In this document: one piece after another, positions 1 to 37,774 of the stretch
Numbering within the stretch: the stretch's first letter is position 1
How the letters are laid out: every line of letters starts with the position of its first letter
DNA from: a virus
Strand: one strand, 5' to 3'
Length of the DNA stretch: 37,774 nt
Virus record (IMG/VR): IMGVR_UViG_3300045690_000033
Made by a program: the position numbers and the translations under genes
Notes under the pieces: generated by a model
What the model was told of the DNA's origin: nothing
The model's input: only the letters and a program-made list of their open reading frames with translations
Databases searched by the model: none

Positions 1-127
1 TTAGAAGATGACGAATTAACGCAGCTTGCATGGGGAGATTGGTATCAATGGGCCAATAAAAATATCTACTGCCATTTTGGAGCTGGATTCGACACGTATA
101 GGCTGGTTCCGGCAACCAAAGAAGAAA
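1..127. repeat. Terminal exact direct repeat, copy 1 (identical to 37648..37774); circular-closure overlap
   Basis: Compared base by base, 1..127 (ttagaagatgacgaatt...caaccaaagaagaaa) equals 37648..37774. The repeat lies inside an ORF that reads through the junction. Confidence 0.9.
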
Positions 128-192
128 TTGCCATTTACGAAGATAAAGTTAGAAAATATCGATCGGAGGAAAACAATGATACCGAAGTTTAG
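1..192 (+). CDS. 3' part of the junction-spanning hypothetical protein (full ORF = 37540..37647 joined to 1..192, 99 aa)
   Basis: Frame 1 is open from window base 1 to TAG at 190..192. It continues the frame of the ATG at 37540. Confidence 0.6.
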   Translation, partial: LEDDELTQLAWGDWYQWANKNIYCHFGAGFDTYRLVPATKEEIAIYEDKVRKYRSEENNDTEV

Positions 193-574
193 AAGTTGGG
201 TTGAAAATGTTAGACATCCAAAATTCAGTTTTATGCAATATGAACCGGAGTTTAACGGAGAGATTAATAAAATATTCGAAAAAAATGGAGAAATTCAACA
301 TGGTGTGAAAGTCAGTTACATGCAATCAACGGGACTGAAAGACAAGAACGGCGTGGAGATATTTGAAGGGGATATTGTTAAAGTATCTAATCATCCTTTT
401 CAAAAAAATGACAATGGAATCGGTATTGAAATAAATGGAAATTATGTAATTGGTTGGTCAGAATATTCGCTATCTTGGTTAGCTGGGAATTTAATATTAG
501 CTGAGCTTAAACCTTTTATAGAAGTTATCGGCAACATCTACGAAAACCCAGAGTTGTTGGAGGTGGAAGGATGA
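176..574 (+). CDS. YopX family protein
   Basis: Internal ATG at 176 of track ORF 26..574, preceded by GGAGGA. Motifs QSTGLKDKNGVEIFEGDIV and EVIGNIYENPELLE are typical of YopX. Confidence 0.8.
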   Translation: MIPKFRSWVENVRHPKFSFMQYEPEFNGEINKIFEKNGEIQHGVKVSYMQSTGLKDKNGVEIFEGDIVKVSNHPFQKNDNGIGIEINGNYVIGWSEYSLSWLAGNLILAELKPFIEVIGNIYENPELLEVEG

Positions 575-792
575 TAAAGAAAATTCAAGAATTTTTAGCT
601 GTAGCGTATCCAATATTTTTGTTGGTGATGGCCACTATATATGTGTTCGTAGAAGACGGGAATAGATCACTTTTCTTCATATTACTCTACGCGGTTTGTT
701 TAATTGGTGATCGCTTACGGGATATTCGTATTAGTATTAGCGCTTTATGGTATCGAATCTACTTAAGAAATAAAAAAGACGGCATCGAGTAG
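571..792 (+). CDS. Small membrane protein, hypothetical
   Basis: ATGA overlap with the upstream gene. Two hydrophobic segments (FLAVAYPIFLLVMATIYVF, LFFILLYAVCLIG). Confidence 0.6.
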   Translation: MIKKIQEFLAVAYPIFLLVMATIYVFVEDGNRSLFFILLYAVCLIGDRLRDIRISISALWYRIYLRNKKDGIE

Positions 793-824
793 ATCCACTA
801 ACGTCGCCAATAGAGGAGAATTAC

Positions 825-1028
825 ATGAACAAAATTATTAAGGAAGTTAATCTTGTCGCTAAGATTCATGGGTATGAAAAATTGAAAGATATAAAGATGG
901 TGGATAAAACGAGATATTCGGCAATTGTAGGGAAAACGGGTGTGAAGATTTTAGTTGATATTCAGTCTGCAAAAGTTTGGCAATGGTTTCCGTTTCAAAA
1001 AAAACTATTAATACAAGCAAGAAAATGA
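825..1028 (+). CDS. Hypothetical protein
   Basis: ORF with a GAGGAG RBS 7 nt upstream. Confidence 0.55.
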   Translation: MNKIIKEVNLVAKIHGYEKLKDIKMVDKTRYSAIVGKTGVKILVDIQSAKVWQWFPFQKKLLIQARK

Positions 1029-1102
1029 AAAAGCACCAAGCCTCAGCTCAGTGCTAAACGTTATCCTATCTATAACATTATAGCACAGGAGGAATCGAAA
1101 GT

Positions 1103-1612
1103 ATGGCGCTTTTTGATGTTAGTAAATATGAAGTACCTAGAACAGATGAGATTGACATGTCCACAACTAAAACTAATTTTGAGGCTTTCCTTCGAGCATA
1201 TAAAAATTCTAGGGAAAAGATTGGGCAACCTAGAATTCCTAAAACGACTCAATCTTTTAGTTTGATTCCTCCTTCAACCGCAAATAGTGGAAGTGGAGAA
1301 GCAGAAAGACTATTGATCCAGAGGGAAGATGATCTTGCTGAGTTCAACGAGTTGCATCAACTATTTGCACGAGGATTTGCTGGAATATCACATCCTATAA
1401 AAGTCGATATCACGGAACGTAGAAGGCAGATATTCATTCTAAGATATCTACAAGGTTTCTCAGTTAGTGAAATACTAGACTTAGTGCCATTAGGGAAAGA
1501 TATTGTAACTGAAGAATCAAAAGAAGCAATGATACAGTTCTGTTTTGAATTACAGTTAATTGTTAAAAAAACGGAAACTTTCCGACTTATACCCGTCAAA
1601 GAGTCGGAATAA
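1103..1612 (+). CDS. ArpU family phage transcriptional regulator (late-gene activator type)
   Basis: RBS AGGAGG. Located just upstream of the packaging genes. The C-terminal sigma-region-4-like segment RRRQIFILRYLQGFSVSEILDLV and the N-terminal layout match ArpU-type proteins as I recall them. Confidence 0.75.
   Translation: MALFDVSKYEVPRTDEIDMSTTKTNFEAFLRAYKNSREKIGQPRIPKTTQSFSLIPPSTANSGSGEAERLLIQREDDLAEFNELHQLFARGFAGISHPIKVDITERRRQIFILRYLQGFSVSEILDLVPLGKDIVTEESKEAMIQFCFELQLIVKKTETFRLIPVKESE
1580..1609 (+). repeat. TTCCG...CGGAA hairpin-type linker copy overlapping the arpU 3' end
   Basis: TTCCGACT (1580..1587) pairs with AGTCGGAA (1602..1609). It aligns with the linker at 36299..36330. Confidence 0.5.
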
Positions 1613-1640
1613 TTCCGGCGCGAAACCGTCAATGAAAGAG
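1613..1640 (+). repeat. Degenerate TTCCGG linker copy
   Basis: TTCCGGCGCGAAACCGTCAATGAAAGAG resembles TCCGGTAACCCACGTCAATAAAGGAG at 33273..33300. Confidence 0.45.
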
Positions 1641-1871
1641 ATATTATGATATTGTCAAAATAGTATAGATGCGGCTCAGCCGTTGATATAAACGTGGTCT
1701 GCTGCACAGGCCACACCAAATAAAGAATATATGAAGGAGGTGAACAGCTTCCCTTCTTTATTCTTAACGATTGTTTGCAAGACGATCAAAACGACCGGCA
1801 CATACATCTAATATAGAAAGCGAGTAGCTCCTCTTCGTACGCTACTTGGTGTGCCGGTCAATACATAACCG

Positions 1872-1899
1872 AGATCACTCACTATGAGTGGTCTTTTTT
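1872..1899 (+). terminator. Intrinsic terminator immediately upstream of the first late-region ORF
   Basis: 10-bp stem agatcactca/tgagtggtct (one G-U pair), 3-nt loop, then TTTTTT. Confidence 0.7.
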
Positions 1900-1915
1900 A
1901 TTTGGAGGAATGCGA

Positions 1916-2131
1916 ATGACTGCTCAAGTGAATCTTGTATTAAATGGAAACGTGTATTGCTTGAAAGGAGCAACAGTGGCGATTGATAAGCGAAAAGGGA
2001 AATACTCCATTGTTAAACGATTAGAGCAAGATGGAGAGAAAGAAAAAGAAATTCTTTTCAAGGTGAGCAATGATTTGCTGGAGAGTTACTTTGCTGAAAC
2101 TATGAGTTATCCACAGGATATAAACAGTTAA
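1916..2131 (+). CDS. Hypothetical protein
   Basis: Second ATG of track ORF 1910..2131. GGAGGA lies 6 nt upstream of 1916. Confidence 0.55.
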   Translation: MTAQVNLVLNGNVYCLKGATVAIDKRKGKYSIVKRLEQDGEKEKEILFKVSNDLLESYFAETMSYPQDINS

Positions 2132-2242
2132 ATTAATCATTTTAAAGAATCAGCAATTTAACCAGTGGTATCAAGGGATAGAACGATTTGAGAGTATTTG
2201 TGATTATGCTATGTATTCGTAAAGATTGGAGGTATAAACCAG

Positions 2243-2515
2243 ATGGAAATTAATGAAATTAAAAGTGAGTTCAATTCTGACTTAAAACGTATTGAACGTA
2301 TGAAATCAATGCTAGAAAGATTAAGAAGTATTGATGTGTTCAAAGGTGCAACTGTTCGCGATTGGTCCACTGGTGATCAAGCCTGTTTTGAAGAAGGCGA
2401 GTGCGAGTGGTTGAATGATTTATGGAGTGAGCAGATTAACAAAATAATCGATGAGATCGAAATTGAAGAAAAGAAGTTCATTAATAAATGGAATAAATCA
2501 ATTACTGATGAGTGA
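2243..2515 (+). CDS. Hypothetical protein
   Basis: ORF with a GGAGG RBS. Confidence 0.55.
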   Translation: MEINEIKSEFNSDLKRIERMKSMLERLRSIDVFKGATVRDWSTGDQACFEEGECEWLNDLWSEQINKIIDEIEIEEKKFINKWNKSITDE

Positions 2516-2554
2516 GGATATCTTTATCGCGCAGACAAACATTGAGGTGATTAT

Positions 2555-2890
2555 GTGACAGAAGAATTCTACCGCTGGTTAGTTGTTTTAATCCGTGAAG
2601 ATAAGCTAAAGAAGTTTTACGATTGCGCGAAATGGCGGAAGCTAAGGCAGAGGGCGATCATCCGGGATAACAATGAGTGTCAGATGTGTAAGCAGCAAGG
2701 AAAGTACCACAATGTCAATAATGTCCACCACATCAAAGAAGTTAAGCATAGACCAGACTTAGCGTTGGATTTGGATAACCTCGTCTGTTTATGCATTGAT
2801 CATCATAATGAAGTGCATGGTAGATATGTTGACGATCAGAACAAAAAGCTAAAAGACTTTAAGAACTTTGATTCAACGGAAAGGTGGTAA
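2555..2890 (+). CDS. HNH endonuclease (packaging-associated)
   Basis: GTG start after GAGGTG. Motifs CQMC...HHIKE...CLCIDHHNEVH. Sits next to the terminase genes, as in cos-HNH phages. Confidence 0.85.
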   Translation: MTEEFYRWLVVLIREDKLKKFYDCAKWRKLRQRAIIRDNNECQMCKQQGKYHNVNNVHHIKEVKHRPDLALDLDNLVCLCIDHHNEVHGRYVDDQNKKLKDFKNFDSTERW

Positions 2891-2895
2891 GTCAC

Positions 2896-3177
2896 ATGAT
2901 CATCACAGACAATAGTCGAGAGTATGATCTCGATAGGTTGAAAGAGTATTCGACGATGACTCAAGGAATAGTAAAGAGATTAATCTATTCTAGGTATGTT
3001 GCAATTAGAAACTTACTCAGTGATAGTTGCTGCAACAAGATTAAAGCCTCAGTAGTCCAAGACAGCATTAAAAATAAAGAAGTTATCGAGAGAATCAAAA
3101 AGGTTTTCAACTACACAGAAAAGGAAATTATTTTCTATGTTGAATACACAATCGAACAATTCCCAATTGTCAGATAG
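2896..3177 (+). CDS. Hypothetical protein
   Basis: ATG at 2896 after AAGGTGG, in frame with track ORF 2884..3177. Confidence 0.5.
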   Translation: MIITDNSREYDLDRLKEYSTMTQGIVKRLIYSRYVAIRNLLSDSCCNKIKASVVQDSIKNKEVIERIKKVFNYTEKEIIFYVEYTIEQFPIVR

Positions 3178-3279
3178 TCCCCCCTCAAAATAATTTGCGA
3201 TTTTTTGGGAAACCAACGAACGGGGATGGGTGTCAGGAAAAAACATTTTTTCAACCTTTATCACGAGAGGAGGCAGCTA
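3175..3279. other. Candidate cos region (non-coding gap before terS)
   Basis: About 100 nt non-coding with a C6 run (3179..3184) and GGGGATGGG. Its position between HNH and terS is typical for cos sites. No ends can be seen in the sequence. Confidence 0.25.
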
Positions 3280-3594
3280 ATGTTTAAAAGTCAACTAGCA
3301 CAAAATAGATACAAAGAGCGGTTAAAAAGATCCTTAATCGACCAGCTTGATCAACAAAATATTAGTATTACACCGTTTCTCGATACGATAGATAGATATA
3401 TTAATCTCTGGGAAACGGCTATTTCTTTAGAAGAAGATATCGCTGATAATGGTGTGCGATTGAATAACGGTAAGAAAAATGAATCTGTTGCTTTATTAGT
3501 ATCAGTAAATAAACAAATGGGATTAATGCTTGATAAATTAGCGATCACTCCAGAGATAGTGGGTGATGCAAATGAACCAATTCCTGAGTTATAA
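3280..3594 (+). CDS. terS: Terminase small subunit (P27-family-like)
   Basis: ATG at 3280 after GAGAGGAGG. About 104 aa, directly upstream of and overlapping terL. Sequence style matches P27-type TerS. Confidence 0.7.
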   Translation: MFKSQLAQNRYKERLKRSLIDQLDQQNISITPFLDTIDRYINLWETAISLEEDIADNGVRLNNGKKNESVALLVSVNKQMGLMLDKLAITPEIVGDANEPIPEL

Positions 3595-5260
3595 ACATAT
3601 AAGGAAATGGTTTGACGCGATTGACGCTCGAGAGGTTGTTGTTTGTAAAGACCAATTGCTGTTAAAAAAATATTTGGAAAAACGAGTTTTTACACGGGAG
3701 GATATTTATTTTGACGAACAAATGGTTGAAGATTCTATTAACATTCCTGCCACTTATTTTCCTTTTGAATTGATTCCTTGGGAAAAATTTGTGCAGTGCT
3801 TTATCTATGGTTGTCGATGGAAAAAAGATCATACACTCGTTTTTAATAGATTCCTCACGTTAATGGGGCGCGGAAACGGTAAGACAGGTTATGCTTCATG
3901 GAACAACTTCTTTCTACTGACTGCAAAACATGGAATTAAAAATTATGATATTGATATTTTTGCCAACAATGAATCCCAAGCAAAGACAAGTTTTGAGGAT
4001 GTCTACCAAGTCATAAAAACAAACCCAGGTTTAAAAAAATCATTTTATATTTCGAAAGTATCTATTAGAAATTTAGCAACAAATAGTGAACTTAGATATA
4101 ACACTGCAAACGCTCGTACGAAGGATGGAAAACGTCCAGGGGCCAATCGCTTCGATGAAATCCATGAAAATGAAGACTACGCAACGATGAATGTTGCGAC
4201 TTCAGGCGGCGGTAAAATCCAAGACTACAGAGAATTCTACGATACGACAAACGGCGCTGTTAGAGGCGGACCATTAGATGATCTAATTGAAGAATCAATG
4301 ATGATTTTTTCGGGTGAATTAGGAATTGATAAAGAAGGTGCAGAATTTTCAAGTTTATTCCCGTTCATTTGTCGTTTAGACGATGATACGGAAGTTGATG
4401 ATCCGACTTTATGGGAAAAAGCTTGTCCAACAATCAATTACAACCAAGATCTAAAACGAAAGATGTTTCAAGAATACTCACAAATGCAACGTAATTCAGG
4501 GTTAAGATTAACATTTATGACTAAACGTATGAACAAACCTATGGAAGATACTAGGTTTGCTGTGGCGACGTACGAAGACGTTCTTCACACAAGAGAAAAA
4601 GAGTTTCCTGAAAGAATGGAAGAAGTTATTGGAACAGTTGACTTTGCAGATCGACGAGATTTTGCGTCATGTGGGCTACTTGGGAAGTATGAGAAAGATA
4701 TTTATTTTAAACAGCACACGTTTATTCATGAATCTGCATTGAAACTCCAAAATATAAAGAGAGAAATTATCGATATTTCATTGGATCAAGGGAAATCACA
4801 AATTGTTCACGGGAAGAATATTGAAGCTGAATACATCGTCGATTGGTTTCTAGAACAGTCAAAAAAGCATTATATTAAAAAGATTGCCATGGATATGTTC
4901 AGAGCTAAAATACTGAAACCTGCATTGGAAGAGGCCGGCTTTAATGTTGAGATTGTCCGAAGCGGTAGTGTTACGCACGGCATGCTTAAAGATTTAGTTG
5001 ATGATTTATTTATTAATCAGCGTTTATTTTTTGGAGACGACGCTATTATGCGGTGGTATTGTATGAATGTTTACGAAGAACATATTGCAAATGGAAATAT
5101 TAGATATGAAAAGATAGACGGAGAAACCAGAAAAACAGATGGTTTCTTTTCTTTTTTGCATGGACTTAATTTTATCGATGATATCTATGATTCTGCACCA
5201 ATCAAAATAAAAAATTTAACCAGTAATGCTGCTGGTGGTTTTAAACCATTAGTTTTTTAG
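3563..5260 (+). CDS. terL: Terminase large subunit
   Basis: 565 aa. Walker-A-like LMGRGNGKT, a DEIHE-type Walker B, and a C-terminal nuclease region. The start could also be ATG 3566 or 3572. Confidence 0.9.
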   Translation: MMQMNQFLSYKHIRKWFDAIDAREVVVCKDQLLLKKYLEKRVFTREDIYFDEQMVEDSINIPATYFPFELIPWEKFVQCFIYGCRWKKDHTLVFNRFLTLMGRGNGKTGYASWNNFFLLTAKHGIKNYDIDIFANNESQAKTSFEDVYQVIKTNPGLKKSFYISKVSIRNLATNSELRYNTANARTKDGKRPGANRFDEIHENEDYATMNVATSGGGKIQDYREFYDTTNGAVRGGPLDDLIEESMMIFSGELGIDKEGAEFSSLFPFICRLDDDTEVDDPTLWEKACPTINYNQDLKRKMFQEYSQMQRNSGLRLTFMTKRMNKPMEDTRFAVATYEDVLHTREKEFPERMEEVIGTVDFADRRDFASCGLLGKYEKDIYFKQHTFIHESALKLQNIKREIIDISLDQGKSQIVHGKNIEAEYIVDWFLEQSKKHYIKKIAMDMFRAKILKPALEEAGFNVEIVRSGSVTHGMLKDLVDDLFINQRLFFGDDAIMRWYCMNVYEEHIANGNIRYEKIDGETRKTDGFFSFLHGLNFIDDIYDSAPIKIKNLTSNAAGGFKPLVF

Positions 5261-5275
5261 AGAGGAGGTGGAGTA

Positions 5276-6454
5276 GTGGGAGTTGTCCAAAGAGCAGTAG
5301 ATTACTTTACTAAGCGTTCAGTTGTTTCGATTGAAGAATATTTTTGTAAACTTCAAGTGGACTATGTTTATCGGAAGTTTGCAATTGAGACTTGTATTGA
5401 TTTAATTGCTAATGCATTAAGTAAAGCAGAATTCAAATCTTACGAAAAAGGTAAAAATATAAAAAACGAGATGTATTATCGGTTAAATGTTTCACCGAAT
5501 GCTAAAACAAATGCGACGGAGTTTCGTAAAAAAATGATTCGAAGACTTATTTTTTACAATGAAGTATTAATCGTTTCGCCGTCAAGTTCAACCTCAGAAT
5601 TATTTGTAGCCGATAGTTGGAATGTTACTGAATATGGGTTAAAAGATGATGTATTTTCTCAAGTTCAAGTTAATAATATTGTTTTAGAGAAAACTTTCAA
5701 AGAAAGTGACGTTATCTATATTAAGTATGCTGACGAACATATACGTCAATTGGTAGACGCCTATTATGGGGCATACGGAAAGCTAATTTCATCAGCAATG
5801 AATGTATACAAACGATCCAATGCACGAAGATATGTGCTGAAAGGCGATTTATTCAGGCCGCAAGATGATACGGCACAAGGCCAAATAAACGAAATGATGA
5901 CTTCTCAATTCAAATCATTTATGGAAGCAGACAATGCAGGAGCAGTGTTTCAGTTAGACAACAAAGCAGAGTTGCTTGATTTCAGCGGGAATTTCCAATC
6001 GAATTCACGAGATATAAAAAACTTAATAGATGACATCTACGAGATGACCGCGGCAGCGTTTCACGTTCCGAAAAACTTACTCAAGGGAGATATGAGTGGT
6101 TTATCGGATCAAGTGGACGCTTTTTTGATGTTTGAAATCATACCGATAGCTGAATTAATACAAGATGCTTTTAATGCAACGATTTATAGCATGGATGAAT
6201 ATTTATCTGGTGATTATTTGAGAGTCGATACCACCATGATAAAAATAGCTAGCTTCAAAGATTTGGTTGATGCCATCGATGTTGGCATTCGAAATGGCGT
6301 ATTTACGATTAACGAAGGCAGAGAACGCGTGGGTAATGATCGCTCCGATAAGCCAATGGCGGACGAGATTTTCATAACTAAAAATAATGAACAGTTATCG
6401 AAGGGAGGTGACGCGAATGACGACAATGAAGACGGTTCTAGCAGTCAAAAATGA
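5276..6454 (+). CDS. Portal protein (HK97 family)
   Basis: 392 aa directly after terL. GTG start after GGAGGTGGAG. Confidence 0.85.
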   Translation: MGVVQRAVDYFTKRSVVSIEEYFCKLQVDYVYRKFAIETCIDLIANALSKAEFKSYEKGKNIKNEMYYRLNVSPNAKTNATEFRKKMIRRLIFYNEVLIVSPSSSTSELFVADSWNVTEYGLKDDVFSQVQVNNIVLEKTFKESDVIYIKYADEHIRQLVDAYYGAYGKLISSAMNVYKRSNARRYVLKGDLFRPQDDTAQGQINEMMTSQFKSFMEADNAGAVFQLDNKAELLDFSGNFQSNSRDIKNLIDDIYEMTAAAFHVPKNLLKGDMSGLSDQVDAFLMFEIIPIAELIQDAFNATIYSMDEYLSGDYLRVDTTMIKIASFKDLVDAIDVGIRNGVFTINEGRERVGNDRSDKPMADEIFITKNNEQLSKGGDANDDNEDGSSSQK

Positions 6455-7100
6455 AAACACAGCGAAGCCAGCAGTTTATATTCAAGGATTTATCGGGTCT
6501 AGTTGGTTTTTTGAAGGGAATACGGATAAAGGCATCAAAGCGATTTTAGACAATTTAGGCAACAAGGAAGAAATCGATGTTGTAATTAATTCTAATGGTG
6601 GTGATGTTTTCCAAGGAATTGCAATTGGAAATCTGCTAAAAGCAAATAGCGCAAAAATTAATATCATCATTAACGGTGTGGCCGCAAGCGCAGCCTCTAT
6701 CATTGCAATGGCGGGAGATACTATTCAGATATATCCAAACGCTCAATTAATGATCCATAGAGCCTCTACCTGGGCGGAGGGAAATGTCGATGTGTTCCGA
6801 CAAACAGCGGATCAACTGGAATCAATAGACAAATCAGTAAAGGCTTCTTATCAATCACGATTTAACGGAACTGATGATGAATTAGAAAATCTACTTGTTG
6901 CCGAAAAATTCATGGACGCAGAAACTGCTTTGAAATATGGATTGGTAGATGAAATTATTGATGCGACCCCAATTACCCCTTTGCAAGAAGACGATGAAGA
7001 AGACGAAGAAAGTATCGAAACGGTATTAAATCAAGTGAACGAAGAGCGTGAGAAAAGAATGGCTGCTTTTGCAGCAGCATTAGAAAAAGCATTTGGATAA
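6417..7100 (+). CDS. Prohead maturation protease (ClpP/S14-like)
   Basis: ATG 6417 after GGGAGGTG. Motifs INSNGGDVFQG, GVAASAASIIAMAGD, MIHRAS. Acidic C-terminal scaffold-like tail. Confidence 0.85.
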   Translation: MTTMKTVLAVKNENTAKPAVYIQGFIGSSWFFEGNTDKGIKAILDNLGNKEEIDVVINSNGGDVFQGIAIGNLLKANSAKINIIINGVAASAASIIAMAGDTIQIYPNAQLMIHRASTWAEGNVDVFRQTADQLESIDKSVKASYQSRFNGTDDELENLLVAEKFMDAETALKYGLVDEIIDATPITPLQEDDEEDEESIETVLNQVNEEREKRMAAFAAALEKAFG

Positions 7101-7113
7101 GGAGATGTAAATA

Positions 7114-8238
7114 ATGACAGTAAAAAATTTAAAAGGTGTTTCAGCAACGAGTGATAAATTAATGAGTGCATTTAAAGACGGAAACGAAGAAAACTTTGGA
7201 GAGGCAATGGTTGTCTTATCGAACGAAATTCAAGATCGAATTTTAAAAGAAGCTCAAACCGCAAATCAGGACCAATTAGTTCTAATGAACCGTGGTCAAC
7301 GCGTACTTACTAGCAAAGAAACGAAATTTTATAACGAAGTCGTCAATAACGAAGGATTTGCTGGCGTAGAGGAATTAGTACCGGCAACAGTCTTTGAACG
7401 TGTATTTGAAGACTTAACAAACGCCCATCCATTGCTTCAAAAGATTAATTTTGTGAATACAACTAGCGTTACGGAATGGATCGTCGGTCGTGGTGTGAAC
7501 CCTGCTTGGTGGGGGAAATTATGTGAAGACATCAAACAGGTATTGGACAATGGGTTTGATGTGATCAACATGAAACAATTCAAATTATCAGGTTATATGC
7601 CTTTATGTAAGGCAATGCTTGATTTAGGTCCTGAATGGATTGACCGCTATGTTCGGACTGTTTTAGTTGAATCGCTGCAAATCGCTCTAGAACAAGCCAT
7701 TGTAGACGGTACAGGTAAAGATCAACCTATCGGTATGATGCGTGATATGTCCTCTCAAACAGACGGAGAGTACAAAGAGAAGACTGCAGAAGCAGTTACC
7801 TCTTTAGATGCAACCGTCCTCGGAGGTCTAATGGCTCGTTTATCAAAACTAACAATTGAAGGTGTGACGGACCCAATTTACCGCAATGTCAACCCTTCTG
7901 ATGTTGTGCTAATTGTCAACCCAACTGATTATTGGTCAAAAGTCTTTCCTGCAAAAACAGTTTTAACTGCTAATGGTGAGTACGTTCAAACACTCCCTGT
8001 TCCAGTTTCGGATTTACAATCAGTAGCTGTGCCAGAAGGTAAAGCTGTAATTGGTGTAGCTTCAGACTACTTTATGGGGCTAGGATCAACTCTAAAGATT
8101 GAAGCTTCTGACGAGTACCACTTCGTAGAAGACGAACGTGTCTACTTGGCTAAACAATATGCGAATGGTTTGCCAAAACGAAATGATAGTTTCATTGTGT
8201 TGGATATTTCTAAATTAGCACCTACGCCGTCAAAATAG
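7114..8238 (+). CDS. Major capsid protein (HK97 fold family), short form
   Basis: 374 aa after the protease, in the HK97-type gene order. Confidence 0.85.
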   Translation: MTVKNLKGVSATSDKLMSAFKDGNEENFGEAMVVLSNEIQDRILKEAQTANQDQLVLMNRGQRVLTSKETKFYNEVVNNEGFAGVEELVPATVFERVFEDLTNAHPLLQKINFVNTTSVTEWIVGRGVNPAWWGKLCEDIKQVLDNGFDVINMKQFKLSGYMPLCKAMLDLGPEWIDRYVRTVLVESLQIALEQAIVDGTGKDQPIGMMRDMSSQTDGEYKEKTAEAVTSLDATVLGGLMARLSKLTIEGVTDPIYRNVNPSDVVLIVNPTDYWSKVFPAKTVLTANGEYVQTLPVPVSDLQSVAVPEGKAVIGVASDYFMGLGSTLKIEASDEYHFVEDERVYLAKQYANGLPKRNDSFIVLDISKLAPTPSK

Positions 8239-8300
8239 TGGCCCCTGAGGTAGGAAAAGTAACTCCTACCACTGATGGGGCGTCAATAGAATTAACGTAA
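7114..8300 (+). CDS. Predicted long form of major capsid protein via -1 frameshift (+21 aa: IVAPEVGKVTPTTDGASIELT)
   Basis: The -1 frame is open from 8214 to TAA 8298..8300. The added tail matches the one reachable from the major tail gene at 14 of 21 positions. Confidence 0.5.
8232..8281 (+). promoter_or_regulatory. Putative -1 frameshift signal: A_AAA_TAG slip site, 5-nt spacer, two-tier hairpin
   Basis: AAAA at 8232..8235 abuts stop TAG 8236..8238. Hairpin outer stem is 8241..8245/8277..8281 (gcccc/ggggc); inner stem is 8249..8254/8265..8270 (ggtagg/cctacc); loop is 10 nt. The same architecture occurs at 10562..10614. Confidence 0.55.
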
Positions 8301-8312
8301 GGAGGAAAAGGA

Positions 8313-8495
8313 ATGGCACGAACATTTGAAATTGACAAAAAAGATGGGACCAAAGTTTCTGAAGGAGCTAGCCCGTTAGCAATTACTGGACTAACAGCAG
8401 GAACGGTAGTAAAAAAGGGTGACTATATCGCCGTTGCAGTAGAGTCTGGAAAAAAATCTGATCCCGTTGATATTCCAGCTTTCACGGTCAATTAG
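8313..8495 (+). CDS. Small Ig-like/decoration-type protein (60 aa)
   Basis: Strong RBS AAGGAGG. Beta-rich sequence ...SPLAITGLTAGTVVKKGDYIAVAVE...VDIPAFTV resembles the C-terminal two-thirds of a bacterial Ig-like domain. It is in the same frame as the capsid -1 extension. Confidence 0.6.
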   Translation: MARTFEIDKKDGTKVSEGASPLAITGLTAGTVVKKGDYIAVAVESGKKSDPVDIPAFTVN

Positions 8496-8522
8496 TCTTT
8501 GAAATTAAGAGGGGGCTAACTT

Positions 8523-8840
8523 GTGGAAAAAAAGGATATATCTGACGGTCTTATGAGTGAAGTGAAACAAAAGTTGTATATTTCATGGGATGAAGACGAT
8601 GAACAGATTAAAAACATCATTCTAAGGGCGGCGACCTATATTCAAACAAAAGTATCTGAAACACTGAGCTTTGATCAAGGTACTCCTGAGTATGATTTGT
8701 TATTGGAAAGATGCAGGTATGACTGGAATAGTGCATTGGATGAATTCGAAAGGAATTATTCTAGCGAGATCGTCTCATTTATTCAACATTATGCTTTGGT
8801 TGACTGGCGTAGAAGACACGGTGTTTTCAATGGTGAATAA
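8523..8840 (+). CDS. Head-tail connector (gp6-like adaptor)
   Basis: GTG after AGAGGGGG. About 105 aa in the canonical position after the capsid gene. Confidence 0.6.
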   Translation: MEKKDISDGLMSEVKQKLYISWDEDDEQIKNIILRAATYIQTKVSETLSFDQGTPEYDLLLERCRYDWNSALDEFERNYSSEIVSFIQHYALVDWRRRHGVFNGE

Positions 8841-9183
8841 ACGAATTAGAGAAACCTTTAACGATGGAAATTTATTGGTTAAAACGCAAGTGACGAAGAG
8901 AAATGAGATAAAGAAAAAAATTGGGGCTGGCTATGAAAATATAGCTGGTCCTTTACGTTTTAGAAACCTTTCGATTCGTGATAGCGATTTGACCTCAATG
9001 GATGCCATGGATTCGAAATTATCCAGAAAAGTAAAGACGCCCTTTCATCCAGTCGTTAAACAATACAACAAAGATAAGTATTTTATCGTGATTGATCAAA
9101 CGAGGTATAACGCTATTTATGTTGATTACGATAACTACTATCTATATTTCTATTTAGAAAAAGTGGGTGATTTTGTTGAATGA
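8830..9183 (+). CDS. Head closure protein
   Basis: ATG 8830, in frame with track ORF 8671..9183 and overlapping the upstream stop. About 117 aa in the canonical position. Confidence 0.55.
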   Translation: MVNKRIRETFNDGNLLVKTQVTKRNEIKKKIGAGYENIAGPLRFRNLSIRDSDLTSMDAMDSKLSRKVKTPFHPVVKQYNKDKYFIVIDQTRYNAIYVDYDNYYLYFYLEKVGDFVE

Positions 9184-9571
9184 TCCTGAGAAAAAGCGAT
9201 TGAAAAATCAAACAATTGAAAAAATGTCAGTTTTGTCAGAGTATTTCAAGTTGCCGACTTACCAAGATTTTCTAAGTGAAGATGAGAAAAGTGATCTAGG
9301 TGATAGTTACGACTATTTCATTTTCGAAGAAGATGAAATCACGATCGTTGACAAGGATAAGTATACAATGGGTCAAAATGTGTACATCACTTTCTATTCT
9401 GAAAATAGAGACTACCTAACGGGGGATCAATTGGATGTTATCGCCTTAATGCATAACAACCTTTTCCGATTTAATGGAACCGATGTAAATCATCTGAAAT
9501 TAGACAACCAGGATCGCTATATCGATCAGGTTGTTTTTTCTTTTGTTCGAATTCTAAGGAGTGGTTGTTAA
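9167..9571 (+). CDS. Neck/head-tail joining protein (family not recognised)
   Basis: GTG start overlapping the upstream gene. Assigned by position in the neck module. Confidence 0.5.
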   Translation: MILLNDPEKKRLKNQTIEKMSVLSEYFKLPTYQDFLSEDEKSDLGDSYDYFIFEEDEITIVDKDKYTMGQNVYITFYSENRDYLTGDQLDVIALMHNNLFRFNGTDVNHLKLDNQDRYIDQVVFSFVRILRSGC

Positions 9572-9972
9572 TGTCTAACGGCTGGGAATTAACTCTTCAA
9601 GGGCATGATCAATTATTAGCGAAAATGGAAAAATACTCTTCTCAAAGCGAGAAGATAGTCAATCAAGTTTTGAAAGAGAGTGGTTCGAATATCGCTGTTA
9701 AAAAAATTGAACAGCGTATCCCAGTCTCAGAAGATCAACTCAGAAGTGGCCGCAAACATGCTAAATTTAGCAATCCACTGAAAGTTGAGCATATTAATTT
9801 AGGCTTTATTGTACGACCCAAAAAGAAGTTTGACTATGTTAAATACCCAGACTTAGGGATTGGACATTCCACAAACAATCAGCCTGAAGAGTTTATGAAA
9901 CGTGGGTTGCAAATCGCGCTTGATCCTATAACCGAAGAGATCGTAAAAGGGTTCGATAAATTAAATGAATAA
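9571..9972 (+). CDS. HK97 gp10-family tail-completion/neck protein
   Basis: ATG 9571 (TAATG overlap). The N-terminus MSNGWELTLQGHDQLLAKMEKY is in the style of gp10-family proteins. Confidence 0.55.
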   Translation: MSNGWELTLQGHDQLLAKMEKYSSQSEKIVNQVLKESGSNIAVKKIEQRIPVSEDQLRSGRKHAKFSNPLKVEHINLGFIVRPKKKFDYVKYPDLGIGHSTNNQPEEFMKRGLQIALDPITEEIVKGFDKLNE

Positions 9973-9989
9973 AGGAGAGAGAATATAAC

Positions 9990-10571
9990 ATGGTAAATAC
10001 GATTGTGACAACATTTGATAATGTAAGTATTAAAAAAATCGCCTTCATGTTTAAAGGTGCAGAGTCAGCAGACGTGACTGATTGTAATGGTCAGTTGGAA
10101 GGCGAAACAGAAATGCAAACAATTGAAAAAAAATGCGGGGCGGCGGTCGTGAAGACCAAGTCCAAACCTGTAGGAATGACAGTGACCATTACCGCACATG
10201 TACCTGTCGTCGTGTTCCGAAATTTCTATGGCTTAAAACATGATGAACGATTAAAACCGGGCATCTATTCATATGGACCTGATTCAGTAGGTATCGATTT
10301 TGCTTTAGCTGCAGAGGTTGTCGACGATTTCGAAGAAAACTCAAAATTATTAGCTTTCTTATCGGCAACATCGAATACGGGTTTAACCTTTACTATCGAA
10401 AATGGTGCAGATGAAGTTGCGGCGTTAGAACTAGAAACTAAAATTATGACTGATCAGTTTGGAAAGTATTATCATGAAGCGATTGTTGCTGAATTAGATG
10501 AAGACCTAACGGATGCATGGATGAACACGTTGTCGCCTGAAGTGATTAAAAAGGCAGACGCGGGAAAATAA
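9990..10571 (+). CDS. Major tail protein, short form
   Basis: 193 aa immediately before the G/GT chaperone pair. RBS AAGGAGAG. Confidence 0.75.
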   Translation: MVNTIVTTFDNVSIKKIAFMFKGAESADVTDCNGQLEGETEMQTIEKKCGAAVVKTKSKPVGMTVTITAHVPVVVFRNFYGLKHDERLKPGIYSYGPDSVGIDFALAAEVVDDFEENSKLLAFLSATSNTGLTFTIENGADEVAALELETKIMTDQFGKYYHEAIVAELDEDLTDAWMNTLSPEVIKKADAGK

Positions 10572-10633
10572 CAGCCCCTACTATAGGAAATGTTACTCCT
10601 ACAGTTGATGGGGCAACCATAGACTTAACTTAA
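9990..10633 (+). CDS. Predicted long form of major tail protein via -1 frameshift (+21 aa: ITAPTIGNVTPTVDGATIDLT)
   Basis: The -1 frame is open from the slip site to TAA 10631..10633. Confidence 0.55.
10562..10614 (+). promoter_or_regulatory. Putative -1 frameshift signal: G_GGA_AAA heptamer at the stop codon, 5-nt spacer, two-tier hairpin
   Basis: Classical X_XXY_YYZ heptamer GGGAAAA at 10562..10568 with zero-frame codons GGA AAA, followed by TAA. Hairpin outer stem is 10574..10578/10610..10614 (gcccc/ggggc); inner stem is 10581..10587/10598..10604 (6 of 7 bp); loop is 10 nt. Confidence 0.65.
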
Positions 10634-10660
10634 AAGAGAGGGATTCCTCTCTTTTTTTAT
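10634..10660 (+). terminator. Intrinsic terminator after the major tail gene
   Basis: Stem aagagagg/cctctctt (10634..10641 / 10646..10653), loop gatt, then a T run. Confidence 0.75.
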
Positions 10661-10678
10661 TTGAAAGGGGAACTATCG

Positions 10679-11053
10679 ATGATTGAAGAATTATTAGAAG
10701 ATTATTCAAAACTAGAATTAAACAATGGGGAGATTGTAACCCTTGAACCGAAGTTGAATTTAAAAAAATTAATGTTAATCAATCGGGATTTCAATACAAA
10801 TGAATTTGCGAAAATGTCTGTAGGCAATGAGCAAATGGATGTCAGTGTCATGCAAGGAGCAAAAGCAGTTTATGTGGCCTACAGACAAGCGAATATGAAT
10901 GAATACATGAGTTTTGATGAATTTATTGATCATTGGTATTTTGATATGGCTCAAGCAACAATGATCTACAATCTCATGATGTTTAAAAAAGTTCAAAATG
11001 ACTACCAGAAAGCTTTTGAGAAGGCAAATAAAGAAAAAAAGCTTCAAAAATAA
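10679..11053 (+). CDS. Tail assembly chaperone (G-like)
   Basis: ATG 10679 after AAAGGGGA. Position is between the major tail protein and the tape measure. Confidence 0.75.
   Translation: MIEELLEDYSKLELNNGEIVTLEPKLNLKKLMLINRDFNTNEFAKMSVGNEQMDVSVMQGAKAVYVAYRQANMNEYMSFDEFIDHWYFDMAQATMIYNLMMFKKVQNDYQKAFEKANKEKKLQK
11035..11041 (+). promoter_or_regulatory. A_AAA_AAG -1 slippery heptamer for the G-T fusion
   Basis: Zero-frame codons AAA AAG at 11036..11041. The -1 frame is open from there into ORF 11056..11247. Confidence 0.7.
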
Positions 11054-11055
11054 AA

Positions 11056-11247
11056 ATGCCAAAATTTCAAGTGAAAACGTGGGTTGATGTCTATTCGATG
11101 TTGACGGACGTTTTTTCTTTGTCTCACGAACAGGCTATGAGTAATTTGCCGTTAGACGACATCCTTCAAATTGCATACAACAAGCAGGCTTATGACGGAT
11201 GGATGAGTTATGCGGTTAGAAAAGAACAAGAGAAAGGAGGAAAATAA
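11056..11247 (+). CDS. T segment of the tail chaperone (expressed as a G-T fusion by -1 frameshift)
   Basis: Lies in the -1 frame relative to G, with no stop between the heptamer and 11056. Confidence 0.65.
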   Translation: MPKFQVKTWVDVYSMLTDVFSLSHEQAMSNLPLDDILQIAYNKQAYDGWMSYAVRKEQEKGGK

Positions 11248-14200
11248 TGGTCAAAAAACGCAGTGAGGCCGAAGTTGTTTTCAAAGCCACTGATGACGGG
11301 TTGAAAGATACTGTCAAAGGCATTACATCCGAACTGACAAAAAATAGAGCGGAGTTTAAACTCGAACAGGCGCAACTTCAGTTGACCGGATCAGAGTCTG
11401 AAAAGCTAGAGAGCAAACTAGGAAGCTTACAAAAACAATATGATTTACAAGGTCAGAAAGTAGACGCTGTTAGCCAACGCCTTTCAAATGCGAAGAAATT
11501 TTATGGTGAAAATTCAATCGAAGTCCAAAAGTTAGAGCGCGAATTGATCAACCAGCAAACAGCACAACAACGAGTCGCAAATGAAATTGACAAAACTTCT
11601 CAAGCGCTGAGTACAGCTAAAGGGGATACGCAAACGTATGCCGGCACGATGAGAGAACTAGATGGCGAACAACGGAAATTACAAGCTTCGGCTAACCTGG
11701 TTGAATCGGAATATAAAAAATGGCAAGCAACTGCCGGTCAATCGGCGAGCGAATCTGAAAAGCTAGCAAAAGCACAAGAGTATGTAGGTAAACAAAGTGA
11801 TATAGCCGAACAAAAAATTGGCGTCATGCGCCAACAATTAGATGCTACTCAAAAAGAATTTGGAAGCACATCAACAGAAGCCATGCAGATGCAGGCAAAG
11901 TTAAACGATGCAGAACGTGAATTTGAAGAGTTGGGCACGGCTGCAAAAAGCGTTGATACAACCAATCTTGATGATATCGGCAATAAAATCGATATGAATA
12001 ACCTTATGCAAGCGTCAGATGTTATCTCTGATATTGGCGATAAAATGGCTGAGCTAGGTCAAGGTGCAATGGAATCAGCTGATAATATTGGCGGAGCACA
12101 AGCGAAAATACAAGCGAGCTTTGGATTAACAAAAGAAGAAGCAAAAGGTCTGACAGATGTTGCTCGCGGTATTTACTATGATGGTTTTGGCGAATCTTTG
12201 GACCAAGTCACTGATGCGGTAGTCCTTGTAAAAAGAAATCTAGGTGATCTGAATAATCAAGATTTACAGAATATCACACAACAAGCCATAACGCTTGATA
12301 ACACATTAGGTGCTGATATGGATGAGACACTTCGTGGTGTTAGTGGTCTAATGACCAATTTTGGTTTATCAGCTCAGGATGCAATGGATTTGATGGTTGC
12401 TGGGACACAAAATGGATTAGATAAATCGCATGAGCTAGGCGACAACATGGCTGAATATAGCCAGTTGTGGTCACAAATGGGTTTTTCAGCAAAGGATACC
12501 TTTTCAATTTTGGATAACGGTTTGGATTCAGGTGCATACAACCTCGACAAAGTGAATGACTTTGTTAAAGAGTTTGGGGTTTCTTTGTCGGACGGTCGAA
12601 TTGAAGACAACATACAAAGCTTTTCAAAAGGAACGCAAGACTTGTTTGGTGAGTGGAAGCAAGGAAAAGCAACGTCAGCAGATGTCTTTAAATCGGTCAT
12701 TGGTGACTTTAAAGGAATGACGAACGAACAGGAAAAACTTTCTTTAGCGTCAACAATATGGTCCGCACTAGGTGAAGACAACTCAATGAAAGTAATCGAA
12801 TCATTGACAAAAGTTAACCATACCTTTGATGATGTGGGCGGGGCTGCACAAAAGATGAACGATGCATCAACAACGCCAATGCAAGAACTGAATGGTAAAA
12901 TAGCGGAATTAAAAGATTCCTTAGCCCCTATCGGAGGGACAATCATTGAATCATTAACTCCTATTGTTGAGTTTTTATCTAAAATGGCACAAGCGTTTAA
13001 TGGGTTACCCGAACCAGTAAAGAAAATAATTGTCGTTATTAGTGGGTTAGCAGCAGCGTTTGCTGCACTTTCCCCATTTATTGCTTCTCTGATCACCATA
13101 TTCTCTACTTTAGGGGGATTGTTTGCTGGTGGCGGTGCGTTAGCTGCCGTAGGAACGTTCTTTACAGCAACTTTATTGCCAGCGATACCGATTATCCTAG
13201 CAGTGGTAGCTGCTGTGGTAGCAATTATAGCAATTATAAAAAACTGGGGAGCGATCACTGACTGGCTGTCTGAGAAATGGACAACATTCAAAGATTGGCT
13301 AGTGGGCATTTGGACAAGTATCAGCACAACCGCTAGCACAGTTTGGACTGCCATCACTACGGCCATAACCGGCGCCTGGAACAACCTAGTCGCTATCGCT
13401 AGTCCGATTTTTGAAACAATCAAAAATGTGATAACCGTCGTGTTTATGACTATTCAAAGTGTGATCTCCGGTATCTGGACAGTTATTACTGCTCTGCTTC
13501 AAACTGCATGGAACTTTATCGTTGCTATGGCAAGCCCAATATTACAACCATTAGCAGCTTTCTTTAGTGGACTATGGAATGGGATTAAGAATGTAGCCAC
13601 AACGGTATGGAGTACAGTATCTAGTTTCCTATCTTCTGTTTGGAACGCACTATCAAACGTTGCTAAGTCAATATTCAATCCTGTTGCTTCATTCTTTTCC
13701 TCTATATGGAATGGGATTAAAAATGTGACATCCAATGTATGGGATTCCATAAAGAATACTTTATCAACTGTCTGGAATGGGATAAAAGCGGTCGCCTCAA
13801 GTATATTCAATAGTTTGGCATCTTTTCTTTCTGGGTTGTGGAATGGCATTAAAAATACTGCATCTAGCATTTGGAATGGCATCAAATCTACAATAAGTAA
13901 TGTGGCAAATGGTATTAAAGATTCAGTATCAGGGGTTTTTAATGGGTTAAAAAGTACTGTTTCGAATATTTTTAACGGAATCAAAAATGCTATGACTAGT
14001 CCAATAGAAGCTGCTAAGAACACTATTAGCAATATTATTGATCGAATTAAGGGATTCTTCAGCGGGATCAATCTTAGGCTACCAAGAATTGAAATGCCAC
14101 CATTGCCACATTTTAGTTTATCTGGTCATTTTAGTTTGAAACCACCTTCAGTTCCACACTTAAATGTGGATTGGTACAAAAAAGGTAGTGTCTTTAATGG

Positions 14201-14456
14201 ACCGAATGTTATTGGTGTTGGTGAAGCAGGACCGGAAGCAGTTTTACCTCTTAATGATACTGTACTGGGTTCTATTGGTCGTATGATTGCTGAAAGAATG
14301 CCAGAGGGATCAGGAAACGGTCAGATAGTCCACAATGAAATTAAACTGGAAATTAATGGTAATGTTGATAGCGAGGCAACAGCTCGCAGGATGGTTGACG
14401 ACATTGTGGGAAGAATCACTGAAATCTATAACAATAAAAATTCAGCATTTAGCTAG
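11247..14456 (+). CDS. Tape measure protein
   Basis: 1069 aa with a coiled-coil N-terminus, central hydrophobic segments, and periodic WNGIKN-type repeats. Confidence 0.9.
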   Translation: MVKKRSEAEVVFKATDDGLKDTVKGITSELTKNRAEFKLEQAQLQLTGSESEKLESKLGSLQKQYDLQGQKVDAVSQRLSNAKKFYGENSIEVQKLERELINQQTAQQRVANEIDKTSQALSTAKGDTQTYAGTMRELDGEQRKLQASANLVESEYKKWQATAGQSASESEKLAKAQEYVGKQSDIAEQKIGVMRQQLDATQKEFGSTSTEAMQMQAKLNDAEREFEELGTAAKSVDTTNLDDIGNKIDMNNLMQASDVISDIGDKMAELGQGAMESADNIGGAQAKIQASFGLTKEEAKGLTDVARGIYYDGFGESLDQVTDAVVLVKRNLGDLNNQDLQNITQQAITLDNTLGADMDETLRGVSGLMTNFGLSAQDAMDLMVAGTQNGLDKSHELGDNMAEYSQLWSQMGFSAKDTFSILDNGLDSGAYNLDKVNDFVKEFGVSLSDGRIEDNIQSFSKGTQDLFGEWKQGKATSADVFKSVIGDFKGMTNEQEKLSLASTIWSALGEDNSMKVIESLTKVNHTFDDVGGAAQKMNDASTTPMQELNGKIAELKDSLAPIGGTIIESLTPIVEFLSKMAQAFNGLPEPVKKIIVVISGLAAAFAALSPFIASLITIFSTLGGLFAGGGALAAVGTFFTATLLPAIPIILAVVAAVVAIIAIIKNWGAITDWLSEKWTTFKDWLVGIWTSISTTASTVWTAITTAITGAWNNLVAIASPIFETIKNVITVVFMTIQSVISGIWTVITALLQTAWNFIVAMASPILQPLAAFFSGLWNGIKNVATTVWSTVSSFLSSVWNALSNVAKSIFNPVASFFSSIWNGIKNVTSNVWDSIKNTLSTVWNGIKAVASSIFNSLASFLSGLWNGIKNTASSIWNGIKSTISNVANGIKDSVSGVFNGLKSTVSNIFNGIKNAMTSPIEAAKNTISNIIDRIKGFFSGINLRLPRIEMPPLPHFSLSGHFSLKPPSVPHLNVDWYKKGSVFNGPNVIGVGEAGPEAVLPLNDTVLGSIGRMIAERMPEGSGNGQIVHNEIKLEINGNVDSEATARRMVDDIVGRITEIYNNKNSAFS

Positions 14457-14467
14457 GAGGGACAAAC

Positions 14468-15214
14468 GTGTATAACGATATTATTGAAGCTATTATAAAC
14501 AACATATCCTGTCAGTCGTATCGCTTATGTGTTGTTGGTAGACCGCCAGTTCCTTCGCCAAAGATAAAGTATCAAGAAACAAACGTTAAAGGGCGCAATG
14601 GCTCTTATTACGAGAAATACGGGTATGAAGATATTGAGTATCAGTTAACCTTCAATTACTTGGAGGAGCCTGAAACAGGTACGTTCAAGTTACAAATGCG
14701 GAAAATCAGACAATGGTTATATATGGCGAATCGATTGGAATTATCTGATGAGCCAGATGTGTATTATGAAGTGAAGAAAGTCGAAATCGGGGATGCTGAA
14801 AATGACATTGTTGAATTCGGCTTTTTTGAGGTGACGTTTACTCTGGCACCATTTGCAAAAATTATTGAGAATAGCCCGATTGAATATGCAAAAACTGCTA
14901 GTAATTTAGAAGTTGTTTTTGACAATCGGTCAATTGTAAATTCTGAACCTAAAATAATTATTTATGGATCAGGAGATTGTACAGTAGCCATCAATGCCGG
15001 TGAGTCAATAAAATTCACTGGAATTGATGGATCAATAATTATTGATTGTGAAAGGAAACTGACCTATAAGACGGATGCTAATGGGGCGCATATGAACCAA
15101 TCTTCAAAACAATCCTCAAATGCTTATCCCGAATTAAAGCCAGGGGATAATACATTTCTTCTAATCGGAAAGTCGATTACAAAAGTTGAGGTTTGGCGTA
15201 ATGCCTTAGTTTAA
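14468..15214 (+). CDS. Distal tail protein (Dit, siphovirus tail component)
   Basis: 248 aa directly after the tape measure gene. Confidence 0.75.
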   Translation: MYNDIIEAIINNISCQSYRLCVVGRPPVPSPKIKYQETNVKGRNGSYYEKYGYEDIEYQLTFNYLEEPETGTFKLQMRKIRQWLYMANRLELSDEPDVYYEVKKVEIGDAENDIVEFGFFEVTFTLAPFAKIIENSPIEYAKTASNLEVVFDNRSIVNSEPKIIIYGSGDCTVAINAGESIKFTGIDGSIIIDCERKLTYKTDANGAHMNQSSKQSSNAYPELKPGDNTFLLIGKSITKVEVWRNALV

Positions 15215-15226
15215 GGAGGGTATATT

Positions 15227-17587
15227 TTGGCAATTCCATTTTTATATAGCTCGGACGATTCTACCAATGATTACTCCAGAAACGGATTGGGTGCATTACC
15301 GGATTGTTCAAGCTTAATAACCGCAAGCGCATTAAATGGTGAAGTCACACTCCAAGGTTCTGTATCCATTGGAAAAGTGAATGTAGATAATATTATCAAT
15401 GGCAACATTATTAAATTGAAAATAAATGACACTCAAAGGCCGCAAATAATGCGGCTTTTTAATGTAAAAAAATCAATGGCAAGCGGGCTAGTCACTTTTT
15501 CTGCCGAGCCTGTAGTTAACGATATCAGAGAATCTTTTATTCCGAAGTTTGACGAAAATGCAAAATCTGTCATTCGGATGTTTGATGCTTTGAGATCTAA
15601 AGCGAAACCAGCTATACCGGCAAGATTCAAGTTTTTCAGCGACAAAGACAATGAAGCTGCAATAAAACTAGAAAGAGTAAGTGCCTTACAAGCACTAGGC
15701 GGTGTAGAAGGATCATTCTTGCAAAAGTTCAAAGGAGAGTATGAAAAAGACAATCATGATATCTACTTACATAAACGCATGGGGGAAGATCACAAAATTA
15801 AGATTCTCTACACCAAAAATCTAAATGGACTAGATATCGAGGTTGACACACAAGGGATTGTTAACGGAATATATGGTTTTGCAAAATTGGACGGTTCAGA
15901 AGATATCATTGAATCGACTAAGCAAATCACCTATTTTGAAAAACAATACAATAACGGTGTGATTAACCCAGTCGATTTTTCTACAGACAAGCCAAGTAAT
16001 AGTGCAGCGCTTCAAAAATTGGTTGATGCATACATCAAAGCAAATACTGAACTCAATACTCCAAAAGTTACTGCTAAAATAGATTTTATTCTTTTGAATA
16101 ATCAGCCGAATTACAAAGAATTTGTAAATATGGAAAGTGTAGGTATGGGCGACGGCGTAGACGTCTATCATCCTATTTTGGATGTTGATTTACATGCACG
16201 CGTTATTAGTTATGAATACGATAGCATTACTGAACAGTATACGAAATTAGAGGTAGGCTCTGTCAAAGCAAGTTTCATAGATCAAATTGTAAATAAGATA
16301 GACGAAAACAACCAAGAGTATGATGATAGAATTCATCTGGTGGAAGATGCTCAGCAGGAAGCATCAGATATTATCAAAAATCCAGGAGAAGGTCATGTTG
16401 TCATTTATCCATCAATCGCTAATCCACAAGAAATATTAATAATGGATACCACGGATGTAAATACTGCAAAAAATATTTGGCGATTTAATGAAGGTGGGCT
16501 TGCATTTAGTCGGACAGGATACAACGGCATGTATGAACTAGCTATGACGAATAATGGAGCAATCGTTGCGGATCGGATAACAACGGGTACCTTGAGGGCA
16601 ATTACCATCATTGGTGCGACAATAACAGGGTCTAAGTTTCAATCTGATGGTAAAGATTTTGATATCAAGATTGATAATGGAGTTGTGACATGGATAAAGA
16701 AATCGGACAACTCAACTGCATTTACGATGAGAGCGCAATACCCTTCGGCATCAGTTACACACAGTATTGGATTTGAATTAGGAAGTAATCAGGGAAGCTT
16801 TTCTGTTGGAAAGCAAAATGATTCCAACCACTCGATGTCGTTTGGAACGGATACATTCTTTGTGCGCAATATAGGGAAAATAGCATACACTCCTCAGTGG
16901 GGCTTTATTTTAAACGAGGACCCCAAACAAAGTTATACTGCAAACTCTGCTTCTTTTAATGCATTTTTAGGAGATGACGGATATATAAGCTTAGGACAAA
17001 CGAATGCTAAAAAAACCTCGCTGGTTTGGTTGCGCGATGGTGGGCTTAAAGTTGCTATAGGTAATTTTAGTGTAGCAGGAACGAAGAACAGTGCTGTTAA
17101 GACTCAGAATTATGGGGAACGTTTGTTGAATGCTTTTGAGACGCCAGAGTATTTGTTCGCTACCTTCGGCAAAGCAATTACAAATGATGAAGGGTATGTT
17201 GAAGTCGAGATCGAACCCATGTTTTTAGAAACAATTAATACGAATTCCAAAAATTATCATGTTTTCGTTTCGCCCTATGACAATTCAACAGCATACGCCT
17301 GTTATTTAGAGTATGATCGCTTTTTGATTAAGTCAGATAAGCCAAATGTAGAAGTTAGTTGGCATTTAGTGGCTTATCGTAAAGGGTATGAAACGTATTA
17401 TTTGGAAACACCTTTGTCAAATAGTGAGAAAACGCCTGATTTACCGACTTATGTGCAAACATTAGAGAATCACGTTCAGTCATTAGACCCAATTATGAAG
17501 TATCCATTAAGCCCAGAAGAAGAGCAAATCCGAAGGGAAGAAGCAGAGCAAAGGCGTGTTGAAAAGGAGGCGGACAAGTGTGAGTGA
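15227..17587 (+). CDS. Tail-associated lysin/tail tip protein (Tal, prophage endopeptidase-tail type)
   Basis: 786 aa after Dit. The N-terminus (PFLYSSD...NGLGALPDC...) is typical of Tal proteins. Confidence 0.75.
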   Translation: MAIPFLYSSDDSTNDYSRNGLGALPDCSSLITASALNGEVTLQGSVSIGKVNVDNIINGNIIKLKINDTQRPQIMRLFNVKKSMASGLVTFSAEPVVNDIRESFIPKFDENAKSVIRMFDALRSKAKPAIPARFKFFSDKDNEAAIKLERVSALQALGGVEGSFLQKFKGEYEKDNHDIYLHKRMGEDHKIKILYTKNLNGLDIEVDTQGIVNGIYGFAKLDGSEDIIESTKQITYFEKQYNNGVINPVDFSTDKPSNSAALQKLVDAYIKANTELNTPKVTAKIDFILLNNQPNYKEFVNMESVGMGDGVDVYHPILDVDLHARVISYEYDSITEQYTKLEVGSVKASFIDQIVNKIDENNQEYDDRIHLVEDAQQEASDIIKNPGEGHVVIYPSIANPQEILIMDTTDVNTAKNIWRFNEGGLAFSRTGYNGMYELAMTNNGAIVADRITTGTLRAITIIGATITGSKFQSDGKDFDIKIDNGVVTWIKKSDNSTAFTMRAQYPSASVTHSIGFELGSNQGSFSVGKQNDSNHSMSFGTDTFFVRNIGKIAYTPQWGFILNEDPKQSYTANSASFNAFLGDDGYISLGQTNAKKTSLVWLRDGGLKVAIGNFSVAGTKNSAVKTQNYGERLLNAFETPEYLFATFGKAITNDEGYVEVEIEPMFLETINTNSKNYHVFVSPYDNSTAYACYLEYDRFLIKSDKPNVEVSWHLVAYRKGYETYYLETPLSNSEKTPDLPTYVQTLENHVQSLDPIMKYPLSPEEEQIRREEAEQRRVEKEADKCE

Positions 17588-18932
17588 GGTATTACGATTT
17601 GATTTAGCTAAAGATCCAAAAGGAAACCCAATCACCTATGGACGTGTTGGCGACGGTGGGGGTTTTGTTCGAAAGATAAACGTTTTTGAAGATGGAAAGC
17701 CGTTTGATATAACTGGATGGATACCCACATTTGAAGGCAATACCAGTGACTATAAAACGAAAGTATTTGATTCTGAAGGAATTACTATTACTGATGAGAA
17801 ATCAGGTGAGTTCACGTACACCTTTCCGAATATGGCATTTGCTGTTGAAGGTCAATATGAACGAGCGTATTTCTCATTTACAAAGGGGAATCAACGTAAG
17901 TCTACTGGAAATTTTGAAATTATTGTTTTTGGTAATTCAGATATTGATGCACCAGAAGCGGAAACAATTATCACTGAGTACAACAAATTAGTTGCTGAGC
18001 TGCAAGCATTGCAGAAAGAGAATATTGAAGATCTACAAAAGCAGCAAAACAATTACATTCAATCAGCAGAGTCAAAATTCAGTATTTTGCAAGGTGACAT
18101 TGCAAAACTACAAAAACAGATTGATACTTTCAAATCTGATGTGAATACGGCAGCGTCAAACGCTGTAACAACTATAAATAAAGCACTAGAAGAATTTAAA
18201 GATCAAGATTTTTATACTAAATTAGAAGCAGATAACCATTTCGCCAAAAAAACTGATTTGACTAAAGAGAATGTCCAATTAGGTAACGTAGATAACTACG
18301 CTACGGCTAATCAAACAGAAGCCGAGCAGGGAATTGCATTAAACAAGTTCATGACACCTATGGGCGTCAAACAGCACTTAGATGCGCGCATAGCTACAAC
18401 AGAAGAAACAGGAGCTGGTGAGCGTAACGACGTACTAATCACACCAAAAAGATTAATTGAAATATTGAAACAATACACGCTTTTCAAAGAACATTTTGGG
18501 AATGGTGAGGAACTTAAAGATAACACAACTGACGGTGTGCTACTGAAAATAGGTGAAAGCCTCGGTGGTTCAATTAACTATGCTACAGCTAGACCATACA
18601 AAATTAATTCCGATGGCTCACTTACGTTCAACAAAGATGGTCGATTCAGATTCTCTGGTTCTGCAAAGTTAGTAGCTGGAGACACCAACCCCACCGATTA
18701 CATGTATACGCAGATTGTTGTTGGTTCTACTATTAATGATTGGATCAATCAAGGTTCGACGAAAGCTACAAATGGTACTATGCGATTGACTTGGACTTTT
18801 GCTGGTTCAATAATATTGGATGTAAATTCAGGCAATCGTGTTTATATTCGCTCGTCTATCCGAAGCGGCAAGCAGGCTTTTCTTGCACAGTTAATGGAGC
18901 TCACGATCGAGGAAGTTCGATTCTCTGGTTGA
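17580..18932 (+). CDS. BppU-family baseplate upper protein / receptor-binding protein
   Basis: GTG 17580, 9 nt after AAGGAGG, in frame with track ORF 17556..18932. BppU-like N-terminus, a coiled-coil shaft, and a beta-rich C-terminal head. Confidence 0.7.
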   Translation: MSEVLRFDLAKDPKGNPITYGRVGDGGGFVRKINVFEDGKPFDITGWIPTFEGNTSDYKTKVFDSEGITITDEKSGEFTYTFPNMAFAVEGQYERAYFSFTKGNQRKSTGNFEIIVFGNSDIDAPEAETIITEYNKLVAELQALQKENIEDLQKQQNNYIQSAESKFSILQGDIAKLQKQIDTFKSDVNTAASNAVTTINKALEEFKDQDFYTKLEADNHFAKKTDLTKENVQLGNVDNYATANQTEAEQGIALNKFMTPMGVKQHLDARIATTEETGAGERNDVLITPKRLIEILKQYTLFKEHFGNGEELKDNTTDGVLLKIGESLGGSINYATARPYKINSDGSLTFNKDGRFRFSGSAKLVAGDTNPTDYMYTQIVVGSTINDWINQGSTKATNGTMRLTWTFAGSIILDVNSGNRVYIRSSIRSGKQAFLAQLMELTIEEVRFSG

Positions 18933-18970
18933 AAAATTCATTTAAGATTATAAGAGTATGATTCAGATTA

Positions 18971-18999
18971 AGCACACTTTAGAGTGTGCTTTTTATTTT
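18971..18999 (+). terminator. Intrinsic terminator after the structural operon
   Basis: Stem agcacact/agtgtgct, 4-nt loop, then TTTTTATTTT. Confidence 0.75.
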
Positions 19000-19020
19000 G
19001 ATTGGAAGGTGGAAAGGCAT

Positions 19021-19392
19021 GTGCATTTTTTCGACGAGTTACTAGAACTCAATGGGCTTTTGATGTCTTTGGGAATTGGAGGAATCGTAGGCGTTCTAGG
19101 TTGGGTAGGAAAGTTGATACTAAAGAATAAAAATATTGCAGAGCAAAATAAACAACTAACGGAACAGAGATTTAAAATGCTTGAAGCTGCAAATGTTGCT
19201 ATCTTGCACAATGAGATTTATAAGCAATGTTCTTATTTTATCGAACAAGGAGAGGTTGAAGTCGATGATCTCGACAACCTTGAATATCTTTGGCGCGGAT
19301 ATCACGGATTAGGAGGTAACGGAACAGGCGAGCTTCTTTACAACCGTGTGAGACAGCTTCCTTTGAAGGGAGGTGAATCGCATGCAAAATAA
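19021..19392 (+). CDS. Membrane-anchored protein of the lysis cassette (function unknown)
   Basis: GTG 19021 after GGAAGGTGGAAAGG; ATG 19063 is an alternative start. One TM helix (SLGIGGIVGVLGWVGKLIL). The upstream part of track ORF 18958 contains the terminator. Confidence 0.6.
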   Translation: MHFFDELLELNGLLMSLGIGGIVGVLGWVGKLILKNKNIAEQNKQLTEQRFKMLEAANVAILHNEIYKQCSYFIEQGEVEVDDLDNLEYLWRGYHGLGGNGTGELLYNRVRQLPLKGGESHAK

Positions 19393-19594
19393 GACATTTG
19401 AAATTCTTAAATGGATTGCATTGATAGTTATACCAGCATTGGCCACTTTTGTTGGCTTAGTAGGAAAGGCAGTCAACTGGGAATATACCGATGTTGTAGT
19501 AATTATCATTACTGGATTTGGCGCTTTTCTCGGAACTGTTTTAAGTGTGTCCAATCGGACGTACAAGATGTTTCCCGATGATAAAAAAGAATAG
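19382..19594 (+). CDS. Holin (Dp-1-type as I recall the family)
   Basis: ATG 19382 after GGAGGTG. Sequence KWIALIVIPALATFVGLVGKA plus a second TM helix. Lies immediately upstream of the lysin. Confidence 0.7.
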   Translation: MQNKTFEILKWIALIVIPALATFVGLVGKAVNWEYTDVVVIIITGFGAFLGTVLSVSNRTYKMFPDDKKE

Positions 19595-19607
19595 TAGGAG
19601 GAATAGA

Positions 19608-20756
19608 ATGAAAAAGAAATTCTTGATGGGAGCTGTTGCAGCTCTTTTTTTATTGCCGATTTTCCCAATGAATGTGGATGCGGCTAAAGGAGATCAAGGG
19701 GTCGATTGGGCTATTTATCAAGGGGCACAAGGTCAATTTGGCTATGCTCATGATAAATTCAGTATTAGCCAGATTGGCGGATATAACGCTGGTGGACTAT
19801 ACAATCAGTCGACGTATGAAAGTCAAGTAAACTCCACTCTAGCGCAAGGAAAACGTGCCCACACGTATATTTGGTACGATACTTGGGGAAACATGAGTAT
19901 TGCGAAAACTACGATGGACTACTTTTTGCCAAAGGTGAAGACACCGCGTGGATCAATCGTCGCTTTAGATTTCGAACATGGAGCATTAGCAACTATTCCT
20001 GATGGATATGGTGGCTATACGAGTTCTCCGACTGAGAGAGCTGCCAATACCGAAACGATCCTGTATGGTATGCGGAGAATAAAAGACGCAGGATACACTC
20101 CAATGTATTACAGCTATAAACCATTTACTTTAAAACATGTTGATTACCAAAGAATTATCAAAGAATTTCCTAATTCACTGTGGATGGCTGCGTATCCGAA
20201 TAACAATGTCACTCCTTATCCAGTGTGGTCCATGTTTCCTAGTATGGATGGTGTGGGCATCTATCAATTCACATCCACATATGTTGGTGGTGGGTTAGAT
20301 GGAAATATCGATTTAACAGGTATCACTGATAACGGATATACGACGCTGCCTGACCCTAATCCTAGTGAAACAACGGATATCTACCGTGCTGGGCAGAACT
20401 ATTCTGTGATGGAAGTCAAAAATGACAAAGGTCACGTGGATGGTTTTGGTGCAATGGCAGGCAAGATTAAGGCAGAAGGATGGAGTACTCGTACTCACAA
20501 ATATCAGTATGCTTTTATTCGTGATCGGACAACAGGCAAAGAACTAAAACGTATTAAGCTGAAAGATCTACCCCGGGCGGATGCAGCGAAGGTGTACAAC
20601 CGTAGCGATACTGCAGGGTTCCAAATCGAGTTCAATCAAAAAGATGTTGCAGGCCACTCGATCATTATCATGATCCGTAGTACCAATGATTCGAAAGGCG
20701 ATACAAAAGACGGATTCAACGATCTAACCGAAACGCGTTGGTATTTAGACGTGTAA
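19608..20756 (+). CDS. Endolysin, GH25 muramidase with N-terminal Sec-type signal peptide
   Basis: ATG 19608 after TAGGAGGAA. Signal-like MKKKFLMGAVAALFLLPIFPMNVDA/AKG. GH25-style GVDWAIYQG...ALDFEHG. C-terminal domain is unassigned. Confidence 0.75.
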   Translation: MKKKFLMGAVAALFLLPIFPMNVDAAKGDQGVDWAIYQGAQGQFGYAHDKFSISQIGGYNAGGLYNQSTYESQVNSTLAQGKRAHTYIWYDTWGNMSIAKTTMDYFLPKVKTPRGSIVALDFEHGALATIPDGYGGYTSSPTERAANTETILYGMRRIKDAGYTPMYYSYKPFTLKHVDYQRIIKEFPNSLWMAAYPNNNVTPYPVWSMFPSMDGVGIYQFTSTYVGGGLDGNIDLTGITDNGYTTLPDPNPSETTDIYRAGQNYSVMEVKNDKGHVDGFGAMAGKIKAEGWSTRTHKYQYAFIRDRTTGKELKRIKLKDLPRADAAKVYNRSDTAGFQIEFNQKDVAGHSIIIMIRSTNDSKGDTKDGFNDLTETRWYLDV

Positions 20757-20804
20757 AAAGTTATCCCGAAATAAAAACTCGCTAATAAGTCTCTTTTGCT
20801 CAAT

Positions 20805-20832
20805 TTGACACAAAAAAAGTGTTTGATATAAT
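20805..20832 (+). promoter_or_regulatory. Strong sigma-A-type promoter (TTGACA-16-TGaTATAAT)
   Basis: -35 TTGACA at 20805..20810. Extended -10 TG at 20824..20825 and TATAAT at 20827..20832. Confidence 0.7.
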
Positions 20833-20838
20833 TAATAC

Positions 20839-20911
20839 GTTAGTGTCATTGCTAACAATTCTGTTTTCTAGACTGATAAGAGACCTAAGCATCTTATCAG
20901 TCTATTTTTTT
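20839..20911 (+). ncRNA. Candidate ~73-nt small RNA (promoter-hairpin-terminator unit, no ORF)
   Basis: Starts about 7 nt after the -10. Hairpin 1 is 20839..20856. The terminator has a 12-bp perfect stem (20869..20880 / 20893..20904) followed by T7. Confidence 0.5.
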
Positions 20912-20954
20912 GTTTTATTTTGCAAAAAAAACAGATGTTAGTTAAACTAGATTT

Positions 20955-21050
20955 ATAAACAAAAGTATCACTCCTAAAAAAATGAGTAGCAGAATCAGGG
21001 AACTTGGGGAAGCTTCTCTGGGGGAAATTCTGCTACTCTATTTTTATTTT
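20955..21050 (+). ncRNA. Second candidate structured transcript
   Basis: Possible promoter TTGCAA (20920..20925)-17-TAAACT (20943..20948). 12-bp perfect stem 20984..20995 / 21027..21038 with a 31-nt G-rich loop, then TATTTTTATTTT. Confidence 0.3.
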
Positions 21051-21207
21051 ACCAGTTATAAATAGTAAGTAAAGTGCTATAATTTTTGTTTTGCTGTTCA
21101 AATGAAGTGGTTAATAATTAATTAAAGTGATGAACAAAATAGTACTAGTTAGAATAATTTGTTAGCTAATGGCTCTAAACTATGTTATGCTTCTCAAGTA
21201 ATCGATT

Positions 21208-21235
21208 TTGAAATGTGATGTGGACTGTATATATT
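21208..21235 (+). promoter_or_regulatory. Candidate csp promoter (TTGAAA-16-TATATT)
   Basis: -35 at 21208..21213 and -10 at 21230..21235, about 75 nt before the ATG. A further extended -10 (TGcTATAAT, 21075..21083) lies upstream. Confidence 0.5.
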
Positions 21236-21315
21236 TAACCGTATTGAAATCCTTTTACTATCAACAATTAATTGCAAAAAAGAACGTACTTGATACGTAT
21301 CAGGAGGAAATATAC

Positions 21316-21516
21316 ATGAATAACGGTACAGTAAAATGGTTTAACGCAGACAAAGGTTTTGGATTTATCACTGGTGAAGATGGCAACGATGTATTTGCAC
21401 ATTTTTCAGCTATCCAAAGCGACGGCTTCAAAACTTTAGAAGAAGGTCAAGCAGTGACTTTCGACGTAGAAGAAGGCCAACGTGGACCTCAAGCTACAAA
21501 CATTCAAAAAGCTTAA
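21316..21516 (+). CDS. csp: Cold-shock protein (CspA family, 66 aa)
   Basis: ATG 21316 after AGGAGG. Sequence [15 protein letters not shown]...DVFAHFSAI with RNP1/RNP2 motifs. Confidence 0.95.
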
Positions 21517-21537
21517 TAAAAATTAGTTGAAATATCG

Positions 21538-21565
21538 GCCGTCTCCTCCTAGGGGCGGCTTTTTT
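21538..21565 (+). terminator. Intrinsic terminator after csp
   Basis: 8-bp stem gccgtctc/ggggcggc (two G-U pairs) followed by TTTTTT. Confidence 0.65.
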
Positions 21566-21638
21566 GTACCCTTAGCTCAGTTGCTTAGAGCAGACGGCTC
21601 ATAACCGTCCGGTCGTAGGTTCGAGTCCTACAGGGTAA
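21566..21638 (+). tRNA. tRNA-Met(CAU)-like sequence; probably the attP core / pseudo-tRNA rather than a working tRNA
   Basis: Cloverleaf is readable: D arm gctc/gagc, anticodon stem gacgg/ccgtc with loop CTCATAA, T arm gtagg-ttcgagt-cctac. However, position 1-72 is a G-A mismatch, the D loop reads GC where GG is conserved, and there is no CCA. Confidence 0.5.
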
Positions 21639-21648
21639 ATAAAATAAA

Positions 21649-21685
21649 CCCTCTACTGCCTTAGTTGGTTGTAGAGGGTGTTTTC
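21649..21685 (+). terminator. Hairpin/terminator after the tRNA-like sequence
   Basis: Stem ccctctac/gtagaggg (21649..21656 / 21671..21678), then TGTTTT. Confidence 0.5.
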
Positions 21686-21690
21686 CGTTT

Positions 21691-21716
21691 ATTTTGAATG
21701 CCATTTTGAATGCCAT
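21691..21716 (+). repeat. Tandem ATTTTGAATGCC x2 (candidate integrase arm-type sites)
   Basis: Exact 12-bp tandem copies at 21691..21702 and 21703..21714. The same motif recurs at 21875..21899. Confidence 0.6.
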
Positions 21717-21756
21717 GTTTTATTTTTTATAGAAAACTAGCGAAAAGAAAAAACAA

Positions 21757-21794
21757 CCAAAAGTCTTTTTAAACAAGACTTTTGGTCGTTTTTT
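21757..21794. terminator. Bidirectional terminator downstream of int
   Basis: 10-bp stem ccaaaagtct/agacttttgg flanked by an A run upstream and a T run downstream. Confidence 0.65.
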
Positions 21795-21874
21795 AGTTTA
21801 ACGAAAACTAACGAAAATCGTATAATGGAGACGGCGGGAGTCGCTTAATTGTTTTACTGGCAACGTTGGAATCG

Positions 21875-21899
21875 AATTGAATGCCATTTTGAATGCTAT
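21875..21899 (+). repeat. Second tandem pair AATTGAATGCC / ATTTTGAATGCT (arm-type site candidates)
   Basis: Same orientation and motif as 21691..21716. Lies immediately 3' of the int stop. Confidence 0.55.
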
Positions 21900-21904
21900 T
21901 TGGT

Positions 21905-23077
21905 TTAAAAATCTACAAATTTATTGAACTTATCTGCTAGTTGTTCTTTTGCTAATTTAGAAACATGAGCATAGGTATTCATAGTTGTTTGTATATCTTC
22001 ATGACCCAACCTGAACTGCACTTCTTTTAAAGAAGCACCCATTTCAATCAGAAGGCTTGCTTGAGTGTGCCTAAAACCATGCACAGTTATTCTAGGAAGC
22101 TGCTTTTTTTCTTTCTTGTCCATTTTATCCTGTATATCCATTAACCACTTACGAGACGTATCAAGGCTCATAATGCCATGAGGATTTTGTGCAGCCGCAT
22201 TTCCAAATATTAACCAGTCTTCAGAGGGAGGAGCTGCTTCAATTTTCCACTCTGAAAGTTTATCCAAGGTTCCTTGATCTATTGAGATGATACGACTAGA
22301 TCCAACAGTTTTAGTTGAGTCTAACTCCAGGCCATTTGCAGTTCTTGTTACTGCTTTATAGATGTTCACTGTTTTTCCTTCAAAGTCAACATCTTTCCAT
22401 TTCAATGCACCAGCCTCTTGTTTTCTCATTCCGGTCATTGCTAACAAACGAAAAAATGCTTGAACTTTAATGTTGGGGTGAGTGTATAATACTTCAAGAA
22501 AAAGTTTCAATTGATTTTTATCATAAAAATGTTCTTCAGTCGTTTTTCTTTTTTTAGCCTTAGGTTTCCGAATTGATTCTGTTGGATTAGAAGATATCAT
22601 TCCGAATCGTATTGCATACTTAAACACTAGCCCAGTGTAATTCATCATCTTAGAAGCAGTTTCATACTTATTTGCCCACTTATCCATCAATTCTTGAATC
22701 TTAATAGGATTGATTTCAGCGATATACATATCACCGAGTTCATCTAAAATGTGATTTTTAAAAATTCTCTCTGTTTTTAAAAGAGTTGATCCTCTCACAG
22801 TCTTCTTATATTCAGTCATCCACAGTTCATATACTTCTTGATAAGTTTTAGGCTTATCTTTCTTCAAAAGATCACTCTCGTAATCGCTTTGAAGCCTAGC
22901 CAACGCTAATTTGGCTTCGCGCTGGGTTTTGAAGTTTCTGCGAGTAGTTTTAACGGGTTTTCCAGTTATAGGATTAATACCCAGGTATGCTTGGAATTTC
23001 CAACGTTTTTCGCCGTTCTTCATTTTGTATTGACTGAACGTTGCCACGATTGAATCAACTCTCTTTCTTTGATACAA
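21905..23077 (-). CDS. int: Tyrosine integrase (phage integrase family)
   Basis: Motifs AMTGMRKQE (Arg), HGFRHT, LGHEDIQTTMNTYAH (His...Tyr). Track start is TTG 23077; GTG at 23047 gives a more typical N-terminus. Confidence 0.9.
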   Translation of the reverse strand: MYQRKRVDSIVATFSQYKMKNGEKRWKFQAYLGINPITGKPVKTTRRNFKTQREAKLALARLQSDYESDLLKKDKPKTYQEVYELWMTEYKKTVRGSTLLKTERIFKNHILDELGDMYIAEINPIKIQELMDKWANKYETASKMMNYTGLVFKYAIRFGMISSNPTESIRKPKAKKRKTTEEHFYDKNQLKLFLEVLYTHPNIKVQAFFRLLAMTGMRKQEAGALKWKDVDFEGKTVNIYKAVTRTANGLELDSTKTVGSSRIISIDQGTLDKLSEWKIEAAPPSEDWLIFGNAAAQNPHGIMSLDTSRKWLMDIQDKMDKKEKKQLPRITVHGFRHTQASLLIEMGASLKEVQFRLGHEDIQTTMNTYAHVSKLAKEQLADKFNKFVDF

Positions 23078-23160
23078 TAGGCATACGAAAGGACCTATTG
23101 TATAGGTTTTGTTATTAGCACGTTCAAACTCTTGTCGGGGAGGGATCGTGCTTTTTTATT

Positions 23161-23859
23161 TTATTTCATTCCCATATTTGATTTTGATGTGGCTATTCCG
23201 TTGTTAAACGTGATGTTAAAGTTAGCTCCAACATCACCATTTACATTTTTAGTCCAAGAAAGCATTGATTGTTTGGACCCGTTAATTAAAGTATCTGAAA
23301 TTCCATCAGGTTCACCAAATTCTTTCTTAGCTGTATCTTCGGAAAAACTCCCATCTGTTGCAACCGCATTGAATTGTTCCAATGTAACTTTTTCATGCTT
23401 TCCAACTTTTAAACCAGTTACAGCTTTTGAAACGGCTTTATCATTAGAAAATGAAATAACGATCGATGACATTAATTCTCCACCTTTGGGGCCACCCCAA
23501 GTCATCATTTTTGCAGTTTGACCTTCAAGATTAGTTTCAGATGTTGAGTCAGGTTCGCCGAAAATATCTTTAATCTCTTGTAGCGAGGTGCCACCTTCTC
23601 CGTTACTCATGATATCTCCTAATGTAATCTTATCGAAATTATCTTTTAAAACTGTCTCAGATTCATTTTTAGCCTTAATTGAGTTCGAAGTTTTGGCGTT
23701 GTTATTATCTGAAGCATCTTTTTTCTCGGATCCTCCACCTAGTGAGCCACCAATTACCAAAATAATTACTATTGCAAAAATCCAAAACCAAACCCTCTTA
23801 TAAAAAGGTTTTTTTGCTTTGTACATTTTTCCATCAGATCCCATTACTTTTTTAGCCAT
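23161..23859 (-). CDS. Membrane-anchored protein with two internal repeats; candidate superinfection-exclusion/lysogenic-conversion protein
   Basis: N-terminal TM helix (VWFWIFAIVIILVIGGSLGG). Two repeats (...IKDIFGEPDSTSE...MMTW / ...AKKEFGEPDGISD...MLSW). Lies between int and the repressor module. Confidence 0.6.
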   Translation of the reverse strand: MAKKVMGSDGKMYKAKKPFYKRVWFWIFAIVIILVIGGSLGGGSEKKDASDNNNAKTSNSIKAKNESETVLKDNFDKITLGDIMSNGEGGTSLQEIKDIFGEPDSTSETNLEGQTAKMMTWGGPKGGELMSSIVISFSNDKAVSKAVTGLKVGKHEKVTLEQFNAVATDGSFSEDTAKKEFGEPDGISDTLINGSKQSMLSWTKNVNGDVGANFNITFNNGIATSKSNMGMK

Positions 23860-23945
23860 TTTTAATTCCTCATTTCTTTGATATAATAGTTTTGCGCGAT
23901 CTTAGAAATAAGGTCTTAAGTCCGTGTTGCTGCACGGGCTTTTTT

Positions 23946-24581
23946 TCATTTCATATTGATAACTTTATAAAAGTCCATTCCACAGCCCATCTCGTATTTT
24001 TGAACAAGCTGGAAAGCATACTGAGGAGTACAGTCTCTTTCAAAAACTAAAAAAGCGCGAAGTCGATTTTTAAAGGCTCCTTTACTCATAAAAAAGTAGT
24101 TTGCAGTACGCAAGAAGTTTCTAAACTTGTTAATTCCGAAAACTAAAGCTTCATCATTGGCCATTAAAATACCGGCTCCAAAATTTGCCCTTTTTTCAAT
24201 ATACTCATCTTCCGGAAGATAGCCTTCTTCTAAAAGAAGATCCGAAAAGGCTCTTCCGTTGTTTTCTTTGATAGGATCACAATATGCATGTATAGTTTCA
24301 TGCATTTCAGAAAAAAATTTTCGTTCAACCATCGACAAAGCATTTACTGCCAACACAATTATTCCTTCAACCTTTTGGGTTGAGCCTAACATTAATTTGT
24401 CTAAAGGTGGTTTAAAATAATGTTCAGCATAAATGGCAAGCTTGTCATCTTCGACAAATTCTTTAATGTGAAAGTTTTTTACATCTTTAACTTCTACATC
24501 ATAAAATTTAGCTGTTTTTTGTGCAATCGAGTTAGCAACAAAAGTTGCATCTCGAAAGGCATCCTCATTATAAAAATCCAT
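23946..24581 (-). CDS. ImmA/IrrE-family metallopeptidase
   Basis: HEXXH motif (MHETIHAY). Lies directly downstream of an XRE repressor, the usual ImmR-ImmA layout. Confidence 0.75.
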   Translation of the reverse strand: MDFYNEDAFRDATFVANSIAQKTAKFYDVEVKDVKNFHIKEFVEDDKLAIYAEHYFKPPLDKLMLGSTQKVEGIIVLAVNALSMVERKFFSEMHETIHAYCDPIKENNGRAFSDLLLEEGYLPEDEYIEKRANFGAGILMANDEALVFGINKFRNFLRTANYFFMSKGAFKNRLRAFLVFERDCTPQYAFQLVQKYEMGCGMDFYKVINMK

Positions 24582-24603
24582 ATGCAGTTACCAACCTCGG
24601 AAA

Positions 24604-24984
24604 TTATTTTTTCTTTTTATTTTCTCTTGCCTTTCGTTCTCTTGCTTTTTGAACTAAGAAGTCAGTGTAATCTTTCAAAGAATCTTCTATTTCTTCCGTT
24701 TCATCAGGATCAAATTCAGCAGTATTGAGTCTGAAATAGCCAATGAGATCAGAACCAGGGCCTTTATCAAGTTTAGGAATTGGTTCAGGGTCATCTGTTC
24801 TTCCTAGCAAATAATCAGTTGAAACTCCAAAATAATCTGCTACTTTTTTCAATCTATCTCCATTCGGGGTTTTAGTTTTCCATGAATATAATGAATTTCT
24901 GCCAAATTTCAATTTTTCTTCAAGTTCTACAATTGATATTTTTTGTTTGTCAGCAAGTTTTTTTACCCTGTCGAATGTTGTCAT
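24604..24984 (-). CDS. XRE-family HTH repressor (CI-like/ImmR)
   Basis: N-terminal HTH (ISIVELEEKLKFGRNSLYSW). Divergent from the cro-like gene. Confidence 0.85.
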   Translation of the reverse strand: MTTFDRVKKLADKQKISIVELEEKLKFGRNSLYSWKTKTPNGDRLKKVADYFGVSTDYLLGRTDDPEPIPKLDKGPGSDLIGYFRLNTAEFDPDETEEIEDSLKDYTDFLVQKARERKARENKKKK

Positions 24985-25017
24985 GTAGGTATTCCTTTCT
25001 CACTTAGAAACAAAATA

Positions 25018-25034
25018 TAAACTTTATCGTAGAA
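25018..25034. promoter_or_regulatory. Operator-like 17-mer A (TAAACTTTATCGTAGAA)
   Basis: Inverted copy with one mismatch at 25201..25217. Confidence 0.5.
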
Positions 25035-25040
25035 AAACAT

Positions 25041-25069
25041 TTGACATCTATTATAAAGTCTAATATACT
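25041..25069 (+). promoter_or_regulatory. Rightward promoter (TTGACA-17-TATACT)
   Basis: -35 at 25041..25046 and -10 at 25064..25069. It lies about 215 nt upstream of the cro-like ATG. Confidence 0.6.
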
Positions 25070-25078
25070 TTGTTCGTA

Positions 25079-25095
25079 AGCTAGTTATTGAGCTT
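25079..25095. promoter_or_regulatory. Operator-like 17-mer B (AGCTAGTTATTGAGCTT)
   Basis: Perfect inverted copy at 25244..25260. Confidence 0.55.
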
Positions 25096-25199
25096 GAAAC
25101 AAAACTAAAGAGAACCCATGAAAATTAAACTATTTCGCGGTCGGCAAACTTAGAAAGTTTAATTTAAAGGCTCATATAGTCTTATTTAGCTATGCTTTT

Positions 25200-25227
25200 A
25201 TTCTACAATAAAGTTTAAAAATGTCAA
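25200..25227 (-). promoter_or_regulatory. Leftward promoter (TTGACA-16-TAGAAT on the minus strand)
   Basis: On the plus strand, tgtcaa at 25222..25227 and attcta at 25200..25205. It overlaps 17-mer A' (25201..25217) and lies about 210 nt upstream of the repressor ATG. Confidence 0.55.
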
Positions 25228-25243
25228 CATTTAGTTCTGAAAA

Positions 25244-25260
25244 AAGCTCAATAACTAGCT
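25244..25260. promoter_or_regulatory. Operator-like 17-mer B' (inverted copy of 25079..25095)
   Basis: AAGCTCAATAACTAGCT is the exact reverse complement of 17-mer B. It lies just upstream of the cro-like RBS. Confidence 0.55.
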
Positions 25261-25287
25261 AAATAAAATAAAAAAGGAGAGGCTCAA

Positions 25288-25491
25288 ATGCTAATTACAG
25301 ATTTTAAAGAAATCGTTCTAATTCAAATGGATCGCCAAAACAAGACTTATGTTGACCTAGCAAGAGTAATCAATAAATCGCCAACGTATACACGCCAAGT
25401 TATAGCTGGCATCCAGAATGGTCCCAGCGCAGAAAAATACCGTCAACAAATTGCAAATCATCTTGGCTTAACGTTGGTAAAGGGGGGATAA
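25288..25491 (+). CDS. Cro-like HTH protein
   Basis: 67 aa, RBS AAGGAGAGG, divergent from the repressor. Confidence 0.65.
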   Translation: MLITDFKEIVLIQMDRQNKTYVDLARVINKSPTYTRQVIAGIQNGPSAEKYRQQIANHLGLTLVKGG

Positions 25492-25493
25492 AG

Positions 25494-25757
25494 ATGAATT
25501 GGTCGGATATCAAAAAAATGATCAATGATTATCTTGAACTAAAACTGACTTCTCTTTTAACAGGTTTTATTCCCAAAAGATATCTGAATCAAAAACAAGC
25601 CACCATTTACACAGGAACTTCACCAGGACGAATCAATCAATGGGTCGATGACGGACTGAGAGTTATTCTCTTTTCTGAGAACAGCAATCCTAAGTATGAC
25701 ATAAAAGATTTAGATGCCTGGATGGAAAAACATAAAACGAAGGAGGTAACACAATGA
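25494..25757 (+). CDS. Excisionase-like/HTH DNA-binding protein
   Basis: Sequence LNQKQATIYTGTSPGRINQWVDDGL resembles the Xis/MerR-type winged helix. Confidence 0.5.
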   Translation: MNWSDIKKMINDYLELKLTSLLTGFIPKRYLNQKQATIYTGTSPGRINQWVDDGLRVILFSENSNPKYDIKDLDAWMEKHKTKEVTQ

Positions 25758-26458
25758 CAGATTTAGTAATCATGAAAGATCGCCAAGCGGTCACAAGTAG
25801 TTTAAATGTAGCAGAGGGGTTCGAAAAAGAGCACCGTAATGTTTTACGAGATATCGACTCGTTGAAAAAAGATGTGCTCAATTTTGAGCAGATGTTTTTC
25901 GAAGCAAACGAACCTGATTCATATGGTCGCGAACGTCGAGTTGTTTATATGAACCGGGACGGATTCACAATTTTAGCAATGGGATTCACAGGTAAGAAAG
26001 CACTGCAATTCAAATTAAAGTATATCGAGGCTTTCAACATAATGGAAGAACGCATGGAACAGCAACCTAAAATTGTTACTACTCGACGCGAACAAGTAAT
26101 TTTAGCTTTACAAGCTAATGAGGAAACAAATCAGCGAGTTGATAAATTGGACACACGGGTAGCAGATTTGGAAGAAAACACTGTACTAAGTGCTGGCGAT
26201 TACGGGTATATCAGTCGCCGCATTAACCAACGCGTTGCTGAAGTTGCTCGAGGATTTGGCAGACTTACTCAAGAACAAAGAGGAAAGCTCCATAAAGATA
26301 TCAATTCAGGCGTCAAAGCAGTAACAGGCGTATCTACAAGAACACAGCTACGCAACAGACATTATGAAACAGTCTTAGACTTCATTAACGATTGGGAACC
26401 GTCCACGGCTACAAAGATGCAAGTACGTCAAATGACTTTAGATTTGGAAACAGCATAG
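25754..26458 (+). CDS. Rha-family phage regulatory protein / antirepressor
   Basis: N-terminus VTSSLNVAEGFEKEHRNVLRDI is the Rha signature. The C-terminal part is ORF6C-like. Confidence 0.8.
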   Translation: MTDLVIMKDRQAVTSSLNVAEGFEKEHRNVLRDIDSLKKDVLNFEQMFFEANEPDSYGRERRVVYMNRDGFTILAMGFTGKKALQFKLKYIEAFNIMEERMEQQPKIVTTRREQVILALQANEETNQRVDKLDTRVADLEENTVLSAGDYGYISRRINQRVAEVARGFGRLTQEQRGKLHKDINSGVKAVTGVSTRTQLRNRHYETVLDFINDWEPSTATKMQVRQMTLDLETA

Positions 26459-26469
26459 GAGGCAGCAAC

Positions 26470-26694
26470 ATGAATGAAGAGAAATCAAGAACCGAAAGAG
26501 AACGCTACTTGACAAAATTCAAGCGAAAAAATGATGTTGAGCAATTTGGATTTTCTGTTGAATCCGCAAAAGCTGGTCAAGATGTCATAAACGAATTGAA
26601 AAAAAGAGACCTGACATATGATGACGCATACGCAAGTCTCCAATGGGCGTACAACAAACTTCAATATGAATCGAATTTTATCAATATTCAATAA
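26470..26694 (+). CDS. Hypothetical protein
   Basis: ATG 26470 after TAGGAGG, in frame with track ORF 26392..26694. Confidence 0.55.
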   Translation: MNEEKSRTERERYLTKFKRKNDVEQFGFSVESAKAGQDVINELKKRDLTYDDAYASLQWAYNKLQYESNFINIQ

Positions 26695-26719
26695 AGTGAA
26701 ATTTAGGGAGAGAATAATT

Positions 26720-26932
26720 ATGAACGAAGCATCAGAAGGTATTGATAAATTATCAGAAGAAATTAATACCAAATTAGAAAAAATTATTACTAATTTAAAG
26801 GGTCAGAGGTTGAAAGATATCAGTGCCATGTTGGAAAGTGAAAAGTTCGAAATGAACCCTACTAAAAGAGCAATAATCGTTTTGCTGGAGGGAAAATTAG
26901 CTTCGGTACTTAATGAGCAATTTTTAAAATAA
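26720..26932 (+). CDS. Hypothetical protein
   Basis: ATG 26720 after AGGGAGAG, in frame with track ORF 26618..26932. Confidence 0.55.
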   Translation: MNEASEGIDKLSEEINTKLEKIITNLKGQRLKDISAMLESEKFEMNPTKRAIIVLLEGKLASVLNEQFLK

Positions 26933-26984
26933 AAGTATTAAAAAAAATAAAAGCATTCAACATAAGTTTAAGGAGGGAGTAACT

Positions 26985-27176
26985 ATGAAAAAAATCCAAT
27001 TATCTGACGGAATGCCGACAGACATTCAAAGACAAAATCTGAATGTAAATAATATCGAGCTATTAGAAAAAGTAAAGAAATTGTGTGTTGAGTCAGATTT
27101 ATCATACGTAGAAATTAATAAAGCCCTCTATCTAGTTGATAAAGAACTTTATATCAAATTAATTAATTCCCATTAA
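26985..27176 (+). CDS. Hypothetical protein
   Basis: RBS AAGGAGGGAG. Confidence 0.55.
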   Translation: MKKIQLSDGMPTDIQRQNLNVNNIELLEKVKKLCVESDLSYVEINKALYLVDKELYIKLINSH

Positions 27177-27236
27177 TAAAGTTGTCAAAATCTTTTTCAA
27201 GTTTTTCTTAATTATACAACAGAAAGGAAGTTGGAA

Positions 27237-27389
27237 ATGAAACAAATAAATCTAGCAACAACAATCATGTGCATGTTGGCAGTTCCAATCATTTCAAGTT
27301 TCAACTTGTTTGCAGCGTACGGATACATTGGAATATTTCTAATAGCAATCGGATGGGAAAATAAAAAGCCAACCGAGGGGGCTGACTAA
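27237..27389 (+). CDS. Small membrane protein (50 aa), below the track cut-off
   Basis: ATG 27237 after GAAAGGAAG. Two hydrophobic stretches. The TAATG overlap couples it to the next ORF. Confidence 0.45.
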   Translation: MKQINLATTIMCMLAVPIISSFNLFAAYGYIGIFLIAIGWENKKPTEGAD

Positions 27390-27562
27390 TGGTGAATAAA
27401 ATGTCTACGATAAGTGAAAATGAATTAATAGAAAAATATAAGTCTTTGATTAAAGAGTATCATAAGCAAACTGGCGAATTTCCTAGTCAAATTCATCTAA
27501 TTGCGGAGGGGTGTAGTCAGTATCAAGCTGTGATATTTGAGTTGCGGAAACAAATCTATTAG
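27389..27562 (+). CDS. Hypothetical 57-aa protein, below the track cut-off
   Basis: ATG overlapping the previous stop. Its last 80 nt overlap the 3' end of the convergent gene 27483..28160. Confidence 0.4.
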   Translation: MVNKMSTISENELIEKYKSLIKEYHKQTGEFPSQIHLIAEGCSQYQAVIFELRKQIY

Positions 27563-28160
27563 TTTTTGATATCCCTCTACTAGTGTGTGTATTAAGAGTT
27601 AAGTTTTTATTCAACAAAGAATCATCATACCTAAAAATTAAAGTAGTAATTTTTGACTCATATGGCGGAATTGTAATGGGCAAAGGTAATGGTGGAAACT
27701 TTGAAAGATTTGCTACTTTTTTAAAAGAATTTCCTGAGTATGCTCGACCACCATTTGGCATTTTAGTATACGGGGATTTTATTGTAACAGTGTAATCATT
27801 GCCAATCATTGTGAATACATTTATATCCTCTTTTATTTCTAATATAGAAAATTTGGTTACAGTAACTGGCAAAGAACTATTATTTGTCAATAAAACAGAG
27901 TCTATAATTCTGTATTTATACTGATGATAAACGTCTGGTTCATCATTATTCTCTCTATCTATTAACCATTCCTCACACGGTGAAAAAAAGTCTACTTTTA
28001 TGTTGAATCTTTTAGTCTTTCTATCACTGTAGGAATTGTAAAAGGCAAAGGAAGAAAATACTAATGAAGTAACAGGCAAGATAAAGTTCTTTATGGGTTG
28101 TATGAAGATATCCCAATCTAAATGTGAAAGACACTGAAAAATATTCAAAAAAGCCACCAT
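27483..28160 (-). CDS. Membrane-anchored protein of unknown function (opposite-strand moron; candidate exclusion/abortive-infection factor)
   Basis: 225-aa ORF. N-terminal TM helix (ILPVTSLVFSSFAFY) followed by a beta-rich domain. It is the lone minus-strand gene among plus-strand early genes. Confidence 0.65.
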   Translation of the reverse strand: MVAFLNIFQCLSHLDWDIFIQPIKNFILPVTSLVFSSFAFYNSYSDRKTKRFNIKVDFFSPCEEWLIDRENNDEPDVYHQYKYRIIDSVLLTNNSSLPVTVTKFSILEIKEDINVFTMIGNDYTVTIKSPYTKMPNGGRAYSGNSFKKVANLSKFPPLPLPITIPPYESKITTLIFRYDDSLLNKNLTLNTHTSRGISKTNRFVSATQISQLDTDYTPPQLDEFD

Positions 28161-28174
28161 CCAATTTTTAAACC

Positions 28175-28183
28175 ATTATATCA
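28175..28183 (-). promoter_or_regulatory. Extended -10 (TGaTATAAT on the minus strand), 14 nt upstream of the 28160 ATG
   Basis: Plus-strand attatatca at 28175..28183. No SD is visible before the ATG, so the mRNA would be (nearly) leaderless. Confidence 0.45.
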
Positions 28184-28205
28184 AATTGAAAGGGGTTAGG
28201 AGAGC

Positions 28206-28352
28206 ATGTGTAGAAAAGAAGCGTTACAAATTGGAAAAACAATTGCTGATCGATGGTATCGGAAAAATGAAACGACTTTTCTGGCAAAACAGAACATCGA
28301 ACGTAGGAAAGCATGGGAACAAAAAAACTCACTCGCCGGCAAGCAGAAGTGA
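28206..28352 (+). CDS. Possible small basic protein (48 aa); competes with track ORF 28186..28410
   Basis: ATG after GGAG with a short spacer. Lys/Arg-rich helical sequence. I cannot decide between the two frames. Confidence 0.3.
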   Translation: MCRKEALQIGKTIADRWYRKNETTFLAKQNIERRKAWEQKNSLAGKQK

Positions 28353-28386
28353 GTATTTAAACAAGTATTCTTTTCGAAATCATTAT

Positions 28387-28426
28387 ATCACAATCAACAG
28401 ATCATTTTAAGACAATGATTTGTGAT
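28387..28426. promoter_or_regulatory. Imperfect dyad upstream of recombinase 2 (candidate core-type site or operator)
   Basis: ATCACAA[tcaacag]ATCATT - ttaagac - AATGATTTGTGAT. That is 13-bp arms (the left one interrupted) around a 7-bp spacer. Confidence 0.35.
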
Positions 28427-28457
28427 TCTATTTTGTATTCGAAAGAAGGGATTCACA

Positions 28458-29279
28458 ATGCTTGCTTTGAAAGATTATGAATTATTCCTAATGGAAAATG
28501 AGATCAGACCCAACACGAAAAAGAATTATATGAACACATTGAATCAACTGAATAAATTTTTGTTGAGCCATAGATTAGACCTTACAAAGGAGTCGCTGAT
28601 CTATTTTAAGGACCATTTAAAGAATGATGAATATATGCTCGGGAAAAAATACAAATTGAAAACAATCAATCAAAAAATTGTCACAATCAACATATTTTTA
28701 AATTGGTTGGAACGTGAAGGTAAAACGAGTAGCAGATTAACCCTAAAACTTTACAAAACACAAACTAAGGAACATAGGGAATCAATCAATGAAGCAGAAT
28801 ACAAACGGTTAATTCAGCATGCAACGACGGATGAAATGCGACTTTTCATTTTACTGATTGGAAATACTGGTGTGCGAATTACAGAAGTTTGTTCCATTCG
28901 TGCCAATGATCTCAACAGCAAATTAATCATAATTGAAAATAAAGGCAAACAGAGAGCAATTGCAATACCGCAGTTTCTGAAAAAACAATTGAAAAAATAT
29001 GCCGAAGAACACGGAATTGTTAAAGAGATTTTCTACAAACGACAGGCGACCTATCGTGCCAGCTTAAAAACGATTGCCGGAAAAGCCAAAATTAATAAGG
29101 ATAAGGTATATCCACATTCCATCCGTCATTACTTTGCTAAGTCCTTTTTGGATAAAGGCGGAGACTCAACTGTGTTGCAGCAACTATTGGGTCATGAAAA
29201 TATCGGTACTACGACTATTTATACAAAATTGAACACAAATGAATTAGGGCAACAATTCAGCAAAATAAAAAATATATAA
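28458..29279 (+). CDS. Tyrosine recombinase 2 (XerC/D-like, 273 aa)
   Basis: ATG 28458. Motifs NTGVRITEV (Arg), HSIRHYFA (H-x-x-R), LGHENIGTTTIYT (His...Tyr). Confidence 0.85.
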   Translation: MLALKDYELFLMENEIRPNTKKNYMNTLNQLNKFLLSHRLDLTKESLIYFKDHLKNDEYMLGKKYKLKTINQKIVTINIFLNWLEREGKTSSRLTLKLYKTQTKEHRESINEAEYKRLIQHATTDEMRLFILLIGNTGVRITEVCSIRANDLNSKLIIIENKGKQRAIAIPQFLKKQLKKYAEEHGIVKEIFYKRQATYRASLKTIAGKAKINKDKVYPHSIRHYFAKSFLDKGGDSTVLQQLLGHENIGTTTIYTKLNTNELGQQFSKIKNI

Positions 29280-29281
29280 AG

Positions 29282-30085
29282 GTGGCGATAGCTTTGAGGA
29301 AAATTGCGAAAGCAAATCGCGGTTTCAAAGGTATTTGGATACCAGCAAGTTATTGGCTTGATGAGAATCTAACAGATAGAGAAATCCTCTTTTTGGTTGA
29401 AATTGATAGCTTGGATATTGGAGAAGATGGCTGTTTTGCGAGCAATAAACATTTTTCCGATTTCTTTGGCCTTACTGCCAGCAGATGTTCCCAAATCATA
29501 AAAGGATTAAAAGATAAAGGATATGTTGAGGTTGAATACGAATATGGTCCAAACAAAGAAATACTAAAACGATCTATGAGGGTAGTAAATAAATTAAAGC
29601 CCCCTATTAAATATTCTAAAGGGGGGTATTTAGAAAATGCCAAAGGTAGTAATACATCTTTTAGTAATACAGCTATTAATAAAGACCATATGTCGAGCAA
29701 GCCCGACTCAATACCTTATTCAAAAATTATTAGTCATTTGAATTCAACTGCTGAAAAGAATTTTAAAGTTACTCAGAAGTGGAAGGACTTGATAAAAGCT
29801 CGTTGGAATGAGGGACAACGATTGGATGATTTTATAAAAGTTATTGATGTTAAGTCAAGTCAATGGCTGAAAGATCAAAAAATGAATAAGTACCTCAGAC
29901 CTCAGACGTTGTTTTCAAATAAGTTTGACGAGTATTTGAACGAACGACAAGCGCATTCATATAGCAATAAACGACGGAGAGAAACGGTCCCAAGTCACAT
30001 TTTAAGTAATAAAAAAAAGAAAAATGACGTAGATGTATTGTTAGAAGCAGACAAAATAATTGAGGAGCGCCGCAAACATGAATGA
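29282..30085 (+). CDS. Replisome organizer / DnaD-like replication protein
   Basis: N-terminus IWIPASYWLDENLTDREILFLVEI...GLTASRCSQIIKGLKDKGYV (phage rep-organizer type). The C-terminus carries the conserved phage domain (...YLRPQTLFSNKFDEYLN). Confidence 0.8.
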   Translation: MAIALRKIAKANRGFKGIWIPASYWLDENLTDREILFLVEIDSLDIGEDGCFASNKHFSDFFGLTASRCSQIIKGLKDKGYVEVEYEYGPNKEILKRSMRVVNKLKPPIKYSKGGYLENAKGSNTSFSNTAINKDHMSSKPDSIPYSKIISHLNSTAEKNFKVTQKWKDLIKARWNEGQRLDDFIKVIDVKSSQWLKDQKMNKYLRPQTLFSNKFDEYLNERQAHSYSNKRRRETVPSHILSNKKKKNDVDVLLEADKIIEERRKHE

Positions 30086-30365
30086 TTATGATTTGCTCAA
30101 AAAGGCGCATAATAGTTTGCCAAAAGAATACAAAGAGGTGATGGTTCCATATCTGAAAAGTTATGCAGCATTTCTTGTAAGTGGCGGGAAAGAATCAGAA
30201 CAACGGGCTATGGATCTTTTTAAACAGTATTGGGTGGGATATAAAATTTATCTCTATCAACAGAAGAACAAGTATTTTGATTATTGGGACTTACGTAAAG
30301 TGTCGTATGAAGCGTATAGAGAATTAGCCCTAAAGATTGTATCGAATAATGCAACAACAAAATAG
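30078..30365 (+). CDS. Hypothetical protein
   Basis: ATG 30078 after GAGGAG, in frame with track ORF 30060..30365. Confidence 0.55.
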   Translation: MNDYDLLKKAHNSLPKEYKEVMVPYLKSYAAFLVSGGKESEQRAMDLFKQYWVGYKIYLYQQKNKYFDYWDLRKVSYEAYRELALKIVSNNATTK

Positions 30366-30387
30366 TATAAACAATTTGGAGGTAGGC

Positions 30388-30624
30388 ATGAGCTATGTCG
30401 TGAAAACAATGTGTTACTTGGATAAAAACGGTCATGGTGTACCCACAAGTGAACACGCACAAAAATATGATGATTATGAATTAGCTGAACTTGCTGCAAT
30501 CACTGCAGGTGGTTTTGTTGTAAAAGTCGAGGACGGCCGGATTATTTCTGAATCGGCAAAAGTTATGCCTCAAAAGAAGAAAAAAACAACAAAAGCCAAT
30601 CAAGCATGGATGTTAAAACAATAA
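30388..30624 (+). CDS. Hypothetical protein
   Basis: ATG 30388 after GGAGGTAGG. Confidence 0.55.
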   Translation: MSYVVKTMCYLDKNGHGVPTSEHAQKYDDYELAELAAITAGGFVVKVEDGRIISESAKVMPQKKKKTTKANQAWMLKQ

Positions 30625-30724
30625 AAAAATGAAACATGGCATAAATCGCTTTGTATCAGTAGTTAAAGAAGTATTTAAGCACTTGCGATTATGTAGTGTA
30701 TTCGAAAAGGAATCAGGTGGAAAT

Positions 30725-30979
30725 ATGAATTTAGATCAAAAGTGTTGCTACCTAAAAATGCAAGCCATTGACCGTGGCTTTGTAATGGAAAAACAGTTTA
30801 TTGGAAATGTTGCTAGGATCACTTTTTCAGATAATGGGAAAGTCGGTATGGACATGGAAATAAGCGGAACTGATTTAGTTGTACCTTTTGCTCGTCTAAC
30901 TCAATATGCAGATGAATCGTTTGCAGATTTTGCATTAGAAGTTTTAGGTACTGAATTTGAAAAAGGAGTTATCAATTAA
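30725..30979 (+). CDS. Hypothetical protein
   Basis: ATG 30725 after AGGTGGAAAT, in frame with track ORF 30629..30979. Confidence 0.5.
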   Translation: MNLDQKCCYLKMQAIDRGFVMEKQFIGNVARITFSDNGKVGMDMEISGTDLVVPFARLTQYADESFADFALEVLGTEFEKGVIN

Positions 30980-31233
30980 TGAAAACAGTAAACATCTATG
31001 GCGAAGCTGTCGAGGGTGAGGAAATCGAATACTTAGATGGTCGGCCGTGTAATGTAATCATTTTGCAAGATCAATCTGGTGTGCGGCATGTTGTTCATAA
31101 GGAAACCGCTGACCAGAACTTTAAGCGCAAACCTAGTCGAGCGGGAGTGAGATTCGATCTACTTGGTTGCCAAACGCTTGGACGAAAAGAACTCCAAAGG
31201 AGCAAACGTGGAACCAGTAGAAAATTTTATTAA
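30979..31233 (+). CDS. Hypothetical protein
   Basis: TAATG coupling to the upstream gene. Confidence 0.5.
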   Translation: MKTVNIYGEAVEGEEIEYLDGRPCNVIILQDQSGVRHVVHKETADQNFKRKPSRAGVRFDLLGCQTLGRKELQRSKRGTSRKFY

Positions 31234-32209
31234 CAATGTTGTGCGCCACATGGAAACGGATTTAACTGTCAAACAGCTTCAAAGACTAAAAATAGTTTTA
31301 ACAATGGATGTTTCAAAGTTTCGAATCGAAGAGTCTAAGAACGAAGTTATTATATATGACGAAAGTTCGGATTTAGCCGCATACAAACAATATTTCGTCT
31401 CTCTAAAATTGAGGGGGCTTGCTGACGGAACGATCAATTTAGCCATGCGTACTGTGGACCATTTCAATCGTTACATGCGGAAACCTTTCAAGGAAGTAAC
31501 GACTAACGATATACGGCTATACATTGCAAGTAGGGATATGGAACATCATATATCAAAAGCGACGCTGAATCGTGAGCGTGGGGCCATATGCAGGTTCTAC
31601 AGTTGGTTGTTTGAAGAGGAGTATATTACTAAGAACCCAGCTACACGAGTAGAGTCAATCAAAGTTGAAAAAAGACTCAAAAAGGCATTTACACCAGTAG
31701 AAGTTGAACTGATGCGGAATGCATGTATCAAACCAAAAGAGAAGGCAGTTTTTGAGCTACTACTATCGACTGGCTGCCGAGTGACCGAGCTGACATTATT
31801 ATCGATGGATAACTACGATCAGCAGTCAGGATCAATAACTGTAGTCGGTAAGGGAAATAAGGAGCGCCGTGTTTTCGTGAACGCTAGAGCGAAAGTAGCG
31901 ATCGATAACTATTTGAAAGTAAAGCCACATTTTACGGGTCCAATCATTTGTGGTTTACATGGAGTTGGAACAGGAATGACCGCAAATGGAATTCAGAAAA
32001 TGGTCAAAGAGATATCGAAACGAGCAGGAGTTGCACACGCTCATCCGCACAAGTTCCGAAGAACTGCCGCTACATTTGCTATAAAGCAAGGAATGGAGAT
32101 TAACAATGTCAGAATATTCCTAGGGCACAGCTCGATCAGCACGACACAGGGCTACATTGATGTTAGTGGTATGGATTTCAAACAGATTCATGAGCGATTT
32201 ATCGCTTAA
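31208..32209 (+). CDS. Tyrosine recombinase 3 (XerD-like with N-terminal SAM-like domain, ~333 aa)
   Basis: GTG 31208 after AAAGGAG, in frame with track start 31163. Motifs STGCRVTEL (Arg), HPHKFRRT (H-x-x-R), LGHSSISTTQGYI (His...Tyr). Confidence 0.85.
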   Translation: MEPVENFINNVVRHMETDLTVKQLQRLKIVLTMDVSKFRIEESKNEVIIYDESSDLAAYKQYFVSLKLRGLADGTINLAMRTVDHFNRYMRKPFKEVTTNDIRLYIASRDMEHHISKATLNRERGAICRFYSWLFEEEYITKNPATRVESIKVEKRLKKAFTPVEVELMRNACIKPKEKAVFELLLSTGCRVTELTLLSMDNYDQQSGSITVVGKGNKERRVFVNARAKVAIDNYLKVKPHFTGPIICGLHGVGTGMTANGIQKMVKEISKRAGVAHAHPHKFRRTAATFAIKQGMEINNVRIFLGHSSISTTQGYIDVSGMDFKQIHERFIA

Positions 32210-32224
32210 AAAGGAGACGATTAT

Positions 32225-32467
32225 ATGAAAGGGTACGCAATTAAAGTGATCTTCAGTAGTGGAGACAAGGGATATTTTGAAAGAGTAACGATGAGAAAAG
32301 GAGAAAAGTTAATTGTCATTAAAGAACTTGGAACAAATGACATGAAAGTTTTCAATTCAAAAAGAGATGTTCTAAATCGTGTTCGTGATTTGCAGCGACA
32401 GTTTGGCGCCTCGGCAGATTTCGAAGTCATTTACTCCTACGGTCGTGAAGTTCAAAAGCTCCGGTAA
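32225..32467 (+). CDS. Hypothetical protein
   Basis: RBS AAGGAGA. Its stop codon lies inside linker copy G. Confidence 0.55.
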   Translation: MKGYAIKVIFSSGDKGYFERVTMRKGEKLIVIKELGTNDMKVFNSKRDVLNRVRDLQRQFGASADFEVIYSYGREVQKLR

Positions 32468-32500
32468 CTGGGGCATTAGCGTAGAAAAAGAAAGAAGGAG
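32460..32500 (+). repeat. TCCGGTAAC linker copy G
   Basis: TCCGGTAACTGGGGCATTAGCGTAGAAAAAGAAAGAAGGAG, ending in the RBS of the next gene. Confidence 0.55.
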
Positions 32501-32505
32501 ATTTA

Positions 32506-32739
32506 ATGACAGTAGAAGATTTATTACTAATTATCGGAGATGGTCATCAGGTAAGAGTAAAAAACGAACAAGGAAAAAACGTCACTTATAGCGCAGGATG
32601 TTTACCAGTAAATTACTTTAGCAAAAGAATAGTAGAGGCTCATATTTTAGGTGACTCAAATTACTTGGCAATGTATGACGAAGACAGTCCAGAAAGACTA
32701 GGAGAAGAAATCATAATTGAACTAGTTTTAAAAAAATGA
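32506..32739 (+). CDS. Hypothetical protein
   Basis: RBS GAAGGAG. Confidence 0.55.
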   Translation: MTVEDLLLIIGDGHQVRVKNEQGKNVTYSAGCLPVNYFSKRIVEAHILGDSNYLAMYDEDSPERLGEEIIIELVLKK

Positions 32740-32788
32740 TCCGCAAGCGGAAGAAATAATTGGATAATGTGATCGCATTATGTTGGCA

Positions 32789-32847
32789 GAAAAAAAGCTT
32801 ACTCCAGTTTCCGATGAAGTAAGCAAATGAGAATGTAAACAATTTAT
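32789..32847 (-). ncRNA. Candidate ~60-nt minus-strand small RNA
   Basis: Minus-strand extended -10 TGcTATACT (plus coordinates 32854..32862). Hairpin gcttact/agtaagc (32797..32803 / 32818..32824) followed by U7 on the minus strand. Confidence 0.4.
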
Positions 32848-32948
32848 TATTAAAGTATAGCACATTGAAAATCAGAATGAAAAAATAAGGCCAATCAGAC
32901 AATTAATAGCTATCTAAACGACGGGAATCAAGGAAGAAGTTGCATAAA

Positions 32949-32973
32949 TAAAAAAGACTCTGCTTTAGAGTCT
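32949..32973 (-). terminator. Intrinsic terminator of the minus-strand moron unit
   Basis: Stem agactct/agagtct with loop gcttt. The A run on the plus strand gives a U run on the minus strand. It overlaps the stop of 32972..33217. Confidence 0.75.
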
Positions 32974-33217
32974 AATTAAAGGACACACTTTGTTCTTTTA
33001 ATTGTTTGATTATCTCAGTGACATAAGCGTCTTGAAAATCTTTACGGAAGGACTTTAGAAATTCCTCAGAAAAGAAATCAAAATTTTTTTCTGAATATGC
33101 TAGCAATTCTTCAGGAGTTTTAAATTCTGCAATAACAGAAGCGCTGTCGAAAGAATCAGCTACGCGCAATGAAACTGATTTCATTAAAGAAACAACATCA
33201 ATTTGTGTTCTTAACAT
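32972..33217 (-). CDS. Hypothetical acidic protein (81 aa)
   Basis: ATG 33217 after GAAGAGGTGA, in frame with track start 33247. Confidence 0.55.
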   Translation of the reverse strand: MLRTQIDVVSLMKSVSLRVADSFDSASVIAEFKTPEELLAYSEKNFDFFSEEFLKSFRKDFQDAYVTEIIKQLKEQSVSFN

Positions 33218-33272
33218 AAAAATCACCTCTTCTGTTGAGTGTAACATAATTGAATAGAACTATCTGAAATTA

Positions 33273-33300
33273 TCCGGTAACCCACGTCAATAAAGGAGAA
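33273..33300 (+). repeat. TCCGGTAAC linker copy B (orphan: plus-oriented inside the minus-strand island)
   Basis: TCCGGTAACCCACGTCAATAAAGGAGAA. No plus-strand start codon follows it. Confidence 0.55.
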
Positions 33301-33308
33301 GCATTAAA

Positions 33309-33506
33309 CTAATCTAATGCTTGTTTAACCTTCATTAGTTCAATATAAAAGGATTTAGAAATAGATTTACCACATTTTTTACAAGCATAATCTCCAGTGG
33401 GAATATCGTTAAAAAACTCTTTTTCATACTCATGATTACACTCTTGCTCTTCTTTTTCTAAGTGCAACTTTCTTAATTCAAGAGAACGTTCTAATTCAAT
33501 GGACAT
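33309..33506 (-). CDS. Small protein with Cys pairs (zinc-ribbon-like, 65 aa)
   Basis: RBS AAGGTGAG. Cys arrangement C-x2-H ... C-x2-C. Confidence 0.55.
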   Translation of the reverse strand: MSIELERSLELRKLHLEKEEQECNHEYEKEFFNDIPTGDYACKKCGKSISKSFYIELMKVKQALD

Positions 33507-33599
33507 AGATACTCACCTTCTGCGAATTATTTTTACCACAAGCAATTTTTTAAGGGGTAAAAAGATAGTTTTAATAAACCAACTAACTCAGTTTATTGA

Positions 33600-33629
33600 A
33601 GAAAAAACACTGAGCAGTTAACTCAGTGT
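33600..33629 (-). terminator. Intrinsic terminator (minus strand)
   Basis: Stem acactgag/ctcagtgt with a 7-nt loop. The plus-strand A6 gives U6 on the minus strand. Confidence 0.7.
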
Positions 33630-33641
33630 AAAAGACAGGAC

Positions 33642-33887
33642 CTATTTAATCATAATTTTTTTACAATTATTCACAGCGCTTTTCATTGTATCAAAACTAT
33701 TGATATCAATGTCGTAGATAAACAGATTCATTTTCATTGATTTGATTTCCTTCAAATTTAAAACGGCAAATATACTTGTAATATTTTTGGATTTAGAATT
33801 ATTGAAATGGGCTTTTTCTAGGGAAGAGTACATTCGATAATTAGAAACATAAACGTGTACAGGATAAAAGTTAATCATTGTTTTCAC
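33642..33887 (-). CDS. Hypothetical protein (78-81 aa)
   Basis: Starts at GTG 33887 or ATG 33878. The frame stays open a further ~50 codons upstream without any ATG/GTG/TTG. Confidence 0.5.
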   Translation of the reverse strand: MKTMINFYPVHVYVSNYRMYSSLEKAHFNNSKSKNITSIFAVLNLKEIKSMKMNLFIYDIDINSFDTMKSAVNNCKKIMIK

Positions 33888-34057
33888 ATCCTCGTGGTAC
33901 TCAATAACTATAACATCAAAAAGCCCTTTAATGTGAATATGAGGAACAACGTAAGTAAAACGTAATAAGGACCATGAAGGATGAATAAAACCAGCTGTTT
34001 CCGCAACTGGCTTAGAGCTAAAATGATGTACTTCGACTGTTTCTTTAGCTCTGCATT

Positions 34058-34066
34058 AGTATAGCA
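34058..34066 (-). promoter_or_regulatory. Extended -10 (TGcTATACT on the minus strand)
   Basis: Plus-strand agtatagca at 34058..34066. Confidence 0.4.
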
Positions 34067-34195
34067 CGTATATTTTTGAGAAGTTTATAAACGTTTTAAC
34101 AAACATCAGATGAGTCGGCTACTCAACCTAGCAATAACATCTGAAATAAGATTTGAAAAATATTGCCAGTGGAGTTGAACTATTGTTCAACATTA

Positions 34196-35134
34196 CTATT
34201 TGTCTTCAATTTCATCAATGAAGGCTGAAATATCATTTTTGAAAATGTACTTACTAAATTGTTCGCTTAGGATATTGCTGACATTTCGGTAAGCAAAGGT
34301 AGGTGTGTTAGGTAAAGTATAGTAATAAATACCATTTTTTTGATAGATGGGATCAGAAACGGTTGTTGTCTGATTTCCTTCAATCGCATTGCCAGCATCA
34401 GCTGCTATATCAATAATAAAGGCACCTATTTTTAATTGAGCCTGCTCTTCAATGGTCATAATGGGCTTGCCCGAATCGCCCACTTCAATGCCATTAATGA
34501 TAATCGAATATTTAGAAAGTTGTTGTTTAAACTGCGGCATTGTTTTTCGATAAAAAAGTTGGACAGAGGAAGAAATTTTTGAGATCGCATGGAAAGCGCC
34601 TTGAGCAGTATTGCCTGAACCTAAAATGGCAATCTCACAATTACTATTTGGTAATAATCCAAAACTCAGGAGTGCATGCAATACTCCGGCATAACCAGCA
34701 TAGAAGCTGTTTTGATAAACGAAGTTTCTAGGAATCAACTGTGTGGGATAAGCATTTTCCTGATAGTACATCATGGGTCTTTGATTATCGATATCAAGAA
34801 TATAGAGATTTTTAGAAATTGCTTGAGTCTCCATAAATTCTTTACCTGATCCCAGTGGATGAGTCCAACCAATAATCATCTGATTTTGACGAATCAAGTC
34901 GTAATCAGATGGTTGGAGGAGTTTGAGAGAGAAGATTCCCTCACAAGAGGCAAAAATTTCAGAACGGGTTAAAATAGTGCAACCTGCTTTTCGATAATTC
35001 TCATCAGGGATACTTAGCGAGTCACCAAAACCATTCTCGATATAAATTGAATTGGCGAATTGTTTGATATGTTCAGGTAACAAAGGGACGCGACGTTCAT
35101 TTGGAAAATTTGACTTTATAAAACCTAATTTCAT
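34196..35134 (-). CDS. AlaDH/PNT-fold NAD(P)-dependent dehydrogenase, N5-(carboxyethyl)ornithine-synthase-like (312 aa)
   Basis: ATG 35134 after GGAGATGG; the track start is TTG 35152. N-terminus MKLGFIKSNFPNERRVPLLPEHI. Rossmann motif ILGSGNTAQGA. The size matches the ~313-aa CEOS type as I remember it. Confidence 0.6.
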   Translation of the reverse strand: MKLGFIKSNFPNERRVPLLPEHIKQFANSIYIENGFGDSLSIPDENYRKAGCTILTRSEIFASCEGIFSLKLLQPSDYDLIRQNQMIIGWTHPLGSGKEFMETQAISKNLYILDIDNQRPMMYYQENAYPTQLIPRNFVYQNSFYAGYAGVLHALLSFGLLPNSNCEIAILGSGNTAQGAFHAISKISSSVQLFYRKTMPQFKQQLSKYSIIINGIEVGDSGKPIMTIEEQAQLKIGAFIIDIAADAGNAIEGNQTTTVSDPIYQKNGIYYYTLPNTPTFAYRNVSNILSEQFSKYIFKNDISAFIDEIEDK

Positions 35135-35271
35135 AATTCCATCTCCATTCAATTTTAGTTTTTGTATAGATTTGTTCTTAGAGAAGTGTTTTGTGACGAT
35201 GTTCTCGTGCTTCTTCAGTCTAACACACTAACACAGTTTTAAGGGGTTATCTTAATTCCCAGAGAAGATAG

Positions 35272-35300
35272 TCCGGTAACGGAGGATACAGAGGAGGTCT
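35272..35300 (+). repeat. TCCGGTAAC linker copy E
   Basis: TAGTCCGGTAACGGAGGATACAGAGGAGG, ending in the RBS of 35303. Confidence 0.55.
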
Positions 35301-35302
35301 TA

Positions 35303-35650
35303 ATGGATATCTCAAATTTTAAAATAATGAATCCTTATCCAGACAAACCGACATTGAGAGTATTGAAAAAAAGTTTGTTGTTCAATGCAGATTTTAAAAA
35401 ATGGCTATCGGATAGCTATGTGACAGTTCGGATTAATTACGATTCAAAACAGATAGCGATTGTAAAAGAAAAAAGCAGCTTACCAGATGAGGCGATAAAG
35501 CCTAAAGAACAGAACAATAGTAACCAAATGAGGATCAACAGTAAAAATTTAGCTGATACGCTCAGAAAAATGTTTGATGTTTCAAAAGAGAGTTTCACAT
35601 TGGAAGGTAACACGTATGACGAGTTTATTATTTTTGAGAAGGTCAACTAA
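35303..35650 (+). CDS. Hypothetical protein
   Basis: RBS GAGGAGG. Confidence 0.6.
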   Translation: MDISNFKIMNPYPDKPTLRVLKKSLLFNADFKKWLSDSYVTVRINYDSKQIAIVKEKSSLPDEAIKPKEQNNSNQMRINSKNLADTLRKMFDVSKESFTLEGNTYDEFIIFEKVN

Positions 35651-35682
35651 CGACGGATATCAAGTAGGAAAGGAAGATATAA

Positions 35683-35853
35683 ATGAAAAAATACATTGAA
35701 GCAAAAATTCAAGGCGATTGGTGCACAATTGATCGAATGGATATTACAGAAACTGCTACTTTTACTATTTACAACGAAAATGGGGAATCGACGGATTTCC
35801 CTATCGATGAGTATGAACTTCGCATCGTTCAGTATGAGGAGAAAGGCGAATGA
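35683..35853 (+). CDS. Hypothetical 56-aa protein, below the track cut-off
   Basis: ATG 35683 after GGAAAGGAAG. ATGA overlap with the next gene. Confidence 0.5.
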   Translation: MKKYIEAKIQGDWCTIDRMDITETATFTIYNENGESTDFPIDEYELRIVQYEEKGE

Positions 35854-36080
35854 AAATTGTAGCAGTCATAAATGATTCAACAGGCCAAATTCAAACGGTG
35901 CTCGATGGATATACACACCGTTTTCCGTATAGTGGAATGCCAACAAAAAATATTGATATTACACGTCAGTACGGTGAAATCGGGGAACATGCGATTGTCT
36001 CAATCGAAATGAATGGTTACGAGCACCTTGTTTCTACAGAGAAATATTCACTTGTTTATGACGAGGAGGACGACGAATGA
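35850..36080 (+). CDS. Hypothetical protein with acidic C-terminus
   Basis: Translationally coupled to its neighbours (ATGA overlaps at both ends). Confidence 0.55.
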   Translation: MKIVAVINDSTGQIQTVLDGYTHRFPYSGMPTKNIDITRQYGEIGEHAIVSIEMNGYEHLVSTEKYSLVYDEEDDE

Positions 36081-36298
36081 TTGCAACAACCATAATTTAT
36101 ACCATAGTCGGCTTCATAGTAGCTGTTATGGGCTATATCTTATTCAATGCAAGTGACAAAAGTGAAAAAGGTTGGCGAGTATTTGGAGCCATTTTGTTTG
36201 TTATAGGAGCTTTTATAATTCTTGGTGCTGAATTAAATCTTTACTTCAATGGGACGCAGGAAGAATTAATAAAGTGGATGTTTTGGATGAAAGATTAG
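36077..36298 (+). CDS. Small membrane protein (two TM helices)
   Basis: Hydrophobic segments TIIYTIVGFIVAVMGYILF and VFGAILFVIGAFIILGA. Confidence 0.6.
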   Translation: MIATTIIYTIVGFIVAVMGYILFNASDKSEKGWRVFGAILFVIGAFIILGAELNLYFNGTQEELIKWMFWMKD

Positions 36299-36330
36299 TT
36301 CCGGTAACCACGCCTATCAAGTCGGAAAGG
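36299..36330 (+). repeat. TTCCGGTAAC linker copy C
   Basis: TAGTTCCGGTAACCACGCCTATCAAGTCGGAAAGG. TTCCG and CGGAA can pair. Confidence 0.6.
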
Positions 36331-36333
36331 TTG

Positions 36334-36552
36334 ATGGGAATGAATAAATTAGAGGAAATCCTCAATAGCCCTGACAAATACAATCTGCCATCGGAAACGA
36401 CGGATGGGCTCAGATCGTTACTGAGAGCCTTTGATACGAATCCGTTCTTTCCAATTGATAGATACGATTACGCCGAAATGCATTTGAGTCGGATGAAGCG
36501 ATTAGGTCAGATTGAAAGTGATCTTATGCGAAGTATTCTAAATGATTTTTAA
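36334..36552 (+). CDS. Hypothetical protein
   Basis: ATG 36334 after GGAAAGG, in frame with track ORF 36274..36552. Confidence 0.5.
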   Translation: MGMNKLEEILNSPDKYNLPSETTDGLRSLLRAFDTNPFFPIDRYDYAEMHLSRMKRLGQIESDLMRSILNDF

Positions 36553-36566
36553 AAGGAGGAACTGGC

Positions 36567-37019
36567 TTGCCCAAAATATTAGATGCTTGTTGTGGTAGTC
36601 GGATGTTCTGGTTTGATAAGGAAAATCCAGATGTAACTTTTATGGATTGCCGTCAGTATTATGAAGAGCTGCCAACAGGTCACGTAATCAATGTTGATCC
36701 AGATATTGTTGCTGATTTTCGGGATATGCCTTTTGAAGATAGTGAGTTCGACATGGTGGTTTTCGATCCACCGCACCTTATTCATGCAGGTGAAAGTTCT
36801 TGGTTAGTAAAGAAATATGGACGACTAGATGAACTTTGGCCAGAAGACATTCGACAAGGTTTCGCCGAATGCATGAGAGTTCTGCGGCCTTCAGGATCAT
36901 TAATCTTCAAATGGAACGAGGACCAAATTCTTCTTTCTGATGTATTGAAAGCGATCGGAGAGCAACCGTTGTTTGGTAATAAACGAAGTAAAACCCATTG
37001 GTTGGTGTTTATGAAATAG
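36567..37019 (+). CDS. Minimal SAM-dependent methyltransferase (150 aa; DNA N6A/N4C-type DPPH motif)
   Basis: TTG start 7 nt after AAGGAGG. Motif-I-like ILDACCGS, motif-IV-like VVFDPPH, and MRVLRPSGSLIF. Confidence 0.65.
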   Translation: MPKILDACCGSRMFWFDKENPDVTFMDCRQYYEELPTGHVINVDPDIVADFRDMPFEDSEFDMVVFDPPHLIHAGESSWLVKKYGRLDELWPEDIRQGFAECMRVLRPSGSLIFKWNEDQILLSDVLKAIGEQPLFGNKRSKTHWLVFMK

Positions 37020-37047
37020 TTCCGGTAACTCAGCCTATTAAGGAGAA
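37020..37047 (+). repeat. TTCCGGTAAC linker copy D (orphan)
   Basis: TAGTTCCGGTAACTCAGCCTATTAAGGAGAAAA, followed only by GTG-TAG. Confidence 0.6.
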
Positions 37048-37109
37048 AATTATAGTGTAGAAACAAATAAGGCTTTGAGATATCAAATCTTACTTTATTA
37101 GAGAGTATC

Positions 37110-37187
37110 TTATTTTTTTGACTTCTTTATCGAGATAAAAATAATTATAACTGCACATATCAAAATAGGAAGTACTGTATTTTTCAT
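37110..37187 (-). CDS. 25-aa hydrophobic peptide, type I toxin-like (MKNTVLPILICAVIIIFISIKKSKK)
   Basis: Strong RBS GGAGGAAGATAAG-ATG. One TM helix plus a basic tail. Lies in an otherwise non-coding gap. Confidence 0.4.
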   Translation of the reverse strand: MKNTVLPILICAVIIIFISIKKSKK

Positions 37188-37222
37188 CTTATCTTCCTCC
37201 TTCAAGAGATTAGTTTACAATC

Positions 37223-37231
37223 ATTTTATCA
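37223..37231 (-). promoter_or_regulatory. Extended -10 (TGaTAAAAT on the minus strand) upstream of the 25-aa ORF
   Basis: Plus-strand attttatca at 37223..37231. Confidence 0.35.
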
Positions 37232-37322
37232 TAAAAATAAAAATTATCTTTCAGAGGGCAAGAGTTTTTTTAATGAGGAATCTTTAGAATTGAGCACAGT
37301 CAACTCGAGGTCTTTGAATTAC

Positions 37323-37345
37323 TTCCGTTAACCGACCCAACTGCA
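37323..37345 (+). repeat. Degenerate linker copy F (TTCCGTTAACCGACCCAACTGC)
   Basis: Differs from the TTCCGGTAAC core by one substitution. Confidence 0.3.
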
Positions 37346-37348
37346 TAG

Positions 37349-37376
37349 AAAAAGACAGCCGACTACGGGCTGTCTT
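37349..37376 (-). terminator. Minus-strand intrinsic terminator T2
   Basis: Stem aagacagcc/ggctgtctt. The plus-strand A5 gives a U run on the minus strand. Confidence 0.55.
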
Positions 37377-37425
37377 GGAAAAAGAACTTTCGTCTAGTTT
37401 CCGCTAGACAAAATAATTTTACCAC

Positions 37426-37454
37426 AAAAAGACCGCCGGGATAAGTCGGCGGTC
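37426..37454 (-). terminator. Minus-strand intrinsic terminator T1
   Basis: Stem gaccgccg/cggcggtc with an 8-nt loop. The plus-strand A5 gives a U run on the minus strand. Confidence 0.55.
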
Positions 37455-37539
37455 AGTGAGCTGGGCATTGAAGGATCAATAAAAAAGGAGTACCAGCTCA
37501 TATGTATTGTACCTCAAATAAGAAGTGGAAGTGAAACAT

Positions 37540-37774
37540 ATGATACCGGATATCGAAATCGGGAAAATTTATAAATCATCTGATGCTAAGCCGCCAGCTT
37601 TTGCCAAAATCACAAAAATTTCTAATCATGATGTTTGGAACGATATTTTAGAAGATGACGAATTAACGCAGCTTGCATGGGGAGATTGGTATCAATGGGC
37701 CAATAAAAATATCTACTGCCATTTTGGAGCTGGATTCGACACGTATAGGCTGGTTCCGGCAACCAAAGAAGAAA
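37540..37774 (+). CDS. 5' part of the junction-spanning hypothetical protein (continues at 1..192)
   Basis: ATG 37540 after GAAGTGGAAGTGA. The frame is open to the window end and continues in frame at base 1. Confidence 0.6.
   Translation, partial: MIPDIEIGKIYKSSDAKPPAFAKITKISNHDVWNDILEDDELTQLAWGDWYQWANKNIYCHFGAGFDTYRLVPATKEE
37648..37774. repeat. Terminal exact direct repeat, copy 2 (identical to 1..127)
   Basis: Same 127-nt string as the window start. The unique length is therefore 37,647 bp. Confidence 0.9.

Follow-up and report, generated by a model that had tools for sequence, protein, structure and literature searches.

The window, which is the whole of a 37,774-nt stretch of viral DNA (IMG/VR record IMGVR_UViG_3300045690_000033), carries a major capsid protein gene and a major tail protein gene, each of which is followed in the −1 frame by a short open extension and a hairpin (Table 1). 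The capsid gene product matches Pfam Phage_capsid (1.4e-13) as well as the PHROG major head protein family phrog_10 (3.6e-54). Read directly from the sequence, the gene closes with the codons CCG TCA (8230-8232) AAA (8233-8235) TAG (8236-8238), and −1 reading after the AAA at 8232-8234 continues as ATA GTG GCC CCT ... ACG (8235..8297) until it reaches TAA at 8298..8300. An earlier note on this DNA had described the end of the capsid gene as A_AAA followed by TAG with an open −1 frame, and this is confirmed, with 21 codons up to the TAA. The extension is referred to here as the tag and the small gene behind it as the catcher, the 60-residue product of which matches the N-termini of phrog_341, phrog_14018 and phrog_37836. 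An extended capsid protein is predicted to contain the junction ...SK-IVAPEVGK, from which trypsin would release IVAPEVGK, and to end in the peptide VTPTTDGASIELT. The tail gene ends with a tag of its own, preceded by a hairpin-bearing slip site (hairpin fold −16.8 kcal/mol); 14 of the 21 residues are identical in the two tags, a sequence identity which is far beyond chance. No catcher gene follows the tail tag of the window.

Table 1. Features at the ends of the capsid and tail genes (positions in the window)
Feature	Position	Strand	Basis or remark
Major capsid protein gene, HK97-type, 374 aa, zero frame	7114..8238	+	Stop TAG 8236..8238; ORF list
Candidate slip site, hexanucleotide TCA_AAA (A_AAA tetramer 8232..8235), TAG directly after	8230..8238	+	Sequence
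Predicted −1 extension, 21-aa tag IVAPEVGKVTPTTDGASIELT + TAA	8235..8300	+	Translation; would form strands A-B of an FN3-like domain
Stimulatory hairpin, outer stem GCCCC 8241-8245 / GGGGC 8277-8281	8241..8281	+	Starts 5 nt after AAA
Inner 7-bp stem of the capsid hairpin	GGUAGGA 8249-8255 / UCCUACC 8264-8270	+	Fold
Shine-Dalgarno sequence AAGGAGG of the next gene	8299..8305	+	Overlaps tag stop codon; 7-nt spacer to ATG 8313
60-aa catcher, putative decoration module; FN3-like strands C-G without A-B	8313..8495	+	PHROG, fused model
Major tail protein gene, 193 aa	9990..10571	+	Stop TAA 10569..10571; ORF list; phrog_117 1.8e-15
Canonical slippery heptamer G_GGA_AAA at tail gene end (GCG GGA AAA TAA)	10562..10568	+	Sequence
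Tail-site hairpin GCCCC 10574-10578 / GGGGC 10610-10614	10574..10614	+	5 nt after AAA codon
Predicted −1 frame tail tag ITAPTIGNVTPTVDGATIDLT + TAA (stop 10631..10633)	10568..10633	+	Translation
Terminator-like hairpin with T-run, directly after tail tag stop	10632..10655	+	No catcher behind tail tag

A DNA pattern scan returned mainly Enterococcus prophages together with a few likely chance matches in high-GC genomes. In phages of the Enterococcus type, 51 distinct copies of the same tag depend on a frameshift, and these are distributed over 27 slip contexts and eight families of carrier proteins, namely the major head families phrog_10, 544, 422 and 909 and the major tail families phrog_117, 88, 820 and 238. 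Every one of the 51 occupies the −1 frame at the point where an ORF of 100-394 aa terminates, and the entropy of the tag frame, at 0.52, 0.44 and 1.52 bits for codon positions 1, 2 and 3, has the signature of a coding sequence. A −1 frame closed in close relatives had been named as grounds for dismissing the frameshift, but the relatives with the same capsid C-terminus (L063/E. dispar and E. nangangensis) retain TCA AAA TAR together with the hairpin, and their −1 frame is open; across capsid and tail genes, the TCA AAA TAR context is found at gene ends in L063/E. dispar, E. nangangensis, L175 and L180. An in-frame Thr-rich tail takes the place of slip site and tag in Enterococcus phage 4995_1 and some 65 prophages, whose capsids are 86% identical, and the frameshift is neither supported nor refuted by them. 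In locus L181 the tag is in the −1 frame with no recognisable slip site, and the tail gene of L195 shows an apparent indel. The proposal that the tag is under selection and not the slip sequence is strongly upheld by the number of slip contexts, the spread over head and tail families and the existence of in-frame versions of the tag. Biochemical observations come from phage phiEf11, in which the −1 frame of ORF10 encodes the same tag family: its virions contain two major-head bands of 41 and 38 kDa, which along with the conserved −1 ORF indirectly support a trans-frame product; the extension peptide was not found by mass spectrometry, and the authors called their own frameshift proposal speculative (PMC5221750).

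The hairpin behind the capsid slip codon has a minimum free energy (MFE) of −20.9 kcal/mol, and a scan of positions 8000..11000 against Rfam returned no known family. Taken alone it folds no better than shuffled sequences (z = −0.82, with 42 of 200 shuffles folding as well), and its reality therefore rests on comparative evidence. The inner stem has a covariation score of 0.221 over 36 sequences, compared with 0.074 ± 0.018 for shuffles, none of which reached 0.221 in 500 trials, and at the pair formed by the third positions of a Val and a Pro codon all four Watson-Crick types are seen (UA 11, CG 7, GC 6, AU 3). The Gly codon in the 3' arm is GGG in all 47 frameshift tags but in only one of 13 in-frame tags, and the mean MFE over the same 60 nt is −20.6 kcal/mol in the former and −7.8 kcal/mol in the latter. 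GCCCC is retained in the L083 group even though the codon phase differs there. By these comparisons the hairpin is a functional RNA: its covariation falls on synonymous positions, and in-frame copies of the tag have lost it. The earlier suggestion that a hairpin at 8241..8281 aids the shift was exact in position, and the comparative evidence makes the hairpin part of the signal.

The weak single-sequence fold could be taken to mean that no recoding takes place and that the −1 ORF and hairpin are an intergenic mRNA stabiliser, a terminator or a decayed relic, or else that the polymerase slips on the A run during transcription. This is very improbable in view of the codon-position pattern of conservation in the tag frame, the conservation of the peptide over eight carrier families and always in the −1 frame, and the stop which follows at a fixed tag length and is itself followed by a Shine-Dalgarno sequence and a start codon. 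A run of four A's is too short for the polymerase to slip efficiently, and the variants with G-runs and canonical heptamers likewise indicate slippage of the ribosome. On this comparative evidence, ribosomes very likely undergo a genuine programmed shift to the −1 frame where the capsid gene ends.

The two sites of the window differ in the tRNAs that are able to slip. In a heptamer of the form X_XXY_YYZ both tRNAs re-pair, which is the case for the tail sequence G_GGA_AAA but not for the capsid sequence G_UCA_AAA, where UCA would have to pair with GUC; the structure expected about 5-9 nt downstream of such a heptamer is nevertheless present at the capsid site, where 5 nt separate the hairpin from AAA. 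A second class of −1 sites has been described, the A_AAA/A_AAG tetramers and NNA_AAR hexanucleotides, in which the A-site tRNA re-pairs (PMC4066793; PMC5009743), with A_AAA being the weakest among six tetramers clearly above background in E. coli (PMC4066793). The capsid site has the A-preceded Lys codon AAR of this class in A_AAA 8232..8235, and either TCA AAA or TCA AAG occurs in 11 of the 27 slip contexts. As the Ser-tRNA is unable to re-pair, the capsid site would be of the tetramer/hexanucleotide type and presumably of low efficiency. It had been claimed before that re-pairing at the capsid gene is limited to the Lys-tRNA (AAA 8233-8235 to AAA 8232-8234), that the upstream TCA is incapable of it, and that the slip differs from the tandem slippage at the tail gene; all of this holds, as the −1 codon of TCA is GTC and the tail gene has a canonical heptamer at which both tRNAs re-pair. 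The description of the capsid slip as non-canonical stands against the heptamer rule only, since the known rules cover the class of A_AAR tetramers and NNA_AAR hexanucleotides.

When the slip takes place is a separate question. By the earlier note, the P site would hold the Lys-tRNA while UAG stands in an empty A site, with slow termination giving rise to the slip and the hairpin helping. Slippage of a single tRNA beside stop codons and with a vacant A site is established, with “shifty stops” and the CCC_UGA site of PSA tsh as precedents (PMC5009743), and the capsid site resembles these in having a slippery codon immediately 5' of a stop (AAA TAG 8233..8238) and only one tRNA that re-pairs. 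The stop adjoins the slip codon in 22 of the 27 contexts, the capsid site included, but one sense codon lies between them in the remaining five, so that the stop is not conserved throughout, as a required part of a shifty-stop signal would be. The tail sites of E. dispar (TCA AAA CAA TAG) and E. nangangensis (TCA AAA TCC TAG) have such a sense codon while keeping the 5-nt spacer, and capsid genes with A_AAA_AAA GYR TAG likewise have one between slip codon and stop. In nearly all copies among the 51, slip codon and stem are 5-6 nt apart, even if a sense codon stands in place of the stop. A need for the stop codon is therefore not supported as it was stated, because homologous and conserved sites do without an adjacent stop at unchanged spacing.

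The spacing also bears on the position of the tRNA. A spacer of 5-6 nt puts the stem at the mRNA entrance when the Lys codon is in the A site, which speaks against the P-site slip proposed before: the stem begins 2 nt past the stop, and once AAA had moved to the P site the ribosome would have taken in 3-4 bp of the 5-bp outer stem, which would thereby be unwound in part. The fixed spacer, kept despite the sense codon, thus favours a slip as the Lys-tRNA leaves the A site over a P-site slip during a pause at the stop. Moreover, the codons before the stop in GGG GAG TAR and GGG AAG TAG re-pair poorly (GAG to GGA, AAG to GAA), so that a model based on the P site and the stop does not generalise. 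The A-run, G-run and heptamer sites, on the other hand, fit a single register, in which the P and A sites hold the two final sense codons and the re-pairing codon would occupy the A-site position in A-runs, the P-site position in G-runs (GGG GAG, GGG AAG) and both in heptamers. A slip paused at the stop is accordingly regarded as unlikely, though it may contribute, and the frequent adjacency of the stop could reflect a real stimulatory role and not only selection for a clean short form.

For the A-site slip the following sequence of events is proposed. A minority of the ribosomes on the capsid mRNA would shift to the −1 frame at UCA_AAA, where the hairpin at 8241..8281 would meet the mRNA entrance and hinder translocation at the moment when the P site holds UCA and the A site AAA. 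The Lys-tRNA, which by the spacing would occupy the A site at the moment of the slip, would then re-pair from AAA (8233-8235) to AAA (8232-8234). Shifted ribosomes would continue with AUA GUG GCC... and add 21 residues, while unshifted ones would terminate at UAG. In the tail gene the same shift would occur on the canonical G_GGA_AAA, probably with a higher efficiency than at the capsid site.

The purpose of the extension is suggested by homologues in which it is not separate. The contiguous proteins P0093, P0058, P0025, P0006 and P0064 read through tag, loop and catcher; the tag aligns to their first two strands, and tag and catcher together align to them without gaps, including the VTPTxDGA motif. 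In L180, a TCA AAA TAG site with a hairpin appends the whole domain in cis through a −1 ORF of 91 aa, and the L180 capsid is without the tag. An AlphaFold2 (AF2) model of the tag joined to the catcher by GGKG has a pLDDT of 94.3 and a pTM of 0.84 when based on an alignment, which held only the window sequence and natural homologues, contiguous domains included, whereas the linked chain modelled as a single sequence reaches a pLDDT of 36. In the alignment-based model the tag forms strands at residues 5-12 and 15-21 (pLDDT 95-98), the fused chain adopts the seven-stranded β-sandwich of the FN3 fold, and the top matches of a Foldseek search of the PDB are FN3 domains (TM 0.5-0.69, probability 1.0, E-values ~3e-3). 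At the sequence level, neither the tag nor the 60-aa protein has a Pfam fn3 match above the gathering score and the contiguous homologues have sub-threshold matches only, while PDB sequence matches to fibronectin have E-values of about 0.04. As the chain is artificial and the alignment contains contiguous domains, the model shows compatibility with one FN3 fold and not binding in trans. Taken together, sequence and model suggest that the tag looks like strands A-B and the catcher like strands C-G of one FN3-like domain.

The catchers themselves are consistent with a domain that has been divided. An exhaustive search gave 159 cluster representatives; 108 of the 112 catcher-only matches begin within 15 aa of the N-terminus of a protein, these being free proteins of 58-373 aa according to gene callers and the protein collection, and the N-terminus of these 108 cluster representatives is truncated at the B-C loop, with exactly strands A-B absent. 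Between a tag stop and the start of the catcher gene there are always 2-51 nt, and the gene has its own Shine-Dalgarno sequence and ATG. Among 144 tag-bearing loci 131 also have a catcher, and the other 13 carry tag sequences known from catcher-bearing loci, most of them in available sequence that ends before the position of the catcher in relatives. In six proteins a catcher at the N-terminus is accompanied by a tag at the C-terminus.

The tail tag of the window, which stands without a catcher behind it, would also fit a tag that acts alone, for instance as a short adhesive or inter-subunit peptide, with the 60-aa protein being an unrelated small structural protein. This is improbable given the gap-free alignment to contiguous FN3-like domains, the cis version in L180, the joint occurrence of tag and catcher and the systematic lack of exactly the two strands that the tag could supply. 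Another route to a complete domain would be readthrough of TAA 8298..8300, which would give a capsid protein with a full FN3 extension like that of Lactobacillus phage A2. The catcher ORF does share the frame of the tag in the window, where the gap consists of the TAA and four codons, and in L063, and L180 has no stop at this point. In most other phages, however, the frames of tag and catcher differ (with gaps of 2, 10, 11, 14 and 17 nt), for which reason joining by readthrough was rejected; its slim chance is reduced further by the strong Shine-Dalgarno sequence and ATG of the catcher, by the cluster representatives in which a free protein starts there, and by tail tags, which are without a catcher downstream.

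The best joint explanation, which is given a probability of roughly 0.6, is a −1 shift on UCA_AAA with the Lys-tRNA in the A site that serves the docking of a split FN3 domain. The A-B β-hairpin of the tag on capsid or tail subunits would dock the catcher in trans and thereby complete the β-sandwich, and the efficiency of frameshifting would set the number of decorated subunits. From sequence and model, the tag probably serves the phage for attaching decoration proteins to its head and tail. The wider proposal, that Enterococcus-type phages share a portable pair of split-FN3 tag and catcher in which a 21-residue tag on a tunable fraction of subunits recruits decoration proteins, is held at slightly better than even odds. 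The subunits would receive the tag either in frame or through −1 frameshifts that differ in strength; the recruited partners, made separately, would have an N-terminal FN3 domain without strands A-B, some of them along with Big_2 domains, and partners with a further tag would allow chains to form. Literature searches returned no described split FN3/Ig decoration system in phages.

The sites form a natural replicated set of tetramer/hexanucleotide −1 sites in Gram-positive phages, with 27 contexts around one conserved tag, and the in-frame tags without hairpin provide an internal control, which amounts to a natural experiment on the parts of a frameshift signal that are constrained. If the tag is half a domain that is completed in trans, very short frameshift extensions on head and tail proteins would be explained, and a function would be assigned to many small downstream genes which are annotated as “major tail protein” or “hypothetical”. 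It would also offer a compact natural docking pair for the display of cargo on phage heads and tails, with frameshift efficiency as a means of controlling the stoichiometry of virion decoration.

Among known systems, the capsid site is closest in mechanism to tetramer/hexanucleotide sites such as A_CGA_AAG in B. subtilis cdd, G_CGA_AAG in IS1222 and those of a systematic study in E. coli (PMC4066793, PMC5009743). It shares with them a 5' codon that ends in A and cannot re-pair, so that A_AAA would re-pair the A-site Lys-tRNA only, a structure a few nucleotides downstream and a low expected efficiency. In contrast to these examples, it lies at the extreme end of a phage capsid gene and sites of its kind usually abut the stop, UCA recurs as the 5' codon, and the two-tier hairpin itself encodes the added peptide. 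Another close system is ORF10 of phiEf11 (Stevens et al. 2016, PMC5221750), the major head gene, which has a 21-aa tag of the same family (IEAPKVESVIPTTDGASIVLS) and a hairpin of the GCCCC/GGGGC type at its stop, although the slip there is on a canonical A_AAA_AAA. In the same phage the tail protein ORF15 ends with the tag in frame and ORF16 begins with the complementary module, both of which are unremarked by the phiEf11 authors (PMC5221750).

C-terminal extensions with Ig-like or FN3 domains that are added by frameshifting are known from gp5B and gp10B of Lactobacillus phage A2, 10B of T3, gp17.1* of SPP1 and the Listeria phages PSA, A118 and A500 (PMC5009743). As in A2, T3 and SPP1, a frameshift at the 3' end is predicted from the sequence to give long and short forms of the major capsid or tail protein, and the module is common to head and tail and promiscuous across carrier families. 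Those phages add a whole domain in cis, whereas the extension in the window consists of 21 aa, or two strands, and a separate gene encodes the remainder; L180, with a complete domain in its −1 ORF, is the cis counterpart. PSA was rejected as a source of tag homologues, its cps and tsh extensions being unrelated in sequence and using +1 shifts.

Split-protein tag/catcher pairs and donor-strand complementation in chaperone-usher pili are examples of fold complementation. The proposed phage pair differs from such systems in that there is no evidence of covalent bonding here, that two strands would be donated and not one, and that, judging by the sequences and the fused model, virion proteins would be linked with a donor supply set by frameshifting. 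What would be shared with them is an Ig-like sandwich devoid of its edge strands which is completed by another polypeptide, and members that carry a catcher and a tag at opposite ends would make chains possible.

The 21-aa tag, reached by a -1 frameshift at the stop of the capsid or tail gene, and the 60-aa protein encoded downstream of the capsid gene, here called the catcher together with its homologues, are in our reading (probability roughly 0.85) two parts of one FN3-like domain. We propose that the tag supplies strands A-B of this split domain and that the catcher, comprising strands C-G, would dock onto it in trans. The capsid gene ends in CCG TCA AAA TAG (stop 8236..8238), and from AAA 8232..8234 the -1 frame provides 21 more open codons, IVAPEVGKVTPTTDGASIELT, before TAA at 8298..8300. 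At the tail gene the -1 frame encodes ITAPTIGNVTPTVDGATIDLT followed by a stop, identical to the capsid tag at 14 of 21 residues, with a counterpart of the capsid GCCCC...GGGGC hairpin 5 nt 3' of the AAA. All elements that the earlier note described at the two sites are present in the window sequence. Between the tail and chaperone genes there is a terminator-like hairpin with a T-run; it overlaps the tail tag stop. The window also holds a third, canonical -1 site four codons upstream of the chaperone stop, from which the -1 frame continues directly into an ATG-initiated ORF; lying upstream of the tape measure gene, this is the conserved frameshift of G/T-type chaperones.

Features of the window discussed in the text
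Feature	Coordinates	Product	Remarks
Major capsid gene	7114..8238	374 aa	Matches to Pfam Phage_capsid and phrog_10
Capsid-site hairpin	8241..8281		Predicted; outer stem GCCCC/GGGGC, inner stem GGUAGGA/UCCUACC; MFE -20.9 kcal/mol
Catcher gene	8313..8495	60 aa	Own AAGGAGG and ATG
Major tail gene	9990..10571		phrog_117; 3' end GCG GGA AAA TAA, canonical G_GGA_AAA
Terminator-like hairpin	10632..10655		With T-run
Tail assembly chaperone gene	10661..11053		Carries A_AAA_AAG 11035..11041
ORF entered from the chaperone -1 frame	11056..11247		ATG-initiated
Tape measure gene	11247..14456		

Tags were collected by four routes: capsid-based retrieval from viral contigs, a DNA pattern of the hairpin plus tag run against viral contigs and species-representative genomes, retrieval via the neighbouring 60-aa protein, independent of RNA and slip site, and the published Enterococcus phage phiEf11. 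Pooled, these gave 51 different tag sequences of the frameshift type, spread over 27 zero-frame contexts. Each of the 51 is situated precisely at the stop codon of a long ORF and is read in the -1 frame relative to it, with identical tag length throughout, and the carriers span four head families (phrog_10, 544, 422, 909) and four major tail families (phrog_117, 88, 820, 238). In the tag frame the column entropy is 0.52 bits for the first codon position, 0.44 for the second and 1.52 for the third, the signature of translated sequence. The earlier note had held that a closed -1 frame in close relatives would refute the shift; in the relatives sharing the window's capsid C-terminus, locus L063 of E. 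dispar (84% identical) and E. nangangensis, the frame stays open and TCA AAA TAA and the hairpin are retained. The frameshift is very likely real. The closest capsids by sequence (~86% identical, of the type seen in Enterococcus phage 4995_1) end in another C-terminal module and lack the slip site: in L003-L068 and L001 (phage 4995_1 itself) slip site and tag are replaced by an in-frame Thr-rich tail of variable repeat length, ending ...ALGTTTTTTKPTTTTTTTQA and a stop. The C-terminal part of the capsid is an exchangeable module. The more distant capsids of L069-L074 (~54% identity) end in ...CCT ACA CCC TGA; this is similar to two +1 shift sites described in Listeria phage PSA, ACA_CCC and CCC_UGA. 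L181 (~1000..1060) has its tag in the -1 frame, but no slippery run can be recognised close to its stop (...CAG CCC CAA CCG TAG), and L221 and L222 (~3830..3960 and 1080..1160) have a divergent tag, VTAPGSVATQDVTATGVTITAV and a stop, together with a different hairpin and the slip contexts AGG GAG TAA and GTA AAG TAA.

Virions of phiEf11 show two major-head bands of 41 and 38 kDa, and its authors proposed a 21-aa -1 extension, which they labelled speculative (PMC5221750). This extension, IEAPKVESVIPTTDGASIVLS, belongs to the tag family of the window, and the bands give partial experimental support for the frameshift. The phiEf11 (L174) major tail protein ORF15 (6600..7189) carries the tag in frame at its end (...SVTPTFDGASTELS, then a stop); it migrated at 28 kDa against 21.5 kDa predicted, unexplained by the authors (PMC5221750). 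The following gene, ORF16, encodes a catcher plus Big_2.

Tail proteins ending with an in-frame tag, found in phiEf11 and a large group of related prophages, need no frameshift and so provide a natural control for the hairpin. The 3'-arm Gly codon is GGG in 47 of 47 frameshift tags, while the 13 in-frame tags use GGC (7), GGT (5) and GGG (1); over the same 60 nt the mean MFE is -20.6 against -7.8 kcal/mol. One inner-stem pair joins the third positions of a Val and a Pro codon, and all four Watson-Crick types occur there (UA 11, CG 7, GC 6, AU 3). The inner-stem covariation score is 0.221 against 0.074 +/- 0.018 for shuffles (0/500 as high) and 0.03-0.18 for slid registers. One lineage retains GCCCC in a different codon phase, encoding Ser-Pro and not Ala-Pro. 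As a single sequence, the capsid-site hairpin is unremarkable in stability against dinucleotide shuffles (z = -0.82), and no Rfam family matched. The comparison across sequences identifies the hairpin as an RNA element under selection rather than a by-product of the peptide.

The slip sites fall into four groups of contexts: A-runs in which the second codon alone can re-pair (TCA AAA, TCA AAG, GAA AAG), G-runs in which only the first can (GGG GAG, GGG AAG), canonical heptamers (G_GGA_AAA, C_CCA_AAA, G_GGA_AAG, A_AAA_AAA, and G_GGA_AAC in L195), and sites in which a single sense codon separates TCA AAA or A_AAA_AAA from the stop (TCA AAA CAA TAG, TCA AAA TCC TAG, A_AAA_AAA GYR TAG). The stop varies in position while the spacer from the slippery second codon to the outer stem is constant, 5-6 nt in all copies but one (4 nt) among those whose fold recovers GCCCC/GGGGC; in three contexts the MFE fold lacks that stem. 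A single register fits all contexts, with the last two codons of the slippery site in P and A and the stem at the mRNA entrance, which is the classical geometry of -1 frameshifting. At the window capsid site the Lys-tRNA would then re-pair on leaving the A site and the Ser-tRNA would not. The earlier note had instead placed the Lys-tRNA in the P site, paused by UAG in the A site. This is unlikely as the main route because the site has sense-codon variants, most of the outer stem would by then have entered the ribosome, and the model does not generalise to G-run sites; stop-paused slippage could still offer another opportunity to shift. The probable route is slippage in the A-site register. The site itself is of a described class, a Z_ZZN tetramer or NNA_AAR hexanucleotide. 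In a systematic E. coli study A_AAA was among six tetramers clearly above background, though the weakest of them, and its shifting depended on a downstream stimulator (PMC4066793). Hexanucleotide examples are A_CGA_AAG in B. subtilis cdd and G_CGA_AAG in IS1222, and the efficiency of NNA_AAR sites varies with how prone the tRNA decoding the 5' NNA codon is to wobble (PMC5009743). Such a dependence would plausibly explain the recurrent UCA here.

The 60-aa protein has no match in Pfam; its PHROG matches are to the N-terminal ends of families that carry the annotation major tail protein. An exhaustive profile search with the catcher yielded 159 cluster representatives. Catcher-only matches begin within 15 residues of the protein N-terminus in 108 of 112 cases, in proteins of 58-568 aa, at least some with a Big_2 domain C-terminal to the catcher. 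In a minority of homologues the domain is contiguous, with tag-like sequence directly before the match, as in P0093 (...SPTLTELTPTKDGFTVKLT-GSNEDS-TFRIYDKSG...) and in P0058, P0025 and P0006 (...PPTIESVTPTEDGAVVIVV-SGNGIDGS-TMKVYQ...). The window sequence IELT*GGKGMAR-TFEID aligns to these without gaps, so the split falls in one loop. AlphaFold2, given tag, GGKG and 60-aa protein as a fused chain with an alignment including contiguous homologues, predicted one compact sandwich (pLDDT 94.3, pTM 0.84) in which the tag forms the first two strands (pLDDT 95-98). Nearly every top PDB match of this model in Foldseek is an FN3 domain, and fn3 matches at sequence level are sub-threshold only.

Tag and catcher also travel together: 131 of 144 tag-bearing loci contain a catcher, whose gene in every case begins 2-51 nt beyond a tag stop. 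The tag sequences of the other 13 also occur in catcher-bearing loci, and in most of these 13 the available sequence stops short of the position of the catcher in relatives. Readthrough joining the two is ruled out, since the catcher is usually in another frame than the tag. In the window they share a frame, separated by TAA and four codons (GGA GGA AAA GGA; 8298..8313), and this gap, when translated through, can be aligned to the B-C loop that contiguous domains naturally have. L063 likewise has tag and catcher in one frame, which most other relatives do not; the window arrangement suggests a cis extension that was split recently. In L180 the identical TCA AAA TAG site, with a hairpin, serves to append the whole domain in cis, and the L180 capsid carries no tag. 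Assembly of tag and 60-aa protein in trans on the virion is somewhat probable. Six proteins (P0045, P0017, P0022, P0075, P0088, P0115) have an N-terminal catcher and a C-terminal tag, P0045 being 85 aa long and ending in SVTPTADGAEIELT; such small proteins could be self-folding circular permutants or units chaining head to tail. In BFVD, small proteins that resemble the catcher and are labelled tail or structural come from the Staphylococcus myoviruses phiIPLA-C1C, ISP and Remus and from Enterococcus phage Aramis, so the module may extend beyond siphophage prophages.

C-terminal extensions added by frameshifting to phage head and tail proteins are well known from A2, T3, SPP1, PSA and A118/A500 (PMC5009743). 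The type of slip site is likewise known, and a 21-aa extension was suggested earlier for phiEf11. The literature searched described no extension forming only part of a domain, no single piece carried by head as well as tail proteins, be it in frame or by way of many different slip sites, and no remainder of a domain kept as a separate, widespread N-terminal module. The interest of the finding comes mainly from reading tag and catcher as a split domain.

Follow-up and report, generated by a model that had tools for sequence, protein, structure and literature searches.

The 37,774-nucleotide stretch of viral DNA analyzed here (IMG/VR record IMGVR_UViG_3300045690_000033, referred to as the window) probably encodes a two-piece FN3-like decoration system, in which a free protein of 60 residues, ORF60, would dock in trans on 21-residue tags that ribosomal frameshifting is expected to add to the capsid and tail-tube proteins. 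Comparison of the sequences makes it likely that virions are decorated by fitting two halves of one fold together. The layout is common to hundreds of phages. Phage structural genes with Ig-like domains appended by frameshifting are textbook material, and the general class was reportedly set out by Fraser and colleagues in 2006; to our knowledge, the appended domains have always been described as complete and in cis. What is new is a frameshift-appended Ig-like decoration that appears to be encoded in two pieces, to be widespread, and to have gone unannotated, with a proposed docking step, and no paper describing a split domain of this kind was found in the open-access literature. Two structural proteins that are unrelated to each other appear to be decorated by a single small gene, each by way of a 21-residue tag. 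If true, fold complementation in trans would be a way of assembling virion decorations that is new in principle. Hundreds of entries named "major tail protein" or "hypothetical protein" in phages of Enterococcus, Staphylococcus, and Lactobacillus would be accounted for, and a short peptide tag for protein display on phage heads and tails would be at hand; recoding sites that had gone unannotated in therapeutic phage genera (Efquatrovirus) are also exposed.

The window represents the structural module of a siphophage or prophage of the Enterococcus type (Table 1). Megablast against the phage collection matches it only to Enterococcus phage 4995_1, with 77% identity over the capsid gene, whose product matches PF05065 (E 1.4e-13) and phrog_10, "major head protein" (E 3.6e-54), in the Pfam and PHROG profiles. 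The capsid ORF ends in CCG TCA AAA TAG and the tail-tube ORF in GCG GGA AAA TAA. At the former, the P-site tRNA-Lys would move from AAA 8233-8235 to AAA 8232-8234 with the stop codon in the A site. Both contexts recur, GTCAAAATAR at the 3′ ends of tagged capsid and tail genes of many loci and GGGAAAA followed by TAR in other tagged genes. We infer from the sequence that slippage occurs at both 3′ ends. Between them, the two tags constitute a direct repeat (69 nt, 75% identity) with 11 codon differences, of which 4 are synonymous and the rest mostly conservative, and they are the only tag matches in a six-frame scan of the window. EVGKVTPT and GASIELT of the capsid tag are the equivalents of FN3 strands A and B. 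An Ig-type ORF is absent 3′ of the tail-tube tag. An earlier note on this DNA had placed tags on both capsid and tail tube and remarked that the tail gene has no Ig-type ORF of its own; both statements hold.

Table 1. Position and properties of the tags, the core gene, and the surrounding elements in the window
Feature	Position	Strand	Details
Major capsid protein gene	7114..8238	+	374 aa, HK97 fold; 0-frame stop TAG 8236-8238
Proposed -1 slip site TCA_AAA_TAG	8230..8238	+	A_AAA_TAG at 8232-8238; read from sequence, putative slippage
Capsid tag IVAPEVGKVTPTTDGASIELT and TAA	8235..8300	+	-1 frame; TAA 8298-8300; tag HMM 32.9 bits
RNA hairpin inside capsid tag	8241..8281	+	Starts 5 nt after slip codon; MFE -20.9 kcal/mol, z -2.69
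Hairpin outer stem GCCCC/GGGGC			Ala-Pro and Asp-Gly-Ala codons
Hairpin inner stem GGUAGGA/UCCUACC			Val-Gly and Pro-Thr codons
Shine-Dalgarno AAGGAGG of ORF60	8299..8305	+	Overlaps tag stop; 7 nt before ATG
ORF60	8313..8495	+	60 aa; ATG 8313, TAG 8493-8495; FN3 core without strands A and B
Strands of ORF60			C TFEIDK, C′ KVSEGA, E LAIT, F YIAVAVE, G VDIPAFTV
Tail tube (major tail) protein gene	9990..10571	+	193 aa; 0-frame stop TAA 10569-10571; phrog_117 E 1.8e-15
Canonical -1 slippery heptamer G_GGA_AAA	10562..10568	+	Stop codon directly after
Tail-tube tag ITAPTIGNVTPTVDGATIDLT and TAA	10568..10633	+	-1 frame; TAA 10631-10633; tag HMM 30.5 bits
Terminator-like hairpin and T-run	10632..10663	+	Hairpin 10632-10655; directly after tail tag stop
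Junction peptides expected from -1 products			IVAPEVGK, VTPTTDGASIELT

ORF60 matches phrog_341 (E 2.5e-12, from profile position 1) and phrog_14018 (E 1.2e-7), and a PDB sequence search returned no solved structure of its family. In Pfam, neither ORF60 nor a fusion of tag and ORF60 has a match; homologues of ORF60 have subthreshold fn3 matches (E 0.004-0.1) that cover fn3 positions 32-73 and put the motif ITGLxxxTxY at positions 52-63. PHROG 341 and 14018, as well as the GenBank entries of homologues, carry the name "major tail protein." ORF60 was considered as the tail tube protein and rejected, the tail tube being ORF 9990..10571 (phrog_117). Because a partial FN3 domain of 60 residues is unable to form a tube, the name is apparently an annotation carry-over. 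An exhaustive profile search gives 166 representative clusters for the family, and a protein identical to ORF60 is present on 201 contigs. The core domain begins within the first 14 residues of a small protein in 138 of the 149 usable representatives; the tag-less core is the dominant state of the family, and the split is not peculiar to the phage of the window. A homologue of 7 kDa, gp11 of vB_EfaS-271, was detected by mass spectrometry with 94% coverage in a purified lysate rather than in purified virions, and is an abundant expressed protein (PMC7503890).

The relation between the two pieces is revealed by uninterrupted homologues, in which a tag-like stretch is followed by a loop of 6-8 residues and then by an ORF60-like core. 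This is the arrangement of P0103 (...ELTPTKDGFTVKLTGSNEDSTFRIYDKSG...), P0147, P0034, and P0154, and likewise of the tandem repeats of P0009, P0072, and P0121; the exceptions are P0084 and P0118, where an internal domain lacks the preceding tag-like stretch. Pseudo-fusions of the upstream tag and the core of split loci match the uninterrupted domains column for column. The fold was tested with AlphaFold2 and Foldseek on one uninterrupted homologue, P0103. The model of its domain (pLDDT 92.8, pTM 0.79) has the tag-equivalent strands at residues 7-14 and 17-23, with block-mean pLDDT values of 97 and 90, the split point in the loop 24-29, and the ORF60-equivalent part as strands C, C′, E, F, and G. 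The uninterrupted homologue is in this model a seven-strand A-B-E / C′-C-F-G sandwich. FN3 domains account for nearly all of its top Foldseek matches in the PDB, with full-length alignments (2e3v, an FN3 domain of NCAM, TMq 0.69), and in a sequence-profile match to fibronectin FN3 (E 5e-4) the tag falls on strands A and B. The uninterrupted homologues, the strands A and B that the tag-equivalent residues form in the AlphaFold2 model, and the FN3 matches of Foldseek identify ORF60 with strands C-G. By homology, then, the two pieces belong to one FN3-like domain broken in the B-C loop, the tag as its strands A and B and ORF60 as its strands C-G. On its own, ORF60 would retain a single strand (E) of the A-B-E sheet.

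The earlier note had suggested that the tag represents the first two strands of a domain and the 60-residue protein the rest, a proposal now upheld by the uninterrupted homologues, by AlphaFold2 and Foldseek, by the co-occurrence described below, and by the comparison with phage A2. The uninterrupted versions in relatives that it had thought worth looking for do exist (the four proteins and the tandem repeats named above). It had assigned the domain to the bacterial Ig-like type. An Ig-like sandwich is what the models give, and the Big-type part of the claim must be replaced by an FN3-like fold. Profile searches of the kind that it had advised were negative for tag plus ORF60 in Pfam and positive for the sequence profile against fibronectin FN3.

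Tag and core closely co-occur among related loci. A tag HMM of 21 positions, built from 25 tags, scores 10 bits or more 165 times on the coding strand in 90 related, core-selected loci and not once on the opposite strand. All of the roughly 90 core-selected loci have terminal tags, usually two per locus. The first typically ends 4-26 nt before the ATG of the core, and the second lies about 2.2 kb away in the other structural gene. They stop 0-2 codons before a stop codon, in a short alternative-frame segment overlapping the 3′ end of a long ORF. In the reverse test, loci were picked by the DNA pattern of the tag alone. A core ORF is present in 88 of the 99 such loci with terminal tags, directly downstream in 76, and 10 of the 99 loci are truncated; in the last one (L193), an ORF of the group II intron-type reverse transcriptase is inserted at the position of the core. 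Co-occurrence is therefore nearly complete in both directions, the counts overstating the number of independent events because the loci are phylogenetically related.

The tag module is found with two capsid families, after the capsid or the tail gene, in siphophages and myophages, and in at least three host genera. For example, the core ORF of L002 follows the tail-tube gene, and the second tag is on an ORF of 119 aa just upstream of a Phage_cap_E capsid gene, which itself bears no tag. For each core gene, the L049 group has three tags. More than 100 Enterococcus phages in culture keep the split architecture, as do Staphylococcus Kayvirus, Lactobacillus phages, and many prophages. Enterococcus phages make up 115 of the 127 records in the protein-mode search; megablast of the related loci against the phage collection returned nothing, and it was the protein-mode searches that found relatives. 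In Kayvirus, a structural protein of 210 aa with an in-frame tag is followed by TmpH_1, made of core, Big_2, and tag, and by TmpH_2, which is core only, so that the trio totals two tags and two cores. The core of other phages is joined to Big_2, FN3, or HeH domains or ends in its own C-terminal tag. The Big_2, FN3, and HeH modules are those attached directly by frameshifting in A2, A118/A500, SPP1, and PSA. As the same core bears either cargo or its own tag in relatives, it can be regarded as a general adaptor.

The mechanism that we propose is as follows. A minority of ribosomes would slip to the -1 frame, aided by an RNA hairpin formed by the tag's own codons, and a fraction of the capsid and tail-tube subunits would thereby bear the C-terminal tag. 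ORF60 would be made separately from its own strong ribosome-binding site (RBS). With one strand of the A-B-E sheet it could not close the sandwich alone, and this is the proposed reason for its binding to the tag, whose β-hairpin would provide strands A and B by non-covalent fold complementation in trans. Capsid and tail would end up displaying a complete FN3 domain at their surface, with two structural proteins served by one small gene and a decoration occupancy set by the efficiency of frameshifting. Going by the literature, weak surface adhesion, the role suggested for Ig-like domains elsewhere in phages, is probably also that of the displayed domain. A covalent isopeptide bond of the SpyTag kind was considered and rejected, as no invariant Lys/Asp(Asn)/Glu triad exists in the family alignment; the Asp of the tag is swapped for Asn, Thr, Ser, or Glu, and Lys10 of the core is variable.

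Proteins that carry both pieces bear on how far this pairing might extend. P0024 is a natural core with a C-terminal tag, and in its AlphaFold2 model the tag forms two strands (pLDDT about 90-95) with a confidently placed linker. Its Foldseek matches to FN3 are only partial, as is expected for a non-native strand order. Because the tag is docked in cis in this model, a protein that has a core together with its own tag could be a closed circular permutant in need of no partner. From strand G to strand A, the linker has 5-8 residues, as in ordinary tandem FN3 arrays, and this favors pairing in trans. It is possible, though less likely than not, that the whole is a natural tag-and-catcher display on virions, in which β-hairpin tags on structural proteins, whether frameshifted or in frame, would offer docking sites to FN3 cores short of strands A and B, and core-plus-tag proteins would polymerize head to tail by strand exchange, in a pilus-like manner, into ordered chains or fibers on capsids and tails. 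Tag-less proteins such as ORF60 and TmpH_2 of Kayvirus would then cap the ends, and the RNA hairpin in the tag codons would set the frameshift rate and hence the occupancy.

An alternative is that tag and ORF60 are independent. ORF60 would then act by itself as a small cement or decoration protein, or be some unrelated structural protein of small size, and the tag hairpin would have a role of its own, such as inter-subunit contacts, or be a by-product of a regulatory frameshift and its RNA hairpin. The folding of a core with its own tag in cis by AlphaFold2, the three tags per core gene of the L049 group, and the stable RNA hairpin formed by the tag coding sequence are all compatible with this. 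However, one would not expect of independent elements that they be homologous to adjacent parts of one FN3 domain, that the core without A and B be left with one strand of a three-strand sheet, or that the two co-occur almost completely in both directions. The in-frame tags described next also count against independence, which we consider unlikely.

The tag is reached by several routes. In core-selected loci, the alternative-frame tags are all in the -1 frame, and the recurrent slip contexts are GTC_AAA_A, G_GGA_AAA, and GCG_GGG_GAG (these followed by TAR), A_AAA_AAG, C_CCA_AAA, and T_TCA_AAG. The Lactobacillus phage iA2 has a tag that would be reached via C_CCA_AAA, and a core ORF. In Efquatrovirus (SANTOR1, vB_EfaS-271), a +1 shift at CCC_TAG would append STPPVVGQVTP.ETSATIELS to the capsid and tail-tube proteins, with the core ORF after the capsid gene. 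In L001, L042, and L083, the tag is the in-frame C-terminus of the upstream protein. Conservation at the level of the peptide, reached through -1, +1, and in-frame routes, indicates that the tags are translated.

The hairpin in the capsid tag is probably a stimulator of frameshifting. When the 52 nt after each slip site are folded, sequence by sequence and with shuffles, the frameshift tags have a mean MFE of -17.1 kcal/mol and a mean z of -3.0, with z < -2 in 73%. In contrast, in-frame tags with the same motif have -8.0 kcal/mol and z +0.1, at an equal GC content of 0.49. The in-frame tags thus retain the peptide motif without the RNA structure, which argues that the peptide itself is under selection. 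Other lineages hold the pairing with different bases (CACCGTC/GACGGTG, GCGCCATC/GATGGCGC, CCGTCGG/CCGACGG). RNAalifold finds no consensus structure in 30 codon-anchored tag sequences, because the 5′ arm moves by one codon between lineages. In the tail tag of the window, the hairpin is not the MFE structure, and the MFE fold is different and weaker, with z -1.8. The tag codons appear to be a clear case of double use, for β-strands and for a frameshift-stimulating hairpin.

Stable hairpins, together with the terminator-like hairpin that follows the tail tag, could also mean that the 69-nt elements are untranslated and work purely at the RNA level, perhaps as attenuators or terminators downstream of the capsid and tail genes. 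This is very unlikely, since the frame is open and stops at the same codon position in every locus, the paralogous tags differ by synonymous changes, ordinary proteins end in the same peptide in frame, and recognized slippery motifs lie immediately upstream. Furthermore, the extension of phage A2 is made by -1 frameshifting according to a published review.

As the earlier note had said, the capsid tag, its TAA, and ORF60 are in one frame; 8235, 8298, and 8313 are all 0 mod 3. The factual statements of the note about the sequence are all correct. Readthrough of the TAA would give ...ASIELT, the stop codon, and GGKGMARTFEID..., in total 86 residues. The note had seen in AAGGAGG a Gly-Gly linker as well as an RBS. 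Between the frames of tag and core, offsets of 0 (the window, L086, L042), 1 (L009, L010, L015, L020), and 2 (L005, L006, L008, L049) are seen, and in the closest relatives the stop is 11, 12, or 18 nt from the ATG. As all three offsets occur, a common frame has a one-in-three chance and is a by-product of the RBS, as is the Gly-Gly linker; the linker is an accident, given a spacing of 4-26 nt and all three relative frames in relatives. If TAA 8298 were occasionally read through, tag and ORF60 would form one domain appended in cis to the capsid protein, and the start of ORF60 would be irrelevant. The common frame in the window and L086 and an acceptable loop length would suit this alternative, which the note had allowed for. 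Yet it is extremely improbable and has to be given up. Extra stops separate tag from core where the offset is 1 or 2, conservation extends to the strong RBS and the ATG, the family profiles start at residue 1 of ORF60, and the tail tag has nothing to read into; moreover, the homologue of 7 kDa was detected as a free protein (PMC7503890). The other alternative of the note, in which a nonsense mutation broke a once complete frameshift-appended domain into two drifting remnants, has practically no chance despite the complete cis versions known in other phages, as the split is kept across the cultured phages and prophages listed above, 138 of 149 representatives start with the tag-less core, and tags are maintained on two genes per genome. 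Readthrough is already contradicted by the comparative data, and decay by the conservation.

The proposed docking in trans has counterparts outside phages. In chaperone-usher pili, an incomplete Ig-like fold is completed by the C-terminal strand (G) of another subunit. The likeness, completion of an incomplete Ig-like fold from another polypeptide, is an analogy only, and on the phage side it is proposed. By the same analogy, the Kayvirus series and the core-plus-tag proteins suggest ordered head-to-tail chains ending in a cap. The pilus subunits lack strand G, whereas the phage core lacks the N-terminal strands A and B, and the phage system has no chaperone, no usher, and no sequence homology to pili; in the Pfam and PHROG scan of 7114-11053, which left out neighboring ORFs such as 8671..9183, 9167..9571, and 9565..9972, the only matches were to structural proteins or proteins of unknown function. 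Anastellin is a fibronectin FN3 fragment without strands A and B. An FN3 domain without its N-terminal strands is described as partly open and prone to β-strand exchange (PMC13233970). The phage core would resemble anastellin as a strand-exchanging FN3 fragment short of A and B, again by analogy only; it would resemble strand-swapped FN3 scaffolds (PDB 4m6a, a Foldseek match of P0024) in the swapping of N-terminal strands, and SpyTag/SpyCatcher in the concept of a short tag and its catcher. These three are proteolytic or engineered, whereas the phage pair is naturally encoded, and a covalent isopeptide bond is not expected in it.

Among phages, both tags of the window have the slip site and the open, conserved extension that characterize frameshift-appended extensions, and they lack the complete Ig-like domain of the class, the extension being 21 aa with strands A and B only. 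A close parallel is the Lactobacillus phage A2, where a C_CCA_AAA site, identified from the A2 sequence, appends a complete Big_2 domain. As proposed for the window, the shift in A2 (gp5B and gp10B) is at the last codons of the major head and major tail genes and gives a substoichiometric C-terminal Ig-like decoration of head and tail, and the same heptamer is present in the tagged relatives iA2, L006, and L007. Unlike the window, where the extension has 21 residues and a separate gene gives five strands, A2 has a complete Big_2 domain of 85 aa in cis, the classical arrangement, and no core ORF; its fold is Big_2 and that of the window FN3-like. Its relative iA2 has the same slip site, which would append only the tag, and has the core ORF. 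In the Bacillus phage SPP1, gp17.1* has an FN3 domain on the tail tube protein through a +1 frameshift, with an occupancy set by programmed frameshifting (PMC9022992), and reviews count T3 among the systems with complete frameshift-appended Ig-like or FN3 domains. The gp17.1* protein and the class attributed to Fraser and colleagues share with the proposed system of the window the display of an FN3/Ig-like module on a structural protein by frameshifting, and differ in that the whole domain is contiguous and no trans-acting fragment exists.

The Listeria phages PSA, A118, and A500 (Cps-L, Tsh-L) have capsid and tail genes recoded at their 3′ ends, through a +1 shift at CCC followed by a stop that is the proposed mechanism of the Efquatrovirus tags. 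Unlike the tags, the extensions are a HeH motif (Cps-L of PSA) or a complete Big_2 domain (Tsh of A118 and A500). These frameshift products were considered as tags and rejected, for neither tag nor core is present in these phages. In PSA, a terminator is annotated after tsh-L, in the same position as the terminator-like hairpin after the tail tag of the window.

In the RNA, the codons of the tag, the 21-residue C-terminal peptide of capsid and tail-tube proteins, fold into a stable hairpin that lies close to the slip site on its 3′ side, in the window and also in the related loci L002, L061, and L090. Mean folding z is −3.0 for tags reached by frameshift versus +0.1 for in-frame tags, at equal GC and with the same peptide encoded. 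Among lineages the bases of the stems vary, whereas the pairing is preserved. The tag codons look as if they serve a double purpose, coding for β-strands and stimulating the frameshift.

In Efquatrovirus phages, among them SANTOR1 and vB_EfaS-271, the ends of the capsid and tail-tube genes alike carry unannotated +1 frameshift sites, CCC_TAG, each of which appends the peptide STPPVVGQVTP.ETSATIELS. For the small gene following the capsid gene in these phages, the annotated names are "major tail protein" and "tail tube protein"; both seem to be misnomers. Lactobacillus phages iA2 and A2 have the slip site C_CCA_AAA in common at their capsid and tail gene ends. In A2 this site leads to a full Big_2 domain of 85 aa, whereas in iA2 it leads only to a tag of 21–23 aa, diverged in sequence (SVAPQSVKSEGIKGGVKLTAK), and the core is a separate ORF.

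Coordinates of features in the window and in related loci.
Locus	Feature	Coordinates	Content
Window	RNA hairpin in capsid tag codons	8241-8281	
Window	Terminator-like hairpin	10632-10655	directly 3′ of tail-tag stop codon
Window	phrog_5802 gene	10661..11053	
Window	Heptamer A_AAA_AAG	11035-11041	close to 3′ end of phrog_5802 gene
Window	Next ORF	11056..11247	
L090 (SANTOR1)	+1 sites	3570-3640; 5940-6010	
L210 (vB_EfaS-271)	+1 sites	8020-8090; 10405-10475	
L091 (iA2)	Compared regions	5330-5425; 7620-7700	
L092 (A2)	Compared regions	3065-3340; 5425-5690	
L093 (Staphylococcus phage vB_SauM-515A1, MN047438)	Three adjacent Kayvirus genes	2319-3728	
L093	Gene 1, "structural protein"		in-frame tag at its end
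L093	Gene 2, TmpH_1		core + Big_2 + C-terminal tag
L093	Gene 3, TmpH_2		core only
L193	Group II intron-type reverse transcriptase/maturase ORF	3942-5777	directly 3′ of tagged capsid gene

The C-terminal cargo of core proteins varies (P0007, P0029, P0015, P0040, P0044, P0049, P0022, and P0035) and includes HeH (sub-threshold matches), Big_2, and fn3; one protein carries Big_2 together with a phage tail-tip motif. The HeH, Big_2, and FN3 cargoes are largely the modules that other phages frameshift directly onto capsid and tail proteins. The order of the Kayvirus trio suggests an ordered chain with a cap at its end, and 317 Staphylococcus phage records are matched by the core-type query P0033. 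Among the tag loci flanked by at least 3 kb on both sides, L193 is the only one lacking a core ORF.

Downstream of the tail-tube gene of the window, the −1 frame from the heptamer A_AAA_AAG is open into the next ORF. By sequence, this heptamer is a candidate for the canonical G/GT frameshift of tail-assembly chaperones, and it would be the third −1 site of the window. The terminator-like hairpin separates the tail-tube gene from the chaperone genes, and Listeria phage PSA has an annotated terminator in the same position.

Follow-up and report, generated by a model that had tools for sequence, protein, structure and literature searches.

A 21-residue −1 tag shared by phage capsid and tail-tube genes, and a 60-residue protein that probably completes an FN3-like domain with it

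The major capsid and major tail (tube) protein genes of the phage DNA analysed here both end in a stop-adjacent A_AAA site behind which the −1 frame encodes a shared 21-residue peptide. We think it probable that this peptide, the tag, provides strands A-B and a separate 60-aa protein, the catcher, strands C-G of one split FN3-like domain, and that the tag docks onto the catcher. Gene anatomy, conservation, co-occurrence, coding selection, covariation and compatibility of the fold are observed and lend this model good support, whereas frameshifting itself, its efficiency, binding in trans and the function of the resulting knob are inferred.

The window, by which we mean the whole stretch of DNA analysed, is IMG/VR record IMGVR_UViG_3300045690_000033, with a length of 37,774 nt (~37.8 kb) and a low GC content of 36.8%. 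It is a siphophage or prophage structural module in which portal, protease, capsid, the 60-aa ORF, connector genes, tail protein, tail chaperones and tape measure follow one another in that order (Table 1).

Table 1. Positions of the capsid and tail recoding cassettes, the catcher ORF and neighbouring features in the window
Feature	Coordinates	Strand	Evidence
Portal gene	5276..6454		
ClpP-type protease gene	6387..7100		
Major capsid protein gene, HK97-type; zero-frame end ...APTPSK, then stop	7114..8238	+	Pfam PF05065 E 1.4e-13; phrog_10 E 3.6e-54
Capsid recoding site TCA_AAA_TAG; A_AAA at 8232-8235	8230..8238	+	sequence
Capsid tag ORF, −1 frame: IVAPEVGKVTPTTDGASIELT + TAA at 8298-8300	8235..8300	+	tag HMM E 1.7e-10
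Predicted capsid hairpin; outer stem 8241-8245/8277-8281, inner stem 8249-8255/8264-8270	8241..8281	+	RNAfold, covariation
Shine-Dalgarno AGGAGG of the small ORF; starts on the last base of the tag TAA	8300..8305	+	sequence
60-aa 'catcher' ORF	8313..8495	+	phrog_341 E 2.5e-12; no Pfam match
Major tail (tube) protein gene; zero-frame end ...KKADAGK, then stop	9990..10571	+	phrog_117 E 1.8e-15; tail-module position
Tail recoding site G_GGA_AAA_TAA; heptamer 10562-10568, stop 10569-10571	10562..10571	+	sequence
Tail tag ORF, −1 frame: ITAPTIGNVTPTVDGATIDLT + TAA at 10631-10633	10568..10633	+	tag HMM E 7.8e-9
Predicted tail hairpin; outer stem 10574-10578/10610-10614, inner stems 10580-82/10603-05 and 10584-88/10597-10601	10574..10614	+	RNAfold, covariation
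Intrinsic terminator, 10-bp stem + T-run	10632..10662	+	terminator scan

The tail gene ends in GCG_GGA_AAA_TAA and the capsid gene in CCG_TCA_AAA_TAG, and from each site the −1 frame is open for 21 codons. A first-pass annotation of this DNA had read the tail end as a textbook X_XXY_YYZ heptamer abutting the stop codon and had counted 21 aa in both extensions, with 14 of 21 residues identical; our re-reading of the sequence agrees on each of these points. The same annotation had given the capsid gene an identical layout, which holds for A_AAA followed by TAG, for the 5-nt spacer and for the GCCCC/GGGGC stem but not for the heptamer. The capsid site, G_TCA_AAA, is not a canonical X_XXY_YYZ sequence: TCA in the P site is unable to re-pair at GTC, which leaves A_AAA as the sole slippery stretch. 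A single tRNA-Lys −1 slip on A_AAA remains possible there, with the stop codon in the A site. The junction peptides predicted for the two slips are ...PTPSK-IVAPEVGK... in the capsid protein and ...ADAGK-ITAPTIGN... in the tail protein (PTPSKIVAPEVGK and ADAGKITAPTIGNVTPTVDGATIDLT, respectively). A tag profile matches the window only at the two known places; it was built from 27 tags that include the window's own two and the search is thus circular for the window itself. Independent support against chance comes from the recurrence of the cassette in dozens of other phages. The next match to the profile (E 1.2), on the minus strand at 29488-29541, was dismissed as weak and antisense within a 267-aa ORF.

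In both genes the AAA codon is followed, 5 nt on, by a stem whose outer GCCCC/GGGGC helix encloses an inner one. RNAfold gave −16.8 kcal/mol for the 47-nt element of the tail gene (z −2.75; 3 of 200 shuffles fold as well) and −20.9 kcal/mol for that of the capsid gene (z −3.0; 2 of 200). The peptide itself dictates part of the outer stem, which is built from the conserved Ala-Pro and Asp-Gly-Ala codons; only covariation at third positions is independent of coding. The central pair of the outer stem joins the synonymous third positions of an Ala and a Gly codon 36 nt apart, and among 39 cassettes that are mutually <85% identical it is Watson-Crick in 32 lineages (C-G 19, A-T 7, G-C 4, T-A 2), against a permutation mean of 15.6/39 (p<1e-5). 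The covariation score in an ungapped alignment is 0.187 versus 0.096 in shuffles, none of 500 of which reaches it, and lies above all slid controls. Pairing holds in 78.7% of cells for the outer helix and in 49% for the inner one, whose register is specific to the lineage. Of what had been annotated here, the two-tier hairpins with their outer GCCCC/GGGGC stem, inner stem and 5-nt spacer were recovered, with RNAfold loops of 8 nt rather than 10; the compensatory changes that were to be sought in related phages are found in the outer stem, and the register of the inner stem is not conserved. A downstream structure that lies at 5-9 nt spacing and is under selection is therefore present at both sites, with a spacer of 5 nt, and the reading of the hairpin as a putative frameshift stimulator under selection is supported, on sequence grounds.

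The evidence that the tag is translated is likewise comparative. In nearest-neighbour cassette pairs the tag frame shows 54 synonymous and 42 non-synonymous codon changes, where the two remaining frames have 17/80 and 13/81, a specific enrichment of the tag frame in synonymous change; substitutions at codon positions 1/2/3 of that frame, in the same kind of pairs, number 24/20/70. The −1 ORF thus qualifies as conserved and under coding selection. Other routes lead to the same peptide as well. In Efquatrovirus SANTOR1 the capsid and tail genes end in CCC_TAG_T, and the +1 frame reads STPPVVGQVT(T/P)...SATIELS and then stops, again after 21 aa. The tag stands in frame at the end of the phiEf11 tail protein (...SVTPTFDGASTELS, then stop), in the zero frame at the end of Staphylococcus phage 812 gp155 and internally, also in the zero frame, in the sheath-like protein of locus L042. 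Moreover, 36 of the 120 listed catchers carry a C-terminal tag of their own, joined through a linker of 2-5 aa and nearly always stopping at tag position 21. Translation of the tag is supported by these patterns, although no frameshifting experiment stands behind it.

The same data bear on the possibility that only the RNA matters, the hairpins behind two very highly expressed genes acting as an mRNA stabiliser or as a processing or translational-coupling device and the open −1 frame being incidental. The hairpins are indeed stable and covarying, and that of the capsid gene lies directly upstream of the catcher RBS. We nevertheless regard this as very unlikely: the peptide also occurs in frame, where no hairpin is needed, and via a +1 site of different nucleotide sequence, the third-position and synonymous excess is confined to the tag frame, and no Rfam family matches at the hairpins.

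A scan of IMG/VR with the degenerate DNA pattern AAAATA-N3-GCNCC-N28-GAYGGNGC returned 105 stretches, about 85 of which have the cassette at the stop codon of an ORF of 180-420 aa; in nearly all of these the −1 ORF is exactly 21 codons long. The tag peptides are highly diverse, with the consensus I-x-A-P-x-x-[VIL]-x-x-x-P-T-x-D-G-A-x-[IV]-x-x-x, and the commonest slip context is G_TCA_AAA_TAR. A stop codon immediately 3' of the slippery AAA is near-universal among the cassettes, which suggests, by inference, a P-site tRNA-Lys slip competing with slow termination. When the pattern was run on one genome per species most matches were due to chance, a tag being present in 8 of 79 loci and in 7 at E<1e-4, the tag cut-off behind our locus counts; the true matches fall only within Lactobacillales (Enterococcus, Lacticaseibacillus, Schleiferilactobacillus, Weissella and Ligilactobacillus). 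The tag arrangement also occurs in phages with unrelated capsid and tail families. At one locus of about 50% GC (L041) the capsid gene ends in GCG_TCA_AAA_TAG with the −1 peptide IDAPSALNAEPTADGANVTVG and a stop, behind which come an RBS and a small-ORF homologue, and the tail gene ends in TCG_GGG_GAA_TAA with the −1 peptide ITAPASLKATPTADGAQISVG and a stop; both extensions are of 21 aa. An Enterococcus avium prophage (L043/L044) has 21-aa tags on its capsid and tail genes and the small ORF behind the tail gene.

Tag and catcher travel together. Profile searches over all fetched loci found the catcher in 52 of 52 loci with at least two tags and in none of 131 tagless loci, 40 of them close relatives of the window. 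Loci with a single tag and no catcher are almost all interrupted by a contig end, the one exception being L097, in which the tail tag is kept and a 296-aa ORF occupies the catcher slot. Within a phage, tags agree at 12.9/21 residues, compared with 9.7/21 between phages. The catcher family itself comprises 273 clusters (50% identity) among the 1.84 billion proteins of an exhaustive profile search.

The 40 close relatives in IMG/VR, whose tail protein is 77% and whose capsid protein is about 88% identical to those of the window, have neither the tag nor the 60-aa ORF, and their capsid and tail proteins share an in-frame poly-threonine end, ...TTTTTTTQA followed by a stop. A module missing from close relatives is dispensable and replaceable, and one might see in the tags the decaying remnants of full-length Ig-like extensions, unexpressed or useless, beside a 60-aa protein that functions independently; mobility is a known property of Ig-like domains added by frameshifting (Atkins review, PMC5009743). 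Decay is hard to reconcile with a length of exactly 21 codons across dozens of diverged lineages, with the synonymous excess in the tag frame, with the joint retention of slip site, spacer and covarying stem or with the maintenance of two tags per genome, and we give this account very little credence.

The relation between the two parts is seen in loci where they are not separate. In L047/L126 and L076 the −1 frame behind the tail gene (CAG_TCA_AAA_TAG) runs uninterrupted from the tag into the catcher homologue, for an unsplit −1 product of 87 aa, KIVAPVVGNVTPKADGASVELSHEFLNTFKIYKKEG...PAFTVPAVEG. The split form, as in L043, has a stop, an RBS and a start codon (ATG) at this junction, and nothing else sets the two apart there.

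For structure prediction with AF2 we removed the TAA from positions 8235-8492 of the window and submitted tag and catcher as one covalently joined chain; the alignment had 121 rows, its tag columns being filled by the window's two tags alone. The model has a mean pLDDT of 94.3 and a pTM of 0.83; tag residues 1-21 have pLDDT 95-98 and form strands at 5-12 and 15-21, with the catcher strands following. Prediction from the single sequence was uninformative (pLDDT 36). As a seven-stranded beta-sandwich that superposes on FN3, the fused model fulfils the definition of that fold. The best Foldseek matches in the PDB are FN3 domains (Tencon/centyrin, FNDC3a, NCAM FN1 and sDscam FNIII1; TM 0.6-0.69 over about 85-100 columns). 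Predicted viral structures match in two ways: complete FN3 domains from phage tail proteins align over about 88-94 columns, with TM reaching 0.75, and catcher-like small proteins of Staphylococcus and Enterococcus phages over about 59-66 columns only. The catcher covers the region that corresponds to about 60-66 of the ~90 FN3 columns, and the tag supplies strands A and B in the fused model. At the level of sequence the domain is inconspicuous: no Pfam family, fn3 (PF00041) included, matches tag plus catcher at E<=10, none of the 120 listed catcher homologues, all annotated 'hypothetical', has a Pfam domain on record, and a PDB sequence search gave just a weak partial match to the Ig-like repeats of MpAFP RII. 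Because the model is of a fused chain, it demonstrates compatibility with one fold and not affinity in trans.

Two inferences of the first-pass annotation can be judged against these results. Its −1 recoding of both genes is backed comparatively, by coding selection in the tag frame together with hairpin covariation and without experiment. Its suggestion that head and tail share the tag as a docking handle finds backing in the co-occurrence of tag and small protein, in the unsplit relatives and in the AF2/Foldseek fold, with binding in trans unshown.

The unsplit loci raise the further possibility that the domain of the window is made in cis, a slip followed by readthrough of the tag TAA giving capsid protein with a covalent full FN3 domain and leaving the tail tag as a leftover. 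The tag frame of the capsid gene is in phase with the ATG at 8313, with four sense codons between (…ELT, stop, GGKGMART…). Several observations weigh heavily against it, however, and we judge it distinctly improbable. In L041 and L043 the tag and the catcher ATG lie in different frames or have extra stops between them; the strong RBS and the ATG are conserved; and the tail tag and the 36 C-terminal tags of catchers stop at position 21 with no downstream partner. At the tail site, moreover, the terminator begins inside the stop codon of the tag, so that no further addition in cis is possible. Readthrough of TAA into an in-phase catcher ORF was for its part rejected as a general mechanism, since the ORF is out of phase in other phages.

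That the tag acts alone, as an assembly signal, as a linker to a virion or host component or as an adhesin, with no physical connection to the 60-aa protein, is somewhat less easily set aside but still unlikely in our estimation. The tail tag has a terminator behind it and lies 2.1 kb from the small ORF, L097 has a tag and no catcher at the usual place, and binding data are absent. On the other side stand the single ORF for tag and catcher in unsplit relatives, the 52/52 versus 0/131 co-occurrence, the placement of the tag inside the sandwich with high confidence by AF2 and the greater likeness of tags within a phage than between phages. We thus retain the split-domain model, in which the tag and the catcher are two parts of one fold.

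It is established that phages add Ig-like domains to capsid and tail proteins by recoding at the 3' ends of the genes (Atkins et al., PMC5009743). Of the two marks of such systems, the window shows the 3'-terminal recoding of major capsid and/or tail gene but not an extension that encodes the whole Ig-like/FN3 domain (about 80-100 aa) in cis; the domain is complete only in L047/L076. Lactobacillus phage A2 (gp5A/5B, gp10A/10B), whose features we read from the A2 genome itself, resembles the window in the 3' recoding of both major capsid and major tail genes, in an A_AAA site, in a downstream structure and in a beta-sandwich product. Both A2 genes use a C_CCA_AAA slip site, one that is also found in the tag cassette of L053. 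The difference is that in A2 the cis addition is an entire Big_2 domain of about 85 aa, whereas the window adds 21 aa (two strands) and encodes a five-strand protein separately; A2 has no match to the tag or catcher profiles. In the Listeria phages PSA, A118 and A500 the capsid and tail genes of one phage are also both recoded (+1 at CCC_UGA; −1 in cps) (PMC5009743), and the +1 CCC_stop site recurs in the Efquatrovirus version of the tag. What is added there, however, is a HeH domain, a Big_2 domain or a 24-aa acidic tail. The idea that the verified PSA/A118 extensions are the same tag was rejected, as neither the tag nor the catcher profile matches them.

The nearest precedent is phiEf11, whose capsid protein (ORF10) was reported to run as two bands that differ by about 3 kDa (Stevens et al. 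2016, PMC5221750). A 21-aa −1 capsid extension was already proposed there as an explanation of the two bands and was called speculative because mass spectrometry found no extension peptides (PMC5221750). The cassette is of the same kind as in the window, with TCA_AAA_AAA_TAG as its site, a hairpin behind it and IEAPKVESVIPTTDGASIVLS, again exactly 21 aa long, as the −1 extension. It differs in interpretation: the extension was treated as a speculative one-off, and neither the in-frame tag of the tail protein nor the start of ORF16, which is the complementary half-domain, was remarked upon. The two bands are no more than an indirect hint of a trans-frame protein, and their sizes carry no suggestion of covalent adducts. 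A 7-kDa catcher homologue of vB_EfaS-271 has been detected by mass spectrometry with 94% coverage and was taken as the tail tube protein (PMC7503890). On split or complemented decoration domains we found nothing relevant in open-access full texts, and an earlier description elsewhere cannot be excluded; the split-domain reading was thus not found in the literature, its closest precedent being only the speculative phiEf11 extension.

Two systems outside the phages offer analogies. In chaperone-usher pili an incomplete Ig-like fold is completed by a strand from another polypeptide, and the likeness to donor-strand complementation extends to the prospect that self-tagged subunits could polymerise head to tail. 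It remains an analogy only: one G strand is donated there and an A-B hairpin here, the fold here is FN3-like, and no chaperone, usher or secretion is involved. SpyTag/SpyCatcher is an engineered pair of a short tag and a truncated beta-sandwich partner. In both that pair and the present one a peptide and its partner reconstitute a single domain through which cargo could be loaded onto a scaffold, but the present system is natural, shows no evident isopeptide chemistry and would bind non-covalently.

We propose the following mechanism. Some ribosomes finishing the capsid or tail-tube gene would slip −1 on A_AAA, aided by the hairpin and in competition with termination, a step inferred from anatomy, covariation and coding selection. 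Those that slip would append exactly 21 residues, a length given by the sequence itself, and then stop. The 60-aa protein, made from its own strong RBS, would be an incomplete sandwich when alone, its fold being completed by binding of the tag; here the inference rests on the unsplit homologues, on co-occurrence and on what AF2 predicts for the fused chain. The outcome would be an FN3-like knob on some of the head and tail-tube subunits, formed after lattice assembly or independently of it. Most likely such a knob would mediate weak adhesion to cell-surface or environmental polymers, which is an inference by analogy only. Fraser et al. are said to have proposed in 2006 such adhesion for phage Ig-like domains, which are reportedly added to capsid and tail proteins by frameshifting.

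The catcher of the window is bare, lacking both cargo and a tag. In relatives the catcher occurs bare or joined to a Big_2 domain (phiEf11 ORF16), a complete FN3 domain, a HeH-like domain, a long poly-Thr stretch or a tag of its own. P0123 and P0124 each link two units, the domain in the middle being intact and either end a 'sticky' half-domain, and we infer that self-tagged catchers would permit head-to-tail chains. The short, constant linkers, like the inter-domain linkers of tandem FN3 arrays, argue against fold-back. Adjacent genes of Staphylococcus phage 812 (Kayvirus) encode an Ig-domain with a tag (gp155), a catcher with Big_2 and a tag-like end (gp156) and a bare catcher (gp157). A broader reading, which we find about as easy to doubt as to accept, is that of a portable, non-covalent split-FN3 ligation system by which phages of Lactobacillales and Staphylococcus attach decorations to capsid, tail tube or sheath after assembly. 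The tag would be added by −1 or +1 frameshifting or in frame, and catchers would act as adaptors for cargo such as Big_2, FN3, HeH or poly-Thr. Self-tagged catchers would polymerise into beaded fibres, with gp155 of phage 812 as anchor, gp156 as extender and gp157 as cap.

For the study of recoding, the cassettes constitute a large covarying family of putative stop-adjacent A_AAA_TAR −1 sites with +1 and in-frame equivalents that encode the same peptide, a useful natural test set for frameshift signals. If the split-domain model is correct, a 21-aa tag and a ~60-aa catcher would allow cargo to be loaded on therapeutic Enterococcus and Staphylococcus phages, and the widespread small ORFs labelled 'major tail protein' or 'tail tube protein' in phages of these two genera would be identified. 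The model would also explain why the same short recoded peptide is found on two unrelated virion lattices: one 60-aa product would decorate both head and tail, in a natural protein-fragment complementation that serves virion assembly.

The 21-aa tag and the small catcher protein proposed to pair with it are not confined to the arrangement seen in the window. In a different phage type (L042), the tag motif APAPTGLEASPTENGATVTAD lies internal and in frame within a sheath-like protein, and the catcher of the same phage carries a C-terminal tag of its own. In Staphylococcus phage 812, gp155 ends in an in-frame tag, gp156 consists of a catcher, a Big_2 domain and a tag-like C-terminus, and gp157 is a bare catcher, so that, judged from sequence, the three proteins look like a tag/catcher chain; GenBank labels them 'Ig domain containing protein' and 'major tail protein'.

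Positions of tag-, catcher- and frameshift-related features
Feature	Locus	Position	Remarks
Tag motif in sheath-like protein	L042	4453-4509	within 387-aa ORF 4165..5328
Tag and 296-aa ORF sites	L097	about 4572-5519 and 7578	reverse strand
Putative tag/catcher chain	L235 (phage 812), NC_029080	114215-115624	three adjacent genes
Capsid tag frame and catcher ATG	window	8298-8315	in phase
G/GT frameshift region	window	11033-11058	genes 10661..11053 and 11056..11247
Poly-threonine tails, examples	L001	560-760 and about 3530-3560	

In BFVD, the AF2 model of the fused window tag and catcher is matched by large proteins of Staphylococcus phages G15, MCE-2014 and SA11 that bear a lipase/acylhydrolase, hexosaminidase or beta-helix domain. 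The matches cover no more than about 63-65 columns (rmsd 1.2-1.5), which is also the span of bare catchers. Judged from predicted structure, these proteins may contain a catcher-type half-domain that serves for attachment. The HeH/SAP-like domain that is frameshift-fused to the capsid protein in Listeria phages PSA and A118 recurs in other phages as C-terminal catcher cargo (homologues P0004, P0008 and P0034, and locus L072).

In the matched GenBank records, among them SANTOR1_0030 and vB_EfaS-271_11, it is common for a catcher homologue (58-75 aa) to be labelled 'major tail protein' or 'tail tube protein' (PHROG 341), despite the separate presence of a genuine tail tube gene. These labels were probably inherited from the frameshift-fused FN3 domains of tail proteins.

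In the window, the capsid tag frame is in phase with the catcher start codon (…ELT TAA GGA GGA AAA GGA ATG…), and stop-codon readthrough would therefore yield a covalent fusion of the two. In other phages, however, tag and catcher are out of phase, so the match is probably a coincidence. Further downstream, the heptamer A_AAA_AAG at 11035-11041 and its -1 frame, which continues in phase into a 63-aa ORF beginning at 11056, mark what is, by its sequence signature, a canonical tail-chaperone G/GT frameshift.

Among the loci seen, the only apparent orphan tag is that of L097, which retains the tail-gene tag cassette and has a 296-aa ORF in place of the capsid tag and catcher found in relatives. 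Poly-threonine is found as cargo on catchers of other phages (L050, L144). Both tag and catcher are absent from the closest relatives of the window phage (the IMG/VR contigs L001-L040), in which the capsid and tail proteins share an in-frame poly-threonine end, ...TTTTTTTQA*. These ends are an alternative route to a common appendage for head and tail.

Follow-up and report, generated by a model that had tools for sequence, protein, structure and literature searches.

N5-(carboxyethyl)ornithine synthase (CEOS), which uses ornithine and lysine as amine substrates and pyruvate as keto acid, is known from the work of Thompson, Miller and Donkersloot. To our knowledge, the Lactococcus lactis enzyme is the only member of the family that has been assayed, and we know of no established physiological role for CEOS, even in L. 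lactis, although the enzyme was described decades ago. CEOS (EC 1.5.1.24) is NADPH-dependent, is present in some L. lactis strains, and also condenses lysine with glyoxylate (PMC8592953). The PDB holds no CEOS structure. Here, we describe a gene of this family, ceo, in a 37,774-nt virus record (IMGVR_UViG_3300045690_000033), the whole of which is referred to as the window. The ceo cassette is a real, rare and mobile metabolic moron, which is taxonomically and biochemically ordinary and represents no new kind of enzyme or system.

The ceo reading frame comprises 312 aa from the ATG at 35134, or 318 aa from an alternative upstream TTG at 35152. Since the homologues share the same MKLG start and a GGAG Shine-Dalgarno sequence precedes the ATG by 8 nt, we take the 312-aa form to be correct. 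The translation starts with MKLGFIKSNFPNERRVPLLPEHI and contains the internal sequence ILGSGNTAQGAF; the 312-aa frame, the N-terminus and the GSGNTAQG loop described in the original prediction are all present in it. Two Pfam domains, AlaDh_PNT_N (PF05222, E 3.8e-17) and AlaDh_PNT_C (PF01262, E 1.1e-13), match the product, both exceeding their gathering cut-offs. Among 5.8 billion clustered proteins, 368 relatives were found, the nearest of which are 96–97% identical, come from Enterococcus malodoratus, E. gilvus, E. hermanniensis and others, are encoded on 42 and 137 contigs, and are already named CEOS. The L. lactis plasmid product shares 56% identity and 73% positives with the phage protein over 307 aa (E 1e-132), the comparison sequence being the annotated plasmid allele, which may not equal the assayed enzyme of strain K1. 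NCBIfam holds no curated HMM specific for CEOS. The family is compact, with 27 of 1.84 billion 50%-cluster representatives matching at E ≤ 1e-30, while AlaDH-type proteins appear near 1e-15.

The AlphaFold2 model of the ceo product (pLDDT 92.2, pTM 0.88) finds its best PDB match in the ternary complex of Mycobacterium tuberculosis alanine dehydrogenase (AlaDH) with NAD and pyruvate (TM 0.76–0.79), and also matches transhydrogenase domain I, at 15–19% sequence identity to the AlaDH structures. This fold and these matches are what an ordinary AlaDH, or a protein like domain I of the transhydrogenase (PntA), mis-assigned as CEOS would give. However, the product scores far below the curated cut-offs of both groups: 61.3 bits against a cut-off of 391.85 for the L-alanine dehydrogenase equivalog TIGR00518, and 52.5 and 31.1 bits against 383 and 444 for the transhydrogenase alpha models NF006942 and TIGR00561. 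Furthermore, it is about 60 residues shorter than AlaDH, its identity to AlaDH structures is low, and a quick maximum-likelihood tree puts phage ceo inside a distinct, compact CEOS clade, apart from AlaDH and PntA, which makes such a mis-assignment extremely unlikely. Phage ceo is thus a further representative of an enzyme family that is already known, here in an unusual and mobile context.

Residues R15, K71, H92 and D246 of the ceo product align with R15, K75, H96 and D270 of M. tuberculosis AlaDH in an alignment made with a 20-member family profile, in which the position of D270 was fixed by the substitution at position 270 of entry 2VHV (D to N in the aligned sequence). Among the 20 family members, R15, K71 and H92 are invariant and D246 is present in 17. 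The prediction of a CEOS-like member of the AlaDH/PNT family is borne out by the Pfam domains, the named homologues at 96–97% identity, the residue alignment and the fold match; the profile and structure searches that had been proposed to settle the subfamily point to CEOS with its pocket residues kept. Downstream of Rossmann strand β2 (residues 191–194), the sequence continues with Y-R-K-T (Y195, R196 and T198), of which R196 and T198 are invariant in the family alignment, and the acidic residue is absent. This segment fits an NADPH signature, and NADPH would be the presumed cofactor.

Taken as an enzyme, the ceo product is probably a CEOS. At 56% identity to the L. lactis enzyme, its substrate preference could be different, and we consider it possible, but unlikely, that it acts on another substrate pair, such as another diamino acid or polyamine, glyoxylate in place of pyruvate, or the lysine of a peptide or cell-wall precursor, so that its product would not be free N5-carboxyethyl-ornithine. 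The reported use of lysine and glyoxylate by CEOS (PMC8592953) speaks for such a shift, as do the neighbours of the E. hulanensis copy (aldo-keto reductase, Old-Yellow-Enzyme and MarR), which suggest reactive-carbonyl or redox chemistry. In contrast, the keto-acid-binding residues and the overall architecture are kept across the family down to 43% identity, and there is no sign of macromolecular substrates.

The window is a temperate siphophage-like, Enterococcus-type phage genome. Its terminase, portal, ClpP protease and capsid are similar to those of Enterococcus phage 4995_1, and are followed by a tape-measure-sized ORF and a lysin region, a minus-strand integrase preceded by a cold-shock gene and a tRNA-Met, and a plus-strand early region with a second tyrosine recombinase and a DNA methyltransferase. 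The cold-shock protein gene and the complete tRNA-Met occupy positions 21208–21640, between lysin and integrase; tRNA-Met is the only Rfam match in the window at the gathering threshold, and other phage records, of Enterococcus and Latilactobacillus, contain the same tRNA-Met (92–97% identity). The idea that these two genes are host DNA lying between two prophages was set aside, as other Enterococcus phage records carry the same tRNA-Met.

Between 31 and 37 kb, where the genes otherwise run on the plus strand, the sole minus-strand block consists of ceo and three small ORFs (Table 1). The flanking genes (31163–32739 and 35303–37019) are both on the plus strand, in agreement with the claim that ceo runs against the surrounding early genes, and the two linker copies between which it was said to lie are the TCCGGTAAC copies at 33273 and 35272. 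The description as a phage-borne moron also holds, with phage genes around it and a −10 element, a Shine-Dalgarno sequence and a terminator recognizable at the level of sequence.

Table 1. Coordinates of the ceo gene, its candidate signals, the accompanying ORFs and the cassette junctions in the window
Feature	Position	Strand	Basis and remarks
Mobile cassette, 2.37 kb, four ORFs and signals	32917..35286	-	blastn, identical end points
ceo, N5-(carboxyethyl)ornithine-synthase-family enzyme (AlaDH/PNT fold), 312 aa	34196..35134	-	ORF and translation; stop included
Shine-Dalgarno GGAG, 8 nt upstream of ceo ATG	35143..35146	-	sequence reading
Candidate extended −10 promoter TGTTAGACT, ~75 nt upstream of ceo ATG	35217..35225	-	conservation
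Intrinsic-terminator-like hairpin and U-run, ~185 nt after ceo stop	33984..34013	-	RNA fold
81-aa ORF, PHROG 37500	33642..33887	-	ORF call and PHROG match; terminator 33629-33607
65-aa ORF, CxxC-type zinc-ribbon-like motif, PHROG 4188	33309..33506	-	ORF call and PHROG match
81-aa acidic two-helix protein	32972..33217	-	SD-preceded ATG 33217; terminator 32973-32955
Linker copy at ceo-proximal cassette boundary	35272..35296	+	exact TCCGGTAAC; copy homology begins at GTCCGSTAACG
Internal exact TCCGGTAAC linker copy	33273..33281	+	within cassette
Degenerate linker-type junction, distal cassette boundary	32909..32942	+	homology stops there

The segment AATGGAG at the Shine-Dalgarno site is invariant in all nine aligned ceo copies. 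Upstream of it, the element TGTTAGACT or its variant TGATAGAAT (the latter in one species) is kept in phage, plasmid and chromosomal copies while the neighbouring sequence diverges, and homology to the chromosomal copies that carry ceo only starts exactly at this element. We therefore read TGTTAGACT, at the level of the consensus, as a putative extended −10 promoter of ceo; a generic promoter scan did not pick it up. Directly upstream of the −10 element, the window carries an 8-bp tandem duplication (TGTGTTAG TGTGTTAG; minus strand, 35217–35240 with the element), which is found in the window copy and in none of the other ceo copies, and which might alter promoter strength.

On the downstream side, RNA folding of 33880–34200 gives a 10-bp stem followed by UUUUAUU, with a z-score of −2.55 for the whole gap, as would be expected of an intrinsic terminator. 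The gap is 94–99% conserved between cassette copies and matches no Rfam family; the only Rfam match in the cassette at E ≤ 1 is a chance match to a miRNA. Positions 33984–34068 (minus strand) contain an extended −10-like sequence, TGCTATACT, followed by two hairpins, the second of which is the terminator, and could specify a small RNA of about 70 nt or simply be the ceo 3′ UTR. A terminator-like site also lies at the end of each small ORF pair.

Comparison by blastn shows that ceo belongs to a 2.37-kb cassette with sharp bounds. It is common to two IMG/VR phage contigs and is also found on E. gilvus plasmid pCR1C and in E. hermanniensis, E. devriesei, E. malodoratus and E. hailinensis genomes, in each case at 95–98% identity, with the same end points in every carrier and flanks unrelated to those of the window; the shared segment is 32917–35281/35286, matching at about 95.5%. 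In the plasmid and the four genomes the backbone is pCR1C-like (VirB4, sortase/pilin, RepA, PemK/MazF), and the immediate cassette flanks match no phage family. One of the two phage contigs (L001) is a different phage, with another portal family, another terminase, a DnaC-like loader and a replication initiator, and carries the cassette in an analogous late-early position, likewise anti-oriented; the integrase of the other (L002) is only 38% identical to that of the window. Identical cassette ends are therefore seen in three phage contexts, representing at least two lineages. CEOS proteins with 97% identity were already named in Enterococcus, and the new element here is the sharply bounded cassette shared by phages and plasmids.

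The cassette ends coincide with a family of short intergenic linkers. The linker TCCGGTAAC occurs in the window in five exact copies, all on the plus strand (32460, 33273, 35272, 36300 and 37021); allowing up to one mismatch, 14 matches are observed against 3.6 ± 2.0 expected, and none of 100 shuffles reaches 14. All five exact copies fall within the 4.6 kb between 32460 and 37029. The distal junction can be aligned both with the linker family and with another junction of the phage itself, at 35633–35682. Since the cassette boundaries coincide with linkers and the plasmid copies retain the TCCGGTAAC linkers, we suggest that the linkers are recombination points for module exchange. Transposon-like mobility was considered and rejected, since neither a transposase nor terminal inverted repeats nor target duplications are present and the cassette ends at linker junctions.

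All three small ORFs of the cassette match PHROG families, and it therefore looks as if the cassette came together in a phage with such linkers and reached plasmids afterwards. The ORF next to ceo is 98–99.6% identical in nucleotide sequence between cassette copies. The 65-aa ORF has weak, sub-threshold zinc-ribbon matches in Pfam and NCBIfam, which yielded nothing else for the three small ORFs. In the E. hermanniensis copy, a 1-nt deletion creates an internal stop in this ORF; ceo remains whole there, and the 65-aa ORF thus appears to be dispensable. For the acidic protein, an earlier 91-aa frame is shortened to 81 aa by the start at 33217, and all homologues have 81 aa; these form 18 clusters, in Enterococcaceae only. 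Its AlphaFold2 model (pLDDT 92.8) shows helices at residues 8–21 and 35–75, and it has no curated family in Pfam or NCBIfam and no usable match in the ESM Atlas. The acidic protein is the oldest partner of ceo, adjoining it in the cassette and also directly in the E. hulanensis chromosome. It is also encoded at 10999–11244 of another analysed sequence (L009).

Relatives of the acidic protein have been named 'toxin-antitoxin system, toxin component' by NCBI, a name that no curated model backs. This name, the three accompanying small ORFs of unassigned function, the moron-island site and the travel of the cassette on phages and plasmids could be taken to mean that ceo is part of a defence, exclusion or counter-defence system, depleting or making a small molecule in conflict, possibly together with the small cassette proteins. 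However, none of the four cassette proteins matched a PADLOC-DB v2 family at E ≤ 0.1, and ceo on chromosomes occurs by itself, surrounded by housekeeping, redox and stress genes. We regard a conflict role as very unlikely. The suggestions in the original prediction of Lys/Orn modification in the cell wall, of exclusion, and of defence or counter-defence signalling found no support; there are no adjacent defence genes, and PADLOC returned nothing.

Outside the cassette, ceo occurs without the small ORFs at a syntenic chromosomal locus in E. xiangfangensis, E. dongliensis and E. pingfangensis, where its neighbours encode SPFH, ClpP, nuclease, thioredoxin, Rex and ABC-F proteins. In E. hulanensis, the 81-aa partner gene directly follows ceo, between the aldo-keto reductase, Old-Yellow-Enzyme and MarR flanks mentioned above, while the E. 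timonensis copy lies beside an IS6 transposase, OpuAC and a pyridine-nucleotide disulfide oxidoreductase on an element with ParA and zeta-toxin. On L. lactis plasmid pIBB109_AgSa_1 (L004, 4025–6933), a general-stress cluster (GlsB/AmaP/DUF2273/Asp23-Gls24) located between IS6 elements immediately precedes ceo in the same orientation; here too, ceo is found with stress genes on mobile DNA. Non-phage copies thus recur beside redox, stress or osmoprotection genes, a weak hint at redox or stress physiology.

In the tree, the cassette alleles group in a single clade (support 99) within an Enterococcus clade (98) to which the syntenic chromosomal copies also belong, and the L. lactis type falls into a sister clade of Lactobacillales. 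On this topology, the cassette allele appears to descend from the ceo lineage of enterococcal chromosomes. The cassette copies of ceo have diverged from one another at a dS of 0.19–0.28 with a dN/dS of about 0.10 and every copy is intact, indicating that the gene has been kept functional. The small-ORF half, in contrast, is 98–100% identical between copies, and the cassette itself is therefore a mosaic.

Viral sequences with ceo are rare. A tblastn search found no homologue in any of 50,697 GenBank phage records, including the related Enterococcus phage 4995_1, and the ceo region gave no megablast match to GenBank phages. Among 2.9 million IMG/VR contigs, three match by pattern scan and family alignment, namely two cassette carriers and one distant relative, and in a library of predicted viral protein structures no phage protein has the ceo fold, the only strong match being a 1,220-aa giant-virus protein. 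The view that such an enzyme is unusual phage equipment is thus well founded.

The distant relative (IMGVR_UViG_3300029267_000620, L017; 4329–7672) encodes a CEOS-family protein with 43% identity that keeps R15, K71, H92 and D246. The gene has a gpA-type large terminase (with a LAGLIDADG insertion) on one side and a lambda-type portal on the other, and two co-oriented DUF6395 genes precede it. It is an independent acquisition by an unrelated phage, and, together with the DUF6395 pair, it could make up a three-gene pathway inside the structural module.

This distribution bears on whether ceo does anything for the phage. A neutral passenger, gained at linker junctions without benefit to the phage and intact through recent transfer and through selection on plasmids and chromosomes, would agree with the extreme rarity of the family in phages, with the recent exchange implied by the near-identical small-ORF half, and with phage copies being fewer than plasmid and chromosomal ones; the purifying selection on ceo may come from plasmid or chromosomal hosts rather than from the phage. 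On the other hand, the window copy of ceo is undisrupted despite its own divergence at low dN/dS, two phage backbones that are unrelated have the cassette in the same kind of place, and an unrelated phage has independently gained a family member. On balance, we think a neutral passenger possible, but unlikely.

We favour, as rather likely, the reading that ceo encodes a functional CEOS-type opine synthase and is a self-promoted prophage moron on a linker-recombining cassette from an enterococcal chromosomal lineage. The reaction would be an NADPH-dependent reductive condensation of pyruvate (or glyoxylate) with free ornithine or lysine at their side-chain amino group, and the product would be N5-(carboxyethyl)ornithine or N6-(carboxyethyl)lysine. 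In the phage, ceo would be an autonomous moron, running against its neighbours and equipped with an extended −10 promoter, a ribosome-binding site and a terminator of its own, and, given these predicted signals, it is most likely expressed from the prophage. Its expression may alter the amino-acid, pyruvate or NADPH pools of the lysogen, so that ceo would serve conversion or fitness, and not replication or the virion; 'fitness gene' is used here as a placeholder. The cassette would recombine at linker-type intergenic junctions of phages and shuttle between Enterococcus phages and conjugative-type plasmids. That the enzyme brings a selectable benefit is argued by three results: a tightly conserved allele on a discrete cassette that moves between temperate phages and conjugative-type enterococcal plasmids, strong purifying selection, and a retained promoter of its own.

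A bolder idea, which we hold to be quite improbable, is that the enzyme and its 81-aa partner form a selfish 'bacterial opine' module shuttled by phages and plasmids, in which the Enterococcus host would be made to turn ornithine or lysine and pyruvate into an unusual amino acid that benefits the element. Possible benefits are a private or protective metabolite, a relief valve for redox or acid stress, or interference with competing phages. If this were true, CEOS would gain a physiological role, and the acquisition by the distant phage would point to a wider, unrecognised opine chemistry in phages. Irrespective of this idea, the 2.4-kb cassette offers a clean genetic handle on the benefit of ceo, and is a well-delimited case of phages and plasmids exchanging a module at short, conserved linkers between genes.

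Compared with known systems, the locus resembles phage morons and lysogenic-conversion genes in being an anti-oriented insert with its own promoter-like and terminator elements that is absent from related phages. What sets it apart is its cargo, an opine-type amino-acid dehydrogenase, which phage collections otherwise essentially lack. M. tuberculosis AlaDH (Rv2780; 2VHW and 2VHX) has the same fold and the same pyruvate-binding and acid-base residues, and, like CEOS, carries out reductive amination of pyruvate. In contrast to AlaDH, the ceo product fails the equivalog model, is shorter by the roughly 60 residues noted above and lacks the acidic residue after β2, and the amine donor is an amino-acid side chain in CEOS and ammonia in AlaDH.

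The chromosomal and plasmid copies of Enterococcus (E. gilvus pCR1C, E. malodoratus and E. xiangfangensis) are much closer, with 80–97% protein identity and the same −10 element and Shine-Dalgarno sequence, and pCR1C-like backbones carry the identical 2.37-kb cassette; these copies reside in a conjugative-type plasmid backbone or at a syntenic chromosomal locus, whereas the copy described here resides in a phage genome. The L. lactis ceo is likewise found on mobile DNA, namely plasmids with flanking IS elements, and is linked to transposon Tn5306. Its product is similar in size (about 310 aa against 312 aa) and shares the two Pfam domains, the R15/K71/H92/D246 set, the GSGN-x-AQGA Rossmann loop and the Y-R-K-T after β2. 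Unlike L. lactis ceo, the phage gene is carried by a temperate phage, lies in a four-ORF cassette, and belongs to the Enterococcus rather than the Lactococcus clade.
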